Part shown: in pieces, positions 1-64,000 of the stretch
How positions within the stretch are numbered: the first letter of the stretch is position 1
Layout: the number at the start of each line of letters is the position of its first letter
Assembly: GCA_963811105.1 (NCBI GenBank)
Contig: CAWEPZ010000011.1
Location: 160,001-224,000 of the forward strand
Direction of reading: 5' to 3'
Origin: Candidatus Bathyarchaeota archaeon
Lineage (GTDB): Archaea; Thermoproteota; Bathyarchaeia; Bathyarchaeales; Bathycorpusculaceae
DNA length: 64,000 nucleotides
The notes under the pieces: generated by a model
The model's database searches: none
What the model was told of the DNA's origin: nothing
The model's input: only the letters and a program-made list of their open reading frames with translations
Program-made: the position numbers and the translations under genes

Positions 1-399
1 TATATAGTCCGTTGCTAGCATGAAGATTGATGCTCCTATCCATGTGGATAGAATAGGCGGTATGAACGATGCGATGCTTTTTCCGAGGAGAATCTCGCCA
101 TCCGTTGTCGGGGTTGCAAGCAACGGTTCCAATGTCTTTTCAACTTTTTCACCCACTATGCTGTACGCTGCAATCGTACTGGGGAGAACAGTTGCTAAAA
201 CAACGAAGATGTAAATGATTGATTCGGCACCTATCGATATTGTAGTGGGGATCCCAGAGGCTATTTGGTCCTTGACGACGATTGAGAAAACAATTGCGAT
301 GAGAAGGGGAAGCCCAACAGTATAGAAGATTATGCTTCTCTTTCTGCTGATTACCTTCAGCTCTTTACGCGCTATCTTCCATGGCATCCAGGTAGTCAT
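1..399 (-). CDS. ABC-2 type transporter permease (5' part; runs off the window)
   Basis: Read manually on the minus strand: MTTWMPWKIARKELKVISRKRSIIFYTVGLPLLIAIVF. The 'IARKE' start followed by TM helices is typical of ABC-2 permeases. Its ATG overlaps the upstream ATPase stop (ATGA). Confidence 0.85.
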   Translation of the reverse strand, partial: MTTWMPWKIARKELKVISRKRSIIFYTVGLPLLIAIVFSIVVKDQIASGIPTTISIGAESIIYIFVVLATVLPSTIAAYSIVGEKVEKTLEPLLATPTTDGEILLGKSIASFIPPILSTWIGASIFMLATDYI

Positions 400-1322
400 T
401 GTATGTTCTCCTTAACTAGTTTCAGGTAAGCTTCTTCTAGCGAGCTGCTAGTCACTGTCACTGTCTCGATGCGTCCTCCCACTGCTACGATTGCGTTTAT
501 CATGTCAGGATTCTCCTCTTCCGGATTCTCGCTGTCAATCGTCAGCTGGTTGCCCTCTCTGACCACGTTCTTGACCTGTAGCTTCTTTAGCGAATCAAGA
601 ATCGCTTCATTCACCTGTCTCAACTGGATCACCGTTTTCCTTCCGTGGATCGACCGTTCGAGTTCTTCAGGGGTGCCTACTGCCGTCAGCCGGGTATTCA
701 AGATGCCAATTCTATCGCAGATTCTCTGTGCTTCGTCGAGATTGTGTGTATTTAGGAAAATTGTTTTTTTCTGCTTTTTCAGGGCAAGAATAAACTCCCT
801 AACCGTCTTCGCTGATTCAGGATCTAAATTAGCTGTAGGCTCATCCATAAACAGGATTTCAGGATCATGTACCAAAGCACGTGCGATCGCGAGTTTCTGC
901 TTCATACCTTTAGAAAAAGTTCCAGCTAAAGCGTCCTTCTTCTCCCAGAGTCCAAGCAACTTTAGGAAGTACTCGTTGCTCTCTTTCCGCTGAGAGTCAG
1001 TCCTTCTATATAGAGTTCCGTAGTAATCCAAGTTCTCATATGCAGTTAAAGACTCGTAGAGTCCCACGTTATCTGGGACGAGACCGATGATCTTTCTAAT
1101 CTTCAGAGCATTTTCTTCGTTGCCAATCTCATAACCACCAATCCTAGCGCTGCCGCTAGTCTTGGATATAAGGCAGCAAAGCATTCTCACCGTCGTAGTC
1201 TTTCCTGCGCCGTTAGGTCCGAGTAGGCCAAAGACTTCACCTTCATCTACGCGAAGGGTTAGATTATCAACCGCAGCTAAGCTACCGAACTTTCTCGTAA
1301 GTCTCTCGGTCTCAATCATCAT
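396..1322 (-). CDS. ABC transporter ATP-binding protein (DrrA/CcmA-like multidrug exporter type)
   Basis: Walker A GPNGAGKTT, signature FSKGMKQK, Walker B ILFMDEP, H-loop NTH. Confidence 0.95.
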   Translation of the reverse strand: MMIETERLTRKFGSLAAVDNLTLRVDEGEVFGLLGPNGAGKTTTVRMLCCLISKTSGSARIGGYEIGNEENALKIRKIIGLVPDNVGLYESLTAYENLDYYGTLYRRTDSQRKESNEYFLKLLGLWEKKDALAGTFSKGMKQKLAIARALVHDPEILFMDEPTANLDPESAKTVREFILALKKQKKTIFLNTHNLDEAQRICDRIGILNTRLTAVGTPEELERSIHGRKTVIQLRQVNEAILDSLKKLQVKNVVREGNQLTIDSENPEEENPDMINAIVAVGGRIETVTVTSSSLEEAYLKLVKENIQ

Positions 1323-1751
1323 TTCAATCCGTCACGATTAAGCTTCAATTCTTCTATTAAGAAGCACTCAATCACGTTGGACTAATCTAAACCAATGATT
1401 AAGGCTAATAGCTTTTCCTCAAAGAAAAAAAATATAATATTGATGTTATTAAAAATTTGAGAAAAAGAGGGGTTTGGGACAAAAGTCCTTTGAGCTGTTT
1501 TCTTCATTCACCCTTTGATTGACTGTTAGGTGAAGGAAGATATTTTTTTGCAATCTAGAATCACCCGAAAAAAGACTATGATAACCTTATAACTAGCTTT
1601 GTGCAGTGGAAATAATCTCGGGCACAGAAACGAGTCATGGTTTGTGCCGATATACCCATTGCGCACTCCTCCGACAGATTAGCCCTTAACATCTGCATTA
1701 ACGATTCTTTAAAATAGCAGTTTCAATAACAATAAATTAGGTGTCGTTTTC

Positions 1752-2702
1752 ATGAGCCTTTATTCCTTTGAGGGTACATTGAAACCTCTTGCCCCTTTTG
1801 ACTTTTCCAAATCTCTCGAATTCCTATCTGATTTCAGTCCAACGAAAAATGAACAAGATGTAAAAATCGGATCTTTCACAAAAGCCGTCCAAGCAAAAGG
1901 CAAAACAATCGCATTTGAAGTAACCGACAAGGGAACCATTGAAAACCCAAAGCTACAATTCACAGCATACTCAGAAGCAAAGTTCACTGACGAAGTCAAA
2001 GATATGGTTACTGACCGGATAAGCTTCTTTCTAAGTCTCCAAGATAACCTAAAAGAATTCTATGAATTAGCAAGAAAAGACGAGTGCTTACATCCTGCAA
2101 TCAAGCAGTTTTATGGTCACAAACAAGTAAAGTTCTTGACGCCTTTTGAAATTGCATGCTGGGCAGTTCTAAACCAAAGAATACCTATGAATGTGGCTCG
2201 CAAAATGAAAGAAAATATTGTCAAGAATGTGGGCGGTAAAATTAAAGTCAAAGGAGTTGAATATTATTCTTTTCCTGAGCCGTCTCATCTGGTGGCTGCA
2301 TCTTCCGAGTTGCCTGAGATGGTGCCAAATAAGAGAAAAGTAGAGTACATATCATCTGTGGCGGAAGCGTTCTGCACAGTTGATGAAAAATGGCTTAGAG
2401 AGGCGTCATATGATGAGGTTCATGATTGGTTAACGGATATCAAGGGTATTGGAGATTGGTCAGCTAACTTTGTGATGATACGGGGATTGGGAAGAATGGA
2501 GGAACTGTCAAGCGTAGAACCGCGGCTTGTTTTAGATGTCGCCAAGATTTATGCCGGTAAAGATAAACAAATGAACAAAGAAGAGGTGTGCCAGATAGCC
2601 GAGAAATACGGTAAATGGAAAGGGTATTGGGCCTATTACGTCAGAATATATGCAGAATTCGCATATGTTTTTGATAGGGGAAAAATGCTTTTAATGAAGT
2701 GA
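1752..2702 (+). CDS. alkA: DNA-3-methyladenine glycosylase II, AlkA/HhH-GPD family
   Basis: TPFEIACWAVLNQ, FPEP, HhH motif LTDIKGIGDWSA, and C-terminal W-x-G-Y-W. Confidence 0.85.
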   Translation: MSLYSFEGTLKPLAPFDFSKSLEFLSDFSPTKNEQDVKIGSFTKAVQAKGKTIAFEVTDKGTIENPKLQFTAYSEAKFTDEVKDMVTDRISFFLSLQDNLKEFYELARKDECLHPAIKQFYGHKQVKFLTPFEIACWAVLNQRIPMNVARKMKENIVKNVGGKIKVKGVEYYSFPEPSHLVAASSELPEMVPNKRKVEYISSVAEAFCTVDEKWLREASYDEVHDWLTDIKGIGDWSANFVMIRGLGRMEELSSVEPRLVLDVAKIYAGKDKQMNKEEVCQIAEKYGKWKGYWAYYVRIYAEFAYVFDRGKMLLMK

Positions 2703-2763
2703 ATCGAAAAAGGTGCCAGACGAAGTTCGCAAACTCACCCATGCTATATTGACTACCAGTTCT

Positions 2764-2840
2764 GTTGTTTCGCAAATAAATCAGGAACATTTCAAGTGTT
2801 TATGCCCGTAAATGGGAGTTTGAATCCCTTCCCAACACCA
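2764..2840 (+). pseudogene. Degenerate tRNA-like remnant (resembles the 3' half of tRNA-Leu)
   Basis: T-arm-like GGGA-GTTTGAA-TCCC, terminal ACCA and a TTCAAG anticodon-like segment. The acceptor stem and D arm do not pair. Confidence 0.25.
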
Positions 2841-2905
2841 ATAAATTTCTAGTCGAAGAAAACTGTCTTCAAAAAAGAGCAAAAAACAAGCCGTCATCTA
2901 ATACT

Positions 2906-3358
2906 TTGAATTACTTATTGAACAATCTTTATTATAAAGAGTTAAATTCGCTTCCAGATAATCGTAACTTGGTTAGTGAATTGGAGAAATCGTTTTTGAT
3001 ATTGGAGCAGAAAGTCATTTCCTACTTGTGCACCTATGGAAACACTAAGGAAACCGATCTAATCACCTACGGTGTGCAAAAACTGGGCATATCTAAAGAA
3101 GGCATGGTAAAGCTTATTGATGAAATGGTATTCACTGGCAGAATCGAGCGAATCTTACATAAAGAAATTGAGCCTGCGGTAACCTACGTAAAACAAGGAA
3201 GCCCGTTTCCGCTTGAACTTAAACTGCACGCTATATCTGATTCGTTGGAATTAAGTGAAGCAACTAATCAACAAATTGAAAAGCTAAAGGAAATCCTTGA
3301 TAAAGCAGAAGCTATTGCGAAAAAGAGAATGAAAAGAAAAACAAACTCCATAGATTAA
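2906..3358 (+). CDS. Hypothetical protein, possibly a winged-helix domain; true start probably ~2980
   Basis: Open ORF with a helix-helix-helix-wing-like pattern (KVISYL...TKETDLI...LGISKEGMVKLIDEM...GRIER). Confidence 0.55.
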   Translation: MNYLLNNLYYKELNSLPDNRNLVSELEKSFLILEQKVISYLCTYGNTKETDLITYGVQKLGISKEGMVKLIDEMVFTGRIERILHKEIEPAVTYVKQGSPFPLELKLHAISDSLELSEATNQQIEKLKEILDKAEAIAKKRMKRKTNSID

Positions 3359-4090
3359 TCATCGCACGCTCAAGAAACCGAGTTCTAATACGATGTGTTA
3401 TGAAGTAAATAGTTTATTGCTGAAGAAAAACAGACAAAACCTAGGAAACAAAAGAAAAGAACTTGATTCCAAAGTCTAATAATGAGAGGCATAAGCTCAA
3501 ACTCCCAAATCATGTAGTTTTTAATCAAAATAGGGAATCAAGACAATAGAGCTATTGAGCATCATGAAGAGCGTGTTACCGTTAGACTTTTGACTCTCTA
3601 TGGGTCTGACGGGTTTACCCCAAATGGATATGAACCGCTCGTTGAAAAAACGTGCTCCGGTCAGAAAAGGACTCTACTACAAATCTGAGGATTGGAGCCT
3701 GATTTAATGTGGGATTCCCTTCCGTGTTAGGTTTTAGTGAAGTTGTTTGCATATGAACTACCTCGAACCTTCTGGTTGCTAAATTGGCTTAGAAAGAAAG
3801 GCTCAAGCGCTATTTTAAACAAAGCATACGCTTGCCGATGAGGTGGGGTTATTTGAACCTATGAAGAAATGGAGATATCTACCGCAAATCCCCTTTTTCT
3901 TTTTCTTGGGATAATCTTTAATTTTGGATTGTTCAAACGTTCGTAGAAGTTTGAATTTCTTGTTGGTAAGACATATGGAAGCGAATGCGCCAATGAGATG
4001 TACGTGTTCACTTTTTCATTAATTTAGAAACATCCAAGGCGAACTTGTCCATTGATGCAAGTAGAGAATTGATTCTGTTTCTAATCTTAG

Positions 4091-5257
4091 CTAGCTTGAG
4101 TCAGTCAGATTAGGAGGAAATTCAGGTTTAAAAATTGAAGACCACTGTGCATCTCTAAAGTCATCAAGCCATCCTGCATCTTCATCTAACTGACACTTGA
4201 ACATGACGCCCAAGTTCTCCCTGTCCTTGGCTTCATGATACTTAAAGTAAATCTCCCTGTCCATTATACCAAGTATCTCTAACTTGCCGGTTACATGCGA
4301 CATTATATACTTGAAGCGTTTGCTAAGCCCATTACAACTTGCTTTTGCTTTTTCAACTATCCTGGATCCTTCGCACAGTGGAACTTGGAATTGATGCTTA
4401 ACCCTCTTGACAGGACGGCACTGAAAAAGGTAGTAGGGCACCACGCCAACACCGACGAGTTTATTCATTAAGGTTGCAATCGTGCTGGGATTATCGTTAA
4501 CTCCGCGTAGCAGAACAGTCTGATTGCTAACCAGAACGCCAGCCTCAAGCAAATTGTTCACAGCACCAATGGACTGTGGAGTTATTTCCCGAGGGTGATT
4601 AAAATGTGTCACAACATGCAACCTCTTATCACTCTTTGAATACTTCCTTAAGATAGCCAGAAGCTTAGAATCAGAAAGCCTCGCAGGAAGAGTAACAGGA
4701 ACCCTGCTTCCGATTCTAATGAATCGAACATGTTTTATTCTATCCAAAACTTCAAGGAACCTCTTGATAATTTCACTATCAAGCACAAGCGGGTCTCCGC
4801 CGCTGATTAGAACATTGTTTATTTCTTGATGTTCTGCAACATAAGCTGCAGCATCCTCAAAACGCCGCAGCGTTTCTTCATTTGGCAACCCAACTAGGCG
4901 TTTCCTAAAACAGTGTCTGCAATACATAGCGCACTGGTTGGTAGCTAAAATCAAAGCTGTCTCTGAATACTTGTGCTGCAGCCCGGGAACCACCGTGTTT
5001 TCTGTTTCTCCACTTGTGTCATAGATCCCTTCAAGGCTTAGCTCTTCAACAGAAGGCACAGCCATTTTTCTTATCGGATCATCAGGGTCATTCCAGTCAA
5101 TAAGCGACATATAATAAGGGCTGATCCGCATAGGATGCACTTTAATTATTTTTTCCAGCATCCTCGCTTCATCAGAAGCAAGGCCTACATATTTCTTGAG
5201 ATGCTTCACACTGGAGATGCTTTTTTCTAATTCTTTAAACTCTGGCATGCAGACCAA
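4091..5257 (-). CDS. KamA-family radical SAM/PLP amino acid 2,3-aminomutase-like protein
   Basis: CAMYCRHCFRKR, LISGGDPL, RIGSRVP, THFNHPREIT, NQTVLLRGVND, PYYLFQC. Confidence 0.92.
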   Translation of the reverse strand: MVCMPEFKELEKSISSVKHLKKYVGLASDEARMLEKIIKVHPMRISPYYMSLIDWNDPDDPIRKMAVPSVEELSLEGIYDTSGETENTVVPGLQHKYSETALILATNQCAMYCRHCFRKRLVGLPNEETLRRFEDAAAYVAEHQEINNVLISGGDPLVLDSEIIKRFLEVLDRIKHVRFIRIGSRVPVTLPARLSDSKLLAILRKYSKSDKRLHVVTHFNHPREITPQSIGAVNNLLEAGVLVSNQTVLLRGVNDNPSTIATLMNKLVGVGVVPYYLFQCRPVKRVKHQFQVPLCEGSRIVEKAKASCNGLSKRFKYIMSHVTGKLEILGIMDREIYFKYHEAKDRENLGVMFKCQLDEDAGWLDDFRDAQWSSIFKPEFPPNLTDSS

Positions 5258-5824
5258 ACTTCCCTTTTGTTAACCAACGAGGTTTACTTCTTAACGGAAC
5301 TGAACGGATATACATTAGAATTCGAGAATATTGATTTCGTTTTGTTGTGCATAGTTCAATTGCTTCTAGCTTAGTTTCATTTTCCTTCAACCTGCACATG
5401 TGCCTTATCTTCGACCTTGTGAGTGAGTAGGTACCAAGCGATCCCACCATAGTAGCGATTATTCTTCAGATTCTGATTATTCATTATAGACGCTCTCCAA
5501 CAGTGAGATTCTTAACGCTTCGAAATTCCAATTCTGACTTCACCCAAAAGTCTCCCCCTAATGCACTCCGTTTTGTTGATTTTAGTTATCTGCTGATAAC
5601 ACTTTAGTTGTATCCTTACTTTTGAAATAAGCTTTTTTGAGAAGTAGAATTTACTAGATTTCCAAAAACGCCATCAATTAGCAAAGGCCAGTTCGCTAAA
5701 TTAGCAAAATCTTGTGCGCTCAACTTTCAGCGAGTGCTTTTTTTTAAGCGCACGCATTGGTATGTAGGACGAAGCACCAATCAGATGTAAATGTCACCCA
5801 CACGCCCCTTTTTTCTGAATTGAA

Positions 5825-5838
5825 TCTCTACCATATAG
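5825..5838 (+). repeat. 14-bp direct repeat TCTCTACCATATAG, copy 1
   Basis: Identical to 10225-10238. Confidence 0.6.
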
Positions 5839-5972
5839 TGAGGGTAATGTGAATAATGTTTTGACTAATATTTCTAGGTCTCACCTGCTTCAGCGTACTC
5901 ATCAAAACGGTTGGATTTTTCTGAGAATCTTTATATTGACTCAAAGATTTCGGCTATGCTAAGAAGACCATA

Positions 5973-7808
5973 ATGAGCATAGCAAAACCCCTGCTGGATT
6001 ATGCCAAGTCGCTTAAACCACAAAAGGGTTTTAGGCAGTCAATTTCGGCTTTCCAGAGGCTGATGAAATATCACAAGCGGTATTATTGGTTCATAGTGGC
6101 TATAGTCATCCTCGCCTTGGGGAGAGCGATCCTATTCGCGATAGAACCGTTGTATACTACATACATCATAAACTATGTCATCGGGCCTCCGACTAACATC
6201 AGCCTTTTGCAGGGTTACCTTCTAGTCATCATCACAGCTGGAGTAGGCTTTGCAATAACAAACTTTGTCTTGACATTCTTGCACGGCGTAATGTCTCAGT
6301 ACATCGTGCGAGATTTAAGAACAGACTATTATCGTTCGCTACAGGGCAAATCCTTTAGTTTCTACGATTCAGTAAGCGTTGGCGATCTAACGTCAAGAGC
6401 AACGGTAGACCTGCAGTTAGTGGACGCATTCCTGAGAACATGGCTAGGCACTTTTCTAAACGCTGTTTTCTTAACGATAGTAATCATCGCGATAATCCTT
6501 CCCATAAGCCCAATCTTGACCCTGATTTCGTTAGCTACGATGCCGCTGATCTTCTATTTCACGACACGCCTCTGGGTGGAAACAATGCCCCTCTTTAGAA
6601 ACATGCAGCTAATTATAGGAAGACTGGGATCTTACATATACCAAAACATTGTAGGGATGAAAACTGTCAGGATATTTCATCGAGAAAAGCAGATTGTCGA
6701 CGGATTTAAAGACGTTGAGAACATCTACGTGAAAACTGCTATCAAAGCAGGCAAGATACAATCAATTTTCATGCCTCTTGGTCCAGCGATACTCACACTC
6801 GGAATAGCCCTAGTCTACGTCTATTCTGGATATTCGATAAGCATTCCAGGCTCTGCTTTGACAGTTGGAGACATAATTCTGTTTGCCAGATACATGATGA
6901 GACTGACTTTTCCGATAAGAGATCTGAGTCAGACATTAGGAACATGGGTGACTGCCTACGCCGGTCTTGAAAGAGTCCTGCAAATAACCGACGCACCAAG
7001 AAACGTCGAAGACCTGCCTGACGCCAAAGACCTCAGAATAGAAAAAGGAAAACTTGAACTCGAAAATGTGACTTTTGGATACGTGAAAGACAGACCTGTG
7101 CTAAGAAACATAACCTTCACGGTGGAGCCAGGCGAAAGAGTAGCCATACTCGGGGCAACAGGATCTGGGAAGAGTTCTCTGATCTATCTAATCCCGAGAT
7201 TCTATGATATCCAAGAGGGTAGCATAAAAATCGATGATATAGATATACGCCAAATCAAACTCAGTTCTCTTAGGCGGCAGATAGGCGTAGTGTTGCAGGA
7301 CGTTTTCTTGTTTTCAGGAACGATTAAGGAGAATATTGCTTTCGGTAAGCCTAACGCAACGATGGACGAAGTAGTGAAGGCTGCCAAGGCTGCTCGAATG
7401 CATGATTTCATTGAATCACTCCCATGTGGATATGAAACGCCCGTAGGTGAGAGAGGAATCACACTTTCTGGAGGTCAAAAACAGAGAATAACTATAGCGC
7501 GGGCGCTTGTAACAGATCCAAGAATTCTGATAATGGATGATTCCTTGTCTTTTGTAGACGCTAGGACTGAGCAAGAAATACAATCTGCGATTGAAGAAGC
7601 AACGAAGACGAGGACGACACTCGTAATTGCGCAACGATTTTCAACGATAAAAACAGCTGAAAAGATAATAGTTCTTGAGAACGGTTCGATAGCTGAATTC
7701 GGGTCTCATGAGGAACTAATAGCAAAGAATGGCCTCTACAAGAAGGTCTACGAAACACAGTTCATTCAAAAAGATTCATCGATTCCGGAGGAAAGAGGTG
7801 GTTCATAG
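5973..7808 (+). CDS. ABC exporter, fused permease/ATP-binding subunit (heterodimeric MdlA/TM287-like)
   Basis: N-terminal TM domain, GATGSGKSS, LSGGQKQR, degenerate Walker B ILIMDD and a Q in the switch position (IAQR). Confidence 0.95.
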   Translation: MSIAKPLLDYAKSLKPQKGFRQSISAFQRLMKYHKRYYWFIVAIVILALGRAILFAIEPLYTTYIINYVIGPPTNISLLQGYLLVIITAGVGFAITNFVLTFLHGVMSQYIVRDLRTDYYRSLQGKSFSFYDSVSVGDLTSRATVDLQLVDAFLRTWLGTFLNAVFLTIVIIAIILPISPILTLISLATMPLIFYFTTRLWVETMPLFRNMQLIIGRLGSYIYQNIVGMKTVRIFHREKQIVDGFKDVENIYVKTAIKAGKIQSIFMPLGPAILTLGIALVYVYSGYSISIPGSALTVGDIILFARYMMRLTFPIRDLSQTLGTWVTAYAGLERVLQITDAPRNVEDLPDAKDLRIEKGKLELENVTFGYVKDRPVLRNITFTVEPGERVAILGATGSGKSSLIYLIPRFYDIQEGSIKIDDIDIRQIKLSSLRRQIGVVLQDVFLFSGTIKENIAFGKPNATMDEVVKAAKAARMHDFIESLPCGYETPVGERGITLSGGQKQRITIARALVTDPRILIMDDSLSFVDARTEQEIQSAIEEATKTRTTLVIAQRFSTIKTAEKIIVLENGSIAEFGSHEELIAKNGLYKKVYETQFIQKDSSIPEERGGS

Positions 7809-8884
7809 TGTCAGGTTCATACGGAACATTCTCCACAAAACAGGAAGAAGAAGGAAAAAGAACTGTTTCTGACCGAGTTCTGATAAGAAGAGTCTACGAC
7901 TATGCTAAGGCTAACAAACGGAACTTGACGATCGGTATTACGGCAACCGTAGCTGGCGCCTTCACAGGTCTTGCGGCACCCTATATGCATGCGATAGCCA
8001 TCGACCAAATAATTACACCAGCTATTACAAACGCTAAGAACCTCATGGGCTTCCTTTGGTGGATTCCTCTATTCGCTGCAATCATCCTGGGCAACTACGT
8101 GTTCCAATACGTCCAGACCTACCAAATGCGAGTGGTTGGAGAAAATGTAGTTGCAAGAATGAGAGATGACATAATGGAAAAACTACAGGTTGTCTCGCTA
8201 AGGTATTTTTCAGAGGGCGAGGCCGGAAGAATCGTCTCTCGTCCGACGAACGACGCCAACACCGTAAGGATATTTCTAAGATTGGGTCTCACAAGCATTC
8301 TTATTGACATTTCCTCAATTCTCGGTGCTTTCGCCATAATGTTTTACCTTGACCTTCGACTATCACTTCTCGCATTGTCTGTTCTGCCAGTGGCCTTATT
8401 GCTAATATGGTTTCTCGGAAAATACTCAAGAGCTGCATACAGAAGAGTATTAATCACTACTTCGGGACTGACCGCAAGAATGCAGGAAGACTTATCAGGC
8501 ATAAAAGTGATCCAAGCAAATGCCCAAGAGGAGGACGCAGAACAGAAATTCCTGAAGAGCCAGAACGAAAACGTCAAAGCCACTAACAAAGCAATCCTCA
8601 TAGGTTCTTCATATACGCCTTTTGTAATAGGATTGAGGTTAATCGGAACCATGATAATTCTGTTCTACGGAGTCAATGCCTTGCTGAATGGTGTGATCAC
8701 GCTAGGAATTCTTGTGGCCTTCACGGAGTACCAGTTCTCGTATTTTATGCCGCTTGTCGACCTAGTATCTATGTATGATCAGTATCAGTCATGCATGTCT
8801 GCTATTGAGAGAATGTTTGACGTGATAGACACAAAAGTTGAAGTCTTGGATGCATTGCCTGAAAGGAGTGTAGCATTGCCATGA
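7808..8884 (+). CDS. ABC exporter second subunit, transmembrane domain (separated from its NBD by a frameshift)
   Basis: Six-TM ABC membrane domain; coupled to the upstream gene (TAGTG overlap); ends at the linker before the NBD. Confidence 0.85.
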   Translation: MSGSYGTFSTKQEEEGKRTVSDRVLIRRVYDYAKANKRNLTIGITATVAGAFTGLAAPYMHAIAIDQIITPAITNAKNLMGFLWWIPLFAAIILGNYVFQYVQTYQMRVVGENVVARMRDDIMEKLQVVSLRYFSEGEAGRIVSRPTNDANTVRIFLRLGLTSILIDISSILGAFAIMFYLDLRLSLLALSVLPVALLLIWFLGKYSRAAYRRVLITTSGLTARMQEDLSGIKVIQANAQEEDAEQKFLKSQNENVKATNKAILIGSSYTPFVIGLRLIGTMIILFYGVNALLNGVITLGILVAFTEYQFSYFMPLVDLVSMYDQYQSCMSAIERMFDVIDTKVEVLDALPERSVALP

Positions 8885-9633
8885 TCGAAGAAGTCAGATT
8901 TGAGAAAGTCAATTTCGAGTACGAGAAAGGAGTTCCTATTTTGAAAGATATCAATTTTACTCTTAAGCGTAATTTGAAACTTGCAATTGTCGGCCAGACA
9001 GGCGCAGGGAAAAGCACGTTAATCAACCTTCTCGCCAGATTCTATGATCCGACTGAAGGTAGAATACTCATCAATGGACATGACATAAGGGACATCCCGC
9101 TGGAATCATTGAGAGGTCACATGAGCATAGTGCTACAAGATTCGTTTCTCTTTTCAGTTTCCGTAAAAGAAAACATTAGGTTCGGGAAACTTGATGCGTC
9201 AGATCAAGAAATTGTAAATGCTGCAAAATCCATTGGTGCCCACGATTTCATAATGAAGCTTCCTAATGATTACGACTACGTAATACAGGAAGGGTCTTCA
9301 AACATATCTATAGGCCAAAGACAACTTATTAGCTTCGCCAGAACTCTTGTTGCGAATCCGGAAATCTTGGTGCTGGACGAGGCAACTTCCTCAGTCGATG
9401 CCTACACCGAACTAGTGATACAGAGAGCCTTGAAGACATTGATGCGCAACAGAATGACTATAATAATTGCCCACAGGCTTTCAACAATTAGGCTTTGTGA
9501 TGAAATTTTAACCATCGACCATGGGTCAATAGTGGAAAGAGGAACGCATGAACAGCTGATGCGCAGTAATGGATTGTACAGTTCATTTTACAGATTGCAA
9601 TTCAGAGAAGAAGCAGGAACAGGCACATCGTAA
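8881..9633 (+). CDS. ABC exporter second subunit, ATP-binding domain
   Basis: GQTGAGKST, ISIGQRQL, ILVLDEATS, IAHRLST (consensus catalytic site). Confidence 0.9.
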   Translation: MIEEVRFEKVNFEYEKGVPILKDINFTLKRNLKLAIVGQTGAGKSTLINLLARFYDPTEGRILINGHDIRDIPLESLRGHMSIVLQDSFLFSVSVKENIRFGKLDASDQEIVNAAKSIGAHDFIMKLPNDYDYVIQEGSSNISIGQRQLISFARTLVANPEILVLDEATSSVDAYTELVIQRALKTLMRNRMTIIIAHRLSTIRLCDEILTIDHGSIVERGTHEQLMRSNGLYSSFYRLQFREEAGTGTS

Positions 9634-9816
9634 TAGTCCAAGGGCGCATATATGGGAACGAAATAAGCTAAGAGATTTCATCAAAAGATTGAAGAGAATT
9701 CTAGCCGTACTATGAGCTAATACTGCAGAAGAAACATACATTGGAAACTCTGATCAAATGACAACTAGAGGAATCTAAAAATCTCGAGTCATTAGAAAAA
9801 TGCGCGATTTAAATAG

Positions 9817-10119
9817 TTACGTATCGGGATAGAGGTTAGGTCCCATCTTTTCTTCTTCAGGCGCGCTGGGCATCATACTGTCAGTTCTAACTGGCTGTGG
9901 AATAGTCAGTAAGGTTTGAGTTCGAAGTACTCCATTCACATGGTGTATTCCCTTAATTATGTTCCCCATATCATCCAAGTTCGAAAACTGTATCAAAACT
10001 ATCGCATCGAACTGTCCAGTCACCCCATACGCCGCCTTCACGCCTTCAACCTTGAGCACACCTTCCAGAACTTGCCACAAGATACCAGCTTCCAAGTTTA
10101 CTAGAATGAAAGCTTCCAA
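9817..10119 (-). CDS. Lrp/AsnC ligand-binding (RAM) domain protein
   Basis: AFILVN...GVKAAYGVTGQFDAIV...GVLRTQTL pattern; no HTH domain. Confidence 0.85.
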   Translation of the reverse strand: MEAFILVNLEAGILWQVLEGVLKVEGVKAAYGVTGQFDAIVLIQFSNLDDMGNIIKGIHHVNGVLRTQTLLTIPQPVRTDSMMPSAPEEEKMGPNLYPDT

Positions 10120-10224
10120 ATTGCCTTCCTCAAGATCAAATAACGTGGACTAATGATAAATCTGTTACTCAGAGACACGCGCTTAGAGTGGCTGGGAGGG
10201 TGACTTGAGTGATTGTATTGGAGT

Positions 10225-10238
10225 TCTCTACCATATAG
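10225..10238 (+). repeat. 14-bp direct repeat TCTCTACCATATAG, copy 2
   Basis: Identical to 5825-5838. Confidence 0.6.
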
Positions 10239-10492
10239 ACTATGTAAAACCTATTCTTTTCGCTAAAAAAAATGTTAATCTTTTTTTTGATGACCCAAAG
10301 AAAGCAAATTCAAAATTTCCAAACCGATAAGCGAAAAAATCTAACATTTTTTGTGGTTTTGAACAAGGATTGTTGTGTGGTAGCCGAGTTACAGACTAGA
10401 TTACATTGAGAAACGTTTTTCAGTTTAACTAAAAAGTAGCGACTCAGCTTATATCTGAAGGCAAGTTAACAATAGTAATCAAAACAAAAGAA

Positions 10493-11704
10493 GTGCACTG
10501 CATGGAAAAGTTTCAGTTAGCCATTTTCAATACTCAGCCACCTAACCGCTATTTCGGGGGAGTCGAAAGACGCATAATTGAAACAACAAAGCGATTAAAA
10601 AATGAAGCTGACATCACCGTTTACAGCGGAACCAAGGCTGGTTTCAAAGAACCAACCACAATCAACGGTGTGAGGTTAGTTCCGTGTTATTCAACGGACA
10701 GAATTTTTCCTTTAGACAATTGGTTTTTCAACCGAAGCCTAACAAAAAAAGCCGCCGACATCAACGCGGACGTTTATGAAGCCCACGCAGTAAGCGGTTA
10801 CGGATTAGCAAAAGCACTTCAAAAGCAAGGCACTAAAAGGCCATTTATCCATACTATTCACGGGGTCCTCGCAGATGAATATGAACAAACGAGAAAGAAT
10901 GGGTATGATTCTTTCAGGGATGGGGTTGCCAACTATTTTATGCATCGGCTGGCGAAACTGGAAGCTGAAACTGCACAAAACGCTTCTATGATTGTTACAA
11001 TTAGCCAGTACTCACTTGGTAAAATCGAGCAGTTTTACGGAATCGATAAAGAGAAAGTGAGGATTGTTCCAAATGGCGTTGACCCGGAAAAATTCAAGCC
11101 CGTTGCAAATCGAAAAGCGAATAGAGCTCAGTTTGGATTAGGCGAAGAGCCATGTGTGCTTTTTGTAGGCAGTTTAATTCCACGGAAAGGGTTACCATTT
11201 CTGCTTGAAGCCGCTAAGAAAGTCGTTAAGGAACAAGTTAAAACGAAGTTTCTAATCGTGGGGGAAGGACCACTAAAAGACCAGCTACTTAGCACTCTTG
11301 AGGCCGCGAATCTGGCGTGCAACTTCAAGTTTTTGGGCAAAGTCAAAGATGAGGTTCTTCCGGCCCTATATAACTGCGCTGACGTGTTTGCGTTGCCGTC
11401 GATTCAGGAGGGTCAGGGTATTGTTCTGCTTGAAGCAGAATCGACAGGTAAGCCGGTTGTGGCTTTTGATGTGGGCGGAGTTAACGAGGCTTTCCGCAAC
11501 GGCGAGACCGGTTTGCTTGTTAGGCGTGGCAGCACCGATGAGTTTGCAGATGCATTGTTGAAGCTTCTTTCTGATGCGGCACTCCGAGAAAAGATGGGCG
11601 TTAATGGCAGAGACTTTGTTGTGAAAAACTTTACTTGGGACATTTGTGCCCAAAGAATGCTACAGGTTTATCGTGAAGCGTTAGCTAATGTTAACGTTCA
11701 CTGA
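10493..11704 (+). CDS. Glycosyltransferase family 4 (GT-B)
   Basis: GGVE near the N-terminus, HTIHG, VPNGVD, FVGSL..RKG, and the E-x7-E motif EGQGIVLLE. Confidence 0.93.
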   Translation: MHCMEKFQLAIFNTQPPNRYFGGVERRIIETTKRLKNEADITVYSGTKAGFKEPTTINGVRLVPCYSTDRIFPLDNWFFNRSLTKKAADINADVYEAHAVSGYGLAKALQKQGTKRPFIHTIHGVLADEYEQTRKNGYDSFRDGVANYFMHRLAKLEAETAQNASMIVTISQYSLGKIEQFYGIDKEKVRIVPNGVDPEKFKPVANRKANRAQFGLGEEPCVLFVGSLIPRKGLPFLLEAAKKVVKEQVKTKFLIVGEGPLKDQLLSTLEAANLACNFKFLGKVKDEVLPALYNCADVFALPSIQEGQGIVLLEAESTGKPVVAFDVGGVNEAFRNGETGLLVRRGSTDEFADALLKLLSDAALREKMGVNGRDFVVKNFTWDICAQRMLQVYREALANVNVH

Positions 11705-12217
11705 TTTTGCTAACCGCCTTAAATCGTTCTCGCTCATCCATTCAGTTTTCAGATAGCAGCTGATTCTTTCCTCGCTTAACCCAATTCGTCTTGCTTCTTG
11801 AACGGCGTAGCAATATGCTTCAATTTCTGTTGGTCGATCCACGTAGTCATAGCGGGGGTCAAAGAGTTCTTTTCCTTCCATATACTGCTTGACGTGGCAA
11901 AGCTCATGGATTAAGTCAAGGTAAATGTCAGTTTTGTCGCCGTTGTTTAGGTAGTTTTTGCTTATTACAAGGTGGCCGTCTGAACCGTCCACGTACATGT
12001 AGCCGAAAATCCAGCTAAGCTCCACCGTAAGGTGGCTTAGAACTTCATCGGTTTTTTCCCCAAAAATGCCTTTTACAGCTTCAACTTTTTCGAAGTCTTT
12101 GAAGTACTCGGCGAAAATTACCTTTTGATTTCCAACCCCAAGTATGTTAAATGGGAGTTTTCTAAACAAACGCAGTATCTTAAATGCCACGTATTCTATT
12201 GCTGTCAAAGCATGCAT
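11681..12217 (-). CDS. Hypothetical zincin-like protein with HExxH motif
   Basis: LIHELCHVKQ plus a downstream E-x-E-A-Y (PTEIEAY) that could supply the third zinc ligand. Confidence 0.7.
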   Translation of the reverse strand: MHALTAIEYVAFKILRLFRKLPFNILGVGNQKVIFAEYFKDFEKVEAVKGIFGEKTDEVLSHLTVELSWIFGYMYVDGSDGHLVISKNYLNNGDKTDIYLDLIHELCHVKQYMEGKELFDPRYDYVDRPTEIEAYCYAVQEARRIGLSEERISCYLKTEWMSENDLRRLAKSVNVNIS

Positions 12218-12223
12218 CTGCTC

Positions 12224-13588
12224 CTATTTAAAAGCTGAAAGGTGCTCAAGCTTCATTCCTCGATGTGCCAAGTCTGGAAGGTCTTCTACGCTTCCTATGC
12301 TGGCGTCAATGTTACGGTGGATCGGGTGGCTCCAAATGCCTTCAGGTGAAAGATTAAACTGCAAGGGAACATCTACTTTAAGACCATATTTTTCAATTAA
12401 ATTCTTAATTAATCTTCCTTCTCGACAGGCTATACGACCAGAACGATAGCTCTGCAGCAGCTGTGGAGCTGCAAATGCGCCAACACCATGCCAAACAGTC
12501 GCATCCTCAGGAGAGCCAATCGAGTAAAGGAAGAACTGGGGAGAAGAAGGCGTTTCAGCGTAACTGTAGTCAGCAAGTTTTTCGCCGGGTACAGTGAAGC
12601 TGTCATCGCACACTGCTACGGCTATGTCTTCAGGGTCCATGGCGTTAGGGTAGAGTTTGGTTGTTTTGTATTTAATGGTTGCATCAAGTAATTTGCCGTT
12701 TTCAAAGTGTAGTTTACCGCGGGCAGCACGTTTAGAACCAAACCCCTTTTTGGAATGCGGGATTGTTAAGAGAGTTGTGCGGTTTTTCAAGCTGCGACCC
12801 ATGCATGTGTATGCTTCTTCAATGGACGCGTAATCATGGTTACTTTCTTGAATTATGTGATGTAGCAAACCGTCTTTGGTTTCTGTTTTCAAGGTTGAAA
12901 GCGGCATACGCAACGTGTAAAGTGAAAGATCCATTCCGAAGAACTCTGACAAATCTTTTAGTTGGTGGTACTTGATGGAATCTACCAGATCAAGATATGA
13001 ACCGTTGCTATCTCTCAGGCTTTCCGTAATGAGCGTGCCTTCTTTTTGGGATATTAGACTGCCATCATATTTTTTGACGTATGCGTCGTCAATCTTGAGT
13101 TGGTCAGTTTTGACATTGGCCGCTGGAAACGCACTTTGTCCACTATCGACGATTGACTGTTTGAGTGGATTCATGGAATATCGGTCGGGCTCCACATCGT
13201 CAGTGTTTAAAAGGAAAGGCACAATGTAGCCTTGCGTAGGTTTCTTTAGCAATTCTGCAAGCGCAACTACGTCTCCGTCGTCTGGCCTGCGCAAACCGCG
13301 CTCATAAAAGTAGTTGGCGCAGGTTTCAAGCAGTCGTGTGCCGACTAATCCTTGGACCTCCTCGACCGTCAACTGTGGATTAGTGTATTCAACCGAGCCG
13401 CGCAAATAGAACCGTTCATCTGAGAATGGAAAAGAAACTTTCTTGTCGTTAACATATCGGAACAACGTTACTTTGCGATTGCTGTTCTTGCCTTTTGCAG
13501 CAGCGGCTCCTTCAACTAGAACCTTAACAGTTGAAAAGGAAGATTTCAAAAAATCCTCAAGCAAAAATCTGCAGTAGTCTTCACTCAT
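12224..13588 (-). CDS. Hypothetical protein (454 aa)
   Basis: Long clean ORF tightly spaced (4-6 nt) between its neighbours; no family recognised. Confidence 0.8.
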   Translation of the reverse strand: MSEDYCRFLLEDFLKSSFSTVKVLVEGAAAAKGKNSNRKVTLFRYVNDKKVSFPFSDERFYLRGSVEYTNPQLTVEEVQGLVGTRLLETCANYFYERGLRRPDDGDVVALAELLKKPTQGYIVPFLLNTDDVEPDRYSMNPLKQSIVDSGQSAFPAANVKTDQLKIDDAYVKKYDGSLISQKEGTLITESLRDSNGSYLDLVDSIKYHQLKDLSEFFGMDLSLYTLRMPLSTLKTETKDGLLHHIIQESNHDYASIEEAYTCMGRSLKNRTTLLTIPHSKKGFGSKRAARGKLHFENGKLLDATIKYKTTKLYPNAMDPEDIAVAVCDDSFTVPGEKLADYSYAETPSSPQFFLYSIGSPEDATVWHGVGAFAAPQLLQSYRSGRIACREGRLIKNLIEKYGLKVDVPLQFNLSPEGIWSHPIHRNIDASIGSVEDLPDLAHRGMKLEHLSAFK

Positions 13589-13592
13589 AATT

Positions 13593-14432
13593 TTAACCTC
13601 TCTCTAAAGATTCAGCCAAGTATATACAATTTCTTGCCATAGATCGACCTAAAAACATCCGTAAAACCGAAAATTCTTCCTTAAACCCAAATTTAATAAG
13701 CACGTCAGAGATTTCAATCTCCTTTTTTGGCAGCGCCACATAAACACTTTTGCCACTCAATTTTGCGAGAACTGATTTCAAAAGCAAACATGCACCATCA
13801 GTTCTACCTTCTTGGCACACCAATGGTCCAACCCAAGCCATTTTCTCGTAAACCGTAGAAGCAACATACCCAACAATTTTTTGGCCCTCAGCCAAATAGT
13901 AGCATAAATTTCCTTCTTCATAAATAATGGATCTTAAGAGCTTTTTTCTGTCGCCGCCAAAACATGCGTTGTCAAACTTAATTATCGACTGAACTGCTGT
14001 TGTGGTTGGCTGCAACAGAGTCTCGGCATGCGATGATTGAAGCGTTTCTACACTTAGAACAGAAAAGTCTTCGTCCCTTTTGAAGCCTTGGCGTCCGTAA
14101 AAGTTAAGGAGGTTTGGGTAAGCGTAGAGCCCAATGGTTTTGACTCCTCTGCTTTGCAAATAATCAACAGCGCGCTTGACAAGTAGACTTCCAGCTCCTT
14201 TGTTTCGAAATTCTTCTTTAATAATTAGGTTACCGAACCAGCCGACCTTTCCGAAGCTGATACATGTTGCTATTCCTATTTGTTCAGAACCATCAAAGAG
14301 AACAAAACATCCTTGAGGCTCAAGATTAAGCATATACGCAAAGTCTTCAGGAACCATATTCCAATTCATAGTATTGGCTAATTTGGCTGCAAACAGAAAA
14401 TCAGCGGCGCTCATCGGTTTGACTTGAAGCAT
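13593..14432 (-). CDS. Tandem GNAT N-acetyltransferase (YitH-like)
   Basis: Acetyl-CoA motif FRNKGAG, LYA...FYGRQGF, and a second domain with FGGDR and VGPL. Confidence 0.88.
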   Translation of the reverse strand: MLQVKPMSAADFLFAAKLANTMNWNMVPEDFAYMLNLEPQGCFVLFDGSEQIGIATCISFGKVGWFGNLIIKEEFRNKGAGSLLVKRAVDYLQSRGVKTIGLYAYPNLLNFYGRQGFKRDEDFSVLSVETLQSSHAETLLQPTTTAVQSIIKFDNACFGGDRKKLLRSIIYEEGNLCYYLAEGQKIVGYVASTVYEKMAWVGPLVCQEGRTDGACLLLKSVLAKLSGKSVYVALPKKEIEISDVLIKFGFKEEFSVLRMFLGRSMARNCIYLAESLERG

Positions 14433-14520
14433 AAAAATTAAACGGTAAATCTAGGAATTAAGCGTTTGAAAAAAGGCGAAGCCTTCTATCCTGTTGACAA
14501 TGATAAACAAAGCTTCACAA

Positions 14521-14942
14521 CTAATTATCTCCAACAGTTTCTTGAGAAACAAGTAATCCGTAATAGTTGAAGCATTTATCCTTTTTTTTGGAGGTCAACA
14601 TAACATAATAACCGTTGAATCTAGCAATCGTAAAATCTAAGCGCAATTCTTTTTTGGTTGCAAGTATTTCTTCTATTAGAACTTGTTTAACTGGAAAACT
14701 CTTCATTTCTGCTCCCGTAAGTCGCGTTAAGGCACTTTGCGCCTCAGGTAACGAATTGGCAGGTATTATCCCGCCAGTTTTCCCTCTTCCGATGACGGGA
14801 ACCTGAGCCTTAACCATGTAGGGAAGGTTTAGAATTACTCAATATAGGAACTGTCTGCTTGGAGTCAGAGATTAAAATTCCTTGGAATCGGGATTCGTTG
14901 CCTTAGCAGCACTTGCTTTGTCTCAATCTCAATTAAGTTCAA
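14521..14942 (-). pseudogene. sucC: Succinyl-CoA synthetase beta subunit (ATP-grasp) 5' fragment, frameshifted and truncated
   Basis: Stitched across frames: MNLIEIETKQVL..IPIP/ILISDS...YMVKAQVPVIGRGKTGGI...PVKQVLIEE. This matches the SucC pattern MNL.E.EAK...VKAQV..GGRGKAGG...VLVEE. Confidence 0.8.
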
Positions 14943-15103
14943 AATTATTAATAATTTTGCAATTGAGAGATAAGAATTTTTTTGGTTTAGCGTGCATGCT
15001 TCCAATGGGCAGCACTTCAGCCCGTTTAGAACTCTACGCTTATCAGAGTGAAATTCATACTACCCATAAGGTGATATAGTAAACAACTGGTTGATAAGGA
15101 AAA

Positions 15104-15878
15104 ATGCATGTTTCCCAAATAAGGAATGTCTCAGATATCGATTTTGTCTTCCCAGTTGGCTTCTCGTTCTTTGAACCTTATCTTCAATATCATATCAAAG
15201 AGATTCTTGAAATAGGCGGCGAGGTCTATGTATCAAAAACCTCTGAGGGCATTATTTCAGGTATTTTCATTTATGACGACTTTGAGAAAGGAGGAACAAT
15301 TTACACAAGATCGAGGGAATTGTTTGACTACTTTTATGGTTTAAAACAGTTCAATTTTCTCTTCTCAGAGATGAAAACTGAGCTTGAAAATGAAATCTAT
15401 GATATTTATACCATAGACATCAAACACCTTGCCCTTGCTCATAGATTCAGGTATGAAATTTCTACAATGGACAATGGAAACGTAGGTGAGATAGAACAAT
15501 TCATGTCTTCAACCCATCAAGGCATAAACAAGAAGTGGGTAAAAGTTGCACTCAAAAACAGAGACAGGTGCTACATTGTCAGACTAAGCAACGAAATTGC
15601 TGGGTTGGGTTGGGTTTCACTTGTCAACGGTATTGGAAGACTACACTCTCTTTACGTGAAACCTCAATACAGAAGAATAGGCATAGGAGAAGATATCCTC
15701 AATGCACGACTTCTCTGGCTCAAAGTCAAACCATGCCCATTCAGCATTCACTGAAATTTCACACTATAACATCCCATCTTCAAATAATGTCATGAAAGCC
15801 CAAATGAAAGTATCTGGACAGGTTTTTCAGTATTTTAAGAAGGACTTGGACAAAAAGAAGGAACTGAAAAATCAGTAA
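15104..15878 (+). pseudogene. GNAT family N-acetyltransferase with a frameshift near 15722
   Basis: SLYVKPQYRRIGIG motif. The GNAT C-terminus (SNHAHSAFTEISHYNIPSS...KVSGQVFQY) continues in the +1 frame to TAA at 15876-15878. Confidence 0.75.
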
Positions 15879-15883
15879 GATAT

Positions 15884-16951
15884 CTAGGTTCTAGGAGCAC
15901 CACATATAGGACAAGTTTCAGCTGTAGAGTCTATAAGTGCTCCACAGTAGCGGCACTTAACCTTCACAACCTCCTTAATCACAATCTGCTGTACTTGCGG
16001 TTGCTTTGGAGTTAGATCGATTCTCTCTGGAGGGGGACTTGGCGGAGGAGGCTGTTGTTGGTACGGATGTTGGGGAAGAGTTTTTCTGCTTATTCTTGAA
16101 AATGCATAAATCAGAATTACAATGATAACAATAACTAAGATAACTAGGGCTAGTCCTGCTATGAAACCAATATATAGGATTGGTTGTGGAGTTGTTCCGC
16201 CGGGGTTGCTGACTGCCGGGCTTGGAGTTTCGCCACCTGTATTGTTTGGGAATGCAGCTGTTAGTGGATAGCTAGTTGAATTCACATACAGGTTTTCGGT
16301 GTAGGTGAACCCTGTTCCTGAAATGTTGGTATCTTGTTCATCATAGCTATATCCTACAATATATCCCGTGGACGGGTCAAAATAGGCTTTCCATATATAG
16401 GTGGCACTGAATTGCCCGTATACGTCGTTCCGCTCGTATACCGACTGTCCTTGAGCAAAGATCACGTTCACATTTCTGCCTTGGGACGTAAGATAGTAGC
16501 TGTAATTTTCGGATATGACTGTCATCTCTGTGTTCAGAAGAGAAAAGGTACCGCCCACAGGAATTGAGTTATCCATAACGAACCAGACAGTCGGATTAGT
16601 ATATCCTGTCTGGTCGTCAGTTCCATTAACATAAAGAAAAGTAACTGGTGAGAATGTGAAATCTCCAGAAGGATTCCCCGTTTCTGTTGTGCCTGTGCTG
16701 TTACTCCAGGTGTAGGAGTAACTATAGTGGGCGGATACAGTTCCTTCAGTATTTACGCCATTCATTGTTTCTATTCCGTTATATGTTGCATGTTCGCTAT
16801 ATCCAGTGTAATCGCCTGTGCCACTTCCAAGATCTGTTACCTCGTAGTAGCTGAAGTGGTCTCCGACATGGGGAACGTAGGCTGCAGCGACAGGAGCAAC
16901 AAATAGAGCCAAGAAAAGTGAAAGTATTATTACAAAGGACTTTGAGTTCAT
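15884..16951 (-). CDS. Single-pass membrane protein with extracellular Tyr/Thr/Ser-rich domain and C-terminal zinc ribbon
   Basis: Signal peptide, many N-x-S/T sequons, TM helix (ILYIGFIAG...ILIYAF), P/Q-rich linker, CRYC-x10-CPIC. Confidence 0.85.
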   Translation of the reverse strand: MNSKSFVIILSLFLALFVAPVAAAYVPHVGDHFSYYEVTDLGSGTGDYTGYSEHATYNGIETMNGVNTEGTVSAHYSYSYTWSNSTGTTETGNPSGDFTFSPVTFLYVNGTDDQTGYTNPTVWFVMDNSIPVGGTFSLLNTEMTVISENYSYYLTSQGRNVNVIFAQGQSVYERNDVYGQFSATYIWKAYFDPSTGYIVGYSYDEQDTNISGTGFTYTENLYVNSTSYPLTAAFPNNTGGETPSPAVSNPGGTTPQPILYIGFIAGLALVILVIVIIVILIYAFSRISRKTLPQHPYQQQPPPPSPPPERIDLTPKQPQVQQIVIKEVVKVKCRYCGALIDSTAETCPICGAPRT

Positions 16952-18504
16952 CCCATGAAACCTCCTACACCATGCACATGTGCAGGATGATAGCCGCCAA
17001 TGCCGCTGTATGTCGAATGGTAAGATGAGTGTGCAATAATAAGAGGCACATGGTAGATGAAGAAAACGTTTGTTGGAATATAAATAAACTGCACTGGAGT
17101 CTTCACAATAGTTGCGGTTGGATCAAGTTCCTTTACAAGTTCATTTTTGATTCCATGAATCATCCTAACTGCAAGACTTACCACTTCAGAGCGTTCAAGA
17201 TCTTTAACATAAGACCCAAGCAAAAAAGATGCCTTTTCCATCAGGTCAAGAGTCTCATTAGCTTCAAGAGTTGATATTGAAGCAAGTATTGCAGAAGCCA
17301 CAAGTGGATACTCAAGATAATTCCTAAGCCCATTTTCAATTATTGTTAACTTCGACTTCACGTCTTCCGGCCCTAAATCGGAAATCGCTAAATAGGCCGA
17401 AGCAAGCTCGGTATCCTCTGATAGCTCAAATCCCCAAGAATTAAAAAGAAATCTGAAGGATTGGAACTTGCTAGCCAATTGGTCTGACGGCACATTAAAT
17501 ATCGAGAGTATTGCAGCTGACTCGTAAGAAGAAGTCATTTTGGAAAATTCCATAAATCGGTCAGTGGGAAAAGTACCGTCATATCTCTGCCCAAACAGAA
17601 TAGTGGCAGCAACGCCGACTGAAATCGGATCAGGAACGTGCGCGTCATGCCTTAGTTGGTGGTCTATTTTAGATAAGCGGTCCGATAAGTTCTGAAGATC
17701 AGAATTTGTTGTCGTTTGAGAGGGATCTGCCCTAGAGGCAGCCATAATTTCCCCTGTCATCATCTTATTTTCAAGAGTGCAATCGAAATGGCGGAGGAGG
17801 TCAAGTGCAAAAAGAAACCTTTGACCAATTTGGTTTGGGTCGCCTTGAAGCTTGGCCAAACCTATCGATATGCTCCAGAGCTGAGAGAGGTCCATTTCTG
17901 GGAAACTGATTTTAAGATTAGAGACGTGATAGCTAGCTCTCTCCGCTATGTATCGCAATTCGCCGAAGGTAGTTTGGATTTCTTCAATAAAATCGAGAAA
18001 TTCCTCATCAGAAACTCTGTAATTTCTTACGATGAGATCGTTTAGCATCATTATTCCAACACCCGTAAGCGACAAATATTTTCCATCATATTGTACCATC
18101 CTGTCCATTTTGGATTTCTTGTGAATTAGTTCGTTAATCTTGGCTTCTCTTTCAGTTATGTCAACGTCCATTTTTGAGACTATGGATTTTTCGTTTTCTA
18201 CTTTTTCCCGTTCAGCTTCTTTATTCTCTTTGTCTTCAAAAAGAAATGTGATTGAATGAGTTTTCTTCTCCTCTTCTTGCAGAGCGATCTTTGCGCTCCT
18301 GTCGGCATTCGTTGCATTGACCAAGTCTATATTCATCTGTGTCAAGTTTGAAACTTCGGCTACTGCCTTATCATAATCTTCTTTTTGCATTGTTGAGAGG
18401 TAGCCTTTGTTGCTGAGAAAATCCATGTCGGACGGTTGAACCTGCATCGAAACGGATTTTTCAGCTATTTGGGTGAAGAACGTTCTTACGTCGTTGCATT
18501 TCAT
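16948..18504 (-). CDS. Hypothetical helical protein with N-terminal coiled coil and His/Gly-rich C-terminus
   Basis: 518-aa ORF, E/K-rich heptad region (~aa 40-135), C-terminus HSSYHSTYSGIGGYHPAHVHGVGGFMG; ATGA overlap with the next gene. Confidence 0.8.
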   Translation of the reverse strand: MKCNDVRTFFTQIAEKSVSMQVQPSDMDFLSNKGYLSTMQKEDYDKAVAEVSNLTQMNIDLVNATNADRSAKIALQEEEKKTHSITFLFEDKENKEAEREKVENEKSIVSKMDVDITEREAKINELIHKKSKMDRMVQYDGKYLSLTGVGIMMLNDLIVRNYRVSDEEFLDFIEEIQTTFGELRYIAERASYHVSNLKISFPEMDLSQLWSISIGLAKLQGDPNQIGQRFLFALDLLRHFDCTLENKMMTGEIMAASRADPSQTTTNSDLQNLSDRLSKIDHQLRHDAHVPDPISVGVAATILFGQRYDGTFPTDRFMEFSKMTSSYESAAILSIFNVPSDQLASKFQSFRFLFNSWGFELSEDTELASAYLAISDLGPEDVKSKLTIIENGLRNYLEYPLVASAILASISTLEANETLDLMEKASFLLGSYVKDLERSEVVSLAVRMIHGIKNELVKELDPTATIVKTPVQFIYIPTNVFFIYHVPLIIAHSSYHSTYSGIGGYHPAHVHGVGGFMG

Positions 18505-18509
18505 TCCAA

Positions 18510-19712
18510 TTACCGATCCAAGATTGGAAATTCCTTTGTTAAACGTTGTTCTCCTAATATATTACCTACTACCAGTTTAAGGGTTTGCCCCTCACTTGCA
18601 AGGCCAACAACCTCATCATCCTTAAGAGCTTCTTTGAGAAAATATTCGAACTGCACTTGCCTGTCCATCCAGTCTCCGAATCTTGCTGATCGTTCTCGTT
18701 CTATTTGCTCATATGCGTACATGAATTCGTATAGAGATCTGTATATCTGGTCGTCAATCTTTTCTGAGATTTTCTTTTCCTCAACAGTTATCCATTCTAG
18801 ACCTTCAAGGTCAACAAAGTAAATGGTACCATCAGGAGCGAGAACAGCATCCTTGTCTAGCCAGACGTCGTAGAAATCCAATCCACTGAAAGTTCCATCG
18901 ACATTGCTTTTTAACGTCCTGACAAAAAGTGTAAGATACGCAATTCCACTCTTAACAAAATTTAGCAGAAACTTTAATGCTTTATCGTTCTTGTCTAATT
19001 CAAATAGGTTAAAGACTGATCTTATATTACTGCCGACTGTACTTCCTGAATGAAAATAAATCCTAACATTAGATGGAACCAATCTTGTTTCCTGAACCAT
19101 CCGCCCCCTGAATTTGCGATACCAGTATATTTTTTTGATTTCATTCTCTAAATCATCAGGAAGGAAAGCGATTTTCACAAGAGGTGCAATTCGAAATCCA
19201 TTAATGGAGGTAAGGTCGGCCATTTCCGACACTCTCATCGAAGTGGTTGCGTGCTCAAGTCCCTGTCCCCCATATGGTGAACCTCTTAGCCATAATTCCC
19301 CTGTTAAGTATCGAGGAGCCGTTTCCGCCGAACTAGCTATCATTTCTTTTAGTTTGGAATCTTTCAGCAGGTTGCATATTTCATCTTTCCCCAGTAGCCG
19401 ATGGGAAAAAGGATTGGTTGTTGAACCGATTCCTTTTACAGAAAGGTAAAAGTCAGTGCCGTCCATCTTCAAAGATGGCAAAGTGGAAACTGCTCCTCTA
19501 TTATCATCCGCAACAAACTCTCTGGTAACCAAGGGGTTGAGATAGGTGAAAGGCTTCATACTCTCAGGAAGGTGAATTTTTTCAAAATCATCCATTTTGA
19601 ATCCCTGAAAATGCCTGTTTGTCAGCATTTCAGAAGCTTCATATATATTCAGATTGACGGGTGAGCCTTTCAGCCTCATAGTCGTTCGGCATTTGTATGG
19701 ATGGTTTAACAC
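18510..19712 (-). CDS. Divergent SelO/YdiU-like kinase-fold protein (putative AMPylase); likely start ATG at 19679
   Basis: Motifs in SelO order: DDNRG, LSVKGIG..NPFSHR, TRLVPSNVRIYF, LDKDA.L.PDG.IYFVDLE. Confidence 0.6.
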   Translation of the reverse strand: MLNHPYKCRTTMRLKGSPVNLNIYEASEMLTNRHFQGFKMDDFEKIHLPESMKPFTYLNPLVTREFVADDNRGAVSTLPSLKMDGTDFYLSVKGIGSTTNPFSHRLLGKDEICNLLKDSKLKEMIASSAETAPRYLTGELWLRGSPYGGQGLEHATTSMRVSEMADLTSINGFRIAPLVKIAFLPDDLENEIKKIYWYRKFRGRMVQETRLVPSNVRIYFHSGSTVGSNIRSVFNLFELDKNDKALKFLLNFVKSGIAYLTLFVRTLKSNVDGTFSGLDFYDVWLDKDAVLAPDGTIYFVDLEGLEWITVEEKKISEKIDDQIYRSLYEFMYAYEQIERERSARFGDWMDRQVQFEYFLKEALKDDEVVGLASEGQTLKLVVGNILGEQRLTKEFPILDR

Positions 19713-20199
19713 TTAAGCTTTCTTGCCTAACCACTTGGAAGCACAAAAAATCGTTTATGGGTTGTTAACTTACGGTAAGGGGTTTACCCATTTAAGGGAG
19801 CAACTCCGCGGGCTTACTGAATCCTTCGATTTAGTTAAGAAAACAGAATATTTGAGCTTAAGCAAAAAGAATTCATACCCGTTTCAGACTATGTGAAAAC
19901 TAATTTCAATTTCAGAAAATAGACATATTTATACCCACATGTTAGGGCTTAGGCACATCTTTTCACGCACAAGAGCCAAATTCTAAAATTAAATTTGAGT
20001 TTTCACGCCTCTGTTTGAGGGTAAGTCTGGTCCGATTCAACCTTCTATCAAAGAACATTTAAGGTCTTGACTCATAGAGTCAAGTGGCAATTGACCCATG
20101 TATAAATGTATTATCTTAATCAGTGGAACGGGTTATCTATCTTGAACAGTCTCCACAGAGAGGATTAACCTGCAACATCTGTTTAGAGGCCTATTGATG

Positions 20200-20450
20200 T
20201 TACGCGTATTTTTCTGAAGTACGTAAACATCTTGTATCGTTACAAGTCCGTCATCGCCAACTATTCCTTTGAGTTCCGGAAGCAGAGGCTCAAATTAAGA
20301 TTGCTAATCCACTACTTCAACAAAATTTTATGCCACGAAAAAATTTCATCCAGCACCTTAGCTGAGACTACCAGAATACAAATAGTTATATGGAGCTCAG
20401 CAGAGGGTCTAACGCCATGGAAATGCACCTTCTTATTAGAAACCTTCATT
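20200..20450 (-). pseudogene. DUF190 (PII-like) gene remnant
   Basis: The minus strand at 20291-20217 reads EPLLPELKGIVGDDGLVTIQDVYVL, a typical DUF190 C-terminus. The upstream part is broken by stops and frameshifts. Confidence 0.5.
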
Positions 20451-20709
20451 TTAACTATTTAGTTCACACAGACAATTGGTTTCTTTTGTCATCATGCAAC
20501 TTTTTTTCTCTAAAGAATTACCTTGAAGCTCTTTCCTTAAAGGAATACTGATGAATGCACGTTTGTGTAAGCTGGTGTTAAGCTTTGGCGTCAAAGTTTG
20601 GAGAGCTTGAAGACCTCATTGAATGAGCAGAAAAATTACCCTTTTTGCGGAATCGCGGAGTTTATTAATGCCAATTCATTAGACTTGAAAAGAGGTAGCA
20701 GCTACCAAA

Positions 20710-21252
20710 ATGGTTACGTTAATTGCGGCTGTTGGAATAAGTGGGTCAGGTAAAACAACCACACTTGAGTATTTAATTTCAAGCCTCACTAAGGAAGGCT
20801 ACAAAGTGGGAGTCATAAAACACATTCATCGAGAAGGCTTCACTATAGACAGAGAAGGCACGAACACGTGGAGATTTACCCAGGCTGGTTCAAAAATAAC
20901 CGTTGCTTTCTCACCTGAAGAAATAGCCGTAATAAAGAAAACTAAAACTTCAATGGATGAATTAGACAAAGTCATTAAACAGTTGGAGAACGAGCAACTT
21001 GACATCATCTTTATTGAAGGATTTCACGGCGCCATTTCAAAACGAACAGAAATCATCAAAATCATTACTGCAAAAAATCCTGAAGACCTAGAAAAGACTC
21101 TCAATGAGTCTGTTCCGCCTATAATTGCAGTCACAGGTTTAATCGCTAAAAACAAACCGCCCACAAGCAAAATTCCCTTCATCAATTTGCCTGACGAAGG
21201 ACCTCAACTACTAGAACTTGTCAAAAAATATTTAGCAGCAAACAAAAATTAA
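20710..21252 (+). CDS. mobB: Molybdopterin-guanine dinucleotide biosynthesis protein B
   Basis: GISGSGKTT, VGVIKH, DIIFIEGF. Confidence 0.92.
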   Translation: MVTLIAAVGISGSGKTTTLEYLISSLTKEGYKVGVIKHIHREGFTIDREGTNTWRFTQAGSKITVAFSPEEIAVIKKTKTSMDELDKVIKQLENEQLDIIFIEGFHGAISKRTEIIKIITAKNPEDLEKTLNESVPPIIAVTGLIAKNKPPTSKIPFINLPDEGPQLLELVKKYLAANKN

Positions 21253-21308
21253 GGTTCTTCAGGAAAATTAGATAAACAGCCACCATTTTTATTAGACGAG
21301 GTTGTTAA

Positions 21309-22352
21309 ATGGCTAAGCGAGCAGCAATCATCCTTGCTGGAGGAAAAGCTCAAAGGTTCCAGACCAATCAAGAAATCTGGCAAGATAAGGCTCTCGTGAA
21401 ACTAGATTGCAAACCTCTTCTGATTCACGTCGTTGAAAACGTCAAGCAAGTCGTTGATGAAGTAGTAATTGTAGTAAACGAGGAATACAGAAAATTACAG
21501 TACGAAGACGTTTTGTCAAGCCACAACATTAACAATGTAAAGATAATTATTGATGTTAAAATCCACCAACTCAGCGGACCTATTATAGCAATCTTAACGG
21601 GGCTAAAATATACCAACGCAGATTATTGTTTAACCATTCCAGCCGATATGCCTTTGCTCTGCAGCAAAGTTGCAGAATACATGTTTAACGAAATTAAGGA
21701 TTCTAATATTGTAGTCCCAATGTGGCCCAACGGGAGACTTGAAACACTCATAATGGTTCTAAAGCGAACCAGCACTCTACCAATTACAAATGTAATTACA
21801 CAATTGGGGCGAACCCGTCCCGATGACATAACAAGAGGCGCTTTAAGGACCCTATTTGTTTCTCCCTTAGGTCAAATCAAGAGTTTGGACCCAGAATTGA
21901 AAAGTTTTGTAAACATTAACTTCCCACAAGACCTAACAAATTTACAACCCCGGCCCACACCAGGCCCAGTTATCGAAGATCTTCGCTTAAACCTTGGAAA
22001 TCTCACTAGTGAGCAATTAGAACTTCTTCTAGAAGCAGCATTAAAGGCTGACATTGATTTTTCAGATTCAACCAAGTTATTTTCAGACTGCGCAGCTATT
22101 CTTGAGAATGAAGGCTTGGATTTTTGGGCTGCTTTGAGCCGAGAATTTGAAGCAAAGACTTTACTGAACTTGACTAAAGGTAATCGCACACCAGAATCAA
22201 CTGAAAAGGTGAGGGATGCTTTCTTAAAAGCTTCCCTAAACTACGCATTAGAAGCTGAAACATATGAGCAAAAGAGTTGTTTCTTTTTAGCTGAAAGGGC
22301 AGAAACTGACAAGTTATGGTGCGAATCACGGCAACGTGAAGCAATTAAATGA
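21309..22352 (+). CDS. mobA: Molybdenum cofactor guanylyltransferase with C-terminal extension
   Basis: IILAGGKAQRF..DKAL, GPIIAILTG, PADMP, SFVNINFPQDL. Confidence 0.88.
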   Translation: MAKRAAIILAGGKAQRFQTNQEIWQDKALVKLDCKPLLIHVVENVKQVVDEVVIVVNEEYRKLQYEDVLSSHNINNVKIIIDVKIHQLSGPIIAILTGLKYTNADYCLTIPADMPLLCSKVAEYMFNEIKDSNIVVPMWPNGRLETLIMVLKRTSTLPITNVITQLGRTRPDDITRGALRTLFVSPLGQIKSLDPELKSFVNINFPQDLTNLQPRPTPGPVIEDLRLNLGNLTSEQLELLLEAALKADIDFSDSTKLFSDCAAILENEGLDFWAALSREFEAKTLLNLTKGNRTPESTEKVRDAFLKASLNYALEAETYEQKSCFFLAERAETDKLWCESRQREAIK

Positions 22353-23142
22353 TTATTCTTTGTGGTACTGTGTAAACGTTGAGACGTTTTCCACGGACAA
22401 ACCCAGCCAAAGTTAAGTTTGAACCTTCAGCAGTCGTAATGCCAGATGAAAGGGCAGCCGAAAGAGAAGCAACAATAGGTAAACCTACATTAGCCGCCTT
22501 GAAAGCCACGTCGCCAGAAATGCGCCCGCTTAGAGCCAGAAAACACTCTGCAAAATCAACTTTTTCCAAAGCAGACATACCAATCACCTTGTCAACGGCG
22601 TTGTGCCTGCCTACATCTTCAGCCAACGCAATCAATGAGCCGTCGCTTTTGTAGATTGCCGCAACGTGAAGCCCTCCTGTCTTCCTAAAGCCCTCTGCTT
22701 TGAAGTTTAGTTGGTTAACGCTATCAAAGATAATTTTGGCGTTTACCGCTAGGTTTGAGTGAACATTAGGTATTTTGCCAATGTATTGGTATGGAGAGCC
22801 AGCACCGCACGCCGAGACGATCACGCGTGCATGCAGTCTAGATAGGCTGATTCGGTCTTGGACATTTACGTTTGGTTTAAGCTTAACATAACAAGTATTT
22901 TCCGCTTCTTTTAGCGTGACTTCCTCAATCTCATCTATTGATTTCAGTATCCCTTCAGAAAGCAAGTGCCCTATCGCCAACTCCTTAATGTTTGTTGGTG
23001 TGCATAGGATAGTTACCCATAAAGTCGTATTTACAAAAAGGTGCAGAGGAGTTTCTTCGGCGACAAAATCAGGTTTTTTTTCAGCTTTTCCTGTTGAAAG
23101 GTCAATTCTTGTGATATCAACTTGGCGCACCATATTGGTCAC
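22345..23142 (-). CDS. fdhD: Formate dehydrogenase accessory sulfurtransferase FdhD
   Basis: TGGLHVA, EDVGRHNAVDK, SGRIS, LAGFVRG. Confidence 0.93.
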   Translation of the reverse strand: MTNMVRQVDITRIDLSTGKAEKKPDFVAEETPLHLFVNTTLWVTILCTPTNIKELAIGHLLSEGILKSIDEIEEVTLKEAENTCYVKLKPNVNVQDRISLSRLHARVIVSACGAGSPYQYIGKIPNVHSNLAVNAKIIFDSVNQLNFKAEGFRKTGGLHVAAIYKSDGSLIALAEDVGRHNAVDKVIGMSALEKVDFAECFLALSGRISGDVAFKAANVGLPIVASLSAALSSGITTAEGSNLTLAGFVRGKRLNVYTVPQRIII

Positions 23143-23279
23143 TTGCTACCTTTCGTGTTTTGAACTCAGCGAACTTGATAAGTCATTCGGCTATTCAAAC
23201 CAATCAAGGAGATTTAGAGCTATTTGAAATTGAATAGCCTCTGTTTCTTCAGAGGCGAAAAGAAATTAATTTCAAAAAA

Positions 23280-24095
23280 TTATAGGTATTTTTCGTATGT
23301 CTTAAGTTGCGGATTGTTTGGTTTTGATACGAAGAGTTTTCCTGTGCCTTTCTCCGCGATATCACCGAGAAACACGTAGAATGGACCTGCTGCTGATTCA
23401 GTGTCGTCGATTTTGACTTTAGGCTTGACGGCATCAACGGTAAAGGTGGGCATCATTTCTTCTATTTTTCCTGAAACAACTATTTTTCCGCCAGTCATGT
23501 TCGTGCCGACTCTTGTGGTAGCATCTTTTTCAACATGGATGGTTCCGTCGCTCATGTGGAAACCTAAGAATTGGCCGACGCTGCTACCTTTTATCTTAAT
23601 TAAGCCGCCGCGTAAGTACGCACCTGAGTCACTTCCGACATTGCCATCTACTACTATTTTGCCGCCCTTCATGCCTTCGCTGTTTCCTCGGTAGGGAGAA
23701 GCTAAATAATCATTTGCGTTTCCGTGAATTTCAATTAAGCCTTTCTTCATGGCACTGCCTGCCCATTGACCAGCGTCGCCGTTTACTGTAATTTTGCCGC
23801 CTAACATTTTCTCGCCAAGGTGCATTCCCGCATTGCCGTTTATGACGATTTCACCGGTTTTCATACCCTGACCGATTCGTCTTACTTCGCCTACGTCACC
23901 ATTAATTGTTATGCTTGGAGAATCAGCGGCGTCTTCTTCTATTTTAAAGATGTCACCTAGCGTTTTCGGTCTGTTCCCTTCATATACAGGCAGCTGTGCG
24001 ATTTCAGCCGTGTCTTTTCCTTGAAATACATCGGGACTTATGCATTCAGCTTGAACTGGAAAAGTGAATTTCTTCAGCGGAGTTAAAGTTATCAT
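23280..24095 (-). CDS. fwdC: Formylmethanofuran dehydrogenase subunit C
   Basis: GxxMxxGxIxVxG beta-helix repeats, YEGN, YRG...GMKGG, FLGD. Confidence 0.95.
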   Translation of the reverse strand: MITLTPLKKFTFPVQAECISPDVFQGKDTAEIAQLPVYEGNRPKTLGDIFKIEEDAADSPSITINGDVGEVRRIGQGMKTGEIVINGNAGMHLGEKMLGGKITVNGDAGQWAGSAMKKGLIEIHGNANDYLASPYRGNSEGMKGGKIVVDGNVGSDSGAYLRGGLIKIKGSSVGQFLGFHMSDGTIHVEKDATTRVGTNMTGGKIVVSGKIEEMMPTFTVDAVKPKVKIDDTESAAGPFYVFLGDIAEKGTGKLFVSKPNNPQLKTYEKYL

Positions 24096-24096
24096 T

Positions 24097-25791
24097 CTAA
24101 ACGCTCGCCTTCACAACTATTGGGTCTTTAACCTTAACATAGCGATCATACACTGGATAATTATCGTAATCAACTGTCCAGTACTGCTTGAATTTCAGCC
24201 TCATGTCATCATCAATTTTGCATGGCTCTTTTGTTTGCACATTAAGCCACATAGTTCTGCCGCTTGCCTTGCTTACCACTTCGCCGTCTTTAACAACAAC
24301 TAAGCCATCCTTAATAGTGTAAGCTGCGTGTTTGAACGCTCTTCGGGTGCTCTTGTATTTGCGAGCTATGTCAGTGGTTTCCGGATTAATTTTGTATATT
24401 GCTACGTCTGCGTCTGCGCCTACGCCGAGGTGTCCTTTGTTTTTGAGTCCTAAAGCTTTAGCTTGCCCTGCACGGGTCATTATTGCTAATTCATAAAGGC
24501 TTAATTCTCTCGTAATCGAGGGTAGCAGGCTCTTTTTCTGTGCTTTCTTGTGACAAAGATTCAATGTAGCCATGCGTGCGTTCTTGCTGCTGAGCCAAGC
24601 AAGGATTCTTGGATAAGCAAAGAATGGACCCCCATTGGGGTGATCTGTGGTCATGAACATTTTCCAAGGGTCATTAATCATCAATGCAAGTTCTAAGCCA
24701 ATTGACCACTGGGTTGCGTTTACTGCGTTGTTTTTCTTGTAATGGAATGGTATGATTCCTCCACTTGTCTCGGTTTCCACATCGCTGTTAACCCACTTAT
24801 GCCCACTTAACTGGTAGAGCGTGTACTCGAAAGGTCCATCAGCCGTCATGGTTGTTGTGTCGGTAAAGATTACTTGTCCCATGTCAAAAGTCATGTGATT
24901 ATGAGCGTTAATATAACTTGAGATTTCTTCAGCCGCAGATTTCATGTTTCCCCAGCCATCTCCCCCAAAACTGCTGAACTGCAGATGAGTAATATGACCA
25001 ACAGGTCTGCCCTCATAAGGCACGCTTTCCAAAGCCTTCATTGTTTCCAGTGTGGTCGAATAGTTGCCTGGCAACCCAAGATTATTTGTGTGGAGGTGAA
25101 TAGAATGAGGCAGGTTTAGCATTTTGTTAACTCTGGCTAAGCCACAAATGATTTCTCGGGGAGTAATGCAGAAGTTTGGCACTTGATCATCAATACTCTT
25201 AACGTTATGTCCGAACCCCCAAGATTCCAATCCGCCTGGGTTCACGATTTTTATAGCATAACCTTTAGTTGTATCCATCATCCAGGCGACGTGTCGTGCG
25301 CACCCTTCCAAATCACCTTTCTGCAAATATTCAAGGACAAACCACCAGTCGCCGATTAACGGGTAACTAGCTTTGTCCAGAAGTGGTACGTCGTTTAATT
25401 CTTCATGAGTATGTTTAGCTTCCAAAGGAGCCATAGACGGGTTCATGACTGTTGTATAACCCATTTTTGAGTAGCGGTAGCCAGTGATAAAAGTCGATGG
25501 AATCGAGTAGCCAGAGCCTGATCTAGTCCAAGATGTTTTGCTTACTGCATCTTTAACATGATCTTCAGGCCTAACCATTCGACCCATGTTAACTTCCCCC
25601 CCTGCAATGTGAGTGTGAATGTCCACGCCGCCTGGCATAATTGTCAAACCAGTAGCATCAATTGTTTTAGCCTTATGCCCACTCAATTTCGAAACTATTT
25701 TGCCATCTTTGACGGCAATATCCATTTTTTCGCCATTAATCCCGTTAATCGGATCAAAGACGAAGCCATTCTTAATCAGTAATTCAGTCAT
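24097..25791 (-). CDS. fwdA: Formylmethanofuran dehydrogenase subunit A (amidohydrolase)
   Basis: DIHTHIAG, KIVNPGG, HLHTNNLG, TTDHPNGGPF. Confidence 0.97.
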   Translation of the reverse strand: MTELLIKNGFVFDPINGINGEKMDIAVKDGKIVSKLSGHKAKTIDATGLTIMPGGVDIHTHIAGGEVNMGRMVRPEDHVKDAVSKTSWTRSGSGYSIPSTFITGYRYSKMGYTTVMNPSMAPLEAKHTHEELNDVPLLDKASYPLIGDWWFVLEYLQKGDLEGCARHVAWMMDTTKGYAIKIVNPGGLESWGFGHNVKSIDDQVPNFCITPREIICGLARVNKMLNLPHSIHLHTNNLGLPGNYSTTLETMKALESVPYEGRPVGHITHLQFSSFGGDGWGNMKSAAEEISSYINAHNHMTFDMGQVIFTDTTTMTADGPFEYTLYQLSGHKWVNSDVETETSGGIIPFHYKKNNAVNATQWSIGLELALMINDPWKMFMTTDHPNGGPFFAYPRILAWLSSKNARMATLNLCHKKAQKKSLLPSITRELSLYELAIMTRAGQAKALGLKNKGHLGVGADADVAIYKINPETTDIARKYKSTRRAFKHAAYTIKDGLVVVKDGEVVSKASGRTMWLNVQTKEPCKIDDDMRLKFKQYWTVDYDNYPVYDRYVKVKDPIVVKASV

Positions 25792-27281
25792 GCTTTAACC
25801 TCTTCTTCTTTCTTAGCAGCTTTACCTTTGATTACTTTGACTTCATGAAGAATTTTCTCCAGAATCTCTTCGTCTGAAAATATTCCCTTTGGTGGCTCAA
25901 CGACTTTTTTAAGTGGAAGTGGAACGGAATCCATTCGGTATGCTGTGCCTTCAGTTTCTATTCCGACAAAAGTAGTTGGAAACACTACGTCGCCGAGCAT
26001 GGCAGTGGCATTCATGTGCGGATCAATAACTATCAATGGATGCTTAACCATGTTTTCAACCGCGCGTTTTGGAAAGTTTGCGCCTGGATCAGCCGCAATA
26101 ACCAATGAGGCATCGTTTTCTCCTCGCAAAAGAACATCCATGCAAGTTGTCTCTCCAGGATTATATCTTGGGTAACCCGTTGAAAAGTCAACACCGTATG
26201 GGTAACCACTTTGCCACGCAGAAACTACGTTGGCGCCTGTAACGTTGAAGTGTCCTCTCATAGGCATGATTAAGAATTTGGTCCGGCTGTTCAAGTCGCG
26301 AACCAGCGATATGGCGACTTCTATGTTTCTGAATTTGCCAGCAGTCTGCGTTAAGCCCATGCCAAAGAAGATTACACCGAACTCGCAATTTATCAATGCG
26401 TCAGCTACTTCTTTGAGGTATTCAACTGGAACACCTGCAACCGTGTCGACATCAAGCTCTTCGTCACGAACCAATGCTCTTAGCGCCTGCATTAATTCAT
26501 AATCTTTGTTTGGCTCAACTTGAATAAAGTAATCAGCCATTTCAGCGGACATTGTTTTTCGGACATCAATCACTATTAGTTTACGTCCGCCCTTCTCCAA
26601 TGCTGGGGGAGCGCCGCCAACATGGCAGGCTTGAGGCTTTGGTTTTGAACCTCTTACAATACCTTCCCTGAGGACACTATTAATTTTCTTTTGGCCAGCT
26701 CCAGCTTTAAGTTTTTGCATGTATGATTTCCATTCACTCTTCTCAAATCGGCCTTCTGTAAAACTAGTATACCTTTCAAGGTGTCTCGGATGTGCACTCC
26801 AAGGGTCACAGCCCCAGTAAACTATAAGGTCTGCACGGTGCCTAATTTGCCCTAAAGTACATGTTGGAATCCCCACTTCTTGAACACCCAAAATAGAAGG
26901 ACCATGGCATACAACGGCTGTGTTGTCAATGATGCCCCCAACTTCTTCAGTTAATTCCATACCTACACGTTGAGCTTCCGAACTTGTCGAACTCCAACCA
27001 TAAAGAATCGGATAATTTGAATTAGCAAGAATATCCGCCGCTTTGTGTACAGCTTCATCCATTGATACTGGCACTAGTTTACCGTCTTTTCGGATAAGTG
27101 GCGTTTTTATTCGGTGTGAGCAGTTATAATTGAGAAACTTGGCTTCACAGATTGCACAACCATTTTTGACTTTGGTAACCTGGTTGTTTTCAACTGTTAA
27201 TTCAATATCGTCACATAAGCAACCACAAATTGGACAAGTTACAGATTGAACTATTGACAATTTCTTACCTCCCAAATTCAC
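25788..27281 (-). CDS. fwdB: Formylmethanofuran dehydrogenase subunit B (Mo/W-bisPGD, Cys ligand)
   Basis: CPICGCLCDD...C cluster, VCHGP, HPRH, PMRGHFNV, GTAYRMD. Confidence 0.96.
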   Translation of the reverse strand: MNLGGKKLSIVQSVTCPICGCLCDDIELTVENNQVTKVKNGCAICEAKFLNYNCSHRIKTPLIRKDGKLVPVSMDEAVHKAADILANSNYPILYGWSSTSSEAQRVGMELTEEVGGIIDNTAVVCHGPSILGVQEVGIPTCTLGQIRHRADLIVYWGCDPWSAHPRHLERYTSFTEGRFEKSEWKSYMQKLKAGAGQKKINSVLREGIVRGSKPKPQACHVGGAPPALEKGGRKLIVIDVRKTMSAEMADYFIQVEPNKDYELMQALRALVRDEELDVDTVAGVPVEYLKEVADALINCEFGVIFFGMGLTQTAGKFRNIEVAISLVRDLNSRTKFLIMPMRGHFNVTGANVVSAWQSGYPYGVDFSTGYPRYNPGETTCMDVLLRGENDASLVIAADPGANFPKRAVENMVKHPLIVIDPHMNATAMLGDVVFPTTFVGIETEGTAYRMDSVPLPLKKVVEPPKGIFSDEEILEKILHEVKVIKGKAAKKEEEVKA

Positions 27282-27666
27282 TCATTAGAAGCTCTTCAAT
27301 GCTCAGGACCTGTTTAGTAGACGCTAATTCAACGGCAGCTGGAGTTCCCTTAAACGAAGGCATACCTATACTTGTGGTTTTGTCGCTGCATACAGCGTTG
27401 GCCCATGGTCCATAAGGAATGTAAATTAAGCCAGGTGTTGCAGCACGGGGATACCTTACGGCTTTGAGGACTACAGAGCCGTTAACGGTTGTTACCAAAA
27501 TGTTAGCGTTATTTTTGACACCTAATTTTTTCATGTCCCCTTCGTCCATGTAACACATGGAGCAAGCGTCAAAATACTCTTTTGAAGCTTTACCTTTCTC
27601 TTTGCCGACACCTTGCTCGATCGTACGACCTGAAAGCAAAGTTACCTTTAACTTTTGCTCTACCAT
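27265..27666 (-). CDS. fwdD: Formylmethanofuran dehydrogenase subunit D
   Basis: SGRTIEQG, IPYGPWAN, GMPSFKG. Confidence 0.95.
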   Translation of the reverse strand: MVEQKLKVTLLSGRTIEQGVGKEKGKASKEYFDACSMCYMDEGDMKKLGVKNNANILVTTVNGSVVLKAVRYPRAATPGLIYIPYGPWANAVCSDKTTSIGMPSFKGTPAAVELASTKQVLSIEELLMSEFGR

Positions 27667-28258
27667 GATTCCGACCTTACAAATAGAGTTTAATCAGTTA
27701 TATTTAAGAGTGATTTTACGAAAGAGCCAAATTTTACCATCAAAACCCAATTGAAAAGAAAGAAAAAGGCACTCTCCGCATATAACCAAAGCCTGTTTCA
27801 AAATTCAACAAACCCAAGATTAAACAAAAACAAAGGGGAAATTACCCCATCTTTACAATTGTCTGAACGTAACGTGGAAACGCCTTCCACTACTTTTCGT
27901 GATGATTTACGATAAAATGCGATAATCTGCGATAATTCTGGACGCAGTCTCCAAACAAAAACAAACCATAAACCAAAAAAGCAATCCAAAACGCAAGGAA
28001 CAAAAACAGCATGACAAAAGAGCATACTGAAGGCTCGCTTCAAACATTCTTATACTTTTAGTCATTTTCAAACATTTCTAAACTCAAACCCGCAAACAAT
28101 TCAAGCTTAATTTAGAAAAAGCAAGCCAAAACACCAAGTTCGAACCCCCGCTGAAAACCCGTCAACAATGACTTTCACAAAATCATAATCAACCCAAAAA
28201 ACACAAAAACAACGAATCATCGAAAATTTAAAAAGCAAACGTTTACTCCTTTGTTGCT

Positions 28259-29329
28259 ATGAAGTTGTCTTTTAAAATTGGCTCTTTATGGGGTATCCCA
28301 ATTGAGCTTCACCTTACCTTTATTCTGTTAATTGTAGCGGTGTTTTTTCTCTTTTACCCAGAACTCTACTCTTTCATCCTAATTCTTTTCCTGTTTGTTT
28401 TCGTAGTCTTCCACGAGCTTGCACATTCGATAGTTGCTAGACGTTACGGCATAAAAGTGCGCAAAATCATTTTGTATCCAATCGGTGGAGTCTCAGAAAT
28501 AGAGGAAGTCCCAGAGAACCCTTCAATAGAGTGGCGAATGGCAGCCTCTGGTCCGCTTACAAGCATAATTTTAGGAGCAATTCTCTTCGCTGCCTACTAT
28601 TTTTTACCGGTAAAAATTCCGTCATTTCCAGTAGCAGCTTCTCTGCTTTATTCGGGAAACATCCTGCTCGACTTGGGATATCTAAACTTGGTGCTTGGCG
28701 CATTCAACCTGATCCCAGCGTTCCCAATGGACGGAGGCAGAGTCTTCAGAGCCCTACTGGCAGAACGCATGAAATTCACAGACGCCACTAAATACGCGAG
28801 CTACATTGGCAGAATTCTAGGAATCGCAATGGCAATATTCGGTATTATATTCCCATCATACTTCCTGCTGATTCTAGTGGGCGTTTTTGTTTACATAGGT
28901 GCCAGCGAAGAAGCAGAACAAACAATCATCTCAACAACCTTAGCCAGCGTCCGCGTAAAAGACGTAATGCAATCAGAAGTCGGCGCAGTCCGCCCTGACC
29001 AAACTATCGCTGAAGCGGTAGAAGTCATGTTCAAAGCACGCTATCACGACGCACTGGTAGAAAAAGACGGCGTCTTCCAAGGCATTGTAACATGGAGCGA
29101 AATAATCAAAGTTGCACCGGAACAGCGCACGTCATTGAGAGTTGAGCAGATGCCATTCAAGAACATTTCAACGTATCCTGATGAAGCGGTTCTTGAAGCA
29201 TATAAGCTTATGACAAAAGAAAAAATCGACCTGCTAGCAGTTTTAGATAAAGAAACGCCAACGAAAGTCGTGGGTGTCTTGACAAGTGAAGCCATAGCTA
29301 AAGCTTACGAACAAGCAAGAAACCAATAA
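28259..29329 (+). CDS. Site-2 protease (M50) with C-terminal CBS pair
   Basis: HELAH, NLIPAFPMDGGR, followed by two CBS domains. Confidence 0.93.
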   Translation: MKLSFKIGSLWGIPIELHLTFILLIVAVFFLFYPELYSFILILFLFVFVVFHELAHSIVARRYGIKVRKIILYPIGGVSEIEEVPENPSIEWRMAASGPLTSIILGAILFAAYYFLPVKIPSFPVAASLLYSGNILLDLGYLNLVLGAFNLIPAFPMDGGRVFRALLAERMKFTDATKYASYIGRILGIAMAIFGIIFPSYFLLILVGVFVYIGASEEAEQTIISTTLASVRVKDVMQSEVGAVRPDQTIAEAVEVMFKARYHDALVEKDGVFQGIVTWSEIIKVAPEQRTSLRVEQMPFKNISTYPDEAVLEAYKLMTKEKIDLLAVLDKETPTKVVGVLTSEAIAKAYEQARNQ

Positions 29330-29513
29330 AAAAAGTTTGCAAATTTCTCTAGACGCCAAGAGAACAGTGAGTATTACATTAAGAACTTGCCTTATGCATA
29401 GTTATTACATTTAGCCCTCTCAAACCGAAGCTGCCTTAATGGACTCAAAAATCTGTTCCAAAGCTTCAAATCCAAATGAACCACAAAAAAGAAAAGACAA
29501 GCTGCTTAAGCCA

Positions 29514-29723
29514 TCAGACCACAGCGGCGGTTAGAAAAACAACATTTTTCCTTGTCTTGGTCGAGGGAACTACTCTGCCACCGAATTTGGATTCCACTCT
29601 GCTTGCTTCCCGATGGCTATGGGGACACTGTACACCAATTGTCTTCTTGTCCTGCGAGATCCAGACCACACTTCCTAAACCTTCGCATTCAGGACACTTC
29701 CTAGACTCACCCAAATTAACCAT
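29514..29723 (-). CDS. Small zinc-finger-like protein
   Basis: CPEC...CPHSH; GGAG Shine-Dalgarno upstream of the ATG. Confidence 0.7.
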   Translation of the reverse strand: MVNLGESRKCPECEGLGSVVWISQDKKTIGVQCPHSHREASRVESKFGGRVVPSTKTRKNVVFLTAAVV

Positions 29724-30259
29724 AAATTAAATCTCCAGTTTCCGCTACTTGCCAACTGCAAGTGTGTTCGCGGATATTTTCTTTCTGAACGGATGCTCCG
29801 CTTTTTCCTACCAAAGTTTTCTCCCTCTTGATGTGATACGTGAAAAGAATCAGTGACCCAACAGGGTAAACCTAGAGAACAAAAGATAACTCTTCAGATA
29901 CAATAGCAAGCCCCACACTTATAAACCAAAACAAAAGCAACCTTACCCAAAACGCAAAGCAAAAAAGAAAAACTGTGAGCAGAAAATTATGCATTTCGAC
30001 CAGCATACGAAAAAATGAACAAAAAAGATAACGAAACTTATGGCAACAACCATGAACATTTTATCCTCGGTTTAGCAAACGATCAAAACCAAAACCTAAA
30101 ATTACGATGACAAGTTGGCTTCTCACTTCTAACTGCCCTTCATTTCTTGCCTTCTAAATTTCCTTAAACTTCGAAGTACAAAAAAACGATTAAAAACCCC
30201 TTTATCCATAAAACCAAGTACAAGTTAAAACGGGAAGTATGTTCCCCCAAAAAGAAAAC

Positions 30260-30362
30260 GTTTGGCTGGGTCAACATTGGCAGGACACGGAGGCTTCTTA
30301 ACCCAACTAGGCATCTAGATCCTTGCGCGTCTAAGCCAAAACGTGCTTTGACCCGCCAAACA
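30260..30362. ncRNA. Candidate ~100-nt rod-shaped structured RNA
   Basis: Nested stems TTTGGC/GCCAAA, GGGTCAA/TTGACCC, TTGGC/GCCAA, GAC/GTC, GAGG/CCTT, CTAG/CTAG in a GC-richer patch within AT-rich flanks. Confidence 0.45.
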
Positions 30363-30434
30363 TACTTAACCCATTTTTTTCTTCTCGATAAAAGCTGACC
30401 CTTATTTGAAGAACAAAAGAACTCGTAATTTTGC

Positions 30435-30512
30435 TGGTGGGGCTGGCCGGATTTGAACCGGCGTCTATAGCGCCCGAGGCTACAAGCCTGGACCAAGCTA
30501 GCCGACAGCCCC
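30435..30512 (-). tRNA. tRNA-Pro (anticodon CGG), CCA encoded, no intron
   Basis: GGGGCTG acceptor stem pairs with CAGCCCC-A-CCA; anticodon arm GTAGC-CTCGGGC-GCTAT; T arm GCCGG-TTCAAAT-CCGGC. Confidence 0.97.
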
Positions 30513-30617
30513 ATCAAATTTGTTTTTCTATTTTTTTGGCAGCTTCATAAAATAATGTTGGCTAGCCTTTAAACTTTAGCGGTCAAAAAATATGGCTTCA
30601 AAAATGAAGGCGGTTTG

Positions 30618-31220
30618 TTAGCTGGCTACCGTAACTTCTATTGGCATGGTAGCCGTCACAGTACCTATTGATGGTTGTGCAACTCGTCTATGGTATAATC
30701 GGGCAACTATGCATAGAGCGGCAGCAGCTATTGCAAGGTAGAAGGGCAATTGAAAACCAGCTGAAACCAAAGCGCTTACGCTCAAGCCGGTAGGCATAAA
30801 CTGTGATGGCAATGCAATATTTGATGCGCCCACAACTGGAACGCTAAAACCGATTGCACCTGCTATAGCTACCATAACCAACAAGCCAACAAAGAAAGAT
30901 ATTAGAATATACAGCGGTTTTTTGTAGGAGAAACCAAGAAGCTCTTTCGAATAAGACCTTGTTGGGAAGATCGAGTAAAACAGCATTACTATGCCTGCAG
31001 CTGCGAAGGTGAGCACGCTCACAAGGTTCCAAGCCCAAAGCAAAGGTATTGTAAAATGAAGATCAAGAAGACCGAAATTAGTGTTCAAAGGCGAAGCATT
31101 AACTTGCAACAACTTGTCACCGATCGTTAACTGCCACCAGGGAACAAATAAGGAAACTGCAAGAACTATAAGCGTGATTATTCCAGCGGCAAGCCCGAAC
31201 CAGTTAATACGCCTCTCCAT
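30618..31220 (-). CDS. Hypothetical membrane protein (about 4 TM)
   Basis: Hydrophobic segments and PWW motif; coupled to the upstream gene (TAATG). Confidence 0.8.
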   Translation of the reverse strand: MERRINWFGLAAGIITLIVLAVSLFVPWWQLTIGDKLLQVNASPLNTNFGLLDLHFTIPLLWAWNLVSVLTFAAAGIVMLFYSIFPTRSYSKELLGFSYKKPLYILISFFVGLLVMVAIAGAIGFSVPVVGASNIALPSQFMPTGLSVSALVSAGFQLPFYLAIAAAALCIVARLYHRRVAQPSIGTVTATMPIEVTVAS

Positions 31221-31822
31221 TATGAGCCACCTAACCCGCCTAACATAGATTGAATAGAAGCAGGATCAACCTGATCAAGGTGCACTTTAACGCCGCCTAC
31301 TGTAACATCGAGATTTTTCAGCACAATATTGTTAATGTCTATGTTGCCTGTATTTTGAGCGTTAATTTGATTGTACAGCTCTTGAGGAATAAAGCCTTCA
31401 ACATTAATTATCGAACTTTCACCAGGTTGGATATTAATTTGTTGCGGGATTGAAATGTTGCCTACTAACCCACTACCGTCTTTTGACTGAATCTCTACTG
31501 ATAATTGTTCAACAGAAATTTCGTTGGGTAAGGGATTTGTCGCGTTTATTGCCAAACTAAAATCTCCTGTAACTGGATCATACTGTGGAGTACCTACCAA
31601 CTCTGGGACTTGAAAGTTGGATCCAGTTATATTAATTGGGTTAGATGAGGGAGACGAAGGATTCTGTTCAGAGTCTTGACCCATACTTTTGGCCAAATTG
31701 GAAAATTGAGGGGGCAATATTAAGCCAATCAAATTGTCTCTATAAGCGATTGCAACATATGCAAAAGGACCAACGACTATTGCTACTGTAAGCAGAGTCA
31801 AAGCTATTTTCAGTTTGTTCAT
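31220..31822 (-). CDS. Membrane-anchored protein with LEA_2/WHy-like beta domain
   Basis: N-terminal TM helix, then ATNPLP..I.V...I.PGES motifs. Confidence 0.7.
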   Translation of the reverse strand: MNKLKIALTLLTVAIVVGPFAYVAIAYRDNLIGLILPPQFSNLAKSMGQDSEQNPSSPSSNPINITGSNFQVPELVGTPQYDPVTGDFSLAINATNPLPNEISVEQLSVEIQSKDGSGLVGNISIPQQINIQPGESSIINVEGFIPQELYNQINAQNTGNIDINNIVLKNLDVTVGGVKVHLDQVDPASIQSMLGGLGGS

Positions 31823-31876
31823 TTCAACCGTTTAGTAAATTGCATCAGTTTACATTTAACATTTACTTATTATAGC

Positions 31877-32602
31877 TCAAGATTCTTCGCATGGCTTTTG
31901 TTTATAAGGCGTTGCAATGACTTCTTTTACTTTATTAGTAATTACTGGACCAAGACCATGCACAGCCTTCGACCAATCATCCACATTAATCAACGCATTC
32001 ATTGGCGTTTGATAAGCACCCAATATAGCCACTGCTTTTTCCCTTCCAATACTTGGCAAACTGGCAACAAAATAAATTTGAGAATCCGACAATGTCTCGC
32101 ATTTTTTAAAAGCATGGACTACAGGACTCCTTTTTTCAACAATTTGTTCTTGCCGAGCGGCTGCATAAAGAAAATCTATTGTTTCTTTGTAAGAAGAAGT
32201 GTTAACGAGGGAGACACCATTCTTCGCCAAGTTAAACATAGCGCCCCAAACTGCGCTGGGTTGAATATTACTGTATTTGTAAATGATTGGCAAGTATCCT
32301 TCAAGCACGACAAGTGATTTTGGGTAAGCATCTTTAAGTGTGAAAATCTGTTCAAAAAGGTATCGTCTTGTCAAAGTGTAAACAAAATCGCTAACGGTCT
32401 TGCGTTCAACAGCACATTCGTCTGAGAGAATGTAATCGCCCTTCTCAAGTTTTTGAGTTTTAACGTTAACGCCCCTTTCAATTAGACCTTTAACGATTTT
32501 TTCTGCACTGCTTGCTTCACGACTATCCACTATTATTGTCGGTTCTTCACCTTTCTTCTTCTTTTCATTAATGAAGGGAACCAACGTTTCAGCACCAGAC
32601 AT
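31877..32602 (-). CDS. xpf: Short XPF/ERCC4 structure-specific endonuclease (nuclease plus HhH2)
   Basis: IIVDSRE, GDY, VERK...D, and HhH motifs LPSIG and VHGLG. Confidence 0.9.
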   Translation of the reverse strand: MSGAETLVPFINEKKKKGEEPTIIVDSREASSAEKIVKGLIERGVNVKTQKLEKGDYILSDECAVERKTVSDFVYTLTRRYLFEQIFTLKDAYPKSLVVLEGYLPIIYKYSNIQPSAVWGAMFNLAKNGVSLVNTSSYKETIDFLYAAARQEQIVEKRSPVVHAFKKCETLSDSQIYFVASLPSIGREKAVAILGAYQTPMNALINVDDWSKAVHGLGPVITNKVKEVIATPYKQKPCEES

Positions 32603-33130
32603 ATCCTCAACTCTTTGTAGCTAAACCATGGTTGCATGTTTATTTTATTTGTGTTTCCCAAAAATACGAATTATTAATAAAATAAAATGCTATTTTGCTA
32701 ATTGGAAAATTCTGAAAATTCCCTAATTTCAAATAAGAAATTGAAGATTTTAGGAGATTGTTATTCGACCTTGTTTATATCTTTTTAAGAATAATGGTTT
32801 GTTTGCTTCTTTGCGCCTAGTTTCTAAGGGCGTGTCTTTCAATAACTTATTCAAAGGGTTTCTATGCAAACGTTCCCTTTTAGTCCCGTAAATGTTCTCG
32901 GGAGTCAATCCGGATTTCTTATATTGGTAACCCATAAACCCTTCAGGTAACCAGTCAGAAACAAAAAATATATGCAAATGTGATTGTAAAACCACGGCAA
33001 CAAAAGTTGATTATTTTAAATGAAACGTGCTAAAAAAAATTACAAATTTTACATTGAGTTTGAAAATAACAAATTTATTCTTTAAAGTTAGTAAAGAAAA
33101 TAATCAAACAAAAAATAAAATGGCAGGGGC

Positions 33131-34435
33131 TTATGGTCCCTTTTTCGTGACTTCTTTGATGACGCCTGCTGCTACTGTTGTGCCCATGTCTCTTACTGCG
33201 AATCGGCCTAGCTCTGGAAAGTCCGTGTAAGCTTCAACTGCGATTGGGTGCAGTGGCTCCATTCGGACCCATGCTGCGTCGCCTGTTTTGAGGAAACTCG
33301 GGTGTTCTTCGGTGACTTGGCCTGTTCGTGGGTCTATTTTCTTTATAAGTTCTGTAAATTTGCATGCGATTTGTCCAGTGTGGTAGTGGAGTACTGGCGT
33401 ATATCCTGCTGCAATGGCGGTCGGGTGATATATAACGATAATTTGTCCGATGAATTCCTTAGCTACCGTTGGTGGATTGTCTGTAGTTCCTGCAACGTCT
33501 CCTCGGTGGATGTCGGTTTTTGCGATACCTCGAACGTTCATGCCGATGTTGTCGCCTGGTTCAGCAAATGGGATTACTGTGTGGTGCATTTCCAAGGATT
33601 TAAGTTCGCCTGTTTTGTTGCTTGGCATGAAAATTAGAGTTTGTCCAGGTTTGAGAATGCCTGTTTCAACTCTGCCAACTGGAACAGTGCCGATTCCTGT
33701 GATGCTGTAAACGTCTTGAATTGGTACGCGTAAGGGCTTGTTAGTTGGTTTAACGGGTATCTCCAGTAAATCTAGTCCTTCCATTAAGGTTGGGCCATTA
33801 TACCAAGGTAACTTTTCGGATTTCTTGATTAGGTTTTCGCCTGTCCAGCCTGATGTGGGTATGAAGTTTATTTTGTCAACTTTGAAGCCGACCATTCGGA
33901 GCATTCTTGAAACTTCATTCTTTATCTCTTCATACCTTTCTTTGCTGTAGTTAACGGATATATCATCCTGTTTGTTAACCGCAACAATTAGTTGGCGAAT
34001 ACCTAAAGTGAATGCTAAGAAGGCGTGCTCTCGGGTTTGACCGCCTGCACCAATGCCTGCTTCAAATTCGCCTTTTTTAGCTGAGACGAAGAGTATGGCA
34101 GCATCAGCTTGGCTTGCGCCTGTAATCATGTTTTTGACGAAGTCTCTGTGTCCTGGTGCATCGATGACTGTGTAGTTGAATTTTTTAGTTTGGAATTGGA
34201 GAAATCGAAGATCAATTGTTACTCCTCGCTCTCGTTCTTCCTTAAGGTTGTCTAGTACCCAGGCGAATTTGAATGTGCCTTTGCCCATTTTTTCGGCTTC
34301 TTCTTCGAAGGCTTTGATTGTCCGCTCGTCAATTGCGCCTGATAAGTATAGTAAGTGCCCTGTAGTTGTGGATTTTCCAGCGTCAACGTGCCCCATGATG
34401 ATTATATTTAAGTGGGGTTTGTCTGATTTACTCAT
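33131..34435 (-). CDS. tuf: Translation elongation factor 1-alpha
   Basis: [40 protein letters not shown]. Confidence 0.98.
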
Positions 34436-34646
34436 TTTTTCATCCTCAATTAATTTTACCTAATTTTATGAATTCGTTAACACATCAGTTCGTCCAATTA
34501 TTTTAAGTTTATGTGTCCTTTCCACACGGAAATACGACTAAAAAACATCACAGTTTCGAAAAACCAGACTGAAAACATTAAACTCACCATTTCAGTTCAA
34601 AAGCTTTCTGCACACAATTTATTATCCTTGAATCATATGGCATTTC

Positions 34647-35309
34647 ATGAGTGAAAACTACAAAATGGCTGAGGGCATTTCGGTTGTTACAACAACCTGG
34701 AATGAAAAAGAAAACATTAAGGAACTAATCCAAAGAGTTAGGTCAGTGCTTACAGGTTTTCCCCATGAAATAATTGTTGTTGACGATAGCTCAACTGATG
34801 GAACACTGGAAATAGCGAAAAATTATGCAGACGTCGCAATTAGAAAAGCCCGAGAAGGGCAAACCAAAGGCTTACTGTATGGAATGCAATTAGCCAAGTT
34901 CCCCATAATAGTAACTATCGACTCTGACTTAGAAAATGACCCCGAATTCATACCAGCACTTATCAAAAAACTCAACGAATTTGATGTAGTTGTAGCATCA
35001 AGAACAGTTCTTCCCAGATTCTCAGAAAAGCTTGCCTCAAAAACAATAGGCAAATCATTTAGAATTTACGATTTCTTCTCAAATTATCGCGCTTATAAAA
35101 AAGAAACAATTTTCAAATACAAGTTGAAAGCCGGAGAAACCTTTGGCGCTGAATTACTGGTTATAGCCAAAAAGAATGGTTTTAAGATTGGACAAGTATT
35201 GTATGAGCCTCCGCCGAGGCGGAGTAAACCCCGCATTGGCGGAACTGTTAGAGCTAACCTTAGGATATTAACGGCTTTGTTGAAGGCTTATGCAATGTAT
35301 AAGTTTTAG
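34647..35309 (+). CDS. Glycosyltransferase family 2 (dolichol-phosphate mannosyltransferase-like)
   Basis: WNE.ENI, VDDSSTDGT, DxD motif IDSD. Confidence 0.88.
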   Translation: MSENYKMAEGISVVTTTWNEKENIKELIQRVRSVLTGFPHEIIVVDDSSTDGTLEIAKNYADVAIRKAREGQTKGLLYGMQLAKFPIIVTIDSDLENDPEFIPALIKKLNEFDVVVASRTVLPRFSEKLASKTIGKSFRIYDFFSNYRAYKKETIFKYKLKAGETFGAELLVIAKKNGFKIGQVLYEPPPRRSKPRIGGTVRANLRILTALLKAYAMYKF

Positions 35310-35422
35310 ATAATCTTGGTTAAGACTTATTTCCATCAGTTCAGTTGCTTAAGAAAAGTTACTACTATGTTTTTAATGAGGTAACCGGAGGCTTTAGAAA
35401 AGTTTCTCTAAAGTAGACCCAA

Positions 35423-35830
35423 TTATTTGTGTTCAATTAGCTCAATTAGCGTTCCGTCAGGATCTTCAACAAAAGCGATTGTCAATCCAGGTGCTAATTG
35501 GAAAGGCTCATCAGTTACCGTAACATTTTCCTTCACCATAGCTGCAAGAGTCTTATTCATATCTGAAACTTCAAAACCTAAATGATCAAACAACCGATTT
35601 TCAAACTCAGGCTGACTAAATTTCTTTTGATCCCTTAAAAAAGTTAATTCAAGCGTACAACCCTTACCCTCTTCATCTCGAAGAAAAGCGATTTCAGCGT
35701 TGTTTCGTTTAATTTCGCGTCTGCTCAACAGTTTCAAGCCCAAGAATTTATCATAAAAATCTATGGATTTTTCCATATTACTAGTTCGAATGCTTACATG
35801 AACAAACATTGTTTTTACCTGAACTTTCAA
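35423..35830 (-). CDS. VOC/glyoxalase I family protein
   Basis: HVSIR...SIDFY..FLGL, LELT, HLGFEV, AFVEDPDG..IELIE. Confidence 0.88.
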   Translation of the reverse strand: MKVQVKTMFVHVSIRTSNMEKSIDFYDKFLGLKLLSRREIKRNNAEIAFLRDEEGKGCTLELTFLRDQKKFSQPEFENRLFDHLGFEVSDMNKTLAAMVKENVTVTDEPFQLAPGLTIAFVEDPDGTLIELIEHK

Positions 35831-35856
35831 CGTACAACTTTATTATAATCCTTTTT

Positions 35857-36273
35857 CTAAGCAGTCTTTTCATCCAAGGTTTTGTTCACAAGCGCATCTG
35901 CCCGCTCAATGTAAGTATTAGTTCTCAAAACATTGACAAAACTGGTTTTCTTAAAACAGCGCTTCAATTCTTGCGCTTTACGCCAAAGTTTCTGTAACTC
36001 AGAATTTCGTACCCTGTATTCGCCTTTGAGCTGTTTTCCAACTAACTCACTGTCAAGGTAGCAAACAACCTCTTCGATTTTTATGGAGATAGCAAATTCC
36101 AGTGCAGCTATCAACGCATTATACTCTGCCTGATTGTTTGTATTTACCCCGATGAAGCGTGAATCCGCTTTTATGACTTCGCCTGTTTCGGTTAATGCTA
36201 AATAAGCTATGGCTGCAGGTCCAGGGTTTCCTCTTGCGCCGCCATCAGAGTATAGCATTAATCGCTTAAGCAT
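35857..36273 (-). CDS. rnhA: Ribonuclease HI
   Basis: YSDGGARGNPG, TNNQAEY, DSEL, ADAL.N. Confidence 0.92.
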   Translation of the reverse strand: MLKRLMLYSDGGARGNPGPAAIAYLALTETGEVIKADSRFIGVNTNNQAEYNALIAALEFAISIKIEEVVCYLDSELVGKQLKGEYRVRNSELQKLWRKAQELKRCFKKTSFVNVLRTNTYIERADALVNKTLDEKTA

Positions 36274-36384
36274 TTTTAAGCCGCTTCTTATTCATGCTAT
36301 ATCGGACTTCGTTATTTAAAGGGTTAAGATGCTTGCGTTATTTCAATAATAGTTTCCAAAAAGGCCTTGCTAAAGTACACTCGT

Positions 36385-36854
36385 ATGGTCACAGGCGTTG
36401 ATGCAGCTGCAATAGGCATTTCACATGACGCATACAAATTCAAAGTCAGGCAAAACTAGACCTTTAACGATTGAAAACTATTAGCCAAAAAAGCAGCATT
36501 CCACTTATTTTGCATGGCGCAACAAAGGCGCCAAGCTCCATACTTGAAAAAGCAGTCAAATATGGAGCTACGCTAGAGTTCGCTAAAGGAGGATCAGAAC
36601 ACCAGCTTCAACAAGCCATTAATCTCGGAGTTGCAAAAATAAACATTGACACTGACCTGCGTTTAGTTTTCACGGCAACAATTCGAGAAGTTTTAACCAA
36701 TTCGCCGAAAGAATTTGACCCAAGAAAAATCGTTACCCCAGCCGAAGACGCTATGAAGGAAGTAGCTAAAGGAAAAATGCGTCCATTTGGAAGTTCAGGA
36801 AAAGCCCAAACTACCAAATTCCTAAAAGTCTTTTTCATTCTTTTATTTTATTGA
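36385..36854 (+). pseudogene. fba: Class II fructose-bisphosphate aldolase, 3' fragment
   Basis: TGVDA..AIGISH.AYKFK (with frameshift and stop) then PLILHGA...KINIDTDLR...FDPRK. The N-terminal ~170 aa are absent. Confidence 0.85.
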
Positions 36855-37223
36855 TTCCTTCAAGGCTGAGAAGTAGGAGAGAACCTGTTGGATTTGCTCT
36901 TGAGACATGGATAGAACAGTTTTTACTGCTTCCTTCTGCTTTGGTGAGGAAGAAACCGAAATTGTTGCTAAAGCATAATCTAAACTTGTGAATAGTAGCT
37001 CCCATGGAATACTAACCCGTTTACCCTTCAGATTATATAGGGCAAGAACGAATGCACTGGCCCTGCTTAAGCCATCTTTGAAAGATTGAATGGTTTGACC
37101 AAGAGTTATGTTATCGTAATCCTCTCCGCCCAGAAAACTCCTTATTACTGCGTAATTTTGCTCTAAATTTTGGATTTCAACAAAAAGATCTTGCTTTATT
37201 CTTGCTTCAGTATTATCTTGCAT
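36843..37223 (-). CDS. Hypothetical helical protein
   Basis: 126-aa ORF with a GGAGA Shine-Dalgarno upstream. Confidence 0.65.
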   Translation of the reverse strand: MQDNTEARIKQDLFVEIQNLEQNYAVIRSFLGGEDYDNITLGQTIQSFKDGLSRASAFVLALYNLKGKRVSIPWELLFTSLDYALATISVSSSPKQKEAVKTVLSMSQEQIQQVLSYFSALKESIK

Positions 37224-37373
37224 AATGCATCGTTCTCCTGTATGTATAAATCAAGTACATAAGACTTCTTTCTACTTGGCAACTTTTTGCTCTATCAAAC
37301 GGTTTTTGCATCTGTATAATTCTGCCGCTTAAAAGCAAAACTCTTAATAGCCAATAATTTAATCTCAAGTTTC

Positions 37374-40256
37374 ATGAGCCAAACCAAGCAAATCGAGCAG
37401 AAATGGCAAGCCAAATGGGAAAACGCGCACATTTTTGAGGCTGATCCTGACCCAAAAAGGCCGAAAAAGATGGTTACTTTTCCCTATCCGTACATGAACG
37501 GCCCCCTGCATGTTGGGCACGCCTTTACGGCTTCGAGGGTTGATGCCTATGCCCGGTTCAAGCGTATGCAGGGTTATAATGTGCTTTGGCCTTGGGCTTG
37601 GCATTGGACTGGCCAACCACTGCTTGGCGCTAGCCAACGCGTTGCGAGAGGCGATCAAGAGTATATTCGGGTTCTTAGAGAAGTTGACGGAGTTCCCGAA
37701 GCTGAACTAAAAAAGTTTGTCGATCCCCTCTACATGGCGCAATATTACACTGACGAGGGACGTTTAGCCGTTAAAAGCATCGGTTTCTCAGTGGATTGGC
37801 GCCGTGAATTCACCACCATAATGCCTACTTACCAAAAATTTATCGAGTGGCAATACAAAAACCTCAAAGAAAAAGGCTATGTCACACGGGGAACACACCC
37901 AGTAATTTGGTGTCCCAAAGACCAAAGCCCAACAGGCGACCATGACCGCCAAGTAGGCGAGGGCGTCACTCCAGAAGAATACACATTAATAAAATTCAAA
38001 CTGGATGAGAACACGTTTTTGCCAGCTGCAACGTTTCGCCCAGAAACAATCTATGGCATAACTAACATTTGGATAAATCCAGACGCCAACTACGTTGAAG
38101 CAACCGTGAATGGTGAAAACTGGATAATCAGTCAAGAAGCCGCAGAGAAACTCAAAGAGCAAGAAAAGAAAGTACAAGTAAAACGATGTTTCAAGGGAAA
38201 AGAATTTATTGGGAAGATTTTTGAGAATCCTCTTACCAATGAAAAGTTTCCGATTTTGCCAGGCTGGTTTGTTGATCCTAAAACGGCTACCGGCGTTGTT
38301 TATAGTGTTCCTGCCCATGCGCCATATGATTGGCTAGCATTGAAGGATCTGCAGGAGAAGCCTGAGGTCCTAGCGGAGTTTGAAATGGACCCTCAGATAG
38401 TTAAGCAAATCAAACCAGTATCAATTATCAAAGTGGAAGGGTTTGGCGAATACCCAGCGGTTGAAATAGTTCAGCAAATGGGCATTAAAGACCAGCATGA
38501 CCCCAAAGCAGACGAGGCAACCAAGGCCCTTTACAAAAAAGAGTTTCATGGTGGAATCCTAAAGGAAAACTGTGGGCTATACGCCGGAAAAACCGTGCGA
38601 GAAGTGAAAGAAATAATTATCAAAGATTTTCGCATCCAGGGCGTTGCTGACATCATGTTTGATTTATCCGAACAAGTTGTTTGCCGATGCATGACTCAAT
38701 GCATAGTAAAGATTCTCTCAGATCAGTGGTTTCTAAACTATAGCGACCCAGAGTGGAAGGCGAAAGCGAAAGAAGCAGTAACTCAAATGGCGATTTATCC
38801 TGACTCAGCCAGACAATCCTTTTACACAGTTATTGATTGGCTAAGGGAATGGGCTTGCGCAAGAACCACCGGGTTCGGAACCCCATTGCCTTGGGGGAAA
38901 GGCTGGATAGTTGAGACGCTCAGCGACTCGACTATCTATATGGCTTTTTATACCATAAACAAGCATATAAAACAAAATAATATCAAATCTGAATCTTTAA
39001 CGCCTGAAATCTTCGACTATGTCTTCTATGGCAAAGGCAACCCAGCCCAACTTGAAAACATAGTTGGAATAAACGCTTCCTTGCTTGAAGCAATGCGGAG
39101 CGAGTTTTCATATTGGTATCCCTTTGACTTAAGAAACTCCGCCAAAGAGCTTGTTCCAAACCATCTGAGCTTCTGTATCTTCCACCATGCTGCTCTATTT
39201 CCGCCTGAATTGTGGCCTCAGGCCATAGGGGTAAACGGTATGCTAATGGTAGAAGGCAAACAGATGCACAAGAGCAAAGGGAACTTTATCACAATGAAAG
39301 GAGCTATCGAAAAATATGGCGCCGATGCCACACGCTGCGCATTGCTACTGGGTGCTGAAGGTATGGATGACCCAGACTGGCGAGCAGAAAACGTAAACGA
39401 CCTGAAAGGTAAGTTTGAAGCACTATCAAATTTCGTAAGCGGAATCATTGCTACATCGAAAACCGAAGAAGACACGACGCTAGAGAGATGGCTTGAAGGT
39501 AAACTACAGCATCGAATAAAAGAAGTCACATCTAGCTTAGATGAGCTCAAAACGCGCACGGCTTTGCAGGTTGCGTTGTTTGAAACTTGGAATGACCTAC
39601 GCTGGTACATTCAGCGCAAAGGAAATACAGACTCTGAAGCACTGGCGGGAGTTGTTAAGGTTTGGCTTAAAATGCTTGCCCCATTTGCACCGTTTACATG
39701 CGAGGAACTCTGGAGTCAAACTGGCGAGAAGGGTTTCATTAGCCTTGCACCATGGCCAGTATTTGACGAAGCAAAAGTGAATGTAGTAGCAGAGGAGCAG
39801 GAAAACTTAGTCATCGACGTTATGTCAGATACCGCCAACATTTTGAAAGCTATGAAAATATCGCCTAAACAAATATACTACTATACAGCTGCACCATGGA
39901 AATTACAGATATACCTGAAAATTCTGGAGAAAACTATAGCTGGCGAAGCAAAAATTAACGAGCTGATGAAAGAATTCTCTTTTGACAAGGATTTGAAGCC
40001 ACATATGAAGGACATTGCAGGTTTAGTTCCAAAAGTAATCAGGGGTTTAGCTAAGCTGCCTAGTGAAAGAAAAGCCAACATACTGAAAATAAGAACTGTG
40101 GATGAAAACGCAATACTGCAATCTGCACAAGCATTTTTCAAAGAACGTTTCAATACGGAAGTAACAATTTACAATGAAAATGACAAAAACCGATATGACC
40201 CGAAAAATCGTTCTGCGATGGCTTTGCCCCTTCAACCAGCAATATACATAGAGTAA
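37374..40256 (+). CDS. leuS: Leucyl-tRNA synthetase (archaeal/eukaryotic type)
   Basis: FPYPYMNGPLHVGH, editing domain ATFRPET and SVPAHAPYD, ETLSDSTIY; KMSKS present as QMHKS. Confidence 0.97.
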   Translation: MSQTKQIEQKWQAKWENAHIFEADPDPKRPKKMVTFPYPYMNGPLHVGHAFTASRVDAYARFKRMQGYNVLWPWAWHWTGQPLLGASQRVARGDQEYIRVLREVDGVPEAELKKFVDPLYMAQYYTDEGRLAVKSIGFSVDWRREFTTIMPTYQKFIEWQYKNLKEKGYVTRGTHPVIWCPKDQSPTGDHDRQVGEGVTPEEYTLIKFKLDENTFLPAATFRPETIYGITNIWINPDANYVEATVNGENWIISQEAAEKLKEQEKKVQVKRCFKGKEFIGKIFENPLTNEKFPILPGWFVDPKTATGVVYSVPAHAPYDWLALKDLQEKPEVLAEFEMDPQIVKQIKPVSIIKVEGFGEYPAVEIVQQMGIKDQHDPKADEATKALYKKEFHGGILKENCGLYAGKTVREVKEIIIKDFRIQGVADIMFDLSEQVVCRCMTQCIVKILSDQWFLNYSDPEWKAKAKEAVTQMAIYPDSARQSFYTVIDWLREWACARTTGFGTPLPWGKGWIVETLSDSTIYMAFYTINKHIKQNNIKSESLTPEIFDYVFYGKGNPAQLENIVGINASLLEAMRSEFSYWYPFDLRNSAKELVPNHLSFCIFHHAALFPPELWPQAIGVNGMLMVEGKQMHKSKGNFITMKGAIEKYGADATRCALLLGAEGMDDPDWRAENVNDLKGKFEALSNFVSGIIATSKTEEDTTLERWLEGKLQHRIKEVTSSLDELKTRTALQVALFETWNDLRWYIQRKGNTDSEALAGVVKVWLKMLAPFAPFTCEELWSQTGEKGFISLAPWPVFDEAKVNVVAEEQENLVIDVMSDTANILKAMKISPKQIYYYTAAPWKLQIYLKILEKTIAGEAKINELMKEFSFDKDLKPHMKDIAGLVPKVIRGLAKLPSERKANILKIRTVDENAILQSAQAFFKERFNTEVTIYNENDKNRYDPKNRSAMALPLQPAIYIE

Positions 40257-40381
40257 CTGCAAAATCATTTTTACGCCTTTCTAACATTTGAAATTTAATA
40301 AACATGAAACTAATTAAGCACACGCAAACAAGAAACTAAAAAAAGCCATGATCATTTCGCCCAAAAGAGGAAGTTATTCTA

Positions 40382-41341
40382 ATGGTTAAACTTAATCACA
40401 GCTTAACTTACGAAATAAAACCGATTTCTCCCTACAACTTTGACCTCACGATCAGAAAGCCTGCAGGCTGGCCGTTATTTACGCCTCTAGAAGTTTATGA
40501 TAAAAGTACCCTCTGGACAGCGGTATTTCTAAATAATACTCTCACCGGATTAAAGCTCACCTCCAGAGGCACCACAAAAAATCCGCTTGTAGAAGCAAAA
40601 ATGTTCCTCGAAAATAAACCCTCAGAATCTCTTGACAAAATAAAAAAGACACTTGACCACCTCATTGGCGCGGACGACGACCTGCATGAATTTTACAAAC
40701 TTGCAGAGAAAGACCCAATTCTAAAATTTGTAGTCGCAGATTTACAGGGCATGCATAGTACATCATCTGGAGACACTGTGTTTCCTGATGCAATTCTAGC
40801 CATACTTCTGCAAATGGCCCCGCTTAAGAGAAGCAACGAAATGATAAACTGCGTCATTACCAAATACGGCAAGAAAGCAGAGTTTGACCGCAGAACAATC
40901 TATGTTTGGCCCACGCCACAAGCGCTTGCTAATTTAAATCCAGCATTGTTTGCTAAAGACTGCAAAATCGGCTATAGGGCAAAACGAATCGTTAAGCTTG
41001 CGGAGAAACTTGCGAAAGAAGGTTTTCCTTCTTTGCAAGAGCTGGAGCAATTAAGTTCTGAAGAAGCAAAAAAGAAGCTTCTGGAACTTCCAGGCATAGG
41101 CGATTATTCTGCCGACATCATAAATCCGCACGGCGGTTTCCCAATAGACGTCTGGTCTGCTGAGGTTTTTGGCAAATTGTTCTTTGGCAAGGAGCCAGAG
41201 AACAACAGGGAAGCTGTCGAAGAAGTAAAGAAGGAAGGAATCTTGAGGTGGGGCAAGTGGTCTTGGATGGCTTTCTTCTACATAGTGCAAGACCTTGAAA
41301 ACCTGTCCAAAAGGTTGAGTGTAAAACTTAGGCTGACTTGA
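40382..41341 (+). CDS. HhH-GPD DNA glycosylase (AlkA-like paralogue)
   Basis: GYRAK, LLELPGIGDYSA, FPIDVW. Confidence 0.85.
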   Translation: MVKLNHSLTYEIKPISPYNFDLTIRKPAGWPLFTPLEVYDKSTLWTAVFLNNTLTGLKLTSRGTTKNPLVEAKMFLENKPSESLDKIKKTLDHLIGADDDLHEFYKLAEKDPILKFVVADLQGMHSTSSGDTVFPDAILAILLQMAPLKRSNEMINCVITKYGKKAEFDRRTIYVWPTPQALANLNPALFAKDCKIGYRAKRIVKLAEKLAKEGFPSLQELEQLSSEEAKKKLLELPGIGDYSADIINPHGGFPIDVWSAEVFGKLFFGKEPENNREAVEEVKKEGILRWGKWSWMAFFYIVQDLENLSKRLSVKLRLT

Positions 41342-41389
41342 ATTGTTTAGAAAACAGTCTCATTTACCAAAAGCCTTTTTACTAGTTCT

Positions 41390-41788
41390 CTAGCTGCTTG
41401 CTTCTTGGGGCTCTTCTCGGTTCTTCAGTTTCTCTTCAAGAAGCATCAGCAATTCCTGAGGTTTCACAGGCTTAACCAAATAAGCATCCGCACCTTCATC
41501 AAGCGCTTTAACGCCAGTTTCTAACGATGGAAAACCTGTAATCATTATTTTTACTGTGTGCTGGAGCTGTTTTTTAAGCTTGGCAAGCAGATCTGTTCCA
41601 TCCATGTCTGGAAGTCTAATGTCAACCAAAGCCAAGTCGTAATGGCGACTTTCGGCTTTTTCCATTGCTTCTTTGCCAGTTTCTGCAACGTCAATTTCAT
41701 ATCCGCTTTTTTGGAGAATTCGAGTGAACGTTCGAAGTATTGACTTGTCATCGTCAACAACAAGTATTGTTTTTTTAGTCGCTGCCAT
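41390..41788 (-). CDS. Stand-alone response regulator receiver protein
   Basis: ILVVDDD, LVDIRLPDMDG (phospho-acceptor Asp), ITG, YLVKP. Confidence 0.93.
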   Translation of the reverse strand: MAATKKTILVVDDDKSILRTFTRILQKSGYEIDVAETGKEAMEKAESRHYDLALVDIRLPDMDGTDLLAKLKKQLQHTVKIMITGFPSLETGVKALDEGADAYLVKPVKPQELLMLLEEKLKNREEPQEASS

Positions 41789-42168
41789 TTAAATCATTAC
41801 ATCCTCAATTGAATAGAGATGGCTTTCTTACCCTCGTTTAAGGTATTGATAAGCCCTTAAATTATTGCAACCATTAAAGCAAACACATGCTTGATTGGAA
41901 TGCAACAAAGATATCGACCCTACTTGGATATTTTAAGAAATGATTTTCGAGACTAATAAACGCTACCCCATTGACAAATTCTCCTAAAAAACAGATTAAA
42001 ACAAGATTGTAAACTTTCGATTGCTTTCTTTGTTTTGAAAAATAAGGCAAACTCGCTTATGCGTTATGCTGCAATCATTATCCAAATTTAGATTACGCCC
42101 TGGTCTAGTTTGCAATAAGGTTATTAAAAGGAAAAATCTTTTGAATAACTTAAGTCTGGAAGAGCTAG

Positions 42169-43623
42169 ATGTCCGAGCCTTTTTCCTATAAAATTAATGC
42201 TGAAATCCCACTTACCTACATGCAAAAACTATTCGATTACATATATAATCATTATTTGGTTCCTCAAAAACAAAAATTTACAGACCTTAACAGAGAGAAA
42301 TCATCTCAAGGAGACTATCTATCTTACATAATTATTGACAAGCAGGGAAAACAACTTCTTAAAGTTGAAGTTAGAAGCGGAATTCCTATTGAACTAAAAC
42401 TAACGCCAATTGACCCAACAGTTTCTCCTCAAGTCATTGAAGAGGCAAAGCAGGATATTATCATTTCAAGTCAAATCTTCCGCGAAAACAATAGAAAAGC
42501 CACAGTTTATTTTGCGTGGAGAGAAGGAGAACAAATAATTCCAGAAGCATATACAAAACCCGAAAAATCTTTCAACCGCCTCTTCCTGGAAACACAAGTG
42601 CTCTTTTTCCTCGTTTTCATCATTTTCGGCGTTGGAATTATTATTCCATTAACAGCGTTTTATCCTTCATGGATTTGGGTTGCGCCAATACTCCTAATTT
42701 TCATACAATTCATTTTTGTCGTGTATTCCAATAACTTTATCGCCAGAACAGCTGACTGGAAAATCACCAAAGATAACCCTACAATACATCTCTTGGAATA
42801 TTCTCTGCCAGTGAGCGAAGAAGCAGACTTAAAAAAGACGTATTCCAGAGAGCAGCTTTTAGCCGTAAAGAAAGAGATTTACGACGAAGTATTGTCTAAA
42901 CATGGCCAAGTCGATCCTTTAGCAGCTCAACAAGTCTTCCTAAACCATGGCATTCCCTGTCAGTTGGAAAACTTGAAATCTAAAAAAGTTAATGTCTACG
43001 AGATTGTTAAAAACATTGCTGACCGATTCAGTTTTCCGATGCCTAAAATTGTGGTTTCAAACACTATGATTCCTAACGCTGCAGCCTCCGGACCAAGTCC
43101 AAGCCGGGGGTTGGTTATGATAACCACGGGTCTTCTGGTTCAGCTTGAAGAGGATGAGATTCTAGGTATTTTAGGTCATGAGTTTGGCCACCTGAAAGGC
43201 AGAGACTCACTGATCCTATATGGCATGGTTTCCGTACAGTACCTTTTTCAATTCTACGTGCTGTTTCAATTTTTTCCCTTCATTCTCTCACCATTGCCGT
43301 TTCTAATTTACTTCTGGGGAGTCATGGTACTGATTTTCTTCATTGCAAAATTCCTTGAAGCCCGAGCAGATTTGATTTCCGCAATTATGGTCGGTTCGCC
43401 ACAAATTTTAGCTGGTTCTCTTGAAAAAATTGGTTTTCAACGGCTGTTGTATGAGCGAACGCCTTCTTTCCGTTTTCAAGAATGGCTAGGTTTAGATAAT
43501 CACCCGCCAATTTACTTCAGAGTAGCTATGCTTGAGAAACTTGGACCTGAAAAGATTAAGCATCCACTGTTAAAGTCGATAAAGGATGTTACCAAAGGAT
43601 TCATCGCTACATTGAAAAGCTAA
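42169..43623 (+). CDS. M48 (HtpX-like) membrane zinc metalloprotease with N-terminal extension
   Basis: PNAAASG, HEFGH, EARAD, HPP...R. Confidence 0.88.
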   Translation: MSEPFSYKINAEIPLTYMQKLFDYIYNHYLVPQKQKFTDLNREKSSQGDYLSYIIIDKQGKQLLKVEVRSGIPIELKLTPIDPTVSPQVIEEAKQDIIISSQIFRENNRKATVYFAWREGEQIIPEAYTKPEKSFNRLFLETQVLFFLVFIIFGVGIIIPLTAFYPSWIWVAPILLIFIQFIFVVYSNNFIARTADWKITKDNPTIHLLEYSLPVSEEADLKKTYSREQLLAVKKEIYDEVLSKHGQVDPLAAQQVFLNHGIPCQLENLKSKKVNVYEIVKNIADRFSFPMPKIVVSNTMIPNAAASGPSPSRGLVMITTGLLVQLEEDEILGILGHEFGHLKGRDSLILYGMVSVQYLFQFYVLFQFFPFILSPLPFLIYFWGVMVLIFFIAKFLEARADLISAIMVGSPQILAGSLEKIGFQRLLYERTPSFRFQEWLGLDNHPPIYFRVAMLEKLGPEKIKHPLLKSIKDVTKGFIATLKS

Positions 43624-43712
43624 ACAGCTGGCAGTTCATAATCCCAATTTGCTAGAAATCCTTATCCGTCTCTTCCAGTTTTAAATCAAATGATTTTTGG
43701 AGTTGCGTTTGC

Positions 43713-43911
43713 TTGAGTTATTCCATCCAGCTAATTAGTCCAGAAGAAAAGGACAGGCTTTTTGAAGCCTATGATGCCAGATTGCTTTATACTAGCAAAG
43801 CGGAAAATTTACGGATTCTGCATCAAATTACTGACAGAATCCGAGAACACAACAGGAACTCCGCAAGCTACTCAAGAGGAGATTCGCAAAGCTCTTTACC
43901 TGAAAAAATAG
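43713..43911 (+). pseudogene. Internally deleted, frameshifted remnant of an archaeal HPr-kinase-like ('aldolase'-annotated) gene
   Basis: MSYSIQLISPEEKD...LLYTSKAE/IYGFCIKLLTES is joined directly to NTTGTPQATQEEIRKAL*. Family recognised from memory only. Confidence 0.5.
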
Positions 43912-43974
43912 GTTATCTATCAAAAGAATAATAAAGCTATACAGACGAGTTACCTCAGCCTTGAAGGAGGAAAA

Positions 43975-45270
43975 TTGTTGAAGCTAATTTACGTTGCAAT
44001 AGACGGCATGGGAGATTTACCAATCAAGAGTTTAGGCGATAAAACACCCTTGGAAGCCGCTGTAACTCCAGATATGGATGATCTGGCCAAAAATGGCAAA
44101 ATTGGCTTAATGTACTCTGTTAAGAAAGGTGTTGCACCTGAGAGTGATGTCGCTGTTATTTCACTTTTAGGTTATGACCCTTTTAAATACAGCACAGGCA
44201 GAGGAGTAATCGAAGCCGTTGGCGCAGGGTTGAAAATGCAAGATGGCGATTTAGCTTTAAGATGCAACTTTGCCACATTAGGTCAAGGAAAAACCATAAT
44301 TGACCGCCGAGTGGCAAGAAGCCTCACAACAGATGAAGCTACGGAGCTAACTAAGGCTGCCAACAAACAAGTTAAGCTTGAATCTTACCCTGCAACATTT
44401 GAGTTTCGCAACACGCAGGGGCATAGAGCAGTCTTGTTGATAAAAAGTAAAGCCAAACCTCTTTCAAGCAACATAACAAACAGCGACCCAGCTTACATAG
44501 TAGTTAACGGTCTCGGTGTTGCGCAAGCTAAGGTTGAAATGGTGCTAAAAACCTGCGAACCCACCGATAATACAGATGCAGCGAAAATTTCAGCTGGCTT
44601 AGTAAATGAGTTTATAGAGAAAACTCACAAGCTTTGGGACAGCCACCCGATAAATGCAAAGCGTACGGCTGAGAGCAAACTTAAGGCAAACGTTGTTCTT
44701 ACCAGAGACGCAGGACACCTTTTACCCAAGTTCTTCAATATCAACGAACGGTACCACGTTAATTTTGCCTGTTTAGCTGATATGCAAGCTGAAAGGGGCA
44801 TTGCGCAACTGGCAGGAATGGATTCGATGCTTTTGCCGCCGCCTTCGGGCAACCTACAGAAAGACTGCGAATTACGCGTTAAAACCCTACTCGCCGTGCT
44901 TCCCAAACATGACTGCTTCTACATTCACCTTAAAGGTCCAGATGAGCCAGGACACGATGGAAACTGCACATTAAAAACTCAGATTATCTCAATCATAGAC
45001 AAGGACTTCTTTGGTCCCCTACTAAAGCAGATTTCCTTAAAAGACAATCTTATCTGCATAACAACTGACCATGCCACGCCCTGTTCGCTAAAAGTTCACA
45101 GCGACACACCTGTGCCGGTGCTGATTTCAGGTGCTGAAGTAAAGGGCAACGGTATAGCGGTAAAGTTCTGTGAGAAAGAGTGTGCCAAAGGAAGCTTAGG
45201 AACGCTGGAACGCGGATGCGAATTATTGCCAAAACTTATGACTCTAATTAAAAGAAGCCAACAGCAATAA
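43975..45270 (+). CDS. apgM: 2,3-bisphosphoglycerate-independent phosphoglycerate mutase (archaeal type)
   Basis: IDGMGD, TPLEAA.TP, PESD, H.KGPDEPGHDG, TDHATP, HSDTPVP. Confidence 0.92.
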   Translation: MLKLIYVAIDGMGDLPIKSLGDKTPLEAAVTPDMDDLAKNGKIGLMYSVKKGVAPESDVAVISLLGYDPFKYSTGRGVIEAVGAGLKMQDGDLALRCNFATLGQGKTIIDRRVARSLTTDEATELTKAANKQVKLESYPATFEFRNTQGHRAVLLIKSKAKPLSSNITNSDPAYIVVNGLGVAQAKVEMVLKTCEPTDNTDAAKISAGLVNEFIEKTHKLWDSHPINAKRTAESKLKANVVLTRDAGHLLPKFFNINERYHVNFACLADMQAERGIAQLAGMDSMLLPPPSGNLQKDCELRVKTLLAVLPKHDCFYIHLKGPDEPGHDGNCTLKTQIISIIDKDFFGPLLKQISLKDNLICITTDHATPCSLKVHSDTPVPVLISGAEVKGNGIAVKFCEKECAKGSLGTLERGCELLPKLMTLIKRSQQQ

Positions 45271-45333
45271 TTTTGCTTTCCTTTTTTCAACAATACTTAA
45301 TTGGGAAATAACGCTATTTTTAATGGGAGCTTT

Positions 45334-45795
45334 ATGGTTTCTGTATTTCAGATAGATCTTGTTTTTCAAGCTTCGATTTTTTGATATTCTCGCAGTGGGT
45401 ATGGCAGTTGAGCGTAAACATAAGATTAAGTGGCATGCTCAATTGATGTTGGCGACTCTTGTGTTAAATATTGTTTCGTTTTTGGCTGTGATGGGTCCTG
45501 CATGCGATAATGTTGGAGATGGAGTAGTGGGCACTTTAGGCATCGTAGCGATGCGGCACGTCGGTTCTGGCGGTTTAGCTTTGATTTTGAGTTTCTAGGT
45601 TGTTGGTTCTTGGTTATCATCGCCACTGCTGATGCCATCGTTAAAGATCAGTTGTTATGGTGCTTTGAACAAGAAGCTTATGTGGGCTGTTCTTTAACTT
45701 TGGCTTTCTTCGCTTGATTTTAGGGTTTTTTCCCTTATGCTCCGATTAATACAGGGATGTTTGGCAGCTTTCCCATTATTCAAGGTGGCGATTAG
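45334..45795 (+). pseudogene. DUF420-like membrane protein, disrupted
   Basis: Stitched: MVSVFQIDLVFQ...HKIKWHAQLML..LVLNIVSFLAVMGP...H.G.GGLALILSF*VVGSW...KKLMWAVL*LW, with frameshifts and in-frame stops. Confidence 0.6.
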
Positions 45796-45867
45796 GTTTA
45801 GAGCAAAAAGTAAGATGTGTCCTTTAATAAAAGAGGGTGCAATAGGTTAACAGCTGTGAAATAAGAA

Positions 45868-46209
45868 ATGGCTTACTTGCGGATAGAAAAAGAAAACCTC
45901 GAAGTTTTATATTCACTTAAGGCGATTTGGGAAACGATACCCAAAGTGGTAGATTCACTTAATTGGAAAATCGAAGAGGCCGACGATGCTACGAATCATC
46001 TTAAGGTTAAGACTAAAGGGGGATTCATATCTTATCCGTCAATGATAAGAATCGATTTGTCTGTTATAGATGAGAAAACCACGAGGTTGATAGTGGAAGC
46101 TGAGACTCCGGTAACAACAATTACGGCCGTCGCGGATTACGGCAGGACAAGGGAACGCGTTGACCAGTTTGTTGTTGCACTTGCCAAGCTGATGGAAAGT
46201 AACAAATAA
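45868..46209 (+). CDS. Hypothetical protein (alpha/beta, 113 aa)
   Basis: Clean ORF with ATG start; no family recognised. Confidence 0.7.
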   Translation: MAYLRIEKENLEVLYSLKAIWETIPKVVDSLNWKIEEADDATNHLKVKTKGGFISYPSMIRIDLSVIDEKTTRLIVEAETPVTTITAVADYGRTRERVDQFVVALAKLMESNK

Positions 46210-46318
46210 AACGTATATTGCCCAAGTATTTGTGACCTGCGCAAAAGACAGCTTCATTTAATTCTATTAAGAACGAAAGTTATATGACTGCTTTGGTCAC
46301 ATTAAAACAACACAAACA

Positions 46319-46735
46319 GTGTACTTTATGAGTAACAAGCATCCTTCACTCATTTACAAAGGCAGAAGCATAGGTGTCCTAATTTTAACCGTTGCGCAGC
46401 TGCTTATCGGAGCAATCCACATCCTGTTTGGTTTCCTGCTTCTCAGATCCGAAGGGTCAATTCTGAAAGCAACCATTGCCTACGATATTTACACAGTGGC
46501 TTTCGGGATATTGGTTTTGGTTTTTGGATGGCTTATTTGGCAGGGCAAAAAAACTGGCTGGGTCGGCACCGTGGCAGTTTCTGTATTCGTTAGCATCGCC
46601 GACGCCTTGGCGGTTCTTGGTTTACCAAGTATCCCCGGAATCCCAACGTTTGCAGCACCAACTGAGATAATATACAGCTTGTTTGTCGTAATCTACTTGT
46701 TGCAACCACATGTTAGGAAAAAATACGGGCTATAA
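46319..46735 (+). CDS. Hypothetical membrane protein (4 TM)
   Basis: R-x-x-GV start, GWLIWQGKK.GW, YLLQPHVRK end. Confidence 0.75.
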   Translation: MYFMSNKHPSLIYKGRSIGVLILTVAQLLIGAIHILFGFLLLRSEGSILKATIAYDIYTVAFGILVLVFGWLIWQGKKTGWVGTVAVSVFVSIADALAVLGLPSIPGIPTFAAPTEIIYSLFVVIYLLQPHVRKKYGL

Positions 46736-46736
46736 G

Positions 46737-47402
46737 TTAAGGAATTGTCGCATTGTTGGCGAACCCTCGGCTTTCCCAATAGCCAAGGTAGTTTACGTTG
46801 TCTGTTAATTCAATTTTTGTTAGCCATTTTATCCATTTGTAACCGTATTGGCTTTCGGCTACTAGTTGAAAAGGGAAGCCTCGTTCTGGTGGGATTGTTA
46901 AATTGTTCATTTTATAGGCTATCATTATGTTTTTGCCGGTTAAGTAACTAAGTGGAAGAGCGGTTGAATAATTATCGGCTGCATAAAATATCGCTGCGGC
47001 TGCACTACTTTTAATGCCTGCTTGCTGTAGCAAGTCGGTTACAAGGAAGCCTTCCCATAGAATTGTCGCTGTCCAACCTTCTATGCAATGGATAGTTACA
47101 ACTTTTTGGTATTTCTGAAAAATATTGAGAACATCGTCATAAGAGTACTGAATTGTTTTGTTTACCAATCCAGTTATGGTGAGCTTGTACGTTGAGACGT
47201 TGATGTATTGTGTTCCCGCAATGTTGTTTTCAATAACATTACTAATTGAAGATAGGTTCTCGCCTTGATAATTTCTTATTTCCGTCGGATATAGGTTCTT
47301 TGGTTGAATTTGCAAATAAACGCCTATCCAAAGCGCCATAAGTAACAGCATAGTGACGAGAAAAACGACAATCCAAACTCGATAACGCTTCACTCTTTCC
47401 AT
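46737..47402 (-). CDS. Membrane-anchored sulfite-oxidase-family molybdopterin oxidoreductase (YuiH/MsrP-like)
   Basis: L.ITGLV, HCIEGW (Mo-Cys), GFP.QLV...YGYKWIKW, GYWESRG. Confidence 0.88.
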   Translation of the reverse strand: MERVKRYRVWIVVFLVTMLLLMALWIGVYLQIQPKNLYPTEIRNYQGENLSSISNVIENNIAGTQYINVSTYKLTITGLVNKTIQYSYDDVLNIFQKYQKVVTIHCIEGWTATILWEGFLVTDLLQQAGIKSSAAAAIFYAADNYSTALPLSYLTGKNIMIAYKMNNLTIPPERGFPFQLVAESQYGYKWIKWLTKIELTDNVNYLGYWESRGFANNATIP

Positions 47403-47504
47403 TAAAAAACCAACTAAAGAAAAAGCGAAAGAACCTTTAAAACTTACCGACTAAGCCAAAGAAACAAACAGATGAACCAAACTCAGATTTTTTTTCTTCA
47501 ATCC

Positions 47505-48257
47505 CTAAAAATAGGTTGAAGGTTTTTTCATCCAATCATGAGCAAAAATCTCTGCTTCCCCACTTTCAATACCCGCGACAATCTTTTTTGCTACAAATTC
47601 CGCCGTATCTGGTTCAAATGGTGCCCCTTCATATTCGCCTTCTTCCTCTTGAGCGCCTTCTTCTTCAATAAGAGGAGGCTTGATTGTGTTTTCTTCAAAA
47701 TCTGTACTAGTGATGTAGGGGTACATGACTGAGACGGCTATGTTGTCTTTTTTGAGCTCTTCACGCGCGGTCAGACTTATGTGAGAGAGCGCCCGCTTCA
47801 GCGAGCTATAGATGCTCATTCCTGGCAAATACATCAGCGCCAACCCTGAACTTATGTTAATGATTGATCCTTCGCCCTGTTTGCGCATGAGGGGGATAAC
47901 TTGCTGCATGGCAACAACTGGACCTAAAAAGTCAAGGTTGAATATGCAGTGAATTATGTCAACGTCAATTCTCTCAATTGTTGCGTCATAGCCTTGCCCC
48001 GCGTTGTTGACTAAAATGTCAATTCTTCCAAAGTGTTCGTGCACCTGCTTAATCATACGTTCAACGTCTTCAACTTTAGAAATGTCTGCAACAACTGCAA
48101 TCGAATCAGGCAATTCCTTGGCAAGCATCTCAAGCTTCTCTTTTGAACGCGCAACCAAAGCCAGGTTGGCGCCTTTAATAGAAAGAAGCTTTGCCGTTGC
48201 TAAGCCGATGCCGCCCGATGCGCCAGTAACAATTGCAACTTTTCCCTTGACATCCAT
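47505..48257 (-). CDS. Short-chain dehydrogenase/reductase
   Basis: TGASGGIG, NNAG, NISS, YSSLK. Confidence 0.92.
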   Translation of the reverse strand: MDVKGKVAIVTGASGGIGLATAKLLSIKGANLALVARSKEKLEMLAKELPDSIAVVADISKVEDVERMIKQVHEHFGRIDILVNNAGQGYDATIERIDVDIIHCIFNLDFLGPVVAMQQVIPLMRKQGEGSIINISSGLALMYLPGMSIYSSLKRALSHISLTAREELKKDNIAVSVMYPYITSTDFEENTIKPPLIEEEGAQEEEGEYEGAPFEPDTAEFVAKKIVAGIESGEAEIFAHDWMKKPSTYF

Positions 48258-48268
48258 TAAAATCAGCC

Positions 48269-48847
48269 TTAGTCAATTCGTTTGAGGACCACTGCTGGAT
48301 GCTTCGGAGGCGCCTTCGGAAAACCGCCCTTAGGATAGCCAAAGATGATTGCGGCATGGACATCATAATCCTCAGGTACGCCCAGACCGCTTTTAATGTT
48401 AGGCTCATTAGCAGTAGGAACGGCGGTGCCTATCCAACAACTTCCTATGCCAAGTGTATAGGCGGCAAGCATCATGTTTTGCGCTGCCATAGAACAGTCA
48501 TAAACCGCGTAGACAGATTTAACTCCAGAAACAAAAACCAGCAGAGGCGCATTGTAGAAAATATTGTATTTTGGATCAGATAACCGTTTTTTTAAGCCCA
48601 CTAAACCTTCGTCGCCTACGTCAGGCAACATTCGAATTAATGCGGTTTTCGCCAAGTCGGACAGGCGTTTCATTTCTGCTTTGTTTGTGACAATTGTGAA
48701 TTTCCATGGTTGAACATTAATTGCGGAAGGCGCGTAAGTTGCAGCTTCAAGCATAGTTTCGAGCGCTGAATCAGGTACAGCTTTATCTTCATAACTGCGA
48801 ATTGCTCGCCTAGATCTTAATGTTTCAATAACAGGATCCTTACTCAT
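48269..48847 (-). CDS. Nitroreductase family protein
   Basis: RRAIRSY, APSAINVQPW, AAQNMMLAA..LGIGSCW. Confidence 0.92.
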   Translation of the reverse strand: MSKDPVIETLRSRRAIRSYEDKAVPDSALETMLEAATYAPSAINVQPWKFTIVTNKAEMKRLSDLAKTALIRMLPDVGDEGLVGLKKRLSDPKYNIFYNAPLLVFVSGVKSVYAVYDCSMAAQNMMLAAYTLGIGSCWIGTAVPTANEPNIKSGLGVPEDYDVHAAIIFGYPKGGFPKAPPKHPAVVLKRID

Positions 48848-48971
48848 AAAATTCGCCGCTTATAGGAAATCAATGAGATTTATAAAAACAATTCTCTAAG
48901 CTAACACCTACTTTGCCCAAAAATAGTCCAAAAAAAGATAGCCCCCTTTTCTAAACTTATTAAAATCGAAA

Positions 48972-49382
48972 TTACATGGCTTTGTCTCGAAGGGTGTTAA
49001 AATAAGAGGGCAAGCTTTCAATGCAGGCAATATTTCTGCCAACCAAAGCTTGCAAATCACTCCAAAATCGCATATCCACTTTGACTTTTGCCCTCTCCAA
49101 GTTACTCTTTAGACGCATTGTGCCTTCTTTGCCCCTTCGGTCAAAATCTAGAAGAAGAATAACATCGGACGCACCAAGTTTTTCTATTTCCGCCCCTGCT
49201 TGCAGAAAAGATTTGCCGCCAGTTTTCACAGTTATAACCCTGCCCATGATACCTAACTCTCGGAGGGCTAATTCGTCTTTTTTGCCCTCGACAATCACAA
49301 GTTTACCCTTCACTGACTCCTCTGTCAACTTGGCAATGATTTGTAGGATTTTTTCCTCTTTGTCTCTAAGCCTGGTTGACAA
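48972..49382 (-). CDS. Small TOPRIM-domain protein
   Basis: IVEGKKD and LLDFDRRG. Confidence 0.88.
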   Translation of the reverse strand: MSTRLRDKEEKILQIIAKLTEESVKGKLVIVEGKKDELALRELGIMGRVITVKTGGKSFLQAGAEIEKLGASDVILLLDFDRRGKEGTMRLKSNLERAKVKVDMRFWSDLQALVGRNIACIESLPSYFNTLRDKAM

Positions 49383-49387
49383 AACCG

Positions 49388-50476
49388 CTACCTTGTAATC
49401 TTAGCCTGCCGCACCGTCTCTAAACAAGCCTTAGCCTCACCATTATTAGCAAAGTACAGCCTAACAGGTTCCAATATAGCTGCAAGCTCAATTGCCACCC
49501 CATTTTTTAAGTCCATAGGATGTAGCTTACCATTGCAATATGCAGTTTCGAGTTCTTGGAAGCTTTGGTATTCGATGTTTGCGCCGAATTTTGCAGGGCG
49601 TTCAATCTTGAAACAGGGCTTTTCACGGAATATGATGTATTTGCAGATGTCGAGCACTGGGTTGAATCTGACGATTCGCTCCGGACAGAAAGCTCTGCAC
49701 ATCTTCTGTTTAATTTCCTCCGGTGAATCATAGATGAAAATGCAGGTTTGAGGTTTGCTCTTTGACATTTTTGCTGAGGCAACTGCTTCTTTCTCTTGAC
49801 CCTCAGGAATAGGCCAAATTGCAGGCTTCTCTAACCCCTGCAGTAAATGGTGATGCGCGCAGACGGGTTTCCAGCAACCGATTTTTTCGCCTACCTCCCT
49901 CGCAACCATGTTTGCTTTGCGTTGGTCCATGCCCAACTGACAAATTTTGACTTTCATCTCAAAAATGTCAGCAACTTGCATTGGCGTGTAGAGGTAATCT
50001 GAAACGTAATGAGCTTCGCCTTCTTTTCTCCCCGCGATTTCGAGGGTTCTTGTAGTTCTGGCTAAAGTTAGGTTTTTGGAAATTATAACCGTTTTAGCCC
50101 AATAATCGATATCTTTGTAGAGCTCGTCTGAGTAAATGAATTCAACCTTGTCTTCAGGTACGCCTAGAGCAAGCCATGAATGTCGGAAAAGGTCAGCGGC
50201 TTTGCGTATGAGAGTTAAGTCGCCGCCTAGCTTGTTGTTCAACCATGCGTGCCACGTAGCTAAAAACGCTTTGAAATGCACGCCTGCCTCGGCGAAATCT
50301 TTCATTTTGTAAGCGCAGATAACGCCTGTTCCCAAATGTGCTAAACCAGATGGCTCCCAGCCGTTGTAGGCGATGGGATGGTCTTCCGCTTCAAAAAGTT
50401 GGCGTAGGTCATCGGGTGTGATAACTTCCTCAGTTGGCGGTCTGCAGATTAGCTCAATTTTCTTCTCTATGTCCAA
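49388..50476 (-). CDS. tyrS: Tyrosyl-tRNA synthetase (archaeal)
   Basis: YNGWEPSG..HLG, YTPMQVAD, GMDQRK, KMSKS, LHPMDLK. Confidence 0.96.
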   Translation of the reverse strand: MDIEKKIELICRPPTEEVITPDDLRQLFEAEDHPIAYNGWEPSGLAHLGTGVICAYKMKDFAEAGVHFKAFLATWHAWLNNKLGGDLTLIRKAADLFRHSWLALGVPEDKVEFIYSDELYKDIDYWAKTVIISKNLTLARTTRTLEIAGRKEGEAHYVSDYLYTPMQVADIFEMKVKICQLGMDQRKANMVAREVGEKIGCWKPVCAHHHLLQGLEKPAIWPIPEGQEKEAVASAKMSKSKPQTCIFIYDSPEEIKQKMCRAFCPERIVRFNPVLDICKYIIFREKPCFKIERPAKFGANIEYQSFQELETAYCNGKLHPMDLKNGVAIELAAILEPVRLYFANNGEAKACLETVRQAKITR

Positions 50477-50523
50477 GTGCTCTCATCTTCCTGTGCTTCC
50501 TAGCTTTAATGTGGTTGTTGAAC

Positions 50524-50805
50524 TTAAAAATCTAGTTTGAGTTTCTTGATTTCATAAGGCTTAGGTTTTAATTTTTTGGTCAAACGTATCATGTATTTTT
50601 TCTCATCTATTTTTTTTATACGACTGTCAATCAGCCCCTGTTTTACCGCTTCGGTTATGACCTGGTTGAAAGAAACGGGTTGAATGTTTGCGGTTTTCTT
50701 ATTGGTGATGATTATCCAGATTTCATGGTACTTGTTATTATTTTCTTTGAGAAACTGGGCAAGATCTGGGAGACTTTCTGGTTCAAAAGTTACTGGTTCA
50801 ACCAT
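50524..50805 (-). CDS. YdeI/OmpD-associated family N-terminal domain only
   Basis: FLKENN...EIWIII..K......VSF...ITEAVKQGLIDS..KKIDE...IRLT; lacks the usual C-terminal domain. Confidence 0.6.
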   Translation of the reverse strand: MVEPVTFEPESLPDLAQFLKENNNKYHEIWIIITNKKTANIQPVSFNQVITEAVKQGLIDSRIKKIDEKKYMIRLTKKLKPKPYEIKKLKLDF

Positions 50806-50825
50806 AATATTGCACTTACCTTTTT

Positions 50826-51040
50826 TGCGGGCTGTTGTCTCCCAAGTAACCTAACACTTGACCGCATAGCTGAGCGTTGCTTTTAGCTTGGCCAAGTTCT
50901 CTCGGCTTGGGATTTTATTTCGCCCGTGCCTCACCTGTTCCATAATTGGGTAGAACCCTATCGTCATAGGTGCAAGATTTGTGTTTCTTGCGTTCCCTCT
51001 GTTGAGTCCGTCGTTATGGGTGCTCGATTTTGGTGAGGCA
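50826..51040 (-). ncRNA. Candidate ~215-nt two-domain structured ncRNA or leader
   Basis: Many nested stems, including a perfect 9-bp TGCCTCACC/GGTGAGGCA, 7-bp TCCCAAG/CTTGGGA and 5-bp CGGGC/GCCCG. A TTTAAC box lies ~24 nt upstream on the minus strand. Confidence 0.55.
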
Positions 51041-51151
51041 ATAAAAATAGGTGTGGAGTGTTGGTTAAATGTTGCTGTATAATTACTTTCGTTCTTCGGA
51101 GATTCTAAGTTGAGATTTTGAAACAAAAAAAGGAATGGGTTGTTTATTGGG

Positions 51152-51868
51152 TTATTTGAAGAATTTCCAAACTATAGCTGCTATGATTCCGCCGATTATT
51201 GGTGCAACCCAAAAGACCCAAAGTTGACTCAGCGCTGTTCCTTGTACGAAGAGTGCTGGTCCTAGGCTTCTCGCAGGGTTGACTGATGTGCCGTCGATAG
51301 GTATTGCTACAAGGTGAACTAGTACGATGGTTAAGCCGATCGCTATTCCAGCGAATCCTTTAGGTACCCTTTCATGAGTTGAACCGTGAACGACAAGTAC
51401 GAATATGAAGGTCAAAACGATTTCAGCTATAAGCACAGATATTAAAGAATAACTGCTGTAACTGTTTGCGCCTAATCCAATGGCAGATAAGCTATAATTT
51501 GAGTTCCCACTTACTATTGCGTAAAGTATGCCTGCACCTATTACTGCACCGAGACACTGGAAAACAATGTAGAAAACGGTGTCCTTAACACTTATTTTTC
51601 CTGCGATAAGCATTGAGATTGAAACCGCGGGATTTATGTGACATCCGGAGACGCTGCCTATGGCGTAAACCATTGCTAGCACTGCAAGACCGAAAGCAAA
51701 AGCAATCCCAATATATTGACCTGCAATAACTGCGCTTCCGCAACCCATTAGCACTAGAACCATGGTACCAATCAGTTCGGCTGCATATTTTTTAATCGAC
51801 ATGATTTGAGGTGTGGCTGGAGGAGGTTGTGCTACTTCTGTAAGCTTCTTTTCTACTTCTTCACTCAT
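51152..51868 (-). CDS. aqpZ: Aquaporin (MIP family)
   Basis: SGCHINPAV and GTSVNPARS. Confidence 0.95.
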   Translation of the reverse strand: MSEEVEKKLTEVAQPPPATPQIMSIKKYAAELIGTMVLVLMGCGSAVIAGQYIGIAFAFGLAVLAMVYAIGSVSGCHINPAVSISMLIAGKISVKDTVFYIVFQCLGAVIGAGILYAIVSGNSNYSLSAIGLGANSYSSYSLISVLIAEIVLTFIFVLVVHGSTHERVPKGFAGIAIGLTIVLVHLVAIPIDGTSVNPARSLGPALFVQGTALSQLWVFWVAPIIGGIIAAIVWKFFK

Positions 51869-51951
51869 TTTTATTTCCCCTAAACGGTCAAGGTTCTACC
51901 TTTCAGCTTATAATATTTTCCATCAACAAAGCGCTAACTATGAAAAAGCAC

Positions 51952-53268
51952 TTATAATTTATCGCTTGCTGAAATATCCATCATCATAAGTCCAGAAACC
52001 ATTTTGGGGTAGAAATCCGTACTTTTCTCAGGCAAGAGTTCATGCTGCTGTGCAATTTCCACAACTGTTCTCGCGTTAACCGGATTAACAAGAAAAGCAA
52101 TGCTGGCTTCGCCGCGATTAACTTTATCAACTGCTTCTTTTGTCCAGCGGGCGTAAAGGATTGTATCATCAAGGTTTAGTTCGCCTGTTTTTAAGACAAA
52201 TTTGAAGACGATATCGCGTAGAATTACCACATCGAAGGTTTTTGTTTCTTTTGACACGTTCTCATTTATGAAGTCGAAGACTACTTTGTCATGTTTAAGA
52301 GTTAAACCGTAAGCTTTCGAGCCATCATAAACGCAGAATGCATGCTGGTTGACGCGGCTTTTTAGGTAGTTTTCTAAAGCCTCTGCGGTCTTATTTTTTA
52401 TTTCTGTTAAATCAAAGAAGCGTCTGAGCTCTTGCACAACTTCAGGTGTGAGTTTGAATCCTTTCAACAGCCTATGCGTGGGCAAAACCACTAAACCTTC
52501 CTCTTCAACAGGCACCATGTAGCTCATGTGAAAATTAAACGCTGAACCCTCTGTCCAGTCGCCTTGATTGCGCATTTCATTTCGATACTCCAAGGCGCTC
52601 TCGTAACGGTGATGTCCGTCCGTAATCACCATGCTTTTGTCTGCAAATTCAGCTTGAAGTTGCCGAATTTTCTCTGGGTCAACAACCCGCCACACTGTAT
52701 GGGTAACGTTTAGTGAATCTGTAACTTGTAGTGACGGCTTTGCCTTAGCTGCATCCTGCAGAAAAGCAATGGTTTTGCGTTCTGAATCGGAGTAAATTAA
52801 GAATACAGGCTCAAGGTCTTTTTGGACTGCGCGCAACATGTTGAGGCGGTCTGCTTTGGGTGCTTTGTAGGTGCCTTCATGGGGAAACACCATGTTTTCG
52901 TCATAATTGTAGAGGCGCAGGGCAGCAATTACGCCCGTGCGCTCGTGTTTTTTGCCTTCCAATATGAATTCTTGGCGTGAAATAAAAATCGCTGGCTCCG
53001 TATCCTTTAGCATTATGCCTTCTTCTAGCCATTGCTTGATACGTTGCTTTGCCATTTCATACTTGTTTGTCTCAATGGGCAAGATTAGTCTGCAGTAGTT
53101 GTAGGGTGATTTATGGTAGTATTCCTTCTGCAATTCAGAATCTATTTTGTCATATGGCTGCGTTATGAGCTTTTCAGGGTCGCCAGCTTTCTTAGTGTAA
53201 CGTATGGCTTTGAAGGGTCTAATGTCAACCAAATGTTTCAGCTCACACAACTTTTTCCAACGCAGCAA
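51952..53268 (-). CDS. DUF1015 family protein
   Basis: PFKAIRY, PYD.I, PHE.T, DGHHRYE, PTHR, KSTDFYPK. Confidence 0.9.
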   Translation of the reverse strand: MLRWKKLCELKHLVDIRPFKAIRYTKKAGDPEKLITQPYDKIDSELQKEYYHKSPYNYCRLILPIETNKYEMAKQRIKQWLEEGIMLKDTEPAIFISRQEFILEGKKHERTGVIAALRLYNYDENMVFPHEGTYKAPKADRLNMLRAVQKDLEPVFLIYSDSERKTIAFLQDAAKAKPSLQVTDSLNVTHTVWRVVDPEKIRQLQAEFADKSMVITDGHHRYESALEYRNEMRNQGDWTEGSAFNFHMSYMVPVEEEGLVVLPTHRLLKGFKLTPEVVQELRRFFDLTEIKNKTAEALENYLKSRVNQHAFCVYDGSKAYGLTLKHDKVVFDFINENVSKETKTFDVVILRDIVFKFVLKTGELNLDDTILYARWTKEAVDKVNRGEASIAFLVNPVNARTVVEIAQQHELLPEKSTDFYPKMVSGLMMMDISASDKL

Positions 53269-54154
53269 TAACTGCCTTTGCTACTTGAACACTGGCTTTT
53301 AGTTGAGCCTCGTACGTTTGAGCTCCCATATGGGGTGTCGCGATCACGTTGTTTAGCTTAAGTAATTTGCTATCGTTGGGCGGCTCCTCCTCAAAAACAT
53401 CTAACGCGGCACCCTTCACTTTCCCAACTGTTAGGGCATTATAGAGGGCTTCTTGATCCACTACTCCGCCGCGGGAGCAATCAACCAGCATGACACCATC
53501 TTTCATTAGGTTGAATTGTTTTGTTGAAATCAAATGGTAAGTGTGTGGCGTCAGGGGTACGTGTATGGTGATGTAGTCTGCTTGCGGAAGCATCTCATCC
53601 AGAGGTACAAAGCGGTCAAAAACGCATTCTTCAACAGGCAATACCTTCATGCCCAATGATATGGCTAGGCGCTCAACTGTTTTGCCTATGTAGCCGCAGC
53701 CGATTATGCCTAGGGTTTTGCCGTTGACTTCTGTGCCGATTAAGTCTTCCTTTTCCCATTTTCCTTCCCGCATGCTTATGGTCCCTTGTACGATGTTTCT
53801 TGAAAGCGCCAGCAGGTAGCCTATTGTTAATTCTGCAACGCTCATGTAGGAGACATGCGGAGTGTTAATGAGGGTGATGCCAAGGCGTCTAGCTTTTTCG
53901 AAGTCAATATTATCTAAACCCTCACCTGCTCGCCCTATAACTTTGAGCTTTTTGGCGTTATCTAAGAGTGCCCCTTTGACTTTGGTGGCTGACCGCACAA
54001 TCAAAACGTCGTAGTCGCCGATGATTTTGGGAAGCTCCGCTTTTGGCTTATCCCAAGCTTCAGTGACATGGTAGCCTTTCTTCTCAAGAATTTTTATGCC
54101 TTCATCGAATATTTTGTCACTTATGAGGATTTTGTAGGTCACTTTAATCCCCAA
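53243..54154 (-). CDS. serA: D-3-phosphoglycerate dehydrogenase-like D-2-hydroxyacid dehydrogenase (no ACT domain)
   Basis: VRSATKV, RAGEGLDNID, GCGYIG, DVFEEEP, TPHMGAQT. Confidence 0.85.
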   Translation of the reverse strand: MGIKVTYKILISDKIFDEGIKILEKKGYHVTEAWDKPKAELPKIIGDYDVLIVRSATKVKGALLDNAKKLKVIGRAGEGLDNIDFEKARRLGITLINTPHVSYMSVAELTIGYLLALSRNIVQGTISMREGKWEKEDLIGTEVNGKTLGIIGCGYIGKTVERLAISLGMKVLPVEECVFDRFVPLDEMLPQADYITIHVPLTPHTYHLISTKQFNLMKDGVMLVDCSRGGVVDQEALYNALTVGKVKGAALDVFEEEPPNDSKLLKLNNVIATPHMGAQTYEAQLKASVQVAKAVIAALEKVV

Positions 54155-55233
54155 ATATCATCAATTAATTGTGTAACTGTCTTGATTCCTGAAACATTCC
54201 ATTCGCCCATATGTCCAATGCGGAAGGTTTTCTCAGCTATTTTACCATAACCGCCCGAAATTAAGTAGCCTTTTTCGCCCAATTTCTGATTTAGTTCTTT
54301 GACGTTTTTGCCTAACGTGTTTTGTATGCAGCTCACTGTTATTGACTCATAACCTGGTTCTGAGAACATTGCGAAATGCTTCTTTGCCCACTGCTGAGTA
54401 TACTCTGCCATATCTAAATGCCGTCTGTAGACGCCGTCATAGGTTTCCTCTAGCAGAAGATCAATGCGTTTGTTTAGGGCATATAGTAGCGGTATGCATG
54501 GTGTAAAGGGTGTTTGGTGCTTCTTTTCGAATTCGAAGATTTCAACCATGTCAGTGTACCCGCCTCTGTTAGGCACCTGTTTAGCCCTCTCAATTGCTCG
54601 CTCATTAACAAGTGCAATAGCTAAGCCTGGTGGCAGCGCGAAGCATTTTTGGGTTGAGCCGAAAATTATGTCGCAGTCAATTTCTGATGGGATAAGCTTG
54701 TCGCCTCCTAATGAGGAAACAGCATCAACGCAAAAAATAACTTCTGGGTGTTTTTTTTTGACTAATTTGCCGATTTCTGCCACTGGACTTCGCACGCCAG
54801 TGGAGGTTTCGTTTTGGCAAACCAGCAAAGTGTCGTATTCGTCATTGTCTAGTTTTTCAGCAACTATCTCTGGTTTAACAGCTTTACTCCATTCAAAGTT
54901 TAAAACATCTGTTTCCTTGCCGCATGCTTTTATGGTGTCAGCTGCTCTCTGTGCAAAAGCGCCGTTGACGCATGCTAAAGCCTTCTGTTTAACAACGCTG
55001 CGGCCAATAATGTCAAACCATAATGTACCCGAACTGGTGGTTATAGCGGGTTTAGTGTCGGCTTGCAACTCGAAATACATCGTGAGTTTATCGGTTATTC
55101 CACCATAGAGTTCAGAGAATTCCTTTTCTCTGTGACCTATCAATGGGTGGGTTTGCTCGTTGAGCATCTCTTGGCTGACTTCGGTTGGGCCAGGAATCAA
55201 GAGTTTCTTGTGCATACCTAAACCTTCCAGCAA
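54139..55233 (-). CDS. Class V PLP aminotransferase (archaeal phosphoserine/serine-pyruvate aminotransferase-like)
   Basis: LIPGPTE, NETSTG, VDAVSS, STQKC (PLP Lys), FRIGHMG; lies upstream of serA. Confidence 0.9.
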   Translation of the reverse strand: MLEGLGMHKKLLIPGPTEVSQEMLNEQTHPLIGHREKEFSELYGGITDKLTMYFELQADTKPAITTSSGTLWFDIIGRSVVKQKALACVNGAFAQRAADTIKACGKETDVLNFEWSKAVKPEIVAEKLDNDEYDTLLVCQNETSTGVRSPVAEIGKLVKKKHPEVIFCVDAVSSLGGDKLIPSEIDCDIIFGSTQKCFALPPGLAIALVNERAIERAKQVPNRGGYTDMVEIFEFEKKHQTPFTPCIPLLYALNKRIDLLLEETYDGVYRRHLDMAEYTQQWAKKHFAMFSEPGYESITVSCIQNTLGKNVKELNQKLGEKGYLISGGYGKIAEKTFRIGHMGEWNVSGIKTVTQLIDDIWGLK

Positions 55234-55507
55234 GAAGGTTAAACAATTAAAATATAAGGGTTATGCGCAAAAAAAAGTGTCTTTTTGTCTTCTACAGGGA
55301 AAAAATCTTTTACTAGGCGGGCAGACATGTCAATGCCATTTGTCTTGATGAAGGCTTATCTTGAGGAAGTAAAAAATCTCGAAAAAAAGTTAATTGACTT
55401 TATGAAAAAGTTGAAATTTTCACTATTTTATTTTCAATTATCCATTTTTGGAATATATCAAGAATCGTAATCTACTTTTTTAAATATTCACAGCAGCTCA
55501 CTATTCA

Positions 55508-55876
55508 ATGGAGAAAGAAGAAGGCTTTCATTTGATTAAGACAGAGGTCATTCTAAGTTTTCTGCTTGTGCTTATGGGAACAATAGACTGCTTTACTACA
55601 GTTCTAGGCGTATTATACTCGGGCGCTTCCGAGTTAAACCCATTCATGGCACGCATAGTTAGCACAAACATTGGAGCTTTTCTAGCAGTCAAAATCTTGG
55701 CGACAGCACTCATAGCATTAACTTATGTTATTGCAAATAAGACGTTAATGAAAACCCAAAACAAAACTACCGAATCTTTCAAGATCTCCTACAAATTACT
55801 TAAAGTTGGCTACGGCGGCATCATCGCATTTCTTAGTATAGTTGTAGCAAACAATCTGATTATTTTGTTAACATAA
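55508..55876 (+). CDS. Small membrane protein (DUF5658-like)
   Basis: D..TT..G.....ELNPFM, K, VVANN pattern. Confidence 0.7.
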   Translation: MEKEEGFHLIKTEVILSFLLVLMGTIDCFTTVLGVLYSGASELNPFMARIVSTNIGAFLAVKILATALIALTYVIANKTLMKTQNKTTESFKISYKLLKVGYGGIIAFLSIVVANNLIILLT

Positions 55877-56042
55877 GAATCAAAAATCTGCATGTTTGTT
55901 ACTAATTCAATATCCTGATGCGCTATCTTCGCTTAGCAATGATAATAAAATATTTAAGCTCCTTACAACTAGATTGACACATGGAGAATTAAGAAACGCT
56001 TAACTGTTCCAACCCATAATACAATCAGGTCGAGAGAGGAAA

Positions 56043-56588
56043 ATGAAATTCGCTTTATTCCGCAAACCCAAAAAGCAACCCGAACCCGAAAAATCAGCTG
56101 AGTCTAAAGAAGGGCCAAAAGCAGACACCGCAGTTGCCCCTGAAGAATCAAAAATGGAAACAACCGCAACCCAACAAGAACCGACCTCAGCAGCAGAAAC
56201 TCAACCAAAGCCTGAACCAGCAATAGTGACAACACAAGAAACCGCTATGCCACCAGTAAAGCAGAAACTAGAAGCAGTTGAGTCAACAAGCAAAACTTAC
56301 CTCAAAGCGATGCCTCTTAAAGAATTAACCGATATAGAAAATGTTAAAAACGAAGTTAGAAACGGTAACATCATTATTTTGCGAGTTACTCCTCTTGCAA
56401 CCAAAAACATAGAGGAAGTAAAAAACGCGGTGAACCAACTCTATGAATTTGCTGAATCAAGTGGCGGAGACATTGCACGTTTAGGTGAAGAGCGAGTCGT
56501 TATCTGTCCGAAAAATATTAGGATTTGGAGAGAGAAGACGATAGCTCAAAATGATTCTTTACCTACAACTGCGCCTACAGCAGCCTAA
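56043..56588 (+). CDS. sepF: Cell division protein SepF
   Basis: N-terminal amphipathic MKFALFRK, P/E/T-rich linker, core GNIIIL...GGDIARLGE..VVICP. Confidence 0.85.
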   Translation: MKFALFRKPKKQPEPEKSAESKEGPKADTAVAPEESKMETTATQQEPTSAAETQPKPEPAIVTTQETAMPPVKQKLEAVESTSKTYLKAMPLKELTDIENVKNEVRNGNIIILRVTPLATKNIEEVKNAVNQLYEFAESSGGDIARLGEERVVICPKNIRIWREKTIAQNDSLPTTAPTAA

Positions 56589-58500
56589 AAGTTTCTAATA
56601 TTGCTGGAACAACTGTGTTTATACCTGCTTTGTTGTCTAAATAGTTAGCGAAGGTCATGGTTTTCTGTTTTTCACCATGGACAACAAAGATGCGTTCAGG
56701 TTTAGGTGTCAAATGCGTTAGGTAATTAACAAGTTGTCGCCTGTCTGAGTGCCCGGAAAAGCCTTCGATTGACTCATTTTGCATCTTGACTGAGAGTGCC
56801 GCCATTTTGCCTTCATTATCCATCATTGTGACTTCACCTACGCCTTTCTGCACGCGTTTACCCATGGTACCTTCAATTTGGTAGCTCACAAAGATTATGG
56901 TGTTTCTCTCATCGCTTGCCCAGCTTTTGAAGTACTCTATTACTGGTCCACCTTCAAGCATACCTGATGTGGCAAGGACGATGCATGGTTCTCCTTCAAT
57001 GATACTTTGCCTAACGCTGGGATGCTCCACGATAGTGAAGTAATCGCTTTGGAACGGGTTGATTCCTTCATGCAAGATACTGTGGCGAACTTCTCTACCC
57101 AGATATTCTGGGTAAGCGGTGTGGATGGCTGTTGCTTCGCTAATCATGCCTTCGATGAATACTGGTGCTTCCTTCATTAAACCGCGTTTCATATAGCCAT
57201 CGATTATGAGCATGATTTCTTGGGCCCTACCTACTGCGGGCACTGGAATTAGGACTTTGCCTTTTCGCTCTAAAGTCTGGTTTATTACGCGGGTCATAGC
57301 TTCTTCAGCTTCAATTCGGGAAGGCATAACATCATCCGAGCCACCATATGTGCTTTCTGTGATCACTGTTTCAATTCGTGGAAACTCGGTCGTAGCAGCT
57401 TCGAGCAGCATGGTTCGGGCAAACTTGTAGTCGCTTGTGTAAACAATGTTATGTAAGCCTTCGCCAATATGCAAGTGCACCATTGCGCCCCCTAAAATGT
57501 GTCCGGAATTATGAAGCGTTAAACGAATGTCAGGTGCAATGTCGGTAACTACACCATACCTTAGAGGGATTGTATGCAAAACACATTCGCGAACATCCTT
57601 TTGATCGTAGTAAGGTGTAACGCCCTGTTTTCCGGCCACATCTAAATAATCCAATTGAAGCATAGTCATCAAATTGGATGTTGGTGCCGTACAGTAAATT
57701 GGTCCATCATAACCATACTTGTATAGGAACGGCGCTAAACCGCAATGATCAAGGTGAGCATGACTAATAACAACGGCATCTAAAGAATCAATTTGGAACT
57801 CTGGACAATCGAAACGTGGAAACGACTCAAAAGGCCTGTTTGAACCAGGATTAATACCGCAATCCAACAATACGCTGCTTTCTCGAGTCTTAACAAGGAA
57901 TGCTGAACGTCCAACCTCTTGTGCTCCACCAAGAACTGTCATGCGTATGTCGCCAACATCGTAGCTTTTTGGTCTAAAGATTCTCTCGCCCACAGTTCGA
58001 AGGATACGTTCTCTCTCTTTACTTTCCGAATGTAGGTAATGACGCATATGAGTAACAATTTTGGACTTAATCGGAGGGCTACGTAGAACATGAGGGCGCC
58101 ACTTGGTTTTTTTTATTATTTCTTGTAAAACGGCTCCATTTCGTCCGATGACTAAACCTGGTTTTTTAGTTTCAATTATTATTTCGCCGAGACTTGGGTC
58201 AAAGTTTATGTCGGTAATTTCTGCTTCAGCAGGGATTATTTCTCGGGCGACTTTTTCAGCCTCGACTTCGGGCATTCTGACTGAGGGGTCGGGGCGTATG
58301 ACGATTCTTTTTCGGATTACACCAACGATTTCTGCCACTATGCCGCTTTGTTCAACTAAAATCTCTGGCTTCTTAGTGTAAACAGCGAGCATTGGTCCTT
58401 CATATTCAATTCTTGTAACCTCTGCTTCTCTGGGTACTTTCTGCAAAATGAATTGAGTAATTTCTATCTTATCTTTCTCTTTCTCTTGACTTCTCGCCAC
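56575..58500 (-). CDS. aCPSF1/FttA beta-CASP ribonuclease with KH domains (transcription termination factor)
   Basis: N-terminal KH domains, EVGRS, SHAHLDH, ESTYG, AVGRAQE, FSGHSD. Confidence 0.96.
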   Translation of the reverse strand: MARSQEKEKDKIEITQFILQKVPREAEVTRIEYEGPMLAVYTKKPEILVEQSGIVAEIVGVIRKRIVIRPDPSVRMPEVEAEKVAREIIPAEAEITDINFDPSLGEIIIETKKPGLVIGRNGAVLQEIIKKTKWRPHVLRSPPIKSKIVTHMRHYLHSESKERERILRTVGERIFRPKSYDVGDIRMTVLGGAQEVGRSAFLVKTRESSVLLDCGINPGSNRPFESFPRFDCPEFQIDSLDAVVISHAHLDHCGLAPFLYKYGYDGPIYCTAPTSNLMTMLQLDYLDVAGKQGVTPYYDQKDVRECVLHTIPLRYGVVTDIAPDIRLTLHNSGHILGGAMVHLHIGEGLHNIVYTSDYKFARTMLLEAATTEFPRIETVITESTYGGSDDVMPSRIEAEEAMTRVINQTLERKGKVLIPVPAVGRAQEIMLIIDGYMKRGLMKEAPVFIEGMISEATAIHTAYPEYLGREVRHSILHEGINPFQSDYFTIVEHPSVRQSIIEGEPCIVLATSGMLEGGPVIEYFKSWASDERNTIIFVSYQIEGTMGKRVQKGVGEVTMMDNEGKMAALSVKMQNESIEGFSGHSDRRQLVNYLTHLTPKPERIFVVHGEKQKTMTFANYLDNKAGINTVVPAILETFRLL

Positions 58501-58505
58501 AGTAT

Positions 58506-59150
58506 TTAACTTCCCACATTGAGGAGTTTGCTTTTTTCTTCAGCTGATAATTCCCGGTAACCTTTGTCGTCGATTACAATGATATTGTAACTGTTGCCGC
58601 TTGCTACATCACGTTTCATTGCTGCGTTAACAGCTTTTGCAATCGTTGGTAACGCCTCGGCAATAGTCATGTCTTCTCGGTAGTTATCCTCAAGAATACC
58701 GTAAGCAATCGGTGAACCAGAACCTGTTGAAACCGATTTCTCCTCATTTAGACTTCCAAATGGATCCAAATTGAAGACATGGGGGCCTGTTTCATCAACA
58801 CCGCCAACTAGAACCTGAGTTGCCAGAGGTATGTAGCGAGCGGAAAAAAGCAAGTTTGCAACGAGTCTTGCTGCTGAACTAACCGGCATTGGCCTGTTTA
58901 AATTTATTTTGTAGAGCTTCGCGTTAGCTGTGAGAATGTCAACTACGCGTTGTGCATCTGCCACAGTTCCAGCTATGGTCATGCCTAGATGGTCATCAAT
59001 CTGGTAGACTTTTTTCCCGAATTTGTGGGCAACGTAGAAACCCATGGTTACTCGTGTATCAGAAGCTAAAATCACGCCATCTTTGCAGACGACGCCAATC
59101 GTAGTTGTTCCTTTAAGTACTAATTGACTAGCTATATTATTTTGTGACAT
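58506..59150 (-). CDS. psmB: Proteasome beta subunit (start moved to ATG at 59150)
   Basis: Propeptide then LKG|TTT, GTVADAQ, STGSGS, RDVASG; GGGAG Shine-Dalgarno before ATG 59150. Confidence 0.95.
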   Translation of the reverse strand: MSQNNIASQLVLKGTTTIGVVCKDGVILASDTRVTMGFYVAHKFGKKVYQIDDHLGMTIAGTVADAQRVVDILTANAKLYKINLNRPMPVSSAARLVANLLFSARYIPLATQVLVGGVDETGPHVFNLDPFGSLNEEKSVSTGSGSPIAYGILEDNYREDMTIAEALPTIAKAVNAAMKRDVASGNSYNIIVIDDKGYRELSAEEKSKLLNVGS

Positions 59151-59857
59151 AGTCTTGATGCTCCCTAAAACTTCAATTGCGGAATGCCATCCACTAGGAA
59201 GTAGCATCATGATATCTTTCCGAGAGATTTATTAATATTTCGCCCAGTGGTTCTGGTAACTTCAGGATATTTCGCTCAGATGTATTTGTAGTTAACGGTA
59301 GTTAGATGAACTTTTATTTAAGCCGTACCCCCATAGAAAAGACTGAGAAAATCAAGCATTAAAGAATTATAAATTAGATCGTTTGAGCGTTATTTTGTTT
59401 TAAGTGGTCAAAGCTGTCAGCCTTTACTCGCGAGATTGGAGGACTGAGAGGAAAAAACTTCATACAACTTTAACCGATTCCTATTCAACCAAGTTAGCTT
59501 AAAAGTTTTGCCCCGAGTTGCTACTGTTGAGTCATTTGCGGTTGAGAGCCATAAAAAACAGAAAACTAGGCTTAAAAATATAGTTGATGTATTATCGTTA
59601 GGAATTACATTTCTTCAAACGATTTTTTCCGTTATTTGGTAAAAAAGCCCTTTTGTGCGATATTTGTCCCCTACCATTAGGACTAAAAACTAAAGACCGA
59701 TAAGGGCAATACCCAAAAATTGAAGAAGATAGCTGCTTCACAACAGTTAGCACAGGAAGTTTTGTCTTGCCAATTTGCAAAAAGTGCCTGGCGGTTGTAC
59801 ATTAGACGTTGGTTCAGAATTCTTTACTAAAGCTTTTTAGGGAACTCTCGAATTTTA

Positions 59858-59933
59858 GAGGGCAATCGGCGGGTGAGTGGAGTCTCCTACCCGTTCCGCC
59901 AACCAAAAATAAAACCCGGGAGTAGGGAGAAAA
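59858..59933 (+). promoter_or_regulatory. Candidate riboswitch-like leader of the queT-queC operon
   Basis: GGCGG/CCGCC stem whose loop (TCTCCTAC) is complementary to the SD region (GTAGGGAGA), with an A-rich linker and a competing hairpin. A TTTTTAG TATA-like box lies at 59834-59840. Confidence 0.55.
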
Positions 59934-60437
59934 ATGAACTTAAATCTGCATACGAAAGATTTAGCTTTAATTGCGGTATATGCGGCGCTTTATGCAACGC
60001 TTGTTGTTGTTCTTGGAGGTATCTCTTATGGGCCTATTCAGGTTCGCGTTGCAGATTCAATGGTTGCCGCCGTTCCCTTACTCGGTATAGCTGGAGTTTT
60101 AGGTCACACATTTGGAGTATTCATTGGAAACATTTTCTCTTCAGCCGGTCCCATCGACCTTCTTAACACCATTCCATCTTTTGTCATGTCTTTTGTCGTC
60201 TACTATGTTTATGAACACTCTAAGAATAACTACAGTGTAATCGCAACTTGTGTAGCTTACTCAGTTGTCTTAGGCACAACGGTAGGATGGATGCTATCTT
60301 ACCTATACGGATTGCCACTACTGCTTACAATCGCTTACGTAGCGACAGGAAACGTCGTAGCAACTGTCTTGATTGGATGGCCCGTATTTATTGTTCTTAA
60401 AAGATCTGGGATTTTCGGAAAACAGTTTGGAAACTAA
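59934..60437 (+). CDS. queT: QueT (COG4708) queuosine-precursor transporter family protein
   Basis: IAVYAALY.......ISYGPIQVRVAD...AVP, G..IGNIFS..G..D; adjacent to queC. Confidence 0.88.
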   Translation: MNLNLHTKDLALIAVYAALYATLVVVLGGISYGPIQVRVADSMVAAVPLLGIAGVLGHTFGVFIGNIFSSAGPIDLLNTIPSFVMSFVVYYVYEHSKNNYSVIATCVAYSVVLGTTVGWMLSYLYGLPLLLTIAYVATGNVVATVLIGWPVFIVLKRSGIFGKQFGN

Positions 60438-60460
60438 TAAATAGAAAGGTAGGAAAACGT

Positions 60461-61117
60461 ATGAATCCAACAAAAAAATGCATCATTATTCTCAGCGGTG
60501 GTCCAGATTCAGCCGTAGTTGCGTACTGGGCAAAAAAAGAAGGCTATCAGTTGTTCCCTATAACTTTTAATTATGGCCAAATTGCCGTAAAAGAAACAGC
60601 GGCAGCACAAAAAATCGCAGAAAGCCTTGGTACTAAGACGAAAAACGTCGACCTGTCAGCTTTGAAAACAGTTTTCGGCAATGTAACCTCGCTCTGCAAC
60701 ACCAACATCCCCCTAACCTCTGAGTTCAGCCAACCCATAATTGTTCCTTTCAGAAATGCGATTTTCCTCTCAGTAGCGGTTTCTTATTCGGTTTCGGTTG
60801 GATCTGACAAGATTTTTTATGGCGCGCATGGCTCAGACGAACCTTTCTACCCTGACTGTAGACGAGAATTCTACGAAGCGTTTGAAAAAGCGGCAATGTT
60901 AGGTACAGGTGAGAGCATCAGTATCCAAGCTCCGTTCAGCGGCAAACGCAAATCCGACGTCATCAAGAAAGGCGCTGAACTCGGCGTCCCACTCGAGTTC
61001 ACTTGGTCCTGTTACCGTAATGCTGAGAAGCACTGTGGCATATGCGAGTCATGTGTGAACCGCAAAAAAGCCTTCCAAGAATCAGGCATACTAGATTTAA
61101 CAAATTATGAAGTATAG
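60461..61117 (+). CDS. queC: 7-cyano-7-deazaguanine (preQ0) synthase
   Basis: SGGPDS PP-loop, FNYGQ, VPFRN, YPDCR, TWSCY...HCGICESC..R. Confidence 0.95.
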   Translation: MNPTKKCIIILSGGPDSAVVAYWAKKEGYQLFPITFNYGQIAVKETAAAQKIAESLGTKTKNVDLSALKTVFGNVTSLCNTNIPLTSEFSQPIIVPFRNAIFLSVAVSYSVSVGSDKIFYGAHGSDEPFYPDCRREFYEAFEKAAMLGTGESISIQAPFSGKRKSDVIKKGAELGVPLEFTWSCYRNAEKHCGICESCVNRKKAFQESGILDLTNYEV

Positions 61118-61286
61118 TTTCAAGAGAAACGTGGGGCGGAAAAGCAGTGTTTTAGCTTTTCATTATGTCTAAGAATTAGAAGAGCAGAGCATCCAATTTA
61201 GGTTGAACATAACTAAAAATGAAACAAAATCTCTTTGATAATCAAATCTATCATAAAATTCATTTCTGATTTAGGAGCAAACGGTT

Positions 61287-61839
61287 ATGGATGTATATGA
61301 AGCACCCATTCATGAAAGACGCTCAATTCGAGCCTTCATAGACAAACCAGTTTTTAGAGAAAAGCTTGAAAAAATCCTTGAAGCAGGTAGACTGGCTCCC
61401 TCAGCCAGAATTTTGAGCTTTGGCATTTTGTTGCAATGAGGGATAGCGATAGTAGAAAAGTCCTCTCTAAAGGTCTATATGCAAAGTTCCTCACCCAAGT
61501 GCCGCTTGTAATTGTGACGTGCGGTGACAAAAAAGCCTCGCCTGACTGGTATGCAATGGAGGTAGCTTTAGCTGTTGAAAACATGATTTCAACTGCCGTT
61601 AGAGAAGAATTAGGCACCTGCTGCGTAGGAAGCTTCGGCGGAAAAGAAATCAAGGAACCATTAAAGCTCCTGAAAACTTTGAAGTGCTCTTACTTTTAGC
61701 GGTATGTTATGTAGGAGAAAAACTTGATTTATCAAGCAACCTTTTGAATCTTGTAAGTTCAAGAAAAAAGTTAGACGAAGTTGCCAACGAAGAAACATTT
61801 GGTGAGCCTTTAGTACTTCAAAAAGTTCCAGAGCTCTAA
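61287..61839 (+). pseudogene. Nitroreductase family gene with two or more frameshifts
   Basis: [16 protein letters not shown]...AGRLAPSAR / WHFVA...ALAVENM...LGTCCVGSF / PENFEV...RKKLDEV are split over different frames. Confidence 0.85.
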
Positions 61840-62897
61840 AGCAATGTCTTTTGTTTTTCCAATGAGATCAAACTTGATACTCTCACGCCGATAAGTCTAA
61901 CTTTCTGGTTCTTCTGCAGGTAAGGGGCAAGTTGTTCCCTCGCGTTTTTTTGAAGGTCATAGAGACGGTTAGTTAAGAAGGGCAAAGTTTTGCTTTTGGT
62001 GTGAGTTTCAAAATGTTCAAAACGAATTTTCAAGGTAACAGTTTTGAAAAGTAAATTTTGACTTTCTGTTTCTTTTTGTACCTCAACGCAAAGGTCATCT
62101 AAAGCTTGCAAAATGACAGCAGCATCAGAGGTGTCTTCTTCGAAAGTTGTTTCATGGCTTACACTTTTAACGCCCACACGCTCTTCTACTTCGCTTTTGT
62201 CAATGCCTTTGGCCATCAAATGCATTTGCCAACCCATCACCCCAAAAATTGATGTCAATGATGATGCATCATACTCTGCCAAGTCACCTATGGTATTCAC
62301 CCCAAGCTCTTTCAGTTTAGCTTCAGTCTTTCGTCCTACCCACAGCAGCTTGCGCACAGGCAGTGGCGCTAAAAACACTTCTACTTCTTCATCTCTGACA
62401 ACTGTTAAGCCGTCAGGCTTCTGAAAATCACTCGCGACTTTAGCTACAAGCTTGTTGGGGCCAACACCTATTGAGCAAGTAAGATTTTCCTTTTCTCTAA
62501 TCTCCTGCTTAATCTGCCGAGCCAAAAATTCAGCTTCAACGTAATCTTTAACCTTGCTTGTTACATCCAAAAATGCCTCATCAATTCCCCACTGTTCAAA
62601 ATTTTCCGAGTATTTGCGAGCTATTTCCATAATTTCACTAGAAACTCTGATGTACAATGGAAAATCTGGTGGCAAAAAAACCGCTTCTGGACAAAACCGC
62701 CAAGCCTGTGAGATGGGCATACCTGAGCGCACACCGGCTTTTCTGGCGATATAATTGCTCGTGCTAACGACGCCTCTACCTTTACCCTGTTTAGGGTCAG
62801 CGCCGACAATCACAGGTTTGCTTTTGATTTCTGGGCGCTCTCGCTCCTCAACAGCAGTGTAAAAATGATCCATATCCAAGTGAAAAATTATCCTCGT
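61836..62897 (-). CDS. dinB: DNA polymerase IV (Y family); the N-terminus appears to begin at ACG 62897
   Basis: RIIFHLDMDHFY, SNY.AR..GV.SGMP, GIDEAFLD, SIGVGPNKLVAKVASDFQKPDG, VRLIGVRVS. Confidence 0.93.
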   Translation of the reverse strand, partial: TRIIFHLDMDHFYTAVEERERPEIKSKPVIVGADPKQGKGRGVVSTSNYIARKAGVRSGMPISQAWRFCPEAVFLPPDFPLYIRVSSEIMEIARKYSENFEQWGIDEAFLDVTSKVKDYVEAEFLARQIKQEIREKENLTCSIGVGPNKLVAKVASDFQKPDGLTVVRDEEVEVFLAPLPVRKLLWVGRKTEAKLKELGVNTIGDLAEYDASSLTSIFGVMGWQMHLMAKGIDKSEVEERVGVKSVSHETTFEEDTSDAAVILQALDDLCVEVQKETESQNLLFKTVTLKIRFEHFETHTKSKTLPFLTNRLYDLQKNAREQLAPYLQKNQKVRLIGVRVSSLISLEKQKTLL

Positions 62898-63441
62898 GAC
62901 GATGTCACCCGCGCATATCTTTCCCTTTTTCTACCTCTTTGATAATTAGGTGTTTATTGCCTAAAATATGTCTCCAATCAAATGGGTTTCAATGCCGACG
63001 GAATTACGGATCTCTAATGAGCAGAACCCTGTATCTATTGTTTTATTTTTCTCGCTTTATGTTACATGTCTCTCTTTTTTATTAACAGCATTGTAAGTGT
63101 TTAGAAACTTGCGACTTATCCGAAAATTATGTATTGACGGGTCCCGGATTGTTAACTCGGCGCGGAGCTGAAAATATTCCTTATCTGGGTAAGGGGGATA
63201 TTTTTTGGAGAGGGGCTTTTTCCGCGTTTTGTTACGCCTGACTCGCCAATTACTGTGTCTTTTTCAAGGCACTGATAACATCTAAGTCCAAAATTGCTAA
63301 TAAGAACTTGTGACTGTATTGGCACATCTACAGCTCCTGCAAGCCAATATTAAGGAAAGCAGAGCGAAGTAAGCAACAAAAAAATCTGCACTTGCCGAGC
63401 CAATGTTTTTCTACCTCACAAAAAGAAATGAGGTTTTCAAG

Positions 63442-64000
63442 TTAGTCTTCAGCCTCTTTCCAGTCGGATTCAAAACTTTTTTTTATCACGCCTATGAGGT
63501 TGCTGTTGTTTGTCCAAAGAGAAGGGTTTTCGCCTAATCCGCCTTCTTTGGAGGTGGTAATCAAAGCTTCTTTGTCATCGGACATTATGAAGTGATTCAA
63601 AGGTTCACGATGAAATTTTATATGAACAGACGTGCCATCGATGAGTTTCTGCACTTTTTCTTTGAGCAAACCGTCCGGGCTATCTCCTTCAAAAATCAGG
63701 TAAATCTGACTGCCTTTCTTTATTGCCTGCCTGCATTCTTCAGAAAACTGAGACAAAGTCGGAATTATCCTTGCCTTATCTGCAACCAAAGACACTTCTT
63801 TTCTTGAGTTTCTAATCAATTCTGAAGTTTTTGCCAAAATCGCCTTTTTTTCTGCTATCAATATGTAGATGCTTTCTTCCCCAGGAAGCGGGAGTTTCCA
63901 ATCCTTAAGAGACAACTTTTGGACCCTACTTCTCATCCCCGTTAAACGGTCATCAGATCTGTTTTTTTCTTCGGCCACCAGTAAGCTTAATGCATCCGAA
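63442..64000 (-). CDS. TrmB-family regulator, C-terminal part (5' end beyond the window)
   Basis: The frame stays open to the window edge (SDALSLLVAEEK). ELIRNSRKEV, FIMSDDKEALI, SLWTNN..LI...FE..W fit the TrmB effector domain. Confidence 0.75.
   Translation of the reverse strand, partial: SDALSLLVAEEKNRSDDRLTGMRSRVQKLSLKDWKLPLPGEESIYILIAEKKAILAKTSELIRNSRKEVSLVADKARIIPTLSQFSEECRQAIKKGSQIYLIFEGDSPDGLLKEKVQKLIDGTSVHIKFHREPLNHFIMSDDKEALITTSKEGGLGENPSLWTNNSNLIGVIKKSFESDWKEAED

Follow-up and report, generated by a model that had tools for sequence, protein, structure and literature searches.

What is encoded by the roughly 215 bases that lie upstream of tyrS, the gene of tyrosyl-tRNA synthetase, in this bathyarchaeal genome? 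The stretch of 64,000 nucleotides analysed here (the window, to whose numbering positions refer unless rRNA or another contig is named) carries at 50828-51039, on the minus strand, a structured RNA that is present as a single copy in the genome. A preliminary description of this DNA had named a set of helices at 50826-51040, all of which are indeed in the sequence, and had seen in them either a guide RNA or a cis-regulatory leader. Most likely, with a probability of about 0.8 for the class, the 215-base RNA gene upstream of tyrS specifies a two-hairpin box H/ACA guide RNA, which would consist of two guide hairpins fused head to tail.

Folding favours one of the strands. The minus-strand fold is better than those of shuffled sequences (z -3.5, 0 of 100 shuffles as good) and the plus-strand fold is not (z -1.3, 9 of 100 as good). 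The opinion that G:U pairs favour the plus strand does not hold, the minus strand being the favoured one; read in this direction, alignment A2, which comprises 130 distinct homologues and 48 scored pairs, contains G:U at pairs 148-212 (GU 68, GC 60), 149-211 (GU 114), 287-334 (GU 98) and 292-328 (GU 60). The TTTAAC box located 24 nt before the first G is where it had been reported, and a TTTAA-type box stands at an equal distance in relatives devoid of the extra 5' hairpin (alignment A2); judged by its sequence, it is a putative promoter element of the RNA gene.

The element is present in metatranscriptome contigs from four runs belonging to four studies, a presence that cannot prove transcription, strand or abundance. 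Several of these contigs bridge both hairpins (e.g., 50835-50987 and 50830-50946), and they extend to ~50826, the approximate 3' end of the RNA. In two studies, sequencing adapters abut the insert ends at 51028-51030, and their orientation is in every case the one that a minus-strand RNA would give in a dUTP-type library. Cover is zero on 50400-50807 and 51046-51147, which says nothing on read-through into the neighbouring ORF or tyrS because the contigs derive from relatives with differing flanks; likewise, the difference in depth between the hairpins in run X3 (thousands versus ~100) is unusable because contig depth pools strains. A stable minus-strand RNA of ~212 nt, extending from ~51039 to ~50826, is the best explanation for the gene product. 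From 5' to 3', and followed by the genes downstream, the features of the locus are these:

51064-51069, minus strand: TTTAAC box, putative TATA element, 24 nt ahead of P1
51032-51039, minus strand: P1 5' strand GCCUCACC, outer closing stem of hairpin 1, pairs with 50928-50935
51020-51031, minus strand: linker from P1 to the lower stem of hairpin 1, of differing length and sequence among clades
51014-51019, minus strand: P2 5' strand CCAUAA, lower stem of hairpin 1, pairs with 50940-50945
51010-51013, minus strand: 5' strand CGAC of internal loop 1, GAC invariant (130 of 130 sequences)
51004-51009, minus strand: P2b 5' strand GGACUC, upper stem of hairpin 1, pairs with 50953-50958
50964-50999, minus strand: K-turn of hairpin 1 plus apical hairpin, U-G-A invariant (130 of 130)
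50998-50999, minus strand: GA, non-bulged strand of this K-turn, from sequence
50996-50997 with 50969-50970, minus strand: C-stem GG/CC of this K-turn, covarying
50972-50991, minus strand: apical hairpin above this K-turn
50966-50968, minus strand: three-base bulge UAU of this K-turn, ending in U
50964-50965, minus strand: GA of the bulged strand, from sequence
50953-50958, minus strand: P2b 3' strand GGGUUC, pairs with 51004-51009
50946-50952, minus strand: 3' strand UACCCAA of internal loop 1, proposed 3' guide, ACCCA conserved
50940-50945, minus strand: P2 3' strand UUAUGG, pairs with 51014-51019
50936-50938, minus strand: ACA box 1, one base past the lower stem, 14 nt from the top of loop 1
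50928-50935, minus strand: P1 3' strand GGUGAGGC, also the hinge between the hairpins, pairs with 51032-51039
50922-50926, minus strand: P5 5' strand CGGGC, outer closing stem of hairpin 2, pairs with 50828-50832
50906-50912, minus strand: P6 5' strand UCCCAAG, lower stem of hairpin 2, pairs with 50840-50846
50898-50905, minus strand: 5' strand CCGAGAGA of internal loop 2, proposed 5' guide, AGAGA invariant
50890-50897, minus strand: P7 5' strand ACUUGGCC, upper stem of hairpin 2, pairs with 50856-50863
50864-50889, minus strand: apical part of hairpin 2 with degenerate K-turn, GCU/AGC stem and UAU bulge
50856-50863, minus strand: P7 3' strand GGUCAAGU, pairs with 50890-50897
50847-50855, minus strand: 3' strand GUUAGGUUA of internal loop 2, proposed 3' guide, first five bases GUUAG
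50840-50846, minus strand: P6 3' strand CUUGGGA, pairs with 50906-50912
50836-50838, minus strand: ACA box 2, one base past the lower stem, 17 nt from the top of loop 2
50828-50832, minus strand: P5 3' strand GCCCG, pairs with 50922-50926, approximate 3' end of the RNA
50524-50805, minus strand: 93-aa ORF between the RNA gene and tyrS
49388-50476, minus strand: tyrS, tyrosyl-tRNA synthetase (Pfam tRNA-synt_1b, E 7.8e-34)

Compensatory changes support this architecture. In alignment A2, 85.9 % of the cells form pairs and changes on both sides are found in 29 of the 48 pairs; doubly changed cells number 451 against 135 +/- 20 after shuffling, where 0 of 500 shuffles attain the observed number, and do not exceed 95 when the partner is slid by 1-3 columns. 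The element is detected by BLAST in 34 of the 36 genomes of the genus. Covariance model R1, derived from hairpin 2 (the 3' half), finds this hairpin in 130 of 151 genomes of the class (85 of the 95 high-quality ones) and, within a sample of the phylum, in five families outside the class (f44, 14/15; f45, 8/8; f40, 1/1; f56, 2/3; f60, 2/2). In other families the homologues conform to the standard hairpin-ACA plan, with a K-turn and a spacing of 14-16 nt. In f44 the halves form two independent hairpin-ACA units separated by 66-96 nt, with canonical K-turns, 14-nt spacing and an AT-rich spacer that carries a TTAAATA box; in one locus of this family (L208), hairpin 1 ends with ACA-AUA followed by a U run. 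The apical loops vary among homologues.

Each half of the RNA comprises a lower stem, an internal loop that forms the pocket and an upper stem, with P2/P2b and P6/P7 backed by compensatory changes. The closing-stem 3' strand (P1 or P5) follows each ACA, so that neither box lies 3 nt from a free 3' end; the rule that places the ACA near the 3' end is inapplicable to internal hairpins of multi-hairpin RNAs. New in this RNA are the enclosure of each ACA box by a closing stem, the fusion of the hairpins and the old synteny with tyrS.

In hairpin 1, compensatory substitutions have arisen independently in P1 among members of the genus, for instance GCCUUGCC/GGCAAGGC and GCCUCUCC/GGGGAGGC, and its pair 102-240 is UA in 56 sequences and CG in 54. 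Five of the six P2 pairs (helix 3 of alignment A2) show changes on both sides, and the P2b pairs (helix 4) vary among C-G, U-A and U-G. The preliminary description had drawn domain 1 with the helices CCTAT/ATAGG and GAAC/GTTC, which exist in the sequence but have no counterpart in relatives. The helix conserved there is GGACUC/GGGUUC (P2b), and a K-turn lies above it, although none had been thought visible. This K-turn is canonical by sequence, with GA opposite GA and a three-base bulge, and its C-stem covaries (GC 80, AU 28 at one pair; GC 79, GU 20, AU 4 at the other). ACA box 1 is invariant (130/130), and since the stretch from loop to ACA is gapless in every sequence, its spacing is 14 nt in all 130. 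The preliminary description had overlooked that domain 1, too, has the form of an H/ACA hairpin: it carries a K-turn, an ACA without exception and a 14-nt spacing, and has a target region of its own. From the base of the upper stem to the distal G:A pair there are 10-11 bases, a height for which the available excerpts of PMC7075261 give 9-10 as the general rule and 8 and 10 in stem-loop 1 of sR-h45; a K-turn bulge ending in U is described there as well.

Hairpin 2 is closed by P5, whose length ranges from 4 to 9 bp in 129 sequences and whose extension pairs covary (ACGGGC/GCCCGU, GCGGGC/GCCCGC, CGCGGGUG/CACCCGCG). P6 (helix 9) is paired in 94.6 % of the cells, with both-side changes in three pairs, and P7 (helix 10) in 93.4 %, with both-side changes in four. 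Its K-turn is degenerate in this genome, having one G.A pair only and a C at the expected A. In other families it is canonical (f44 and f17, the latter a family of the class; in loci L208 and L190, GA opposite GA and a three-base bulge ending in U). In ACA box 2 the A and C are invariant (129/129) and the last A is kept in at least 90 %, the remainder stemming from alignment shifts; homologues of the f45 type have AUA instead. The pocket-to-ACA spacing of 17 nt, given correctly in the preliminary description for this genome, is 14-16 nt in families f44, f45 and f17, and activity at spacings up to 17 nt is reported, against the 15 +/- 1 rule, in the excerpted text of PMC7075261.

Which RNA could the pockets address? 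The helix 69 of this genome's 23S rRNA reads UAACUCUGAC-U-C-UCUC-AAGG, not ...UCUU as given in the preliminary description, and comparison of the pocket with the genome's own helix 69 does reveal complementarity. The GAGAGA strand of loop 2 is complementary to its UCUC/CUCUC run, GUUAG to CUGAC (23S 2028-2032) and GUUA to UAAC (23S 2023-2026) in the helix 69 loop. The pocket can form 6 + 4 bp around U2033, and no other rRNA site offers hairpin 2 a canonical-register match of at least 5 + at least 4 bp; by itself the match is non-significant, 62 of 300 shuffled rRNAs giving an equally good best site. Across classes, the only loop 2 bases conserved are those predicted to pair with helix 69: GAGAGA is retained in the other classes and, within the 3' strand, GUUAG alone. 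In two genomes (G001 and G012) GUUUGG replaces GUUAGG, a variant found in about 10 of the 130 sequences by manual count; helix 69 is unchanged in these genomes, so the 3'-guide duplex is weakened there. The uridine left exposed would be either U2033, or U2027 and U2029, which the computation cannot separate; the candidates are the counterpart of yeast 2264 or, as in Haloferax, the counterparts of E. coli 1915/1917. The earlier idea that domain 2 is an H/ACA guide for helix 69 is thus partly supported, by the architecture of the relatives, the conserved pairing bases and the complementarity in the genome's own 23S rRNA, but not as to the exact uridine.

The site of hairpin 1 was found after its loop had been redrawn from relatives, an earlier drawing of the pocket having matched no rRNA site. 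ACCCA, which is kept in all homologues including those of other classes, is complementary to U2694-U2698 (UGGGU) of 23S rRNA, immediately before a UUU run in the peptidyl-transferase loop. The 3' guide thus has 5 bp before the run (6 bp in f44), and the 5' guide is out of canonical register. With the f44 guide AACCCAC, the 6-bp rule leaves only two sites in this genome's 23S and 16S rRNAs (4521 nt), one of which is the third U of GGGUUUAG, the site known from Haloferax. On the other strand, CGAC and the next four bases make up CGACGGAC, which matches 23S 2702-2709 (GACCGUCG) at seven of eight positions; this pairing would be possible only if the upper stem opened in its lower half, a non-canonical geometry. 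The pocket uridine is proposed to be 23S 2699 or 2700, which are the second and third U of the run, and the exact target is ambiguous because U, not A, faces the second U in this genome. For H. volcanii, the excerpts of PMC7075261 describe a run of three U's of which the leading two are paired with A's, likewise two, in the 3' part of the SL1 pocket, while the last is converted to pseudouridine 2605.

Among the genomes compared, helix 69 and the UUU region show little or no variation, and the complementarities are ordered, the 5' hairpin matching the UUU run and the 3' hairpin helix 69. We regard it as somewhat better than an even bet that these two regions, the helix 69 loop for hairpin 2 and the UUU run of the peptidyl-transferase loop for hairpin 1, are the targets.

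The conserved structure, boxes, spacings, complementarities, presence in RNA libraries and partner-protein genes were computed directly. The latter encode Cbf5 (TruB_N, 78.8 bits), Nop10 (80.7 bits) and Gar1 (35.8 bits). From sequence we infer protein binding and pseudouridine formation as follows. Each hairpin would bind one Cbf5-Nop10-Gar1 set, with Cbf5 holding the lower stem and the N-ACA element and L7Ae binding the K-turn, and each internal loop would base-pair with 23S rRNA such that one uridine remains unpaired and is converted to pseudouridine. In hairpin 1, ACCCA would pair with UGGGU and U2699 or U2700 would enter the pocket; in hairpin 2, GUUAG and GAGAGA would pair with the helix 69 loop, exposing U2033 or U2027 and U2029.

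ACA boxes and K-turns are hallmarks that predict protein binding, not catalysis, and it could be argued that the element is an H/ACA-like or L7Ae-bound RNP RNA with no part in guiding pseudouridylation, either a chaperone or processing factor that pairs with 23S sequences in pre-rRNA or a Cbf5-bound RNA free of substrate. Loop 1 is small (4 by 7 nt), with a 5' strand outside the canonical register, and S. islandicus sR666 is a precedent, being described in the available parts of PMC11077068 as a hairpin that binds Cbf5 and L7Ae and has no known function. However, the 3'-guide strands are placed in canonical register on uridines that are modified by the double-hairpin guide of Haloferax, and the spacing rules linked to catalysis hold in most lineages. 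Moreover, a single 3' guide is enough in S. islandicus sR148 and, in vitro, in H. volcanii (excerpts of PMC11077068 and PMC7075261, respectively). We therefore consider a non-guiding RNP RNA quite unlikely.

The vicinity of tyrS suggests another function, namely that the element is mainly a cis-acting 5' leader of the tyrS mRNA, be it a riboswitch, a tRNA or synthetase mimic, or a protein-binding operator, controlling TyrRS synthesis. Of 112 evaluable copies (order-level set), 77 are followed downstream by tyrS in the same orientation, as are 8 of 10 loci from other classes, and tyrS is the ancestral downstream neighbour of the RNA gene. In five of those eight loci the TyrRS alignment begins only 11-19 nt after the model match ends, and in two (L214 and L209) a Shine-Dalgarno-like AGGUGAU or AAGGUG comes directly past the closing stem, for which reason tyrS is probably co-transcribed with hairpin 2 there. 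Nevertheless, 34 of the 112 evaluable copies have no tyrS in the downstream flank and keep all invariant positions, and the next gene is convergent in several genomes (G004, G016, G036, G008, G019). In the present genome the 93-aa ORF, which has no Pfam family at or above the cut-off and whose homologues turn up on one side or the other of the RNA gene in related genomes, separates the RNA from tyrS. The genome's own tRNA-Tyr (contig C9, 290613-290766) fits neither loop, and the ACA boxes, the K-turns and the rRNA complementarity would be left unaccounted for. A T-box-like tRNA-sensing leader was rejected, given the copies that lack a downstream tyrS and the variation of the UAC of GGUUAC to AAC or CAC (GGUAAC, GGUCAC), which argues against a T-box-like specifier; one such variant (G051) still adjoins tyrS. 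A leader, although tyrS adjoins downstream in most lineages, is hence not the best reading and has in our estimation very little chance of being the main function.

Somewhat less improbable, yet still unlikely, is a dual role in which hairpin 2 (in the class, the whole RNA) serves additionally as a conserved 5' leader of tyrS mRNA, with assembly or processing of the H/ACA RNP taking place on the nascent transcript and being mechanically coupled to TyrRS synthesis. If so, the guide-leader arrangement would predate the split of the phylum's classes, and the closing stems around the ACA boxes would mark release of the RNP from the mRNA. Finally, that the region codes for a 91-aa protein (minus-strand ORF 50851-51126, TTG start) with the structure being incidental is hardly credible: the ORF is open in this genome, but it has no Pfam match, homologues contain 1- and 2-base indels within its range, substitutions track base-pairing rather than codons, and the conserved block stops at the stems instead of the ORF ends.

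Several more specific identities were considered for the element and discarded. Rfam 15 contains no overlapping match at gathering score or at E up to 10; homologues from other families have none at E up to 1, and no Rfam H/ACA family matches the element. Weak matches nearby (SNORD59, DdR4, SNORD47, snR91; E at least 0.45) were taken as noise. The element is neither RNase P RNA nor SRP RNA, each of which is located elsewhere in the genome. ARAGORN found no tRNA-Tyr, and an intron-containing tRNA-Tyr gene is ruled out at this locus, as tRNA-Tyr sits on contig C9 (C1-G72, A73, CUGUAGA loop). By manual inspection neither loop fits its anticodon arm, which disposes of a guide for U35 of tRNA-Tyr comparable to S. 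islandicus sR115. A 9-bp perfect match of UUAGGUUAC to 23S ~1765 was ascribed to chance, both partners being changed at non-paired positions in G001 and G012. A genome-wide scan for bipartite targets gave scattered top matches, none in the known stable RNAs listed.

Guide RNAs of the H/ACA type are difficult to detect by sequence. The literature searched describes none for Bathyarchaeia or Nitrosopumilus, and the element most likely belongs to a known kind of RNA that had not been catalogued for this archaeal group. A large uncultured group thereby gains a likely guide for those large-subunit pseudouridines that are most conserved, and the covariance model is now usable for annotation. A two-hairpin guide for helix 69 and the peptidyl-transferase loop would appear to be old and widespread in archaea rather than a haloarchaeal peculiarity. 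Two oddities stand out, the closing stems around the ACA boxes and the very old linkage to tyrS.

The comparison with known guide RNAs draws on excerpts of the respective papers. Classic single-hairpin archaeal H/ACA sRNAs (PMC7991803; S. islandicus sR115 and sR435, PMC11077068) have the same stem-pocket-stem plan, a K-turn in the upper stem and an ACA ~15 nt from the target, and the f44 homologues resemble two of them in tandem. In contrast to the element, in which a closing stem follows, they end ~3 nt past the ACA; no sequence or Rfam match links them to it. S. islandicus sR148 (PMC11077068) is an atypical H/ACA RNA for the helix 69 of 23S rRNA, where it addresses uridines that correspond to E. 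coli 1917 and yeast 2266; it relies mainly on a short 3' guide, which forms a 6-bp duplex at one of the sites.

In the excerpted account of PMC7075261, Haloferax volcanii sR-h45, like the element, measures ~200 nt and has two stem-loops. The element would address the same two target regions in the same 5'-to-3' order: the 5' stem-loop of sR-h45 acts on the third U of the UUU run (2605), the region of hairpin 1, and its 3' stem-loop on the helix 69 loop (pseudouridines 1940 and 1942), the region of hairpin 2. They differ in that sR-h45 has a 56-base spacer between its stem-loops, reduced in the element to one closing-stem strand and one base, and in that an outer stem encloses each hairpin of the element, with the ACA inside an internal loop. 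In addition, U rather than A is opposite the second U in hairpin 1, and the K-turn of hairpin 2 is degenerate in this genus. Common to both are an ANA box one unpaired base after the first stem-loop, tandem G:A pairs in a K-turn, which in this genome's RNA is that of hairpin 1, and a pocket whose 3' side matters more for pairing, and in both the hairpin directed at helix 69 is the atypical one of the two.

Judged from its sequence and predicted fold, the two-hairpin RNA encoded within the window is probably an H/ACA RNP RNA, a reading to which we assign a probability of about 80 %. The genes for Cbf5, Nop10 and Gar1 are all present in this genome. The RNA gene has the same direction as the genes that flank it:

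51152-51868, minus strand: MIP-family channel gene (Pfam MIP, E 2.6e-51), one flank of the intergenic stretch
50828-51039, minus strand: the RNA gene, hairpin 1 forming its 5' half and hairpin 2 its 3' half
50524-50805, minus strand: 93-aa ORF between the RNA gene and tyrS, the other flank; no Pfam family
49388-50476, minus strand: tyrS, next after the 93-aa ORF

The helices named in the preliminary description are all present in this stretch, which gave no Rfam match at the gathering score and none at E values up to 10. On the minus strand the RNA folds much better than its own shuffled versions (z -3.5), while the fold of the plus strand is not clearly better than its shuffles (z -1.3). G:U pairs had been thought to favour the plus strand, but in A2, an alignment of 130 distinct homologues, many pairs read as G:U on the minus strand (e.g., pair 149-211 in 114 sequences), and the RNA is therefore read from the minus strand. 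The 93-aa ORF belongs to a small protein family (cluster c1, 16 members in 14 genomes) whose genes in relatives again adjoin the RNA gene, either downstream in the same orientation or upstream in the opposite one.

Both halves of the RNA share one plan, in which an outer closing stem (P1, P5) and a variable 5' linker lead to a lower (P2, P6) and an upper stem (P2b, P7), separated by an internal loop whose strands are invariant, and then to an apical part. On the 3' side, the lower stem is immediately followed by one base and an invariant ACA, then by the 3' strand of the closing stem. In A2, 85.9 % of the cells are paired in the drawn structure and 29 of the 48 pairs show changes on both sides. 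Doubly changed cells number 451 as against 135 ± 20 in shuffles, none of the 500 reaching the observed value, and at most 95 when the partner columns are slid. Two helices initially proposed for the first domain, CCUAU/AUAGG and GAAC/GUUC, are lost in relatives, the conserved helix being GGACUC/GGGUUC. Nor is a K-turn missing, as had been supposed: the apical part of hairpin 1 contains one, with GA opposite GA and a three-base bulge that ends in an invariant U. The GA of its 5' strand adjoins a covarying two-pair C-stem (GC 80 with AU 28; GC 79 with GU 20 and AU 4), and that of its 3' strand is invariant. Counted from the foot of the upper stem, the distal G:A pair stands 10-11 bases up; according to PMC7075261 this distance is generally 9-10, with values of 8 and 10 in stem-loop SL1 of the Haloferax volcanii RNA sR-h45. 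The ACA of hairpin 1 is 14 nt from the loop top, and that of hairpin 2, in this genome, indeed the 17 nt originally counted. In a small subgroup of loci (L059, L104, L148, L150) hairpin 2 has no CGGGC/GCCCG closing stem; L059 offers a possible alternative pairing, between its 3' tail CUUGCUCU and AGAGCAAG of the hairpin 1 linker.

A 346-nt intergenic query has one match in this genome and matches 34 of 36 genomes of the same genus at 70-92 % identity, limited to query positions of about 100-331, i.e., the RNA element itself; it also matches a few genomes from other families of the order. The pattern of invariant bases occurs in at least 120 stretches of the genome collection. Among the pattern matches listed, the record title is in nearly all cases that of a Bathyarchaeia or Bathyarchaeota MAG; acidobacterial MAGs account for four titles, and two more give a phylum only (Nitrososphaerota archaeon, Thermoproteota archaeon). 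R1, a covariance model built on hairpin 2 whose counts thus refer to the 3' half of the RNA only, finds a single copy in 130 of the 151 sampled genomes of the class (85 of the 95 of high quality). In the phylum sample five families from outside the class give hits as well (f44, 14/15; f45, 8/8; f40, 1/1; f56, 2/3; f60, 2/2), the others none (e.g., f38, 0/19; f42, 0/13; f47, 0/13).

The homologues in other families bear on what kind of RNA this would be. In f44 the two halves correspond to separate units 66-96 nt apart. Each unit is a hairpin in which a loop divides the lower stem from the upper one, with a K-turn (GA opposite GA, three-base bulge with a final U); its ACA comes one base past the lower stem, at a distance of 14 nt from the loop top. 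The spacer ahead of the second unit is AT-rich and includes a TTAAATA-like box, and the second units themselves fold with z scores of -5.2 and -7.7; at locus L208 the first unit ends in ACA-AUA followed by a U run. Copies of the f45 type have AUA in place of ACA with a 16-nt spacing, and in f17, within the class, the K-turn of hairpin 2 is canonical. Since these copies display the hairpin, K-turn, ACA or AUA and spacing, the family as a whole, to go by its predicted folds, corresponds to the archaeal box H/ACA RNA as defined in the available portions of PMC7991803 and PMC11077068. The copy in this genus would be a derived form, with fused hairpins and, in hairpin 2, a 3' loop strand longer by four bases and a weakened K-turn. 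Many lineages, another class included, carry a short additional hairpin, GGCGAUGA(N6-9)[UC]GAGCC, just 5' of hairpin 1 (L055, L056, L065, L107 and others; L206, L207, L209, L215). Its box C-like GAUGA faces a GA, much as in a K-turn or K-loop; it is absent in this genus.

Possible targets were sought in the rRNAs of this genome, whose genes appear unlinked in the assembly:

contig C11, 226464-229489, minus strand: 23S rRNA gene, only about 2.5 kb past the window end
contig C2, 605162-606656, plus strand: 16S rRNA gene, on a separate contig from the 23S

That the RNA guides pseudouridylation in both helix 69 and a UUU run of the 23S rRNA is a proposal we would give slightly better than even odds. 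The target positions would correspond to E. coli 1915, 1917 and 1921, and 2585/2586. Helix 69 reads GGGAGUAACUCUGACUCUCUCAAGG from position 2018. In one option hairpin 2 pairs GUUAG with CUGAC (2028-2032) and GAGA with UCUC, leaving U2033-C unpaired (6 + 4 bp), no other rRNA site reaching 5 + 4 bp. In the other option, GUUA lies against UAAC (2023-2026) and GAGAG against CUCUC. The UCUGA then left unpaired recalls the unpaired UNUN arrangement by which, according to the available text of PMC7075261, sR-h45 SL2 directs two pseudouridines in helix 69. The earlier proposal of a helix 69 guide holds in so far as the complementarity exists in the genome's own 23S rRNA, and GAGAGA and GUUAG, the bases used in these predicted pairings, are alone conserved in the hairpin 2 loop across classes. 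Against it, 62 of 300 shuffled rRNAs offer an equally good best site, and two relatives have GUUUGG for GUUAGG with an identical helix 69.

Hairpin 1 would use ACCCA to pair with UGGGU (2694-2698), immediately 5' of the UUU (2698-2700) within GCUGGGUUUAGACCGUCG. The f44 strand AACCCAC pairs with UGGGUU, leaving the third U and the next A unpaired, and the f44 6-bp rule finds only two sites in 4521 nt of rRNA, the UUU run among them. For SL1 of H. volcanii, PMC7075261 describes a run of three consecutive U's: the first two are paired to two A's located on the 3' side of the SL1 pocket, and pseudouridine 2605 is made from the third. Against the target model, a U rather than an A faces the second U of the run in this genome. 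In this class the 5' strand CGACGGAC also matches 7 of the 8 bases of 23S 2702-2709, a stretch that begins two bases past the third U; for this pairing the upper stem would have to open in its lower half.

Of 134 copies, 112 are evaluable (22 had flanks too short to judge): the gene tyrS lies downstream on the same strand in 77, is absent from at least 700 nt of flank in 34, and is upstream and divergent in one. Because it is also downstream at 8 of 10 loci of other classes, five of them with 11-19 nt between the model end and the TyrRS alignment start, the linkage is older than the split of these classes, and hairpin 2 and tyrS are probably co-transcribed in many lineages. The RNA is unchanged where the linkage is lost and is therefore independent of tyrS. 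Some contigs carry, 0.9-5 kb from the full copy, a second copy of only the 3' two-thirds (~140 nt) of the RNA gene, from GGGUUUACCCAA:

L084:1477-1732, minus strand: 3'-only copy, with L085
L117:2250-2505, plus strand: 3'-only copy
L062:250-505, minus strand: 3'-only copy
L146:131-387, plus strand: 3'-only copy

In L084 this copy is on the tyrS side, and the ORF in between encodes 325 aa that match Phage_integrase weakly (Pfam E 0.0016, 18.7 bits, below cut-off). The arrangement suggests duplication of an attachment site by mobile elements that integrate into the RNA gene in the way they do at tRNA genes. Such integration would account for the broken tyrS synteny.

Two tRNA genes of this genome, both outside the window, are unusual:

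contig C9, 290613-290766, plus strand: sole tRNA-Tyr candidate, 154 nt
contig C11, 714956-715061, minus strand: 106-nt tRNA with CAU anticodon (Rfam tRNA model, 53.8 bits)

The former combines C1-G72 and A73 with a CUGUAGA anticodon loop, and its CCA is encoded. It seems to contain two introns around an 8-nt exon with the anticodon; ARAGORN labels it a one-intron tRNA-Ser(cga). The latter, missed in a standard ARAGORN run, appears to have an insertion after the anticodon arm.

Four metatranscriptome runs from four studies yield contigs with the RNA element (about 50826 to 51030), several spanning both hairpins; such contigs are proof of neither transcription nor abundance. In two studies the inserts are abutted by sequencing adapters at 51028-51030 and by the read-1 primer tail at 50863 and 50898, always in the orientation expected with read 1 antisense to the minus-strand RNA, and a contig of a third study ends at 51029. 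These 51028-51030 ends lie about nine to ten bases inside the predicted start at 51039, and the P1 5' strand (51032-51039) is seen in none of the listed RNA-library contigs. Ends some nine bases inside a start would be expected from second-strand priming losses in such libraries; those seen here could reflect a library artefact or a processing event.

A literature search, most subscription journals being outside its scope, found no description of H/ACA RNAs for Bathyarchaeia or Nitrosopumilus. The closest known RNA is H. volcanii sR-h45. As far as the available text of PMC7075261 goes, sR-h45 has a long spacer, no closing stems are mentioned for it as they occur here, and hairpin 2 is degenerate here by comparison, but the two RNAs share their size class, two hairpins and, as predicted here, the same two targets in the same order.

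What the first reader, a model, noticed from the sequence alone, without database searches (positions are those of the whole stretch)
59858..59936. Candidate archaeal preQ0/preQ1 riboswitch upstream of queT-queC
Seen: a GC-rich ~75-nt leader starting ~20-25 nt after a TTTTTAG box. OFF fold: stem GGCGG 59868-72 / CCGCC 59896-900, whose loop segment UCUCCUAC 59883-90 pairs (8 bp, one bulged G) with GUAGGGAGA 59922-30, the SD region 3 nt before ATG 59934. The two helices are joined by an A-rich linker AACCAAAAAUAAAA, giving an H-type pseudoknot. ON fold: CGGGU-G-AG 59870-77 pairs with CUACCCG 59887-93, masking the anti-SD and excluding the first stem. Established: bacterial preQ1-I and preQ1-II riboswitches are H-type pseudoknots that sequester the SD and control queC operons and queT (COG4708); archaea use preQ0 to make archaeosine; few riboswitches are validated in archaea. 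The primary sequence does not match the preQ1 class consensuses I recall. Inference: a new or highly diverged 7-deazaguanine-sensing translational switch.
Basis: partly seen in the sequence, partly recalled or inferred. Interest (0 to 1): 0.88.

Follow-up and report, generated by a model that had tools for sequence, protein, structure and literature searches.

The report
New archaeal preQ0 riboswitch candidate
The leader of a queT-queC operon in a Bathyarchaeia-type archaeon is a conserved RNA pseudoknot that can hide the ribosome-binding site, which makes it a strong candidate for an undescribed archaeal riboswitch sensing the tRNA-modification precursor preQ0.

Summary

**How widespread the leader is.** A covariance model built from 26 orthologous leaders finds it in these samples:
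- 115 of 151 genomes of the order
- 95 of 151 genomes of the class
- 30 of 151 genomes of the phylum

There is usually one copy per genome. It matched none of 37 bacterial loci.

**What it precedes.** In 140 of 147 cases the next ORF is Pfam QueT. QueC follows in 65 of 185 loci. Two loci have a QueE-like gene instead.

**Structure.**
- Covariation supports stem P1.
- It supports the pairing between the anti-Shine-Dalgarno (anti-SD) segment and the SD.
- It also supports a competing hairpin, Px, that uses the same anti-SD bases. That competition is the signature of a switch.

**Family membership.** No Rfam family matches, including preQ1-I, -II and -III. The preQ1-I specificity cytidine is absent.

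**Ligand.** The genome has TGT, QueD and QueC, and no QueF was found, so preQ0 is the expected ligand. Ligand binding and the transcription start are untested.

Five literature searches found no description of this element.

The parts
59834..59840 (+). TATA-like box TTTTTAG. The predicted promoter would place the transcription start a few nt upstream of P1, at about 59861-59866 (inferred).
   Evidence: Sequence. Across 158 homologous leaders, A+T peaks at -34..-28 from the first P1 base (0.89 at -30), after an A-rich stretch at -39..-36. The best TATA-like 8-mer is centred 26-32 nt upstream in 97 of 158. The start site has not been mapped.
59868..59872 (+). P1, 5' strand (GGCGG)
   Evidence: Pairs with 59896-59900. 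Over 148 sequences it is 98.8% paired. Pair 1: GC 102, AU 24, GU 9, UA 3, CG 1. Pair 2: GC 146, AU 2. Pair 5: GC 130, CG 18. RNAalifold predicts it independently.
59873..59877 (+). Conserved start of loop L1 (GUGAG), a candidate pocket or junction element
   Evidence: G6 and U7 are invariant in alignment A7. GUGAG occurs in 124 of 159 parsed sequences.
59877..59880 (+). Px, 5' strand (GUGG). This anti-anti-SD pairs with 59887-59890 in the proposed ligand-free state.
   Evidence: Columns 10-14 with 24-28 of A7 are 86.3% paired, and 4 of 5 pairs change on both sides (pair 11-27: UA 108, GC 13, CG 4). It is part of the RNAalifold consensus and of the MFE of 59868-59936.
59883..59890 (+). Anti-SD segment UCUCCUAC, the 5' strand of pseudoknot helix P2a. 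Its 3' half is shared with Px.
   Evidence: RNAduplex gives -13.3 kcal/mol with the tail. Cognate loop-tail duplexes average -13.10 against -11.20 for permuted partners, 0 of 2000 permutations as low. The flanking pairs covary.
59891..59895 (+). CCG (P2b, 5' strand) followed by UU (loop L2), directly 5' of the P1 3' strand
   Evidence: CCG/CGG is 95.5% paired over 148 sequences, but changes are one-sided only. L2 is UU in 151 of 159, CU in 5, AUU in 2 and AU in 1.
59896..59900 (+). P1, 3' strand (CCGCC)
   Evidence: As for 59868-59872.
59901..59916 (+). A-rich loop L3, ending in the invariant A-A-A-n-C-C block
   Evidence: L3 ends AAACCCC in 102, AAAACCC in 32 and AAAUCCC in 25 of 159 sequences (the parsing pattern partly enforces this). 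The A and C columns are invariant in A7.
59917..59919 (+). P2b, 3' strand (CGG)
   Evidence: It is absent (AAA instead) in 8 'type C' sequences.
59922..59930 (+). P2a 3' strand GUAGGGAGA, which contains the Shine-Dalgarno GGGAG (59925-59929) 4 nt before the start codon
   Evidence: One tail base is bulged, and its identity varies among homologues.
59934..60437 (+). queT, a predicted 7-deazaguanine/queuosine-precursor transporter (an ECF S-component type)
   Evidence: Pfam PF06177, E 3.6e-21, 76.4 bits against a cut-off of 33.7.
60461..61117 (+). queC (7-cyano-7-deazaguanine synthase), 23 nt after the queT stop codon and probably co-transcribed
   Evidence: Pfam PF06508, E 9.3e-60. QueC follows QueT on the same strand in 65 of 185 motif loci.

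Best explanation
Window 59868-59930 is the aptamer plus expression platform of a previously undescribed riboswitch class. It most likely senses the free base preQ0 (7-cyano-7-deazaguanine) and represses translation of queT-queC.

**Architecture.** The RNA is an H-type pseudoknot.
- A 5-bp stem P1 (59868-59872 with 59896-59900) closes a loop.
- The 3' part of that loop (anti-SD UCUCCU, then AC, then CCG) pairs with the 3' tail (CGG, then GU, then the SD GGGAG) to form a long interrupted helix P2.
- Three conserved unpaired blocks converge on the P1/P2 junction: GU(G) at the start of L1, UU as L2, and AAAnCC at the end of the A-rich L3. The ligand is inferred to bind there.

**Switching.**
- Without ligand, the upstream GUGG (59877-59880) pairs with the 3' half of the anti-SD (59887-59890) as hairpin Px. 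The SD stays free and translation is on.
- With ligand, the junction and CCG/CGG are stabilised. P2 displaces Px, the SD is buried, and translation is off.

**What is shown and what is inferred.**
- Shown by computation: conservation, covariation of P1, Px and P2a, the overlap of Px and P2a, the gene association, and non-membership of the Rfam families.
- Inferred: the ligand identity, the binding site, the direction of regulation and the transcription start.
For: **Distribution.**
- R1 matches in 115 of 151 genomes of the order, in all 12 families. 111 genomes have one match and 4 have two.
- 95 of 151 genomes of the class.
- 30 of 151 genomes of the phylum, including families outside the class: f44 9/15, f56 3/3, f60 2/2.
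- Of 80 loci taken from a pattern scan of named genomes, 43 match. All 43 have archaeal titles: mostly Ca. Bathyarchaeia/Bathyarchaeota, plus Ca. Methanomethylicota, Nitrososphaeria/Nitrososphaerota, one 'archaeon' and one Promethearchaeota contig end. None of the 37 loci with bacterial titles match.
- The window's own genome has one copy.

**Regulon.**
- 140 of 147 downstream ORFs are Pfam QueT.
- Of the other 7, L098 and L088 were wrong-frame picks, and a QueT homologue lies downstream of each.
- L148 is a false RNA hit inside an rpS4e gene.
- The 4 loci of the L070 group encode a 229-234 aa membrane protein distantly like QueT (hhalign 84%, E 7e-6).
- QueC follows QueT in 65 of 185 loci.
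- In L232 and L221 the motif sits directly before a QueE-like radical-SAM gene, and in L232 that gene is followed by QueC.

**Structure.**
- P1: 98.8% paired, 3 of 5 pairs changed on both sides, covariation 0.155 against 0.061 for shuffles (0 of 500).
- The C-G form of pair 5 occurs in genomes of six families: f1, f26, f27, f30, f35 and f37.
- P2a flanks, counted on the 126 of 159 sequences that have the CUCC/GGAG core:
  - inner pair 90/126 paired against 69.2 expected (0 of 2000)
  - the next pair, across a 1-nt bulge, 92/126 against 58.3 (0 of 2000)
  - outer pair 2, 90/126 against 71.6 (0 of 2000)
- Entirely different complementary P2a helices occur: UCCGAC/GUCGGA, CCACC/GGUGG, CCUUCC/GGAAGG, CAUCUCC/GGAGAUG and CCCCCU/AGGGGG.
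- Px: 86.3% paired, 4 of 5 pairs changed on both sides.
- Px and P2a share alignment columns 24-28, so they exclude each other.

**Ligand.** The genome encodes one TGT (544-aa frame), QueD and QueC. No QueF match was found at 96.65% completeness. preQ0 is therefore the last free base of the pathway.

**Promoter.** A position-specific A/T box lies about 30 nt upstream of P1.
Against: - No binding, probing, reporter or transcript data exist. No RNA run holds the locus.
- The single-sequence fold is not better than shuffles (z = 0.26).
- P2b (CCG/CGG) shows only one-sided changes and is missing in 8 'type C' sequences. The one possible compensatory case (L163) needs a one-base register shift.
- The permutation and shuffle tests are not corrected for phylogeny, so related sequences inflate them.
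- The parsing pattern behind required at least 4 of 5 P1 pairs and several fixed letters, so those counts are conditional on it.
- In a few homologues (L133, L152, L153) the P2 3' strand holds no obvious SD, so SD masking cannot be the whole mechanism everywhere.
- QueT substrates have not been measured in archaea.
- The QueE assignments score below NCBIfam's curated cut-offs (107.7 and 90.9 bits against 200-206).
Confidence: 0.7

Rival explanations
1. It is a riboswitch of the same architecture but for another ligand carried by QueT-type transporters or linked to the pathway. Candidates are preQ1, queuine, the archaeosine base, 7-carboxy-7-deazaguanine and guanine.
For: The gene association only points to the 7-deazaguanine pathway. 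The base directly 5' of the P1 3' strand is U, not the C that reads the guanine-like face in preQ1-I (review PMC11625349, section 4, read). QueT substrates in archaea are untested (PMC5372724, passages read).
Against: The motif also precedes QueE-like and QueC genes without queT. That fits feedback by the pathway's end product. The window's genome lacks a detectable QueF, so preQ1 is not expected to be made. preQ0 is the substrate of archaeal TGT (established knowledge).
Confidence: 0.1
2. It is a cis-regulatory leader read by a protein or by the modification machinery rather than by a metabolite. Examples would be a translational repressor, or ArcTGT acting on a mimic of its tRNA substrate.
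For: Conservation and covariation show a structured regulatory RNA but cannot tell what binds it. A bacterial TGT is reported to modify an mRNA (title and abstract of PMC1950534, seen in the listing).
Against: The phylum-wide invariance of unpaired junction nucleotides around a pseudoknot, the single gene family regulated and the SD/anti-SD/anti-anti-SD layout are typical of metabolite riboswitches. No conserved candidate regulator gene was seen next to the motif. The neighbours examined were QueT, QueC and QueE.
Confidence: 0.12
3. It is not a new class but a highly diverged preQ1-I riboswitch. The Px hairpin would be inserted in L1, L2 shortened and P2 extended.
For: The topology is the same: a 5-bp P1, an A-rich L3, and a P2 that involves the ribosome-binding region. 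The gene context is also the same. A second, smaller leader in related genomes (motif 2) has the CCG...CGG pairing, the A-rich AAAAAC block and an AC before the P1 3' strand. It looks like a link between the two.
Against: No match to RF00522 at E <= 10, even on a 91-nt slice. The defining U/A-C before the P1 3' strand is absent: UU in 151 of 159. The element is twice the size. Motif 2 itself has no Rfam match.
Confidence: 0.15
4. It is a constitutive structure that stabilises the mRNA or tunes translation and does not switch.
For: None that is specific. A stable 5' stem can protect transcripts.
Against: Two mutually exclusive helices that use the same anti-SD bases both show compensatory changes. 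That is hard to explain without alternation between states. The motif is restricted to one pathway.
Confidence: 0.03

Closest known systems
preQ1-I riboswitch (Rfam RF00522)
   Same: It is an H-type pseudoknot with a 5-bp P1 followed by an A-rich L3, and its P2 involves the Shine-Dalgarno region. It lies in leaders of queuosine/7-deazaguanine genes, including queT and queC. Conserved loop nucleotides converge on the P1/P2 junction, where preQ1-I binds its ligand (review PMC11625349, section 4).
   Different: - Size: about 63 nt against about 34 nt.
- L1 is 13-22 nt, has a conserved GUGAG start and can form a hairpin (Px). In preQ1-I it is 2-3 nt.
- L2 is only UU and lacks the specificity C.
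- P2 has up to about 12 pairs in three blocks, against 3-4 pairs.
- There is no covariance-model match.
- It was found only in archaeal records here.
preQ1-II riboswitch (Rfam RF01054, the 'COG4708/queT motif')
   Same: It lies upstream of queT, is comparable in length, and buries the whole SD in a pseudoknot helix (review PMC11625349, section 6).
   Different: Class II is an HLout pseudoknot with four helices, including an embedded hairpin P4, and is limited to Bacillota. Here L3 is 11 nt in 101 of 159 sequences and cannot hold a hairpin. The extra hairpin lies in L1 and competes with the SD helix. There is no model match.
preQ1-III riboswitch (Rfam RF02680)
   Same: The presumed ligand family and the queT context.
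   Different: Class III is an HLout pseudoknot whose SD lies far from the pocket (review PMC11625349, legend of Figure 4). Here the SD is part of the pseudoknot. There is no model match.
Motif 2, a second unnamed leader upstream of a QueT paralogue in related genomes (L027, L028, L030, L317-L328)
   Same: It shares the CCG...CGG pairing, the A-rich block ending AAAAAC(C), a 5-bp P1, a position directly before the ribosome-binding site of a QueT gene, and the same lineage.
   Different: It is about 45 nt. L1 is UUU, and L2 is 8 nt ending in AC before the P1 3' strand, which follows the preQ1-I rule. It has no anti-SD segment. It was found by BLAST in 14 of 301 genomes of the order. These include four genomes (G150, G136, G099, G097) that had no match to the main motif.

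Membership tests
preQ1-I (RF00522) | Match to the family covariance model | tested here: not met
   cmscan with permissive filters at E <= 10 gave no preQ1 hit on 59600-60100. It gave no hit of any family on the 91-nt slice 59855-59945.
preQ1-I (RF00522) | H-type pseudoknot with a 5-bp P1 followed by an A-rich L3 | tested here: met
   P1 covaries. L3 is A-rich and 11-24 nt long. Pseudoknot helix P2a covaries.
preQ1-I (RF00522) | Specificity cytidine preceded by U or A directly 5' of the P1 3' strand (review PMC11625349, section 4) | tested here: not met
   The two bases before the P1 3' strand are UU in 151, CU in 5, (A)UU in 2 and AU in 1 of 159 sequences. In the window they are U59894 and U59895.
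preQ1-I (RF00522) | Minimal size (about 34 nt) with a 2-3 nt L1 and a 3-4 bp P2 | tested here: not met
   L1 is 13-22 nt. P2a alone has 6-9 pairs. The motif spans 59868-59930.
preQ1-I/II/III | Selective binding of preQ1 or preQ0 | not testable with these tools
Only the gene context and the pathway content bear on it.
preQ1-II (RF01054) | Match to the covariance model, and an HLout fold with four helices including the embedded P4 hairpin | tested here: not met
   No match. The loop between the P1 3' strand and the P2 3' strand is 11 nt in 101 of 159 sequences, too short for a hairpin.
preQ1-II (RF01054) | The complete SD is sequestered in a pseudoknot helix upstream of queT | tested here: met
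   GGGAG at 59925-59929 lies inside P2a. QueT is downstream in 140 of 147 cases.
preQ1-III (RF02680) | Match to the covariance model, and an expression platform remote from the pocket | tested here: not met
   No match. Here the SD is part of the pseudoknot itself.
Riboswitch (general) | A conserved structured leader restricted to genes of one pathway, with covariation | tested here: met
Riboswitch (general) | Mutually exclusive structures that couple the aptamer to an expression signal | tested here: met
   Px and P2a both covary and share alignment columns 24-28, which are 59887-59890 in the window.
Riboswitch (general) | Direct, protein-free response to a metabolite | not testable with these tools
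   This needs in-line probing, ITC or reporter assays.

The most novel reading that the evidence does not exclude
This is the founding member of an archaea-specific riboswitch class that senses preQ0, the precursor of archaeosine, rather than preQ1. It reads the ligand with a pocket built from L1 GU, L2 UU and L3 AAAnCC in place of the preQ1-I specificity cytidine. It works by a three-way exchange between SD, anti-SD and anti-anti-SD. It is present in most Bathyarchaeia and in Methanomethylicota-type and other Thermoproteota lineages. A smaller sister motif in the same lineage follows the preQ1-I rules. That would make 7-deazaguanine sensing by RNA a trait shared by Bacteria and Archaea.
Probability: 0.55. 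Interest if true: 0.92.

Novelty: new variant of a known kind. Interest (0 to 1): 0.86.

Why it matters
Few riboswitch classes are known in Archaea, and fewer still have been tested there. None has been reported for the 7-deazaguanine/archaeosine pathway in the literature I could search: five full-text searches of open PubMed Central and bioRxiv and the 2024 review of the preQ1 family (PMC11625349). In that review the word 'archaea' occurs 0 times according to the listing.

If confirmed, this would have four consequences.
- It would add a fourth structural solution for sensing preQ-type bases.
- It would show that archaea regulate archaeosine precursor supply by RNA.
- It would give a ligand-controlled expression element for a very abundant but poorly tractable sediment and soil lineage (Bathyarchaeia).
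- It would provide a natural test case for how SD-dependent initiation is gated in archaea.

The alignment of about 190 sequences, with natural compensatory variants, makes biochemical testing straightforward.

Tried and rejected
- **Rfam.** There was no preQ1 or other meaningful match. I tried the 501-nt region, the 91-nt slice, six homologous loci at E <= 1 (only a spurious CrcZ row) and the motif-2 slice. The whole window at gathering thresholds holds one tRNA.
- **Single-sequence folding.** With extra upstream bases it gave z = 0.26. This is uninformative for a pseudoknot.
It was tested and has no covariation support.
- **P2b compensation in L163 (CAG/CUG).** It holds only with a one-base register shift. 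As aligned, it counts as unpaired, so I do not use it as evidence.
- **Structure stored with alignment A4.** It was off by one column, and only the +1 slide paired. I replaced it with an explicit structure on A7.
- **First version of the P2a flank test.** It anchored on the wrong GGAG and used 73 of 159 sequences. I redid it.
- **First hhalign of the L070-type protein.** It ran against an alignment that contained the protein itself (99.5%) and was therefore biased. I repeated it without that group (84%).
- **Sequencing runs.** No RNA holder is listed for 59600-60600, so there is no evidence on expression or the start site. The DNA holders had small shares of the words, and I did not lay them.
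- **Viral contigs.** Ten pattern matches, none of which matched the model.
- **Genome-contig scan.** Of 120 stretches, 80 were listed, and only those 80 were tested.
- **Supplementary files of papers.** These were not opened. The supplements of the riboswitch surveys cited in PMC11625349 could hold unnamed archaeal candidates that I could not see.
- **Contig-length remark.** I did not pursue this and do not use it.
Full report
**What is in the window.**
- GGCGG at 59868-59872 and CCGCC at 59896-59900.
- UCUCCUAC at 59883-59890 and GUAGGGAGA at 59922-59930.
- An A-rich linker at 59901-59914, and the start codon at 59934.
- A TTTTTAG box at 59834-59840.

The ORF 59934-60437 is a QueT transporter (PF06177, E 3.6e-21). 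The next ORF, 60461-61117, is QueC (PF06508, E 9.3e-60). Upstream on the other strand lies a proteasome subunit gene. About 720 nt with no convincing ORF separate it from the leader.

**Known families.** Rfam 15 gives no preQ1-I, -II or -III match, and no other credible match.
- Region 59600-60100 at E <= 10: four rows, all unrelated families with E of 4.8 or more.
- The 91-nt slice 59855-59945: no rows.
- The whole window at gathering thresholds: one tRNA.

Folding the single sequence is uninformative (z = 0.26), because the tool cannot model pseudoknots.

**Conservation.** The QueT protein finds homologues in 50 of 61 related genomes. Orthologues share only 59-82% amino-acid identity, yet their leaders are nearly identical in the core.

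I built a covariance model (R1) from 26 leaders, giving it only the 5-bp stem as structure. It matches as follows.

| Sample | Genomes with a match | Notes |
|---|---|---|
| Order | 115 of 151 | every one of 12 families; 111 genomes with one match, 4 with two |
| Class | 95 of 151 | 54 of 79 genera |
| Phylum | 30 of 151 | includes families outside the class: f44 9/15, f56 3/3, f60 2/2 |

Of 120 stretches, 80 were listed.
- 43 of those 80 match R1. All 43 carry archaeal titles, mostly Ca. Bathyarchaeia/Bathyarchaeota.
- The rest of the 43 are a Ca. Methanomethylicota MAG, Nitrososphaeria/Nitrososphaerota-labelled MAGs, one 'archaeon', and one Promethearchaeota contig end that may be mis-binned.
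- None of the 37 loci with bacterial titles match.
- Ten pattern matches in viral contigs do not match the model either.

The window's own genome holds one copy.

**Gene association.** I took the first ORF after each match.
- 140 of the 147 distinct ORFs of at least 100 aa that I submitted are Pfam QueT. The submitted set left out 23 near-duplicates from the window's genus.
- The seven exceptions are accounted for:
  - L148 is a weak false RNA hit inside an rpS4e gene.
  - L098 and L088 were wrong-frame picks, and QueT homologues lie downstream of both.
  - L070 had no family hit when scanned singly. By elimination, its relatives L072, L100 and L107 are the other three. They encode a 229-234 aa membrane protein.
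  - That protein's N-terminus resembles QueT only distantly (hhalign 84%, E 7e-6, on an alignment that excludes the group).
- Loci whose first ORF pick was too short also have QueT homologues downstream.
- QueC follows QueT on the same strand in 65 of 185 motif loci. This is an undercount, because many loci extend only 1.3 kb.
- In two loci (L232, L221) the motif lies directly before a radical-SAM gene. Its five best NCBIfam hits are all QueE models, although the scores are below the curated cut-offs. In L232 that gene is followed by QueC.
- Genomes with two or three copies have one copy before each QueT paralogue.

This regulon matches that of the bacterial preQ1 riboswitches (passages of PMC5372724; review PMC11625349).

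**Structure: P1.** On a MAFFT alignment of 148 trimmed motifs (A7):
- P1 is 98.8% paired, and three of its five pairs change on both sides.
  - Pair 1: GC 102, AU 24, GU 9, UA 3, CG 1.
  - Pair 2: GC 146, AU 2.
  - Pair 5: GC 130, CG 18.
- The covariation score is 0.155 against 0.061 for shuffles (0 of 500). All slid controls score lower.
- The C-G form of pair 5 occurs in genomes of six families, so it arose more than once.
- RNAalifold finds P1 without being told.

**Structure: the pseudoknot.** The loop segment before CCG pairs with the tail that carries the SD.
- The tail linker varies in length, so I tested this helix outside the column-based tool.
- Cognate loop-tail duplexes average -13.10 kcal/mol against -11.20 (sd 0.16) for permuted partners. 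None of 2000 permutations was as low. This used 155 distinct pairs.
- Anchoring on the CUCC/GGAG core, which is present in 126 of 159 parsed sequences, gave these results:

| Pair | Paired | Shuffled mean | Shuffles as high |
|---|---|---|---|
| Inside the core | 90/126 | 69.2 | 0 of 2000 |
| Next pair, across a one-base tail bulge | 92/126 | 58.3 | 0 of 2000 |
| First outer pair | 112/126 | 106.9 | 12 of 2000 |
| Second outer pair | 90/126 | 71.6 | 0 of 2000 |
| Third outer pair | no signal | | |

- The 33 sequences without that core include wholly different but complementary helices: UCCGAC/GUCGGA, CCACC/GGUGG, CCUUCC/GGAAGG, CCCUCU/AGAGGG, CCCCCU/AGGGGG and GCCCCCU/AGGGGGC.
- The helix probably continues into CCG/CGG (59891-59893 with 59917-59919). 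That block is 95.5% paired but shows only one-sided changes. It is replaced by AAA in 8 'type C' sequences. I treat it as likely, not shown.

These tests are not phylogeny-aware. The parse behind presupposes at least 4 of 5 P1 pairs.

**A second, competing helix.**
- RNAalifold also predicts pairs between GUG in L1 and the YAC that ends the anti-SD.
- Extended to five pairs (Px, columns 10-14 with 24-28), this helix is 86.3% paired. Four of its five pairs change on both sides. Pair 11-27 is UA in 108, GC in 13 and CG in 4 sequences. The covariation score is 0.222 against 0.116 (0 of 500).
- Px and the SD helix use the same bases (59887-59890 in the window), so they cannot coexist. Compensatory change in both is what a switch predicts.
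- In the window, P1 plus Px is the nested MFE of 59868-59936. P1 alone gives -8.2 kcal/mol, P1 plus Px gives -12.5, and the loop-tail duplex gives -13.3.
It shows no covariation (0.079 against 0.079, with 284 of 500 shuffles as high). It is broken in the 18 sequences whose change is compensated in P1.

**Conserved unpaired bases.** Four conserved unpaired blocks stand out:
- GU after P1 is invariant in A7.
- The CCG.
- The UU before the P1 3' strand (151 of 159).
- The AAAnCCC end of the A-rich loop.

In an H-type pseudoknot these three loop ends meet at the P1/P2 junction. That is where preQ1-I binds its ligand (review PMC11625349, section 4). I infer that the pocket lies there. The preQ1-I rule of a specificity C preceded by U or A before the P1 3' strand is not met.

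**Promoter.**
- In 158 leaders, A+T peaks at -34 to -28 from the first P1 base (0.89 at -30), after an A-rich -39 to -36.
- The best TATA-like 8-mer is centred 26-32 nt upstream in 97 of 158.
- With the usual archaeal spacing (established knowledge), transcription would start 2-6 nt before P1, at about 59861-59866 in the window.
- This is a prediction. No RNA run holds the locus.

**Ligand.** The window's genome encodes one TGT (544-aa frame), one QueD/PTPS and QueC. It has no QueF match at 96.65% completeness. Archaea insert preQ0 into tRNA to make archaeosine (established knowledge; PMC5372724). preQ0 is therefore the expected effector. Repression of an importer and of biosynthetic genes by the end product is the expected logic.

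**Comparison and novelty.**
- The element works like preQ1-I and preQ1-II: a pseudoknot that buries the SD in a queT/queC leader.
- It fails their membership tests. There is no model match, no specificity C, a different size and loop plan, and no HLout hairpin.
- Five full-text searches found no archaeal preQ0 or preQ1 riboswitch. According to the listing, the 2024 review of the family does not contain the word 'archaea'. I read the outline and sections 4 and 6 of that review.
- Subscription-only papers and supplements were not visible to me.
- I rate it a new variant of a known kind.

**Verdict.** Confidence that this is a metabolite-sensing (most likely preQ0) OFF riboswitch of an undescribed class is 0.70. 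Interest is 0.86.

Noticed in passing
L027:1985-2065 (-), L028, L030, L317-L328: A second, smaller conserved leader ('motif 2') lies before a QueT paralogue that is 30-36% identical to the window's QueT. Its layout is a 5-bp stem GGUAG/CUACC, then UUU, CCG, an 8-nt loop ending in AC, an A-rich run ending AAAAAC(C), CGG, and then the ribosome-binding site. It follows the preQ1-I layout rules but has no Rfam match. BLAST finds it in 14 of 301 genomes of the order. Four of these genomes had no match to the main motif. The stem is invariant, so there is no covariation yet.
   Followed up: partly
L070:1574-2275, L072:1574-2275, L100:151-846, L107:626-1312: In four loci the motif precedes a 229-234 aa membrane protein with no Pfam or NCBIfam match. 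It is only distantly QueT-like at the N-terminus (hhalign 84%). It could be a divergent 7-deazaguanine transporter.
   Followed up: partly
L232:1504-2277 (-), L221:1802-2572 (-): The motif lies directly upstream of QueE-like radical-SAM genes, followed by QueC in L232. There is no queT between them. The two MAGs are labelled Nitrososphaerota and 'archaeon'.
   Followed up: partly
window 61287-61699 (+): A nitroreductase-family gene downstream of queC is split into two overlapping frames, 61287-61439 and 61436-61699. Both halves match PF00881. This is either a frameshift or an assembly error.
   Followed up: no
window 59211-59833: About 620 nt lie between the divergent proteasome gene and the queT promoter. 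They hold no ORF longer than 60 aa and no Rfam match. That is unusually long for a compact archaeal genome.
   Followed up: no
L160:81-264 (+): One genome has a complete 'type C' motif followed by a 33-aa ORF. A partial second copy (3' half only) then sits before the QueT gene. This looks like a local duplication or rearrangement.
   Followed up: no
L141:81-162 (+): The third copy in genome G278 is degenerate. The P1 and junction letters have changed, yet it still precedes a QueT paralogue. It may be a decaying copy or one with altered specificity.
   Followed up: no
L146:81-127 (+): A weak R1 hit (E 1.4e-4) reads like the T-arm and acceptor end of a tRNA. It is a false positive of the model.
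   Followed up: no
L133, L152, L153: In these homologues the pseudoknot 3' strand is GUCGGA rather than an SD-like GGAGG. In L152 and L153 the QueT ORFs carry about 45 extra N-terminal residues. The way expression is gated may differ there.
   Followed up: no
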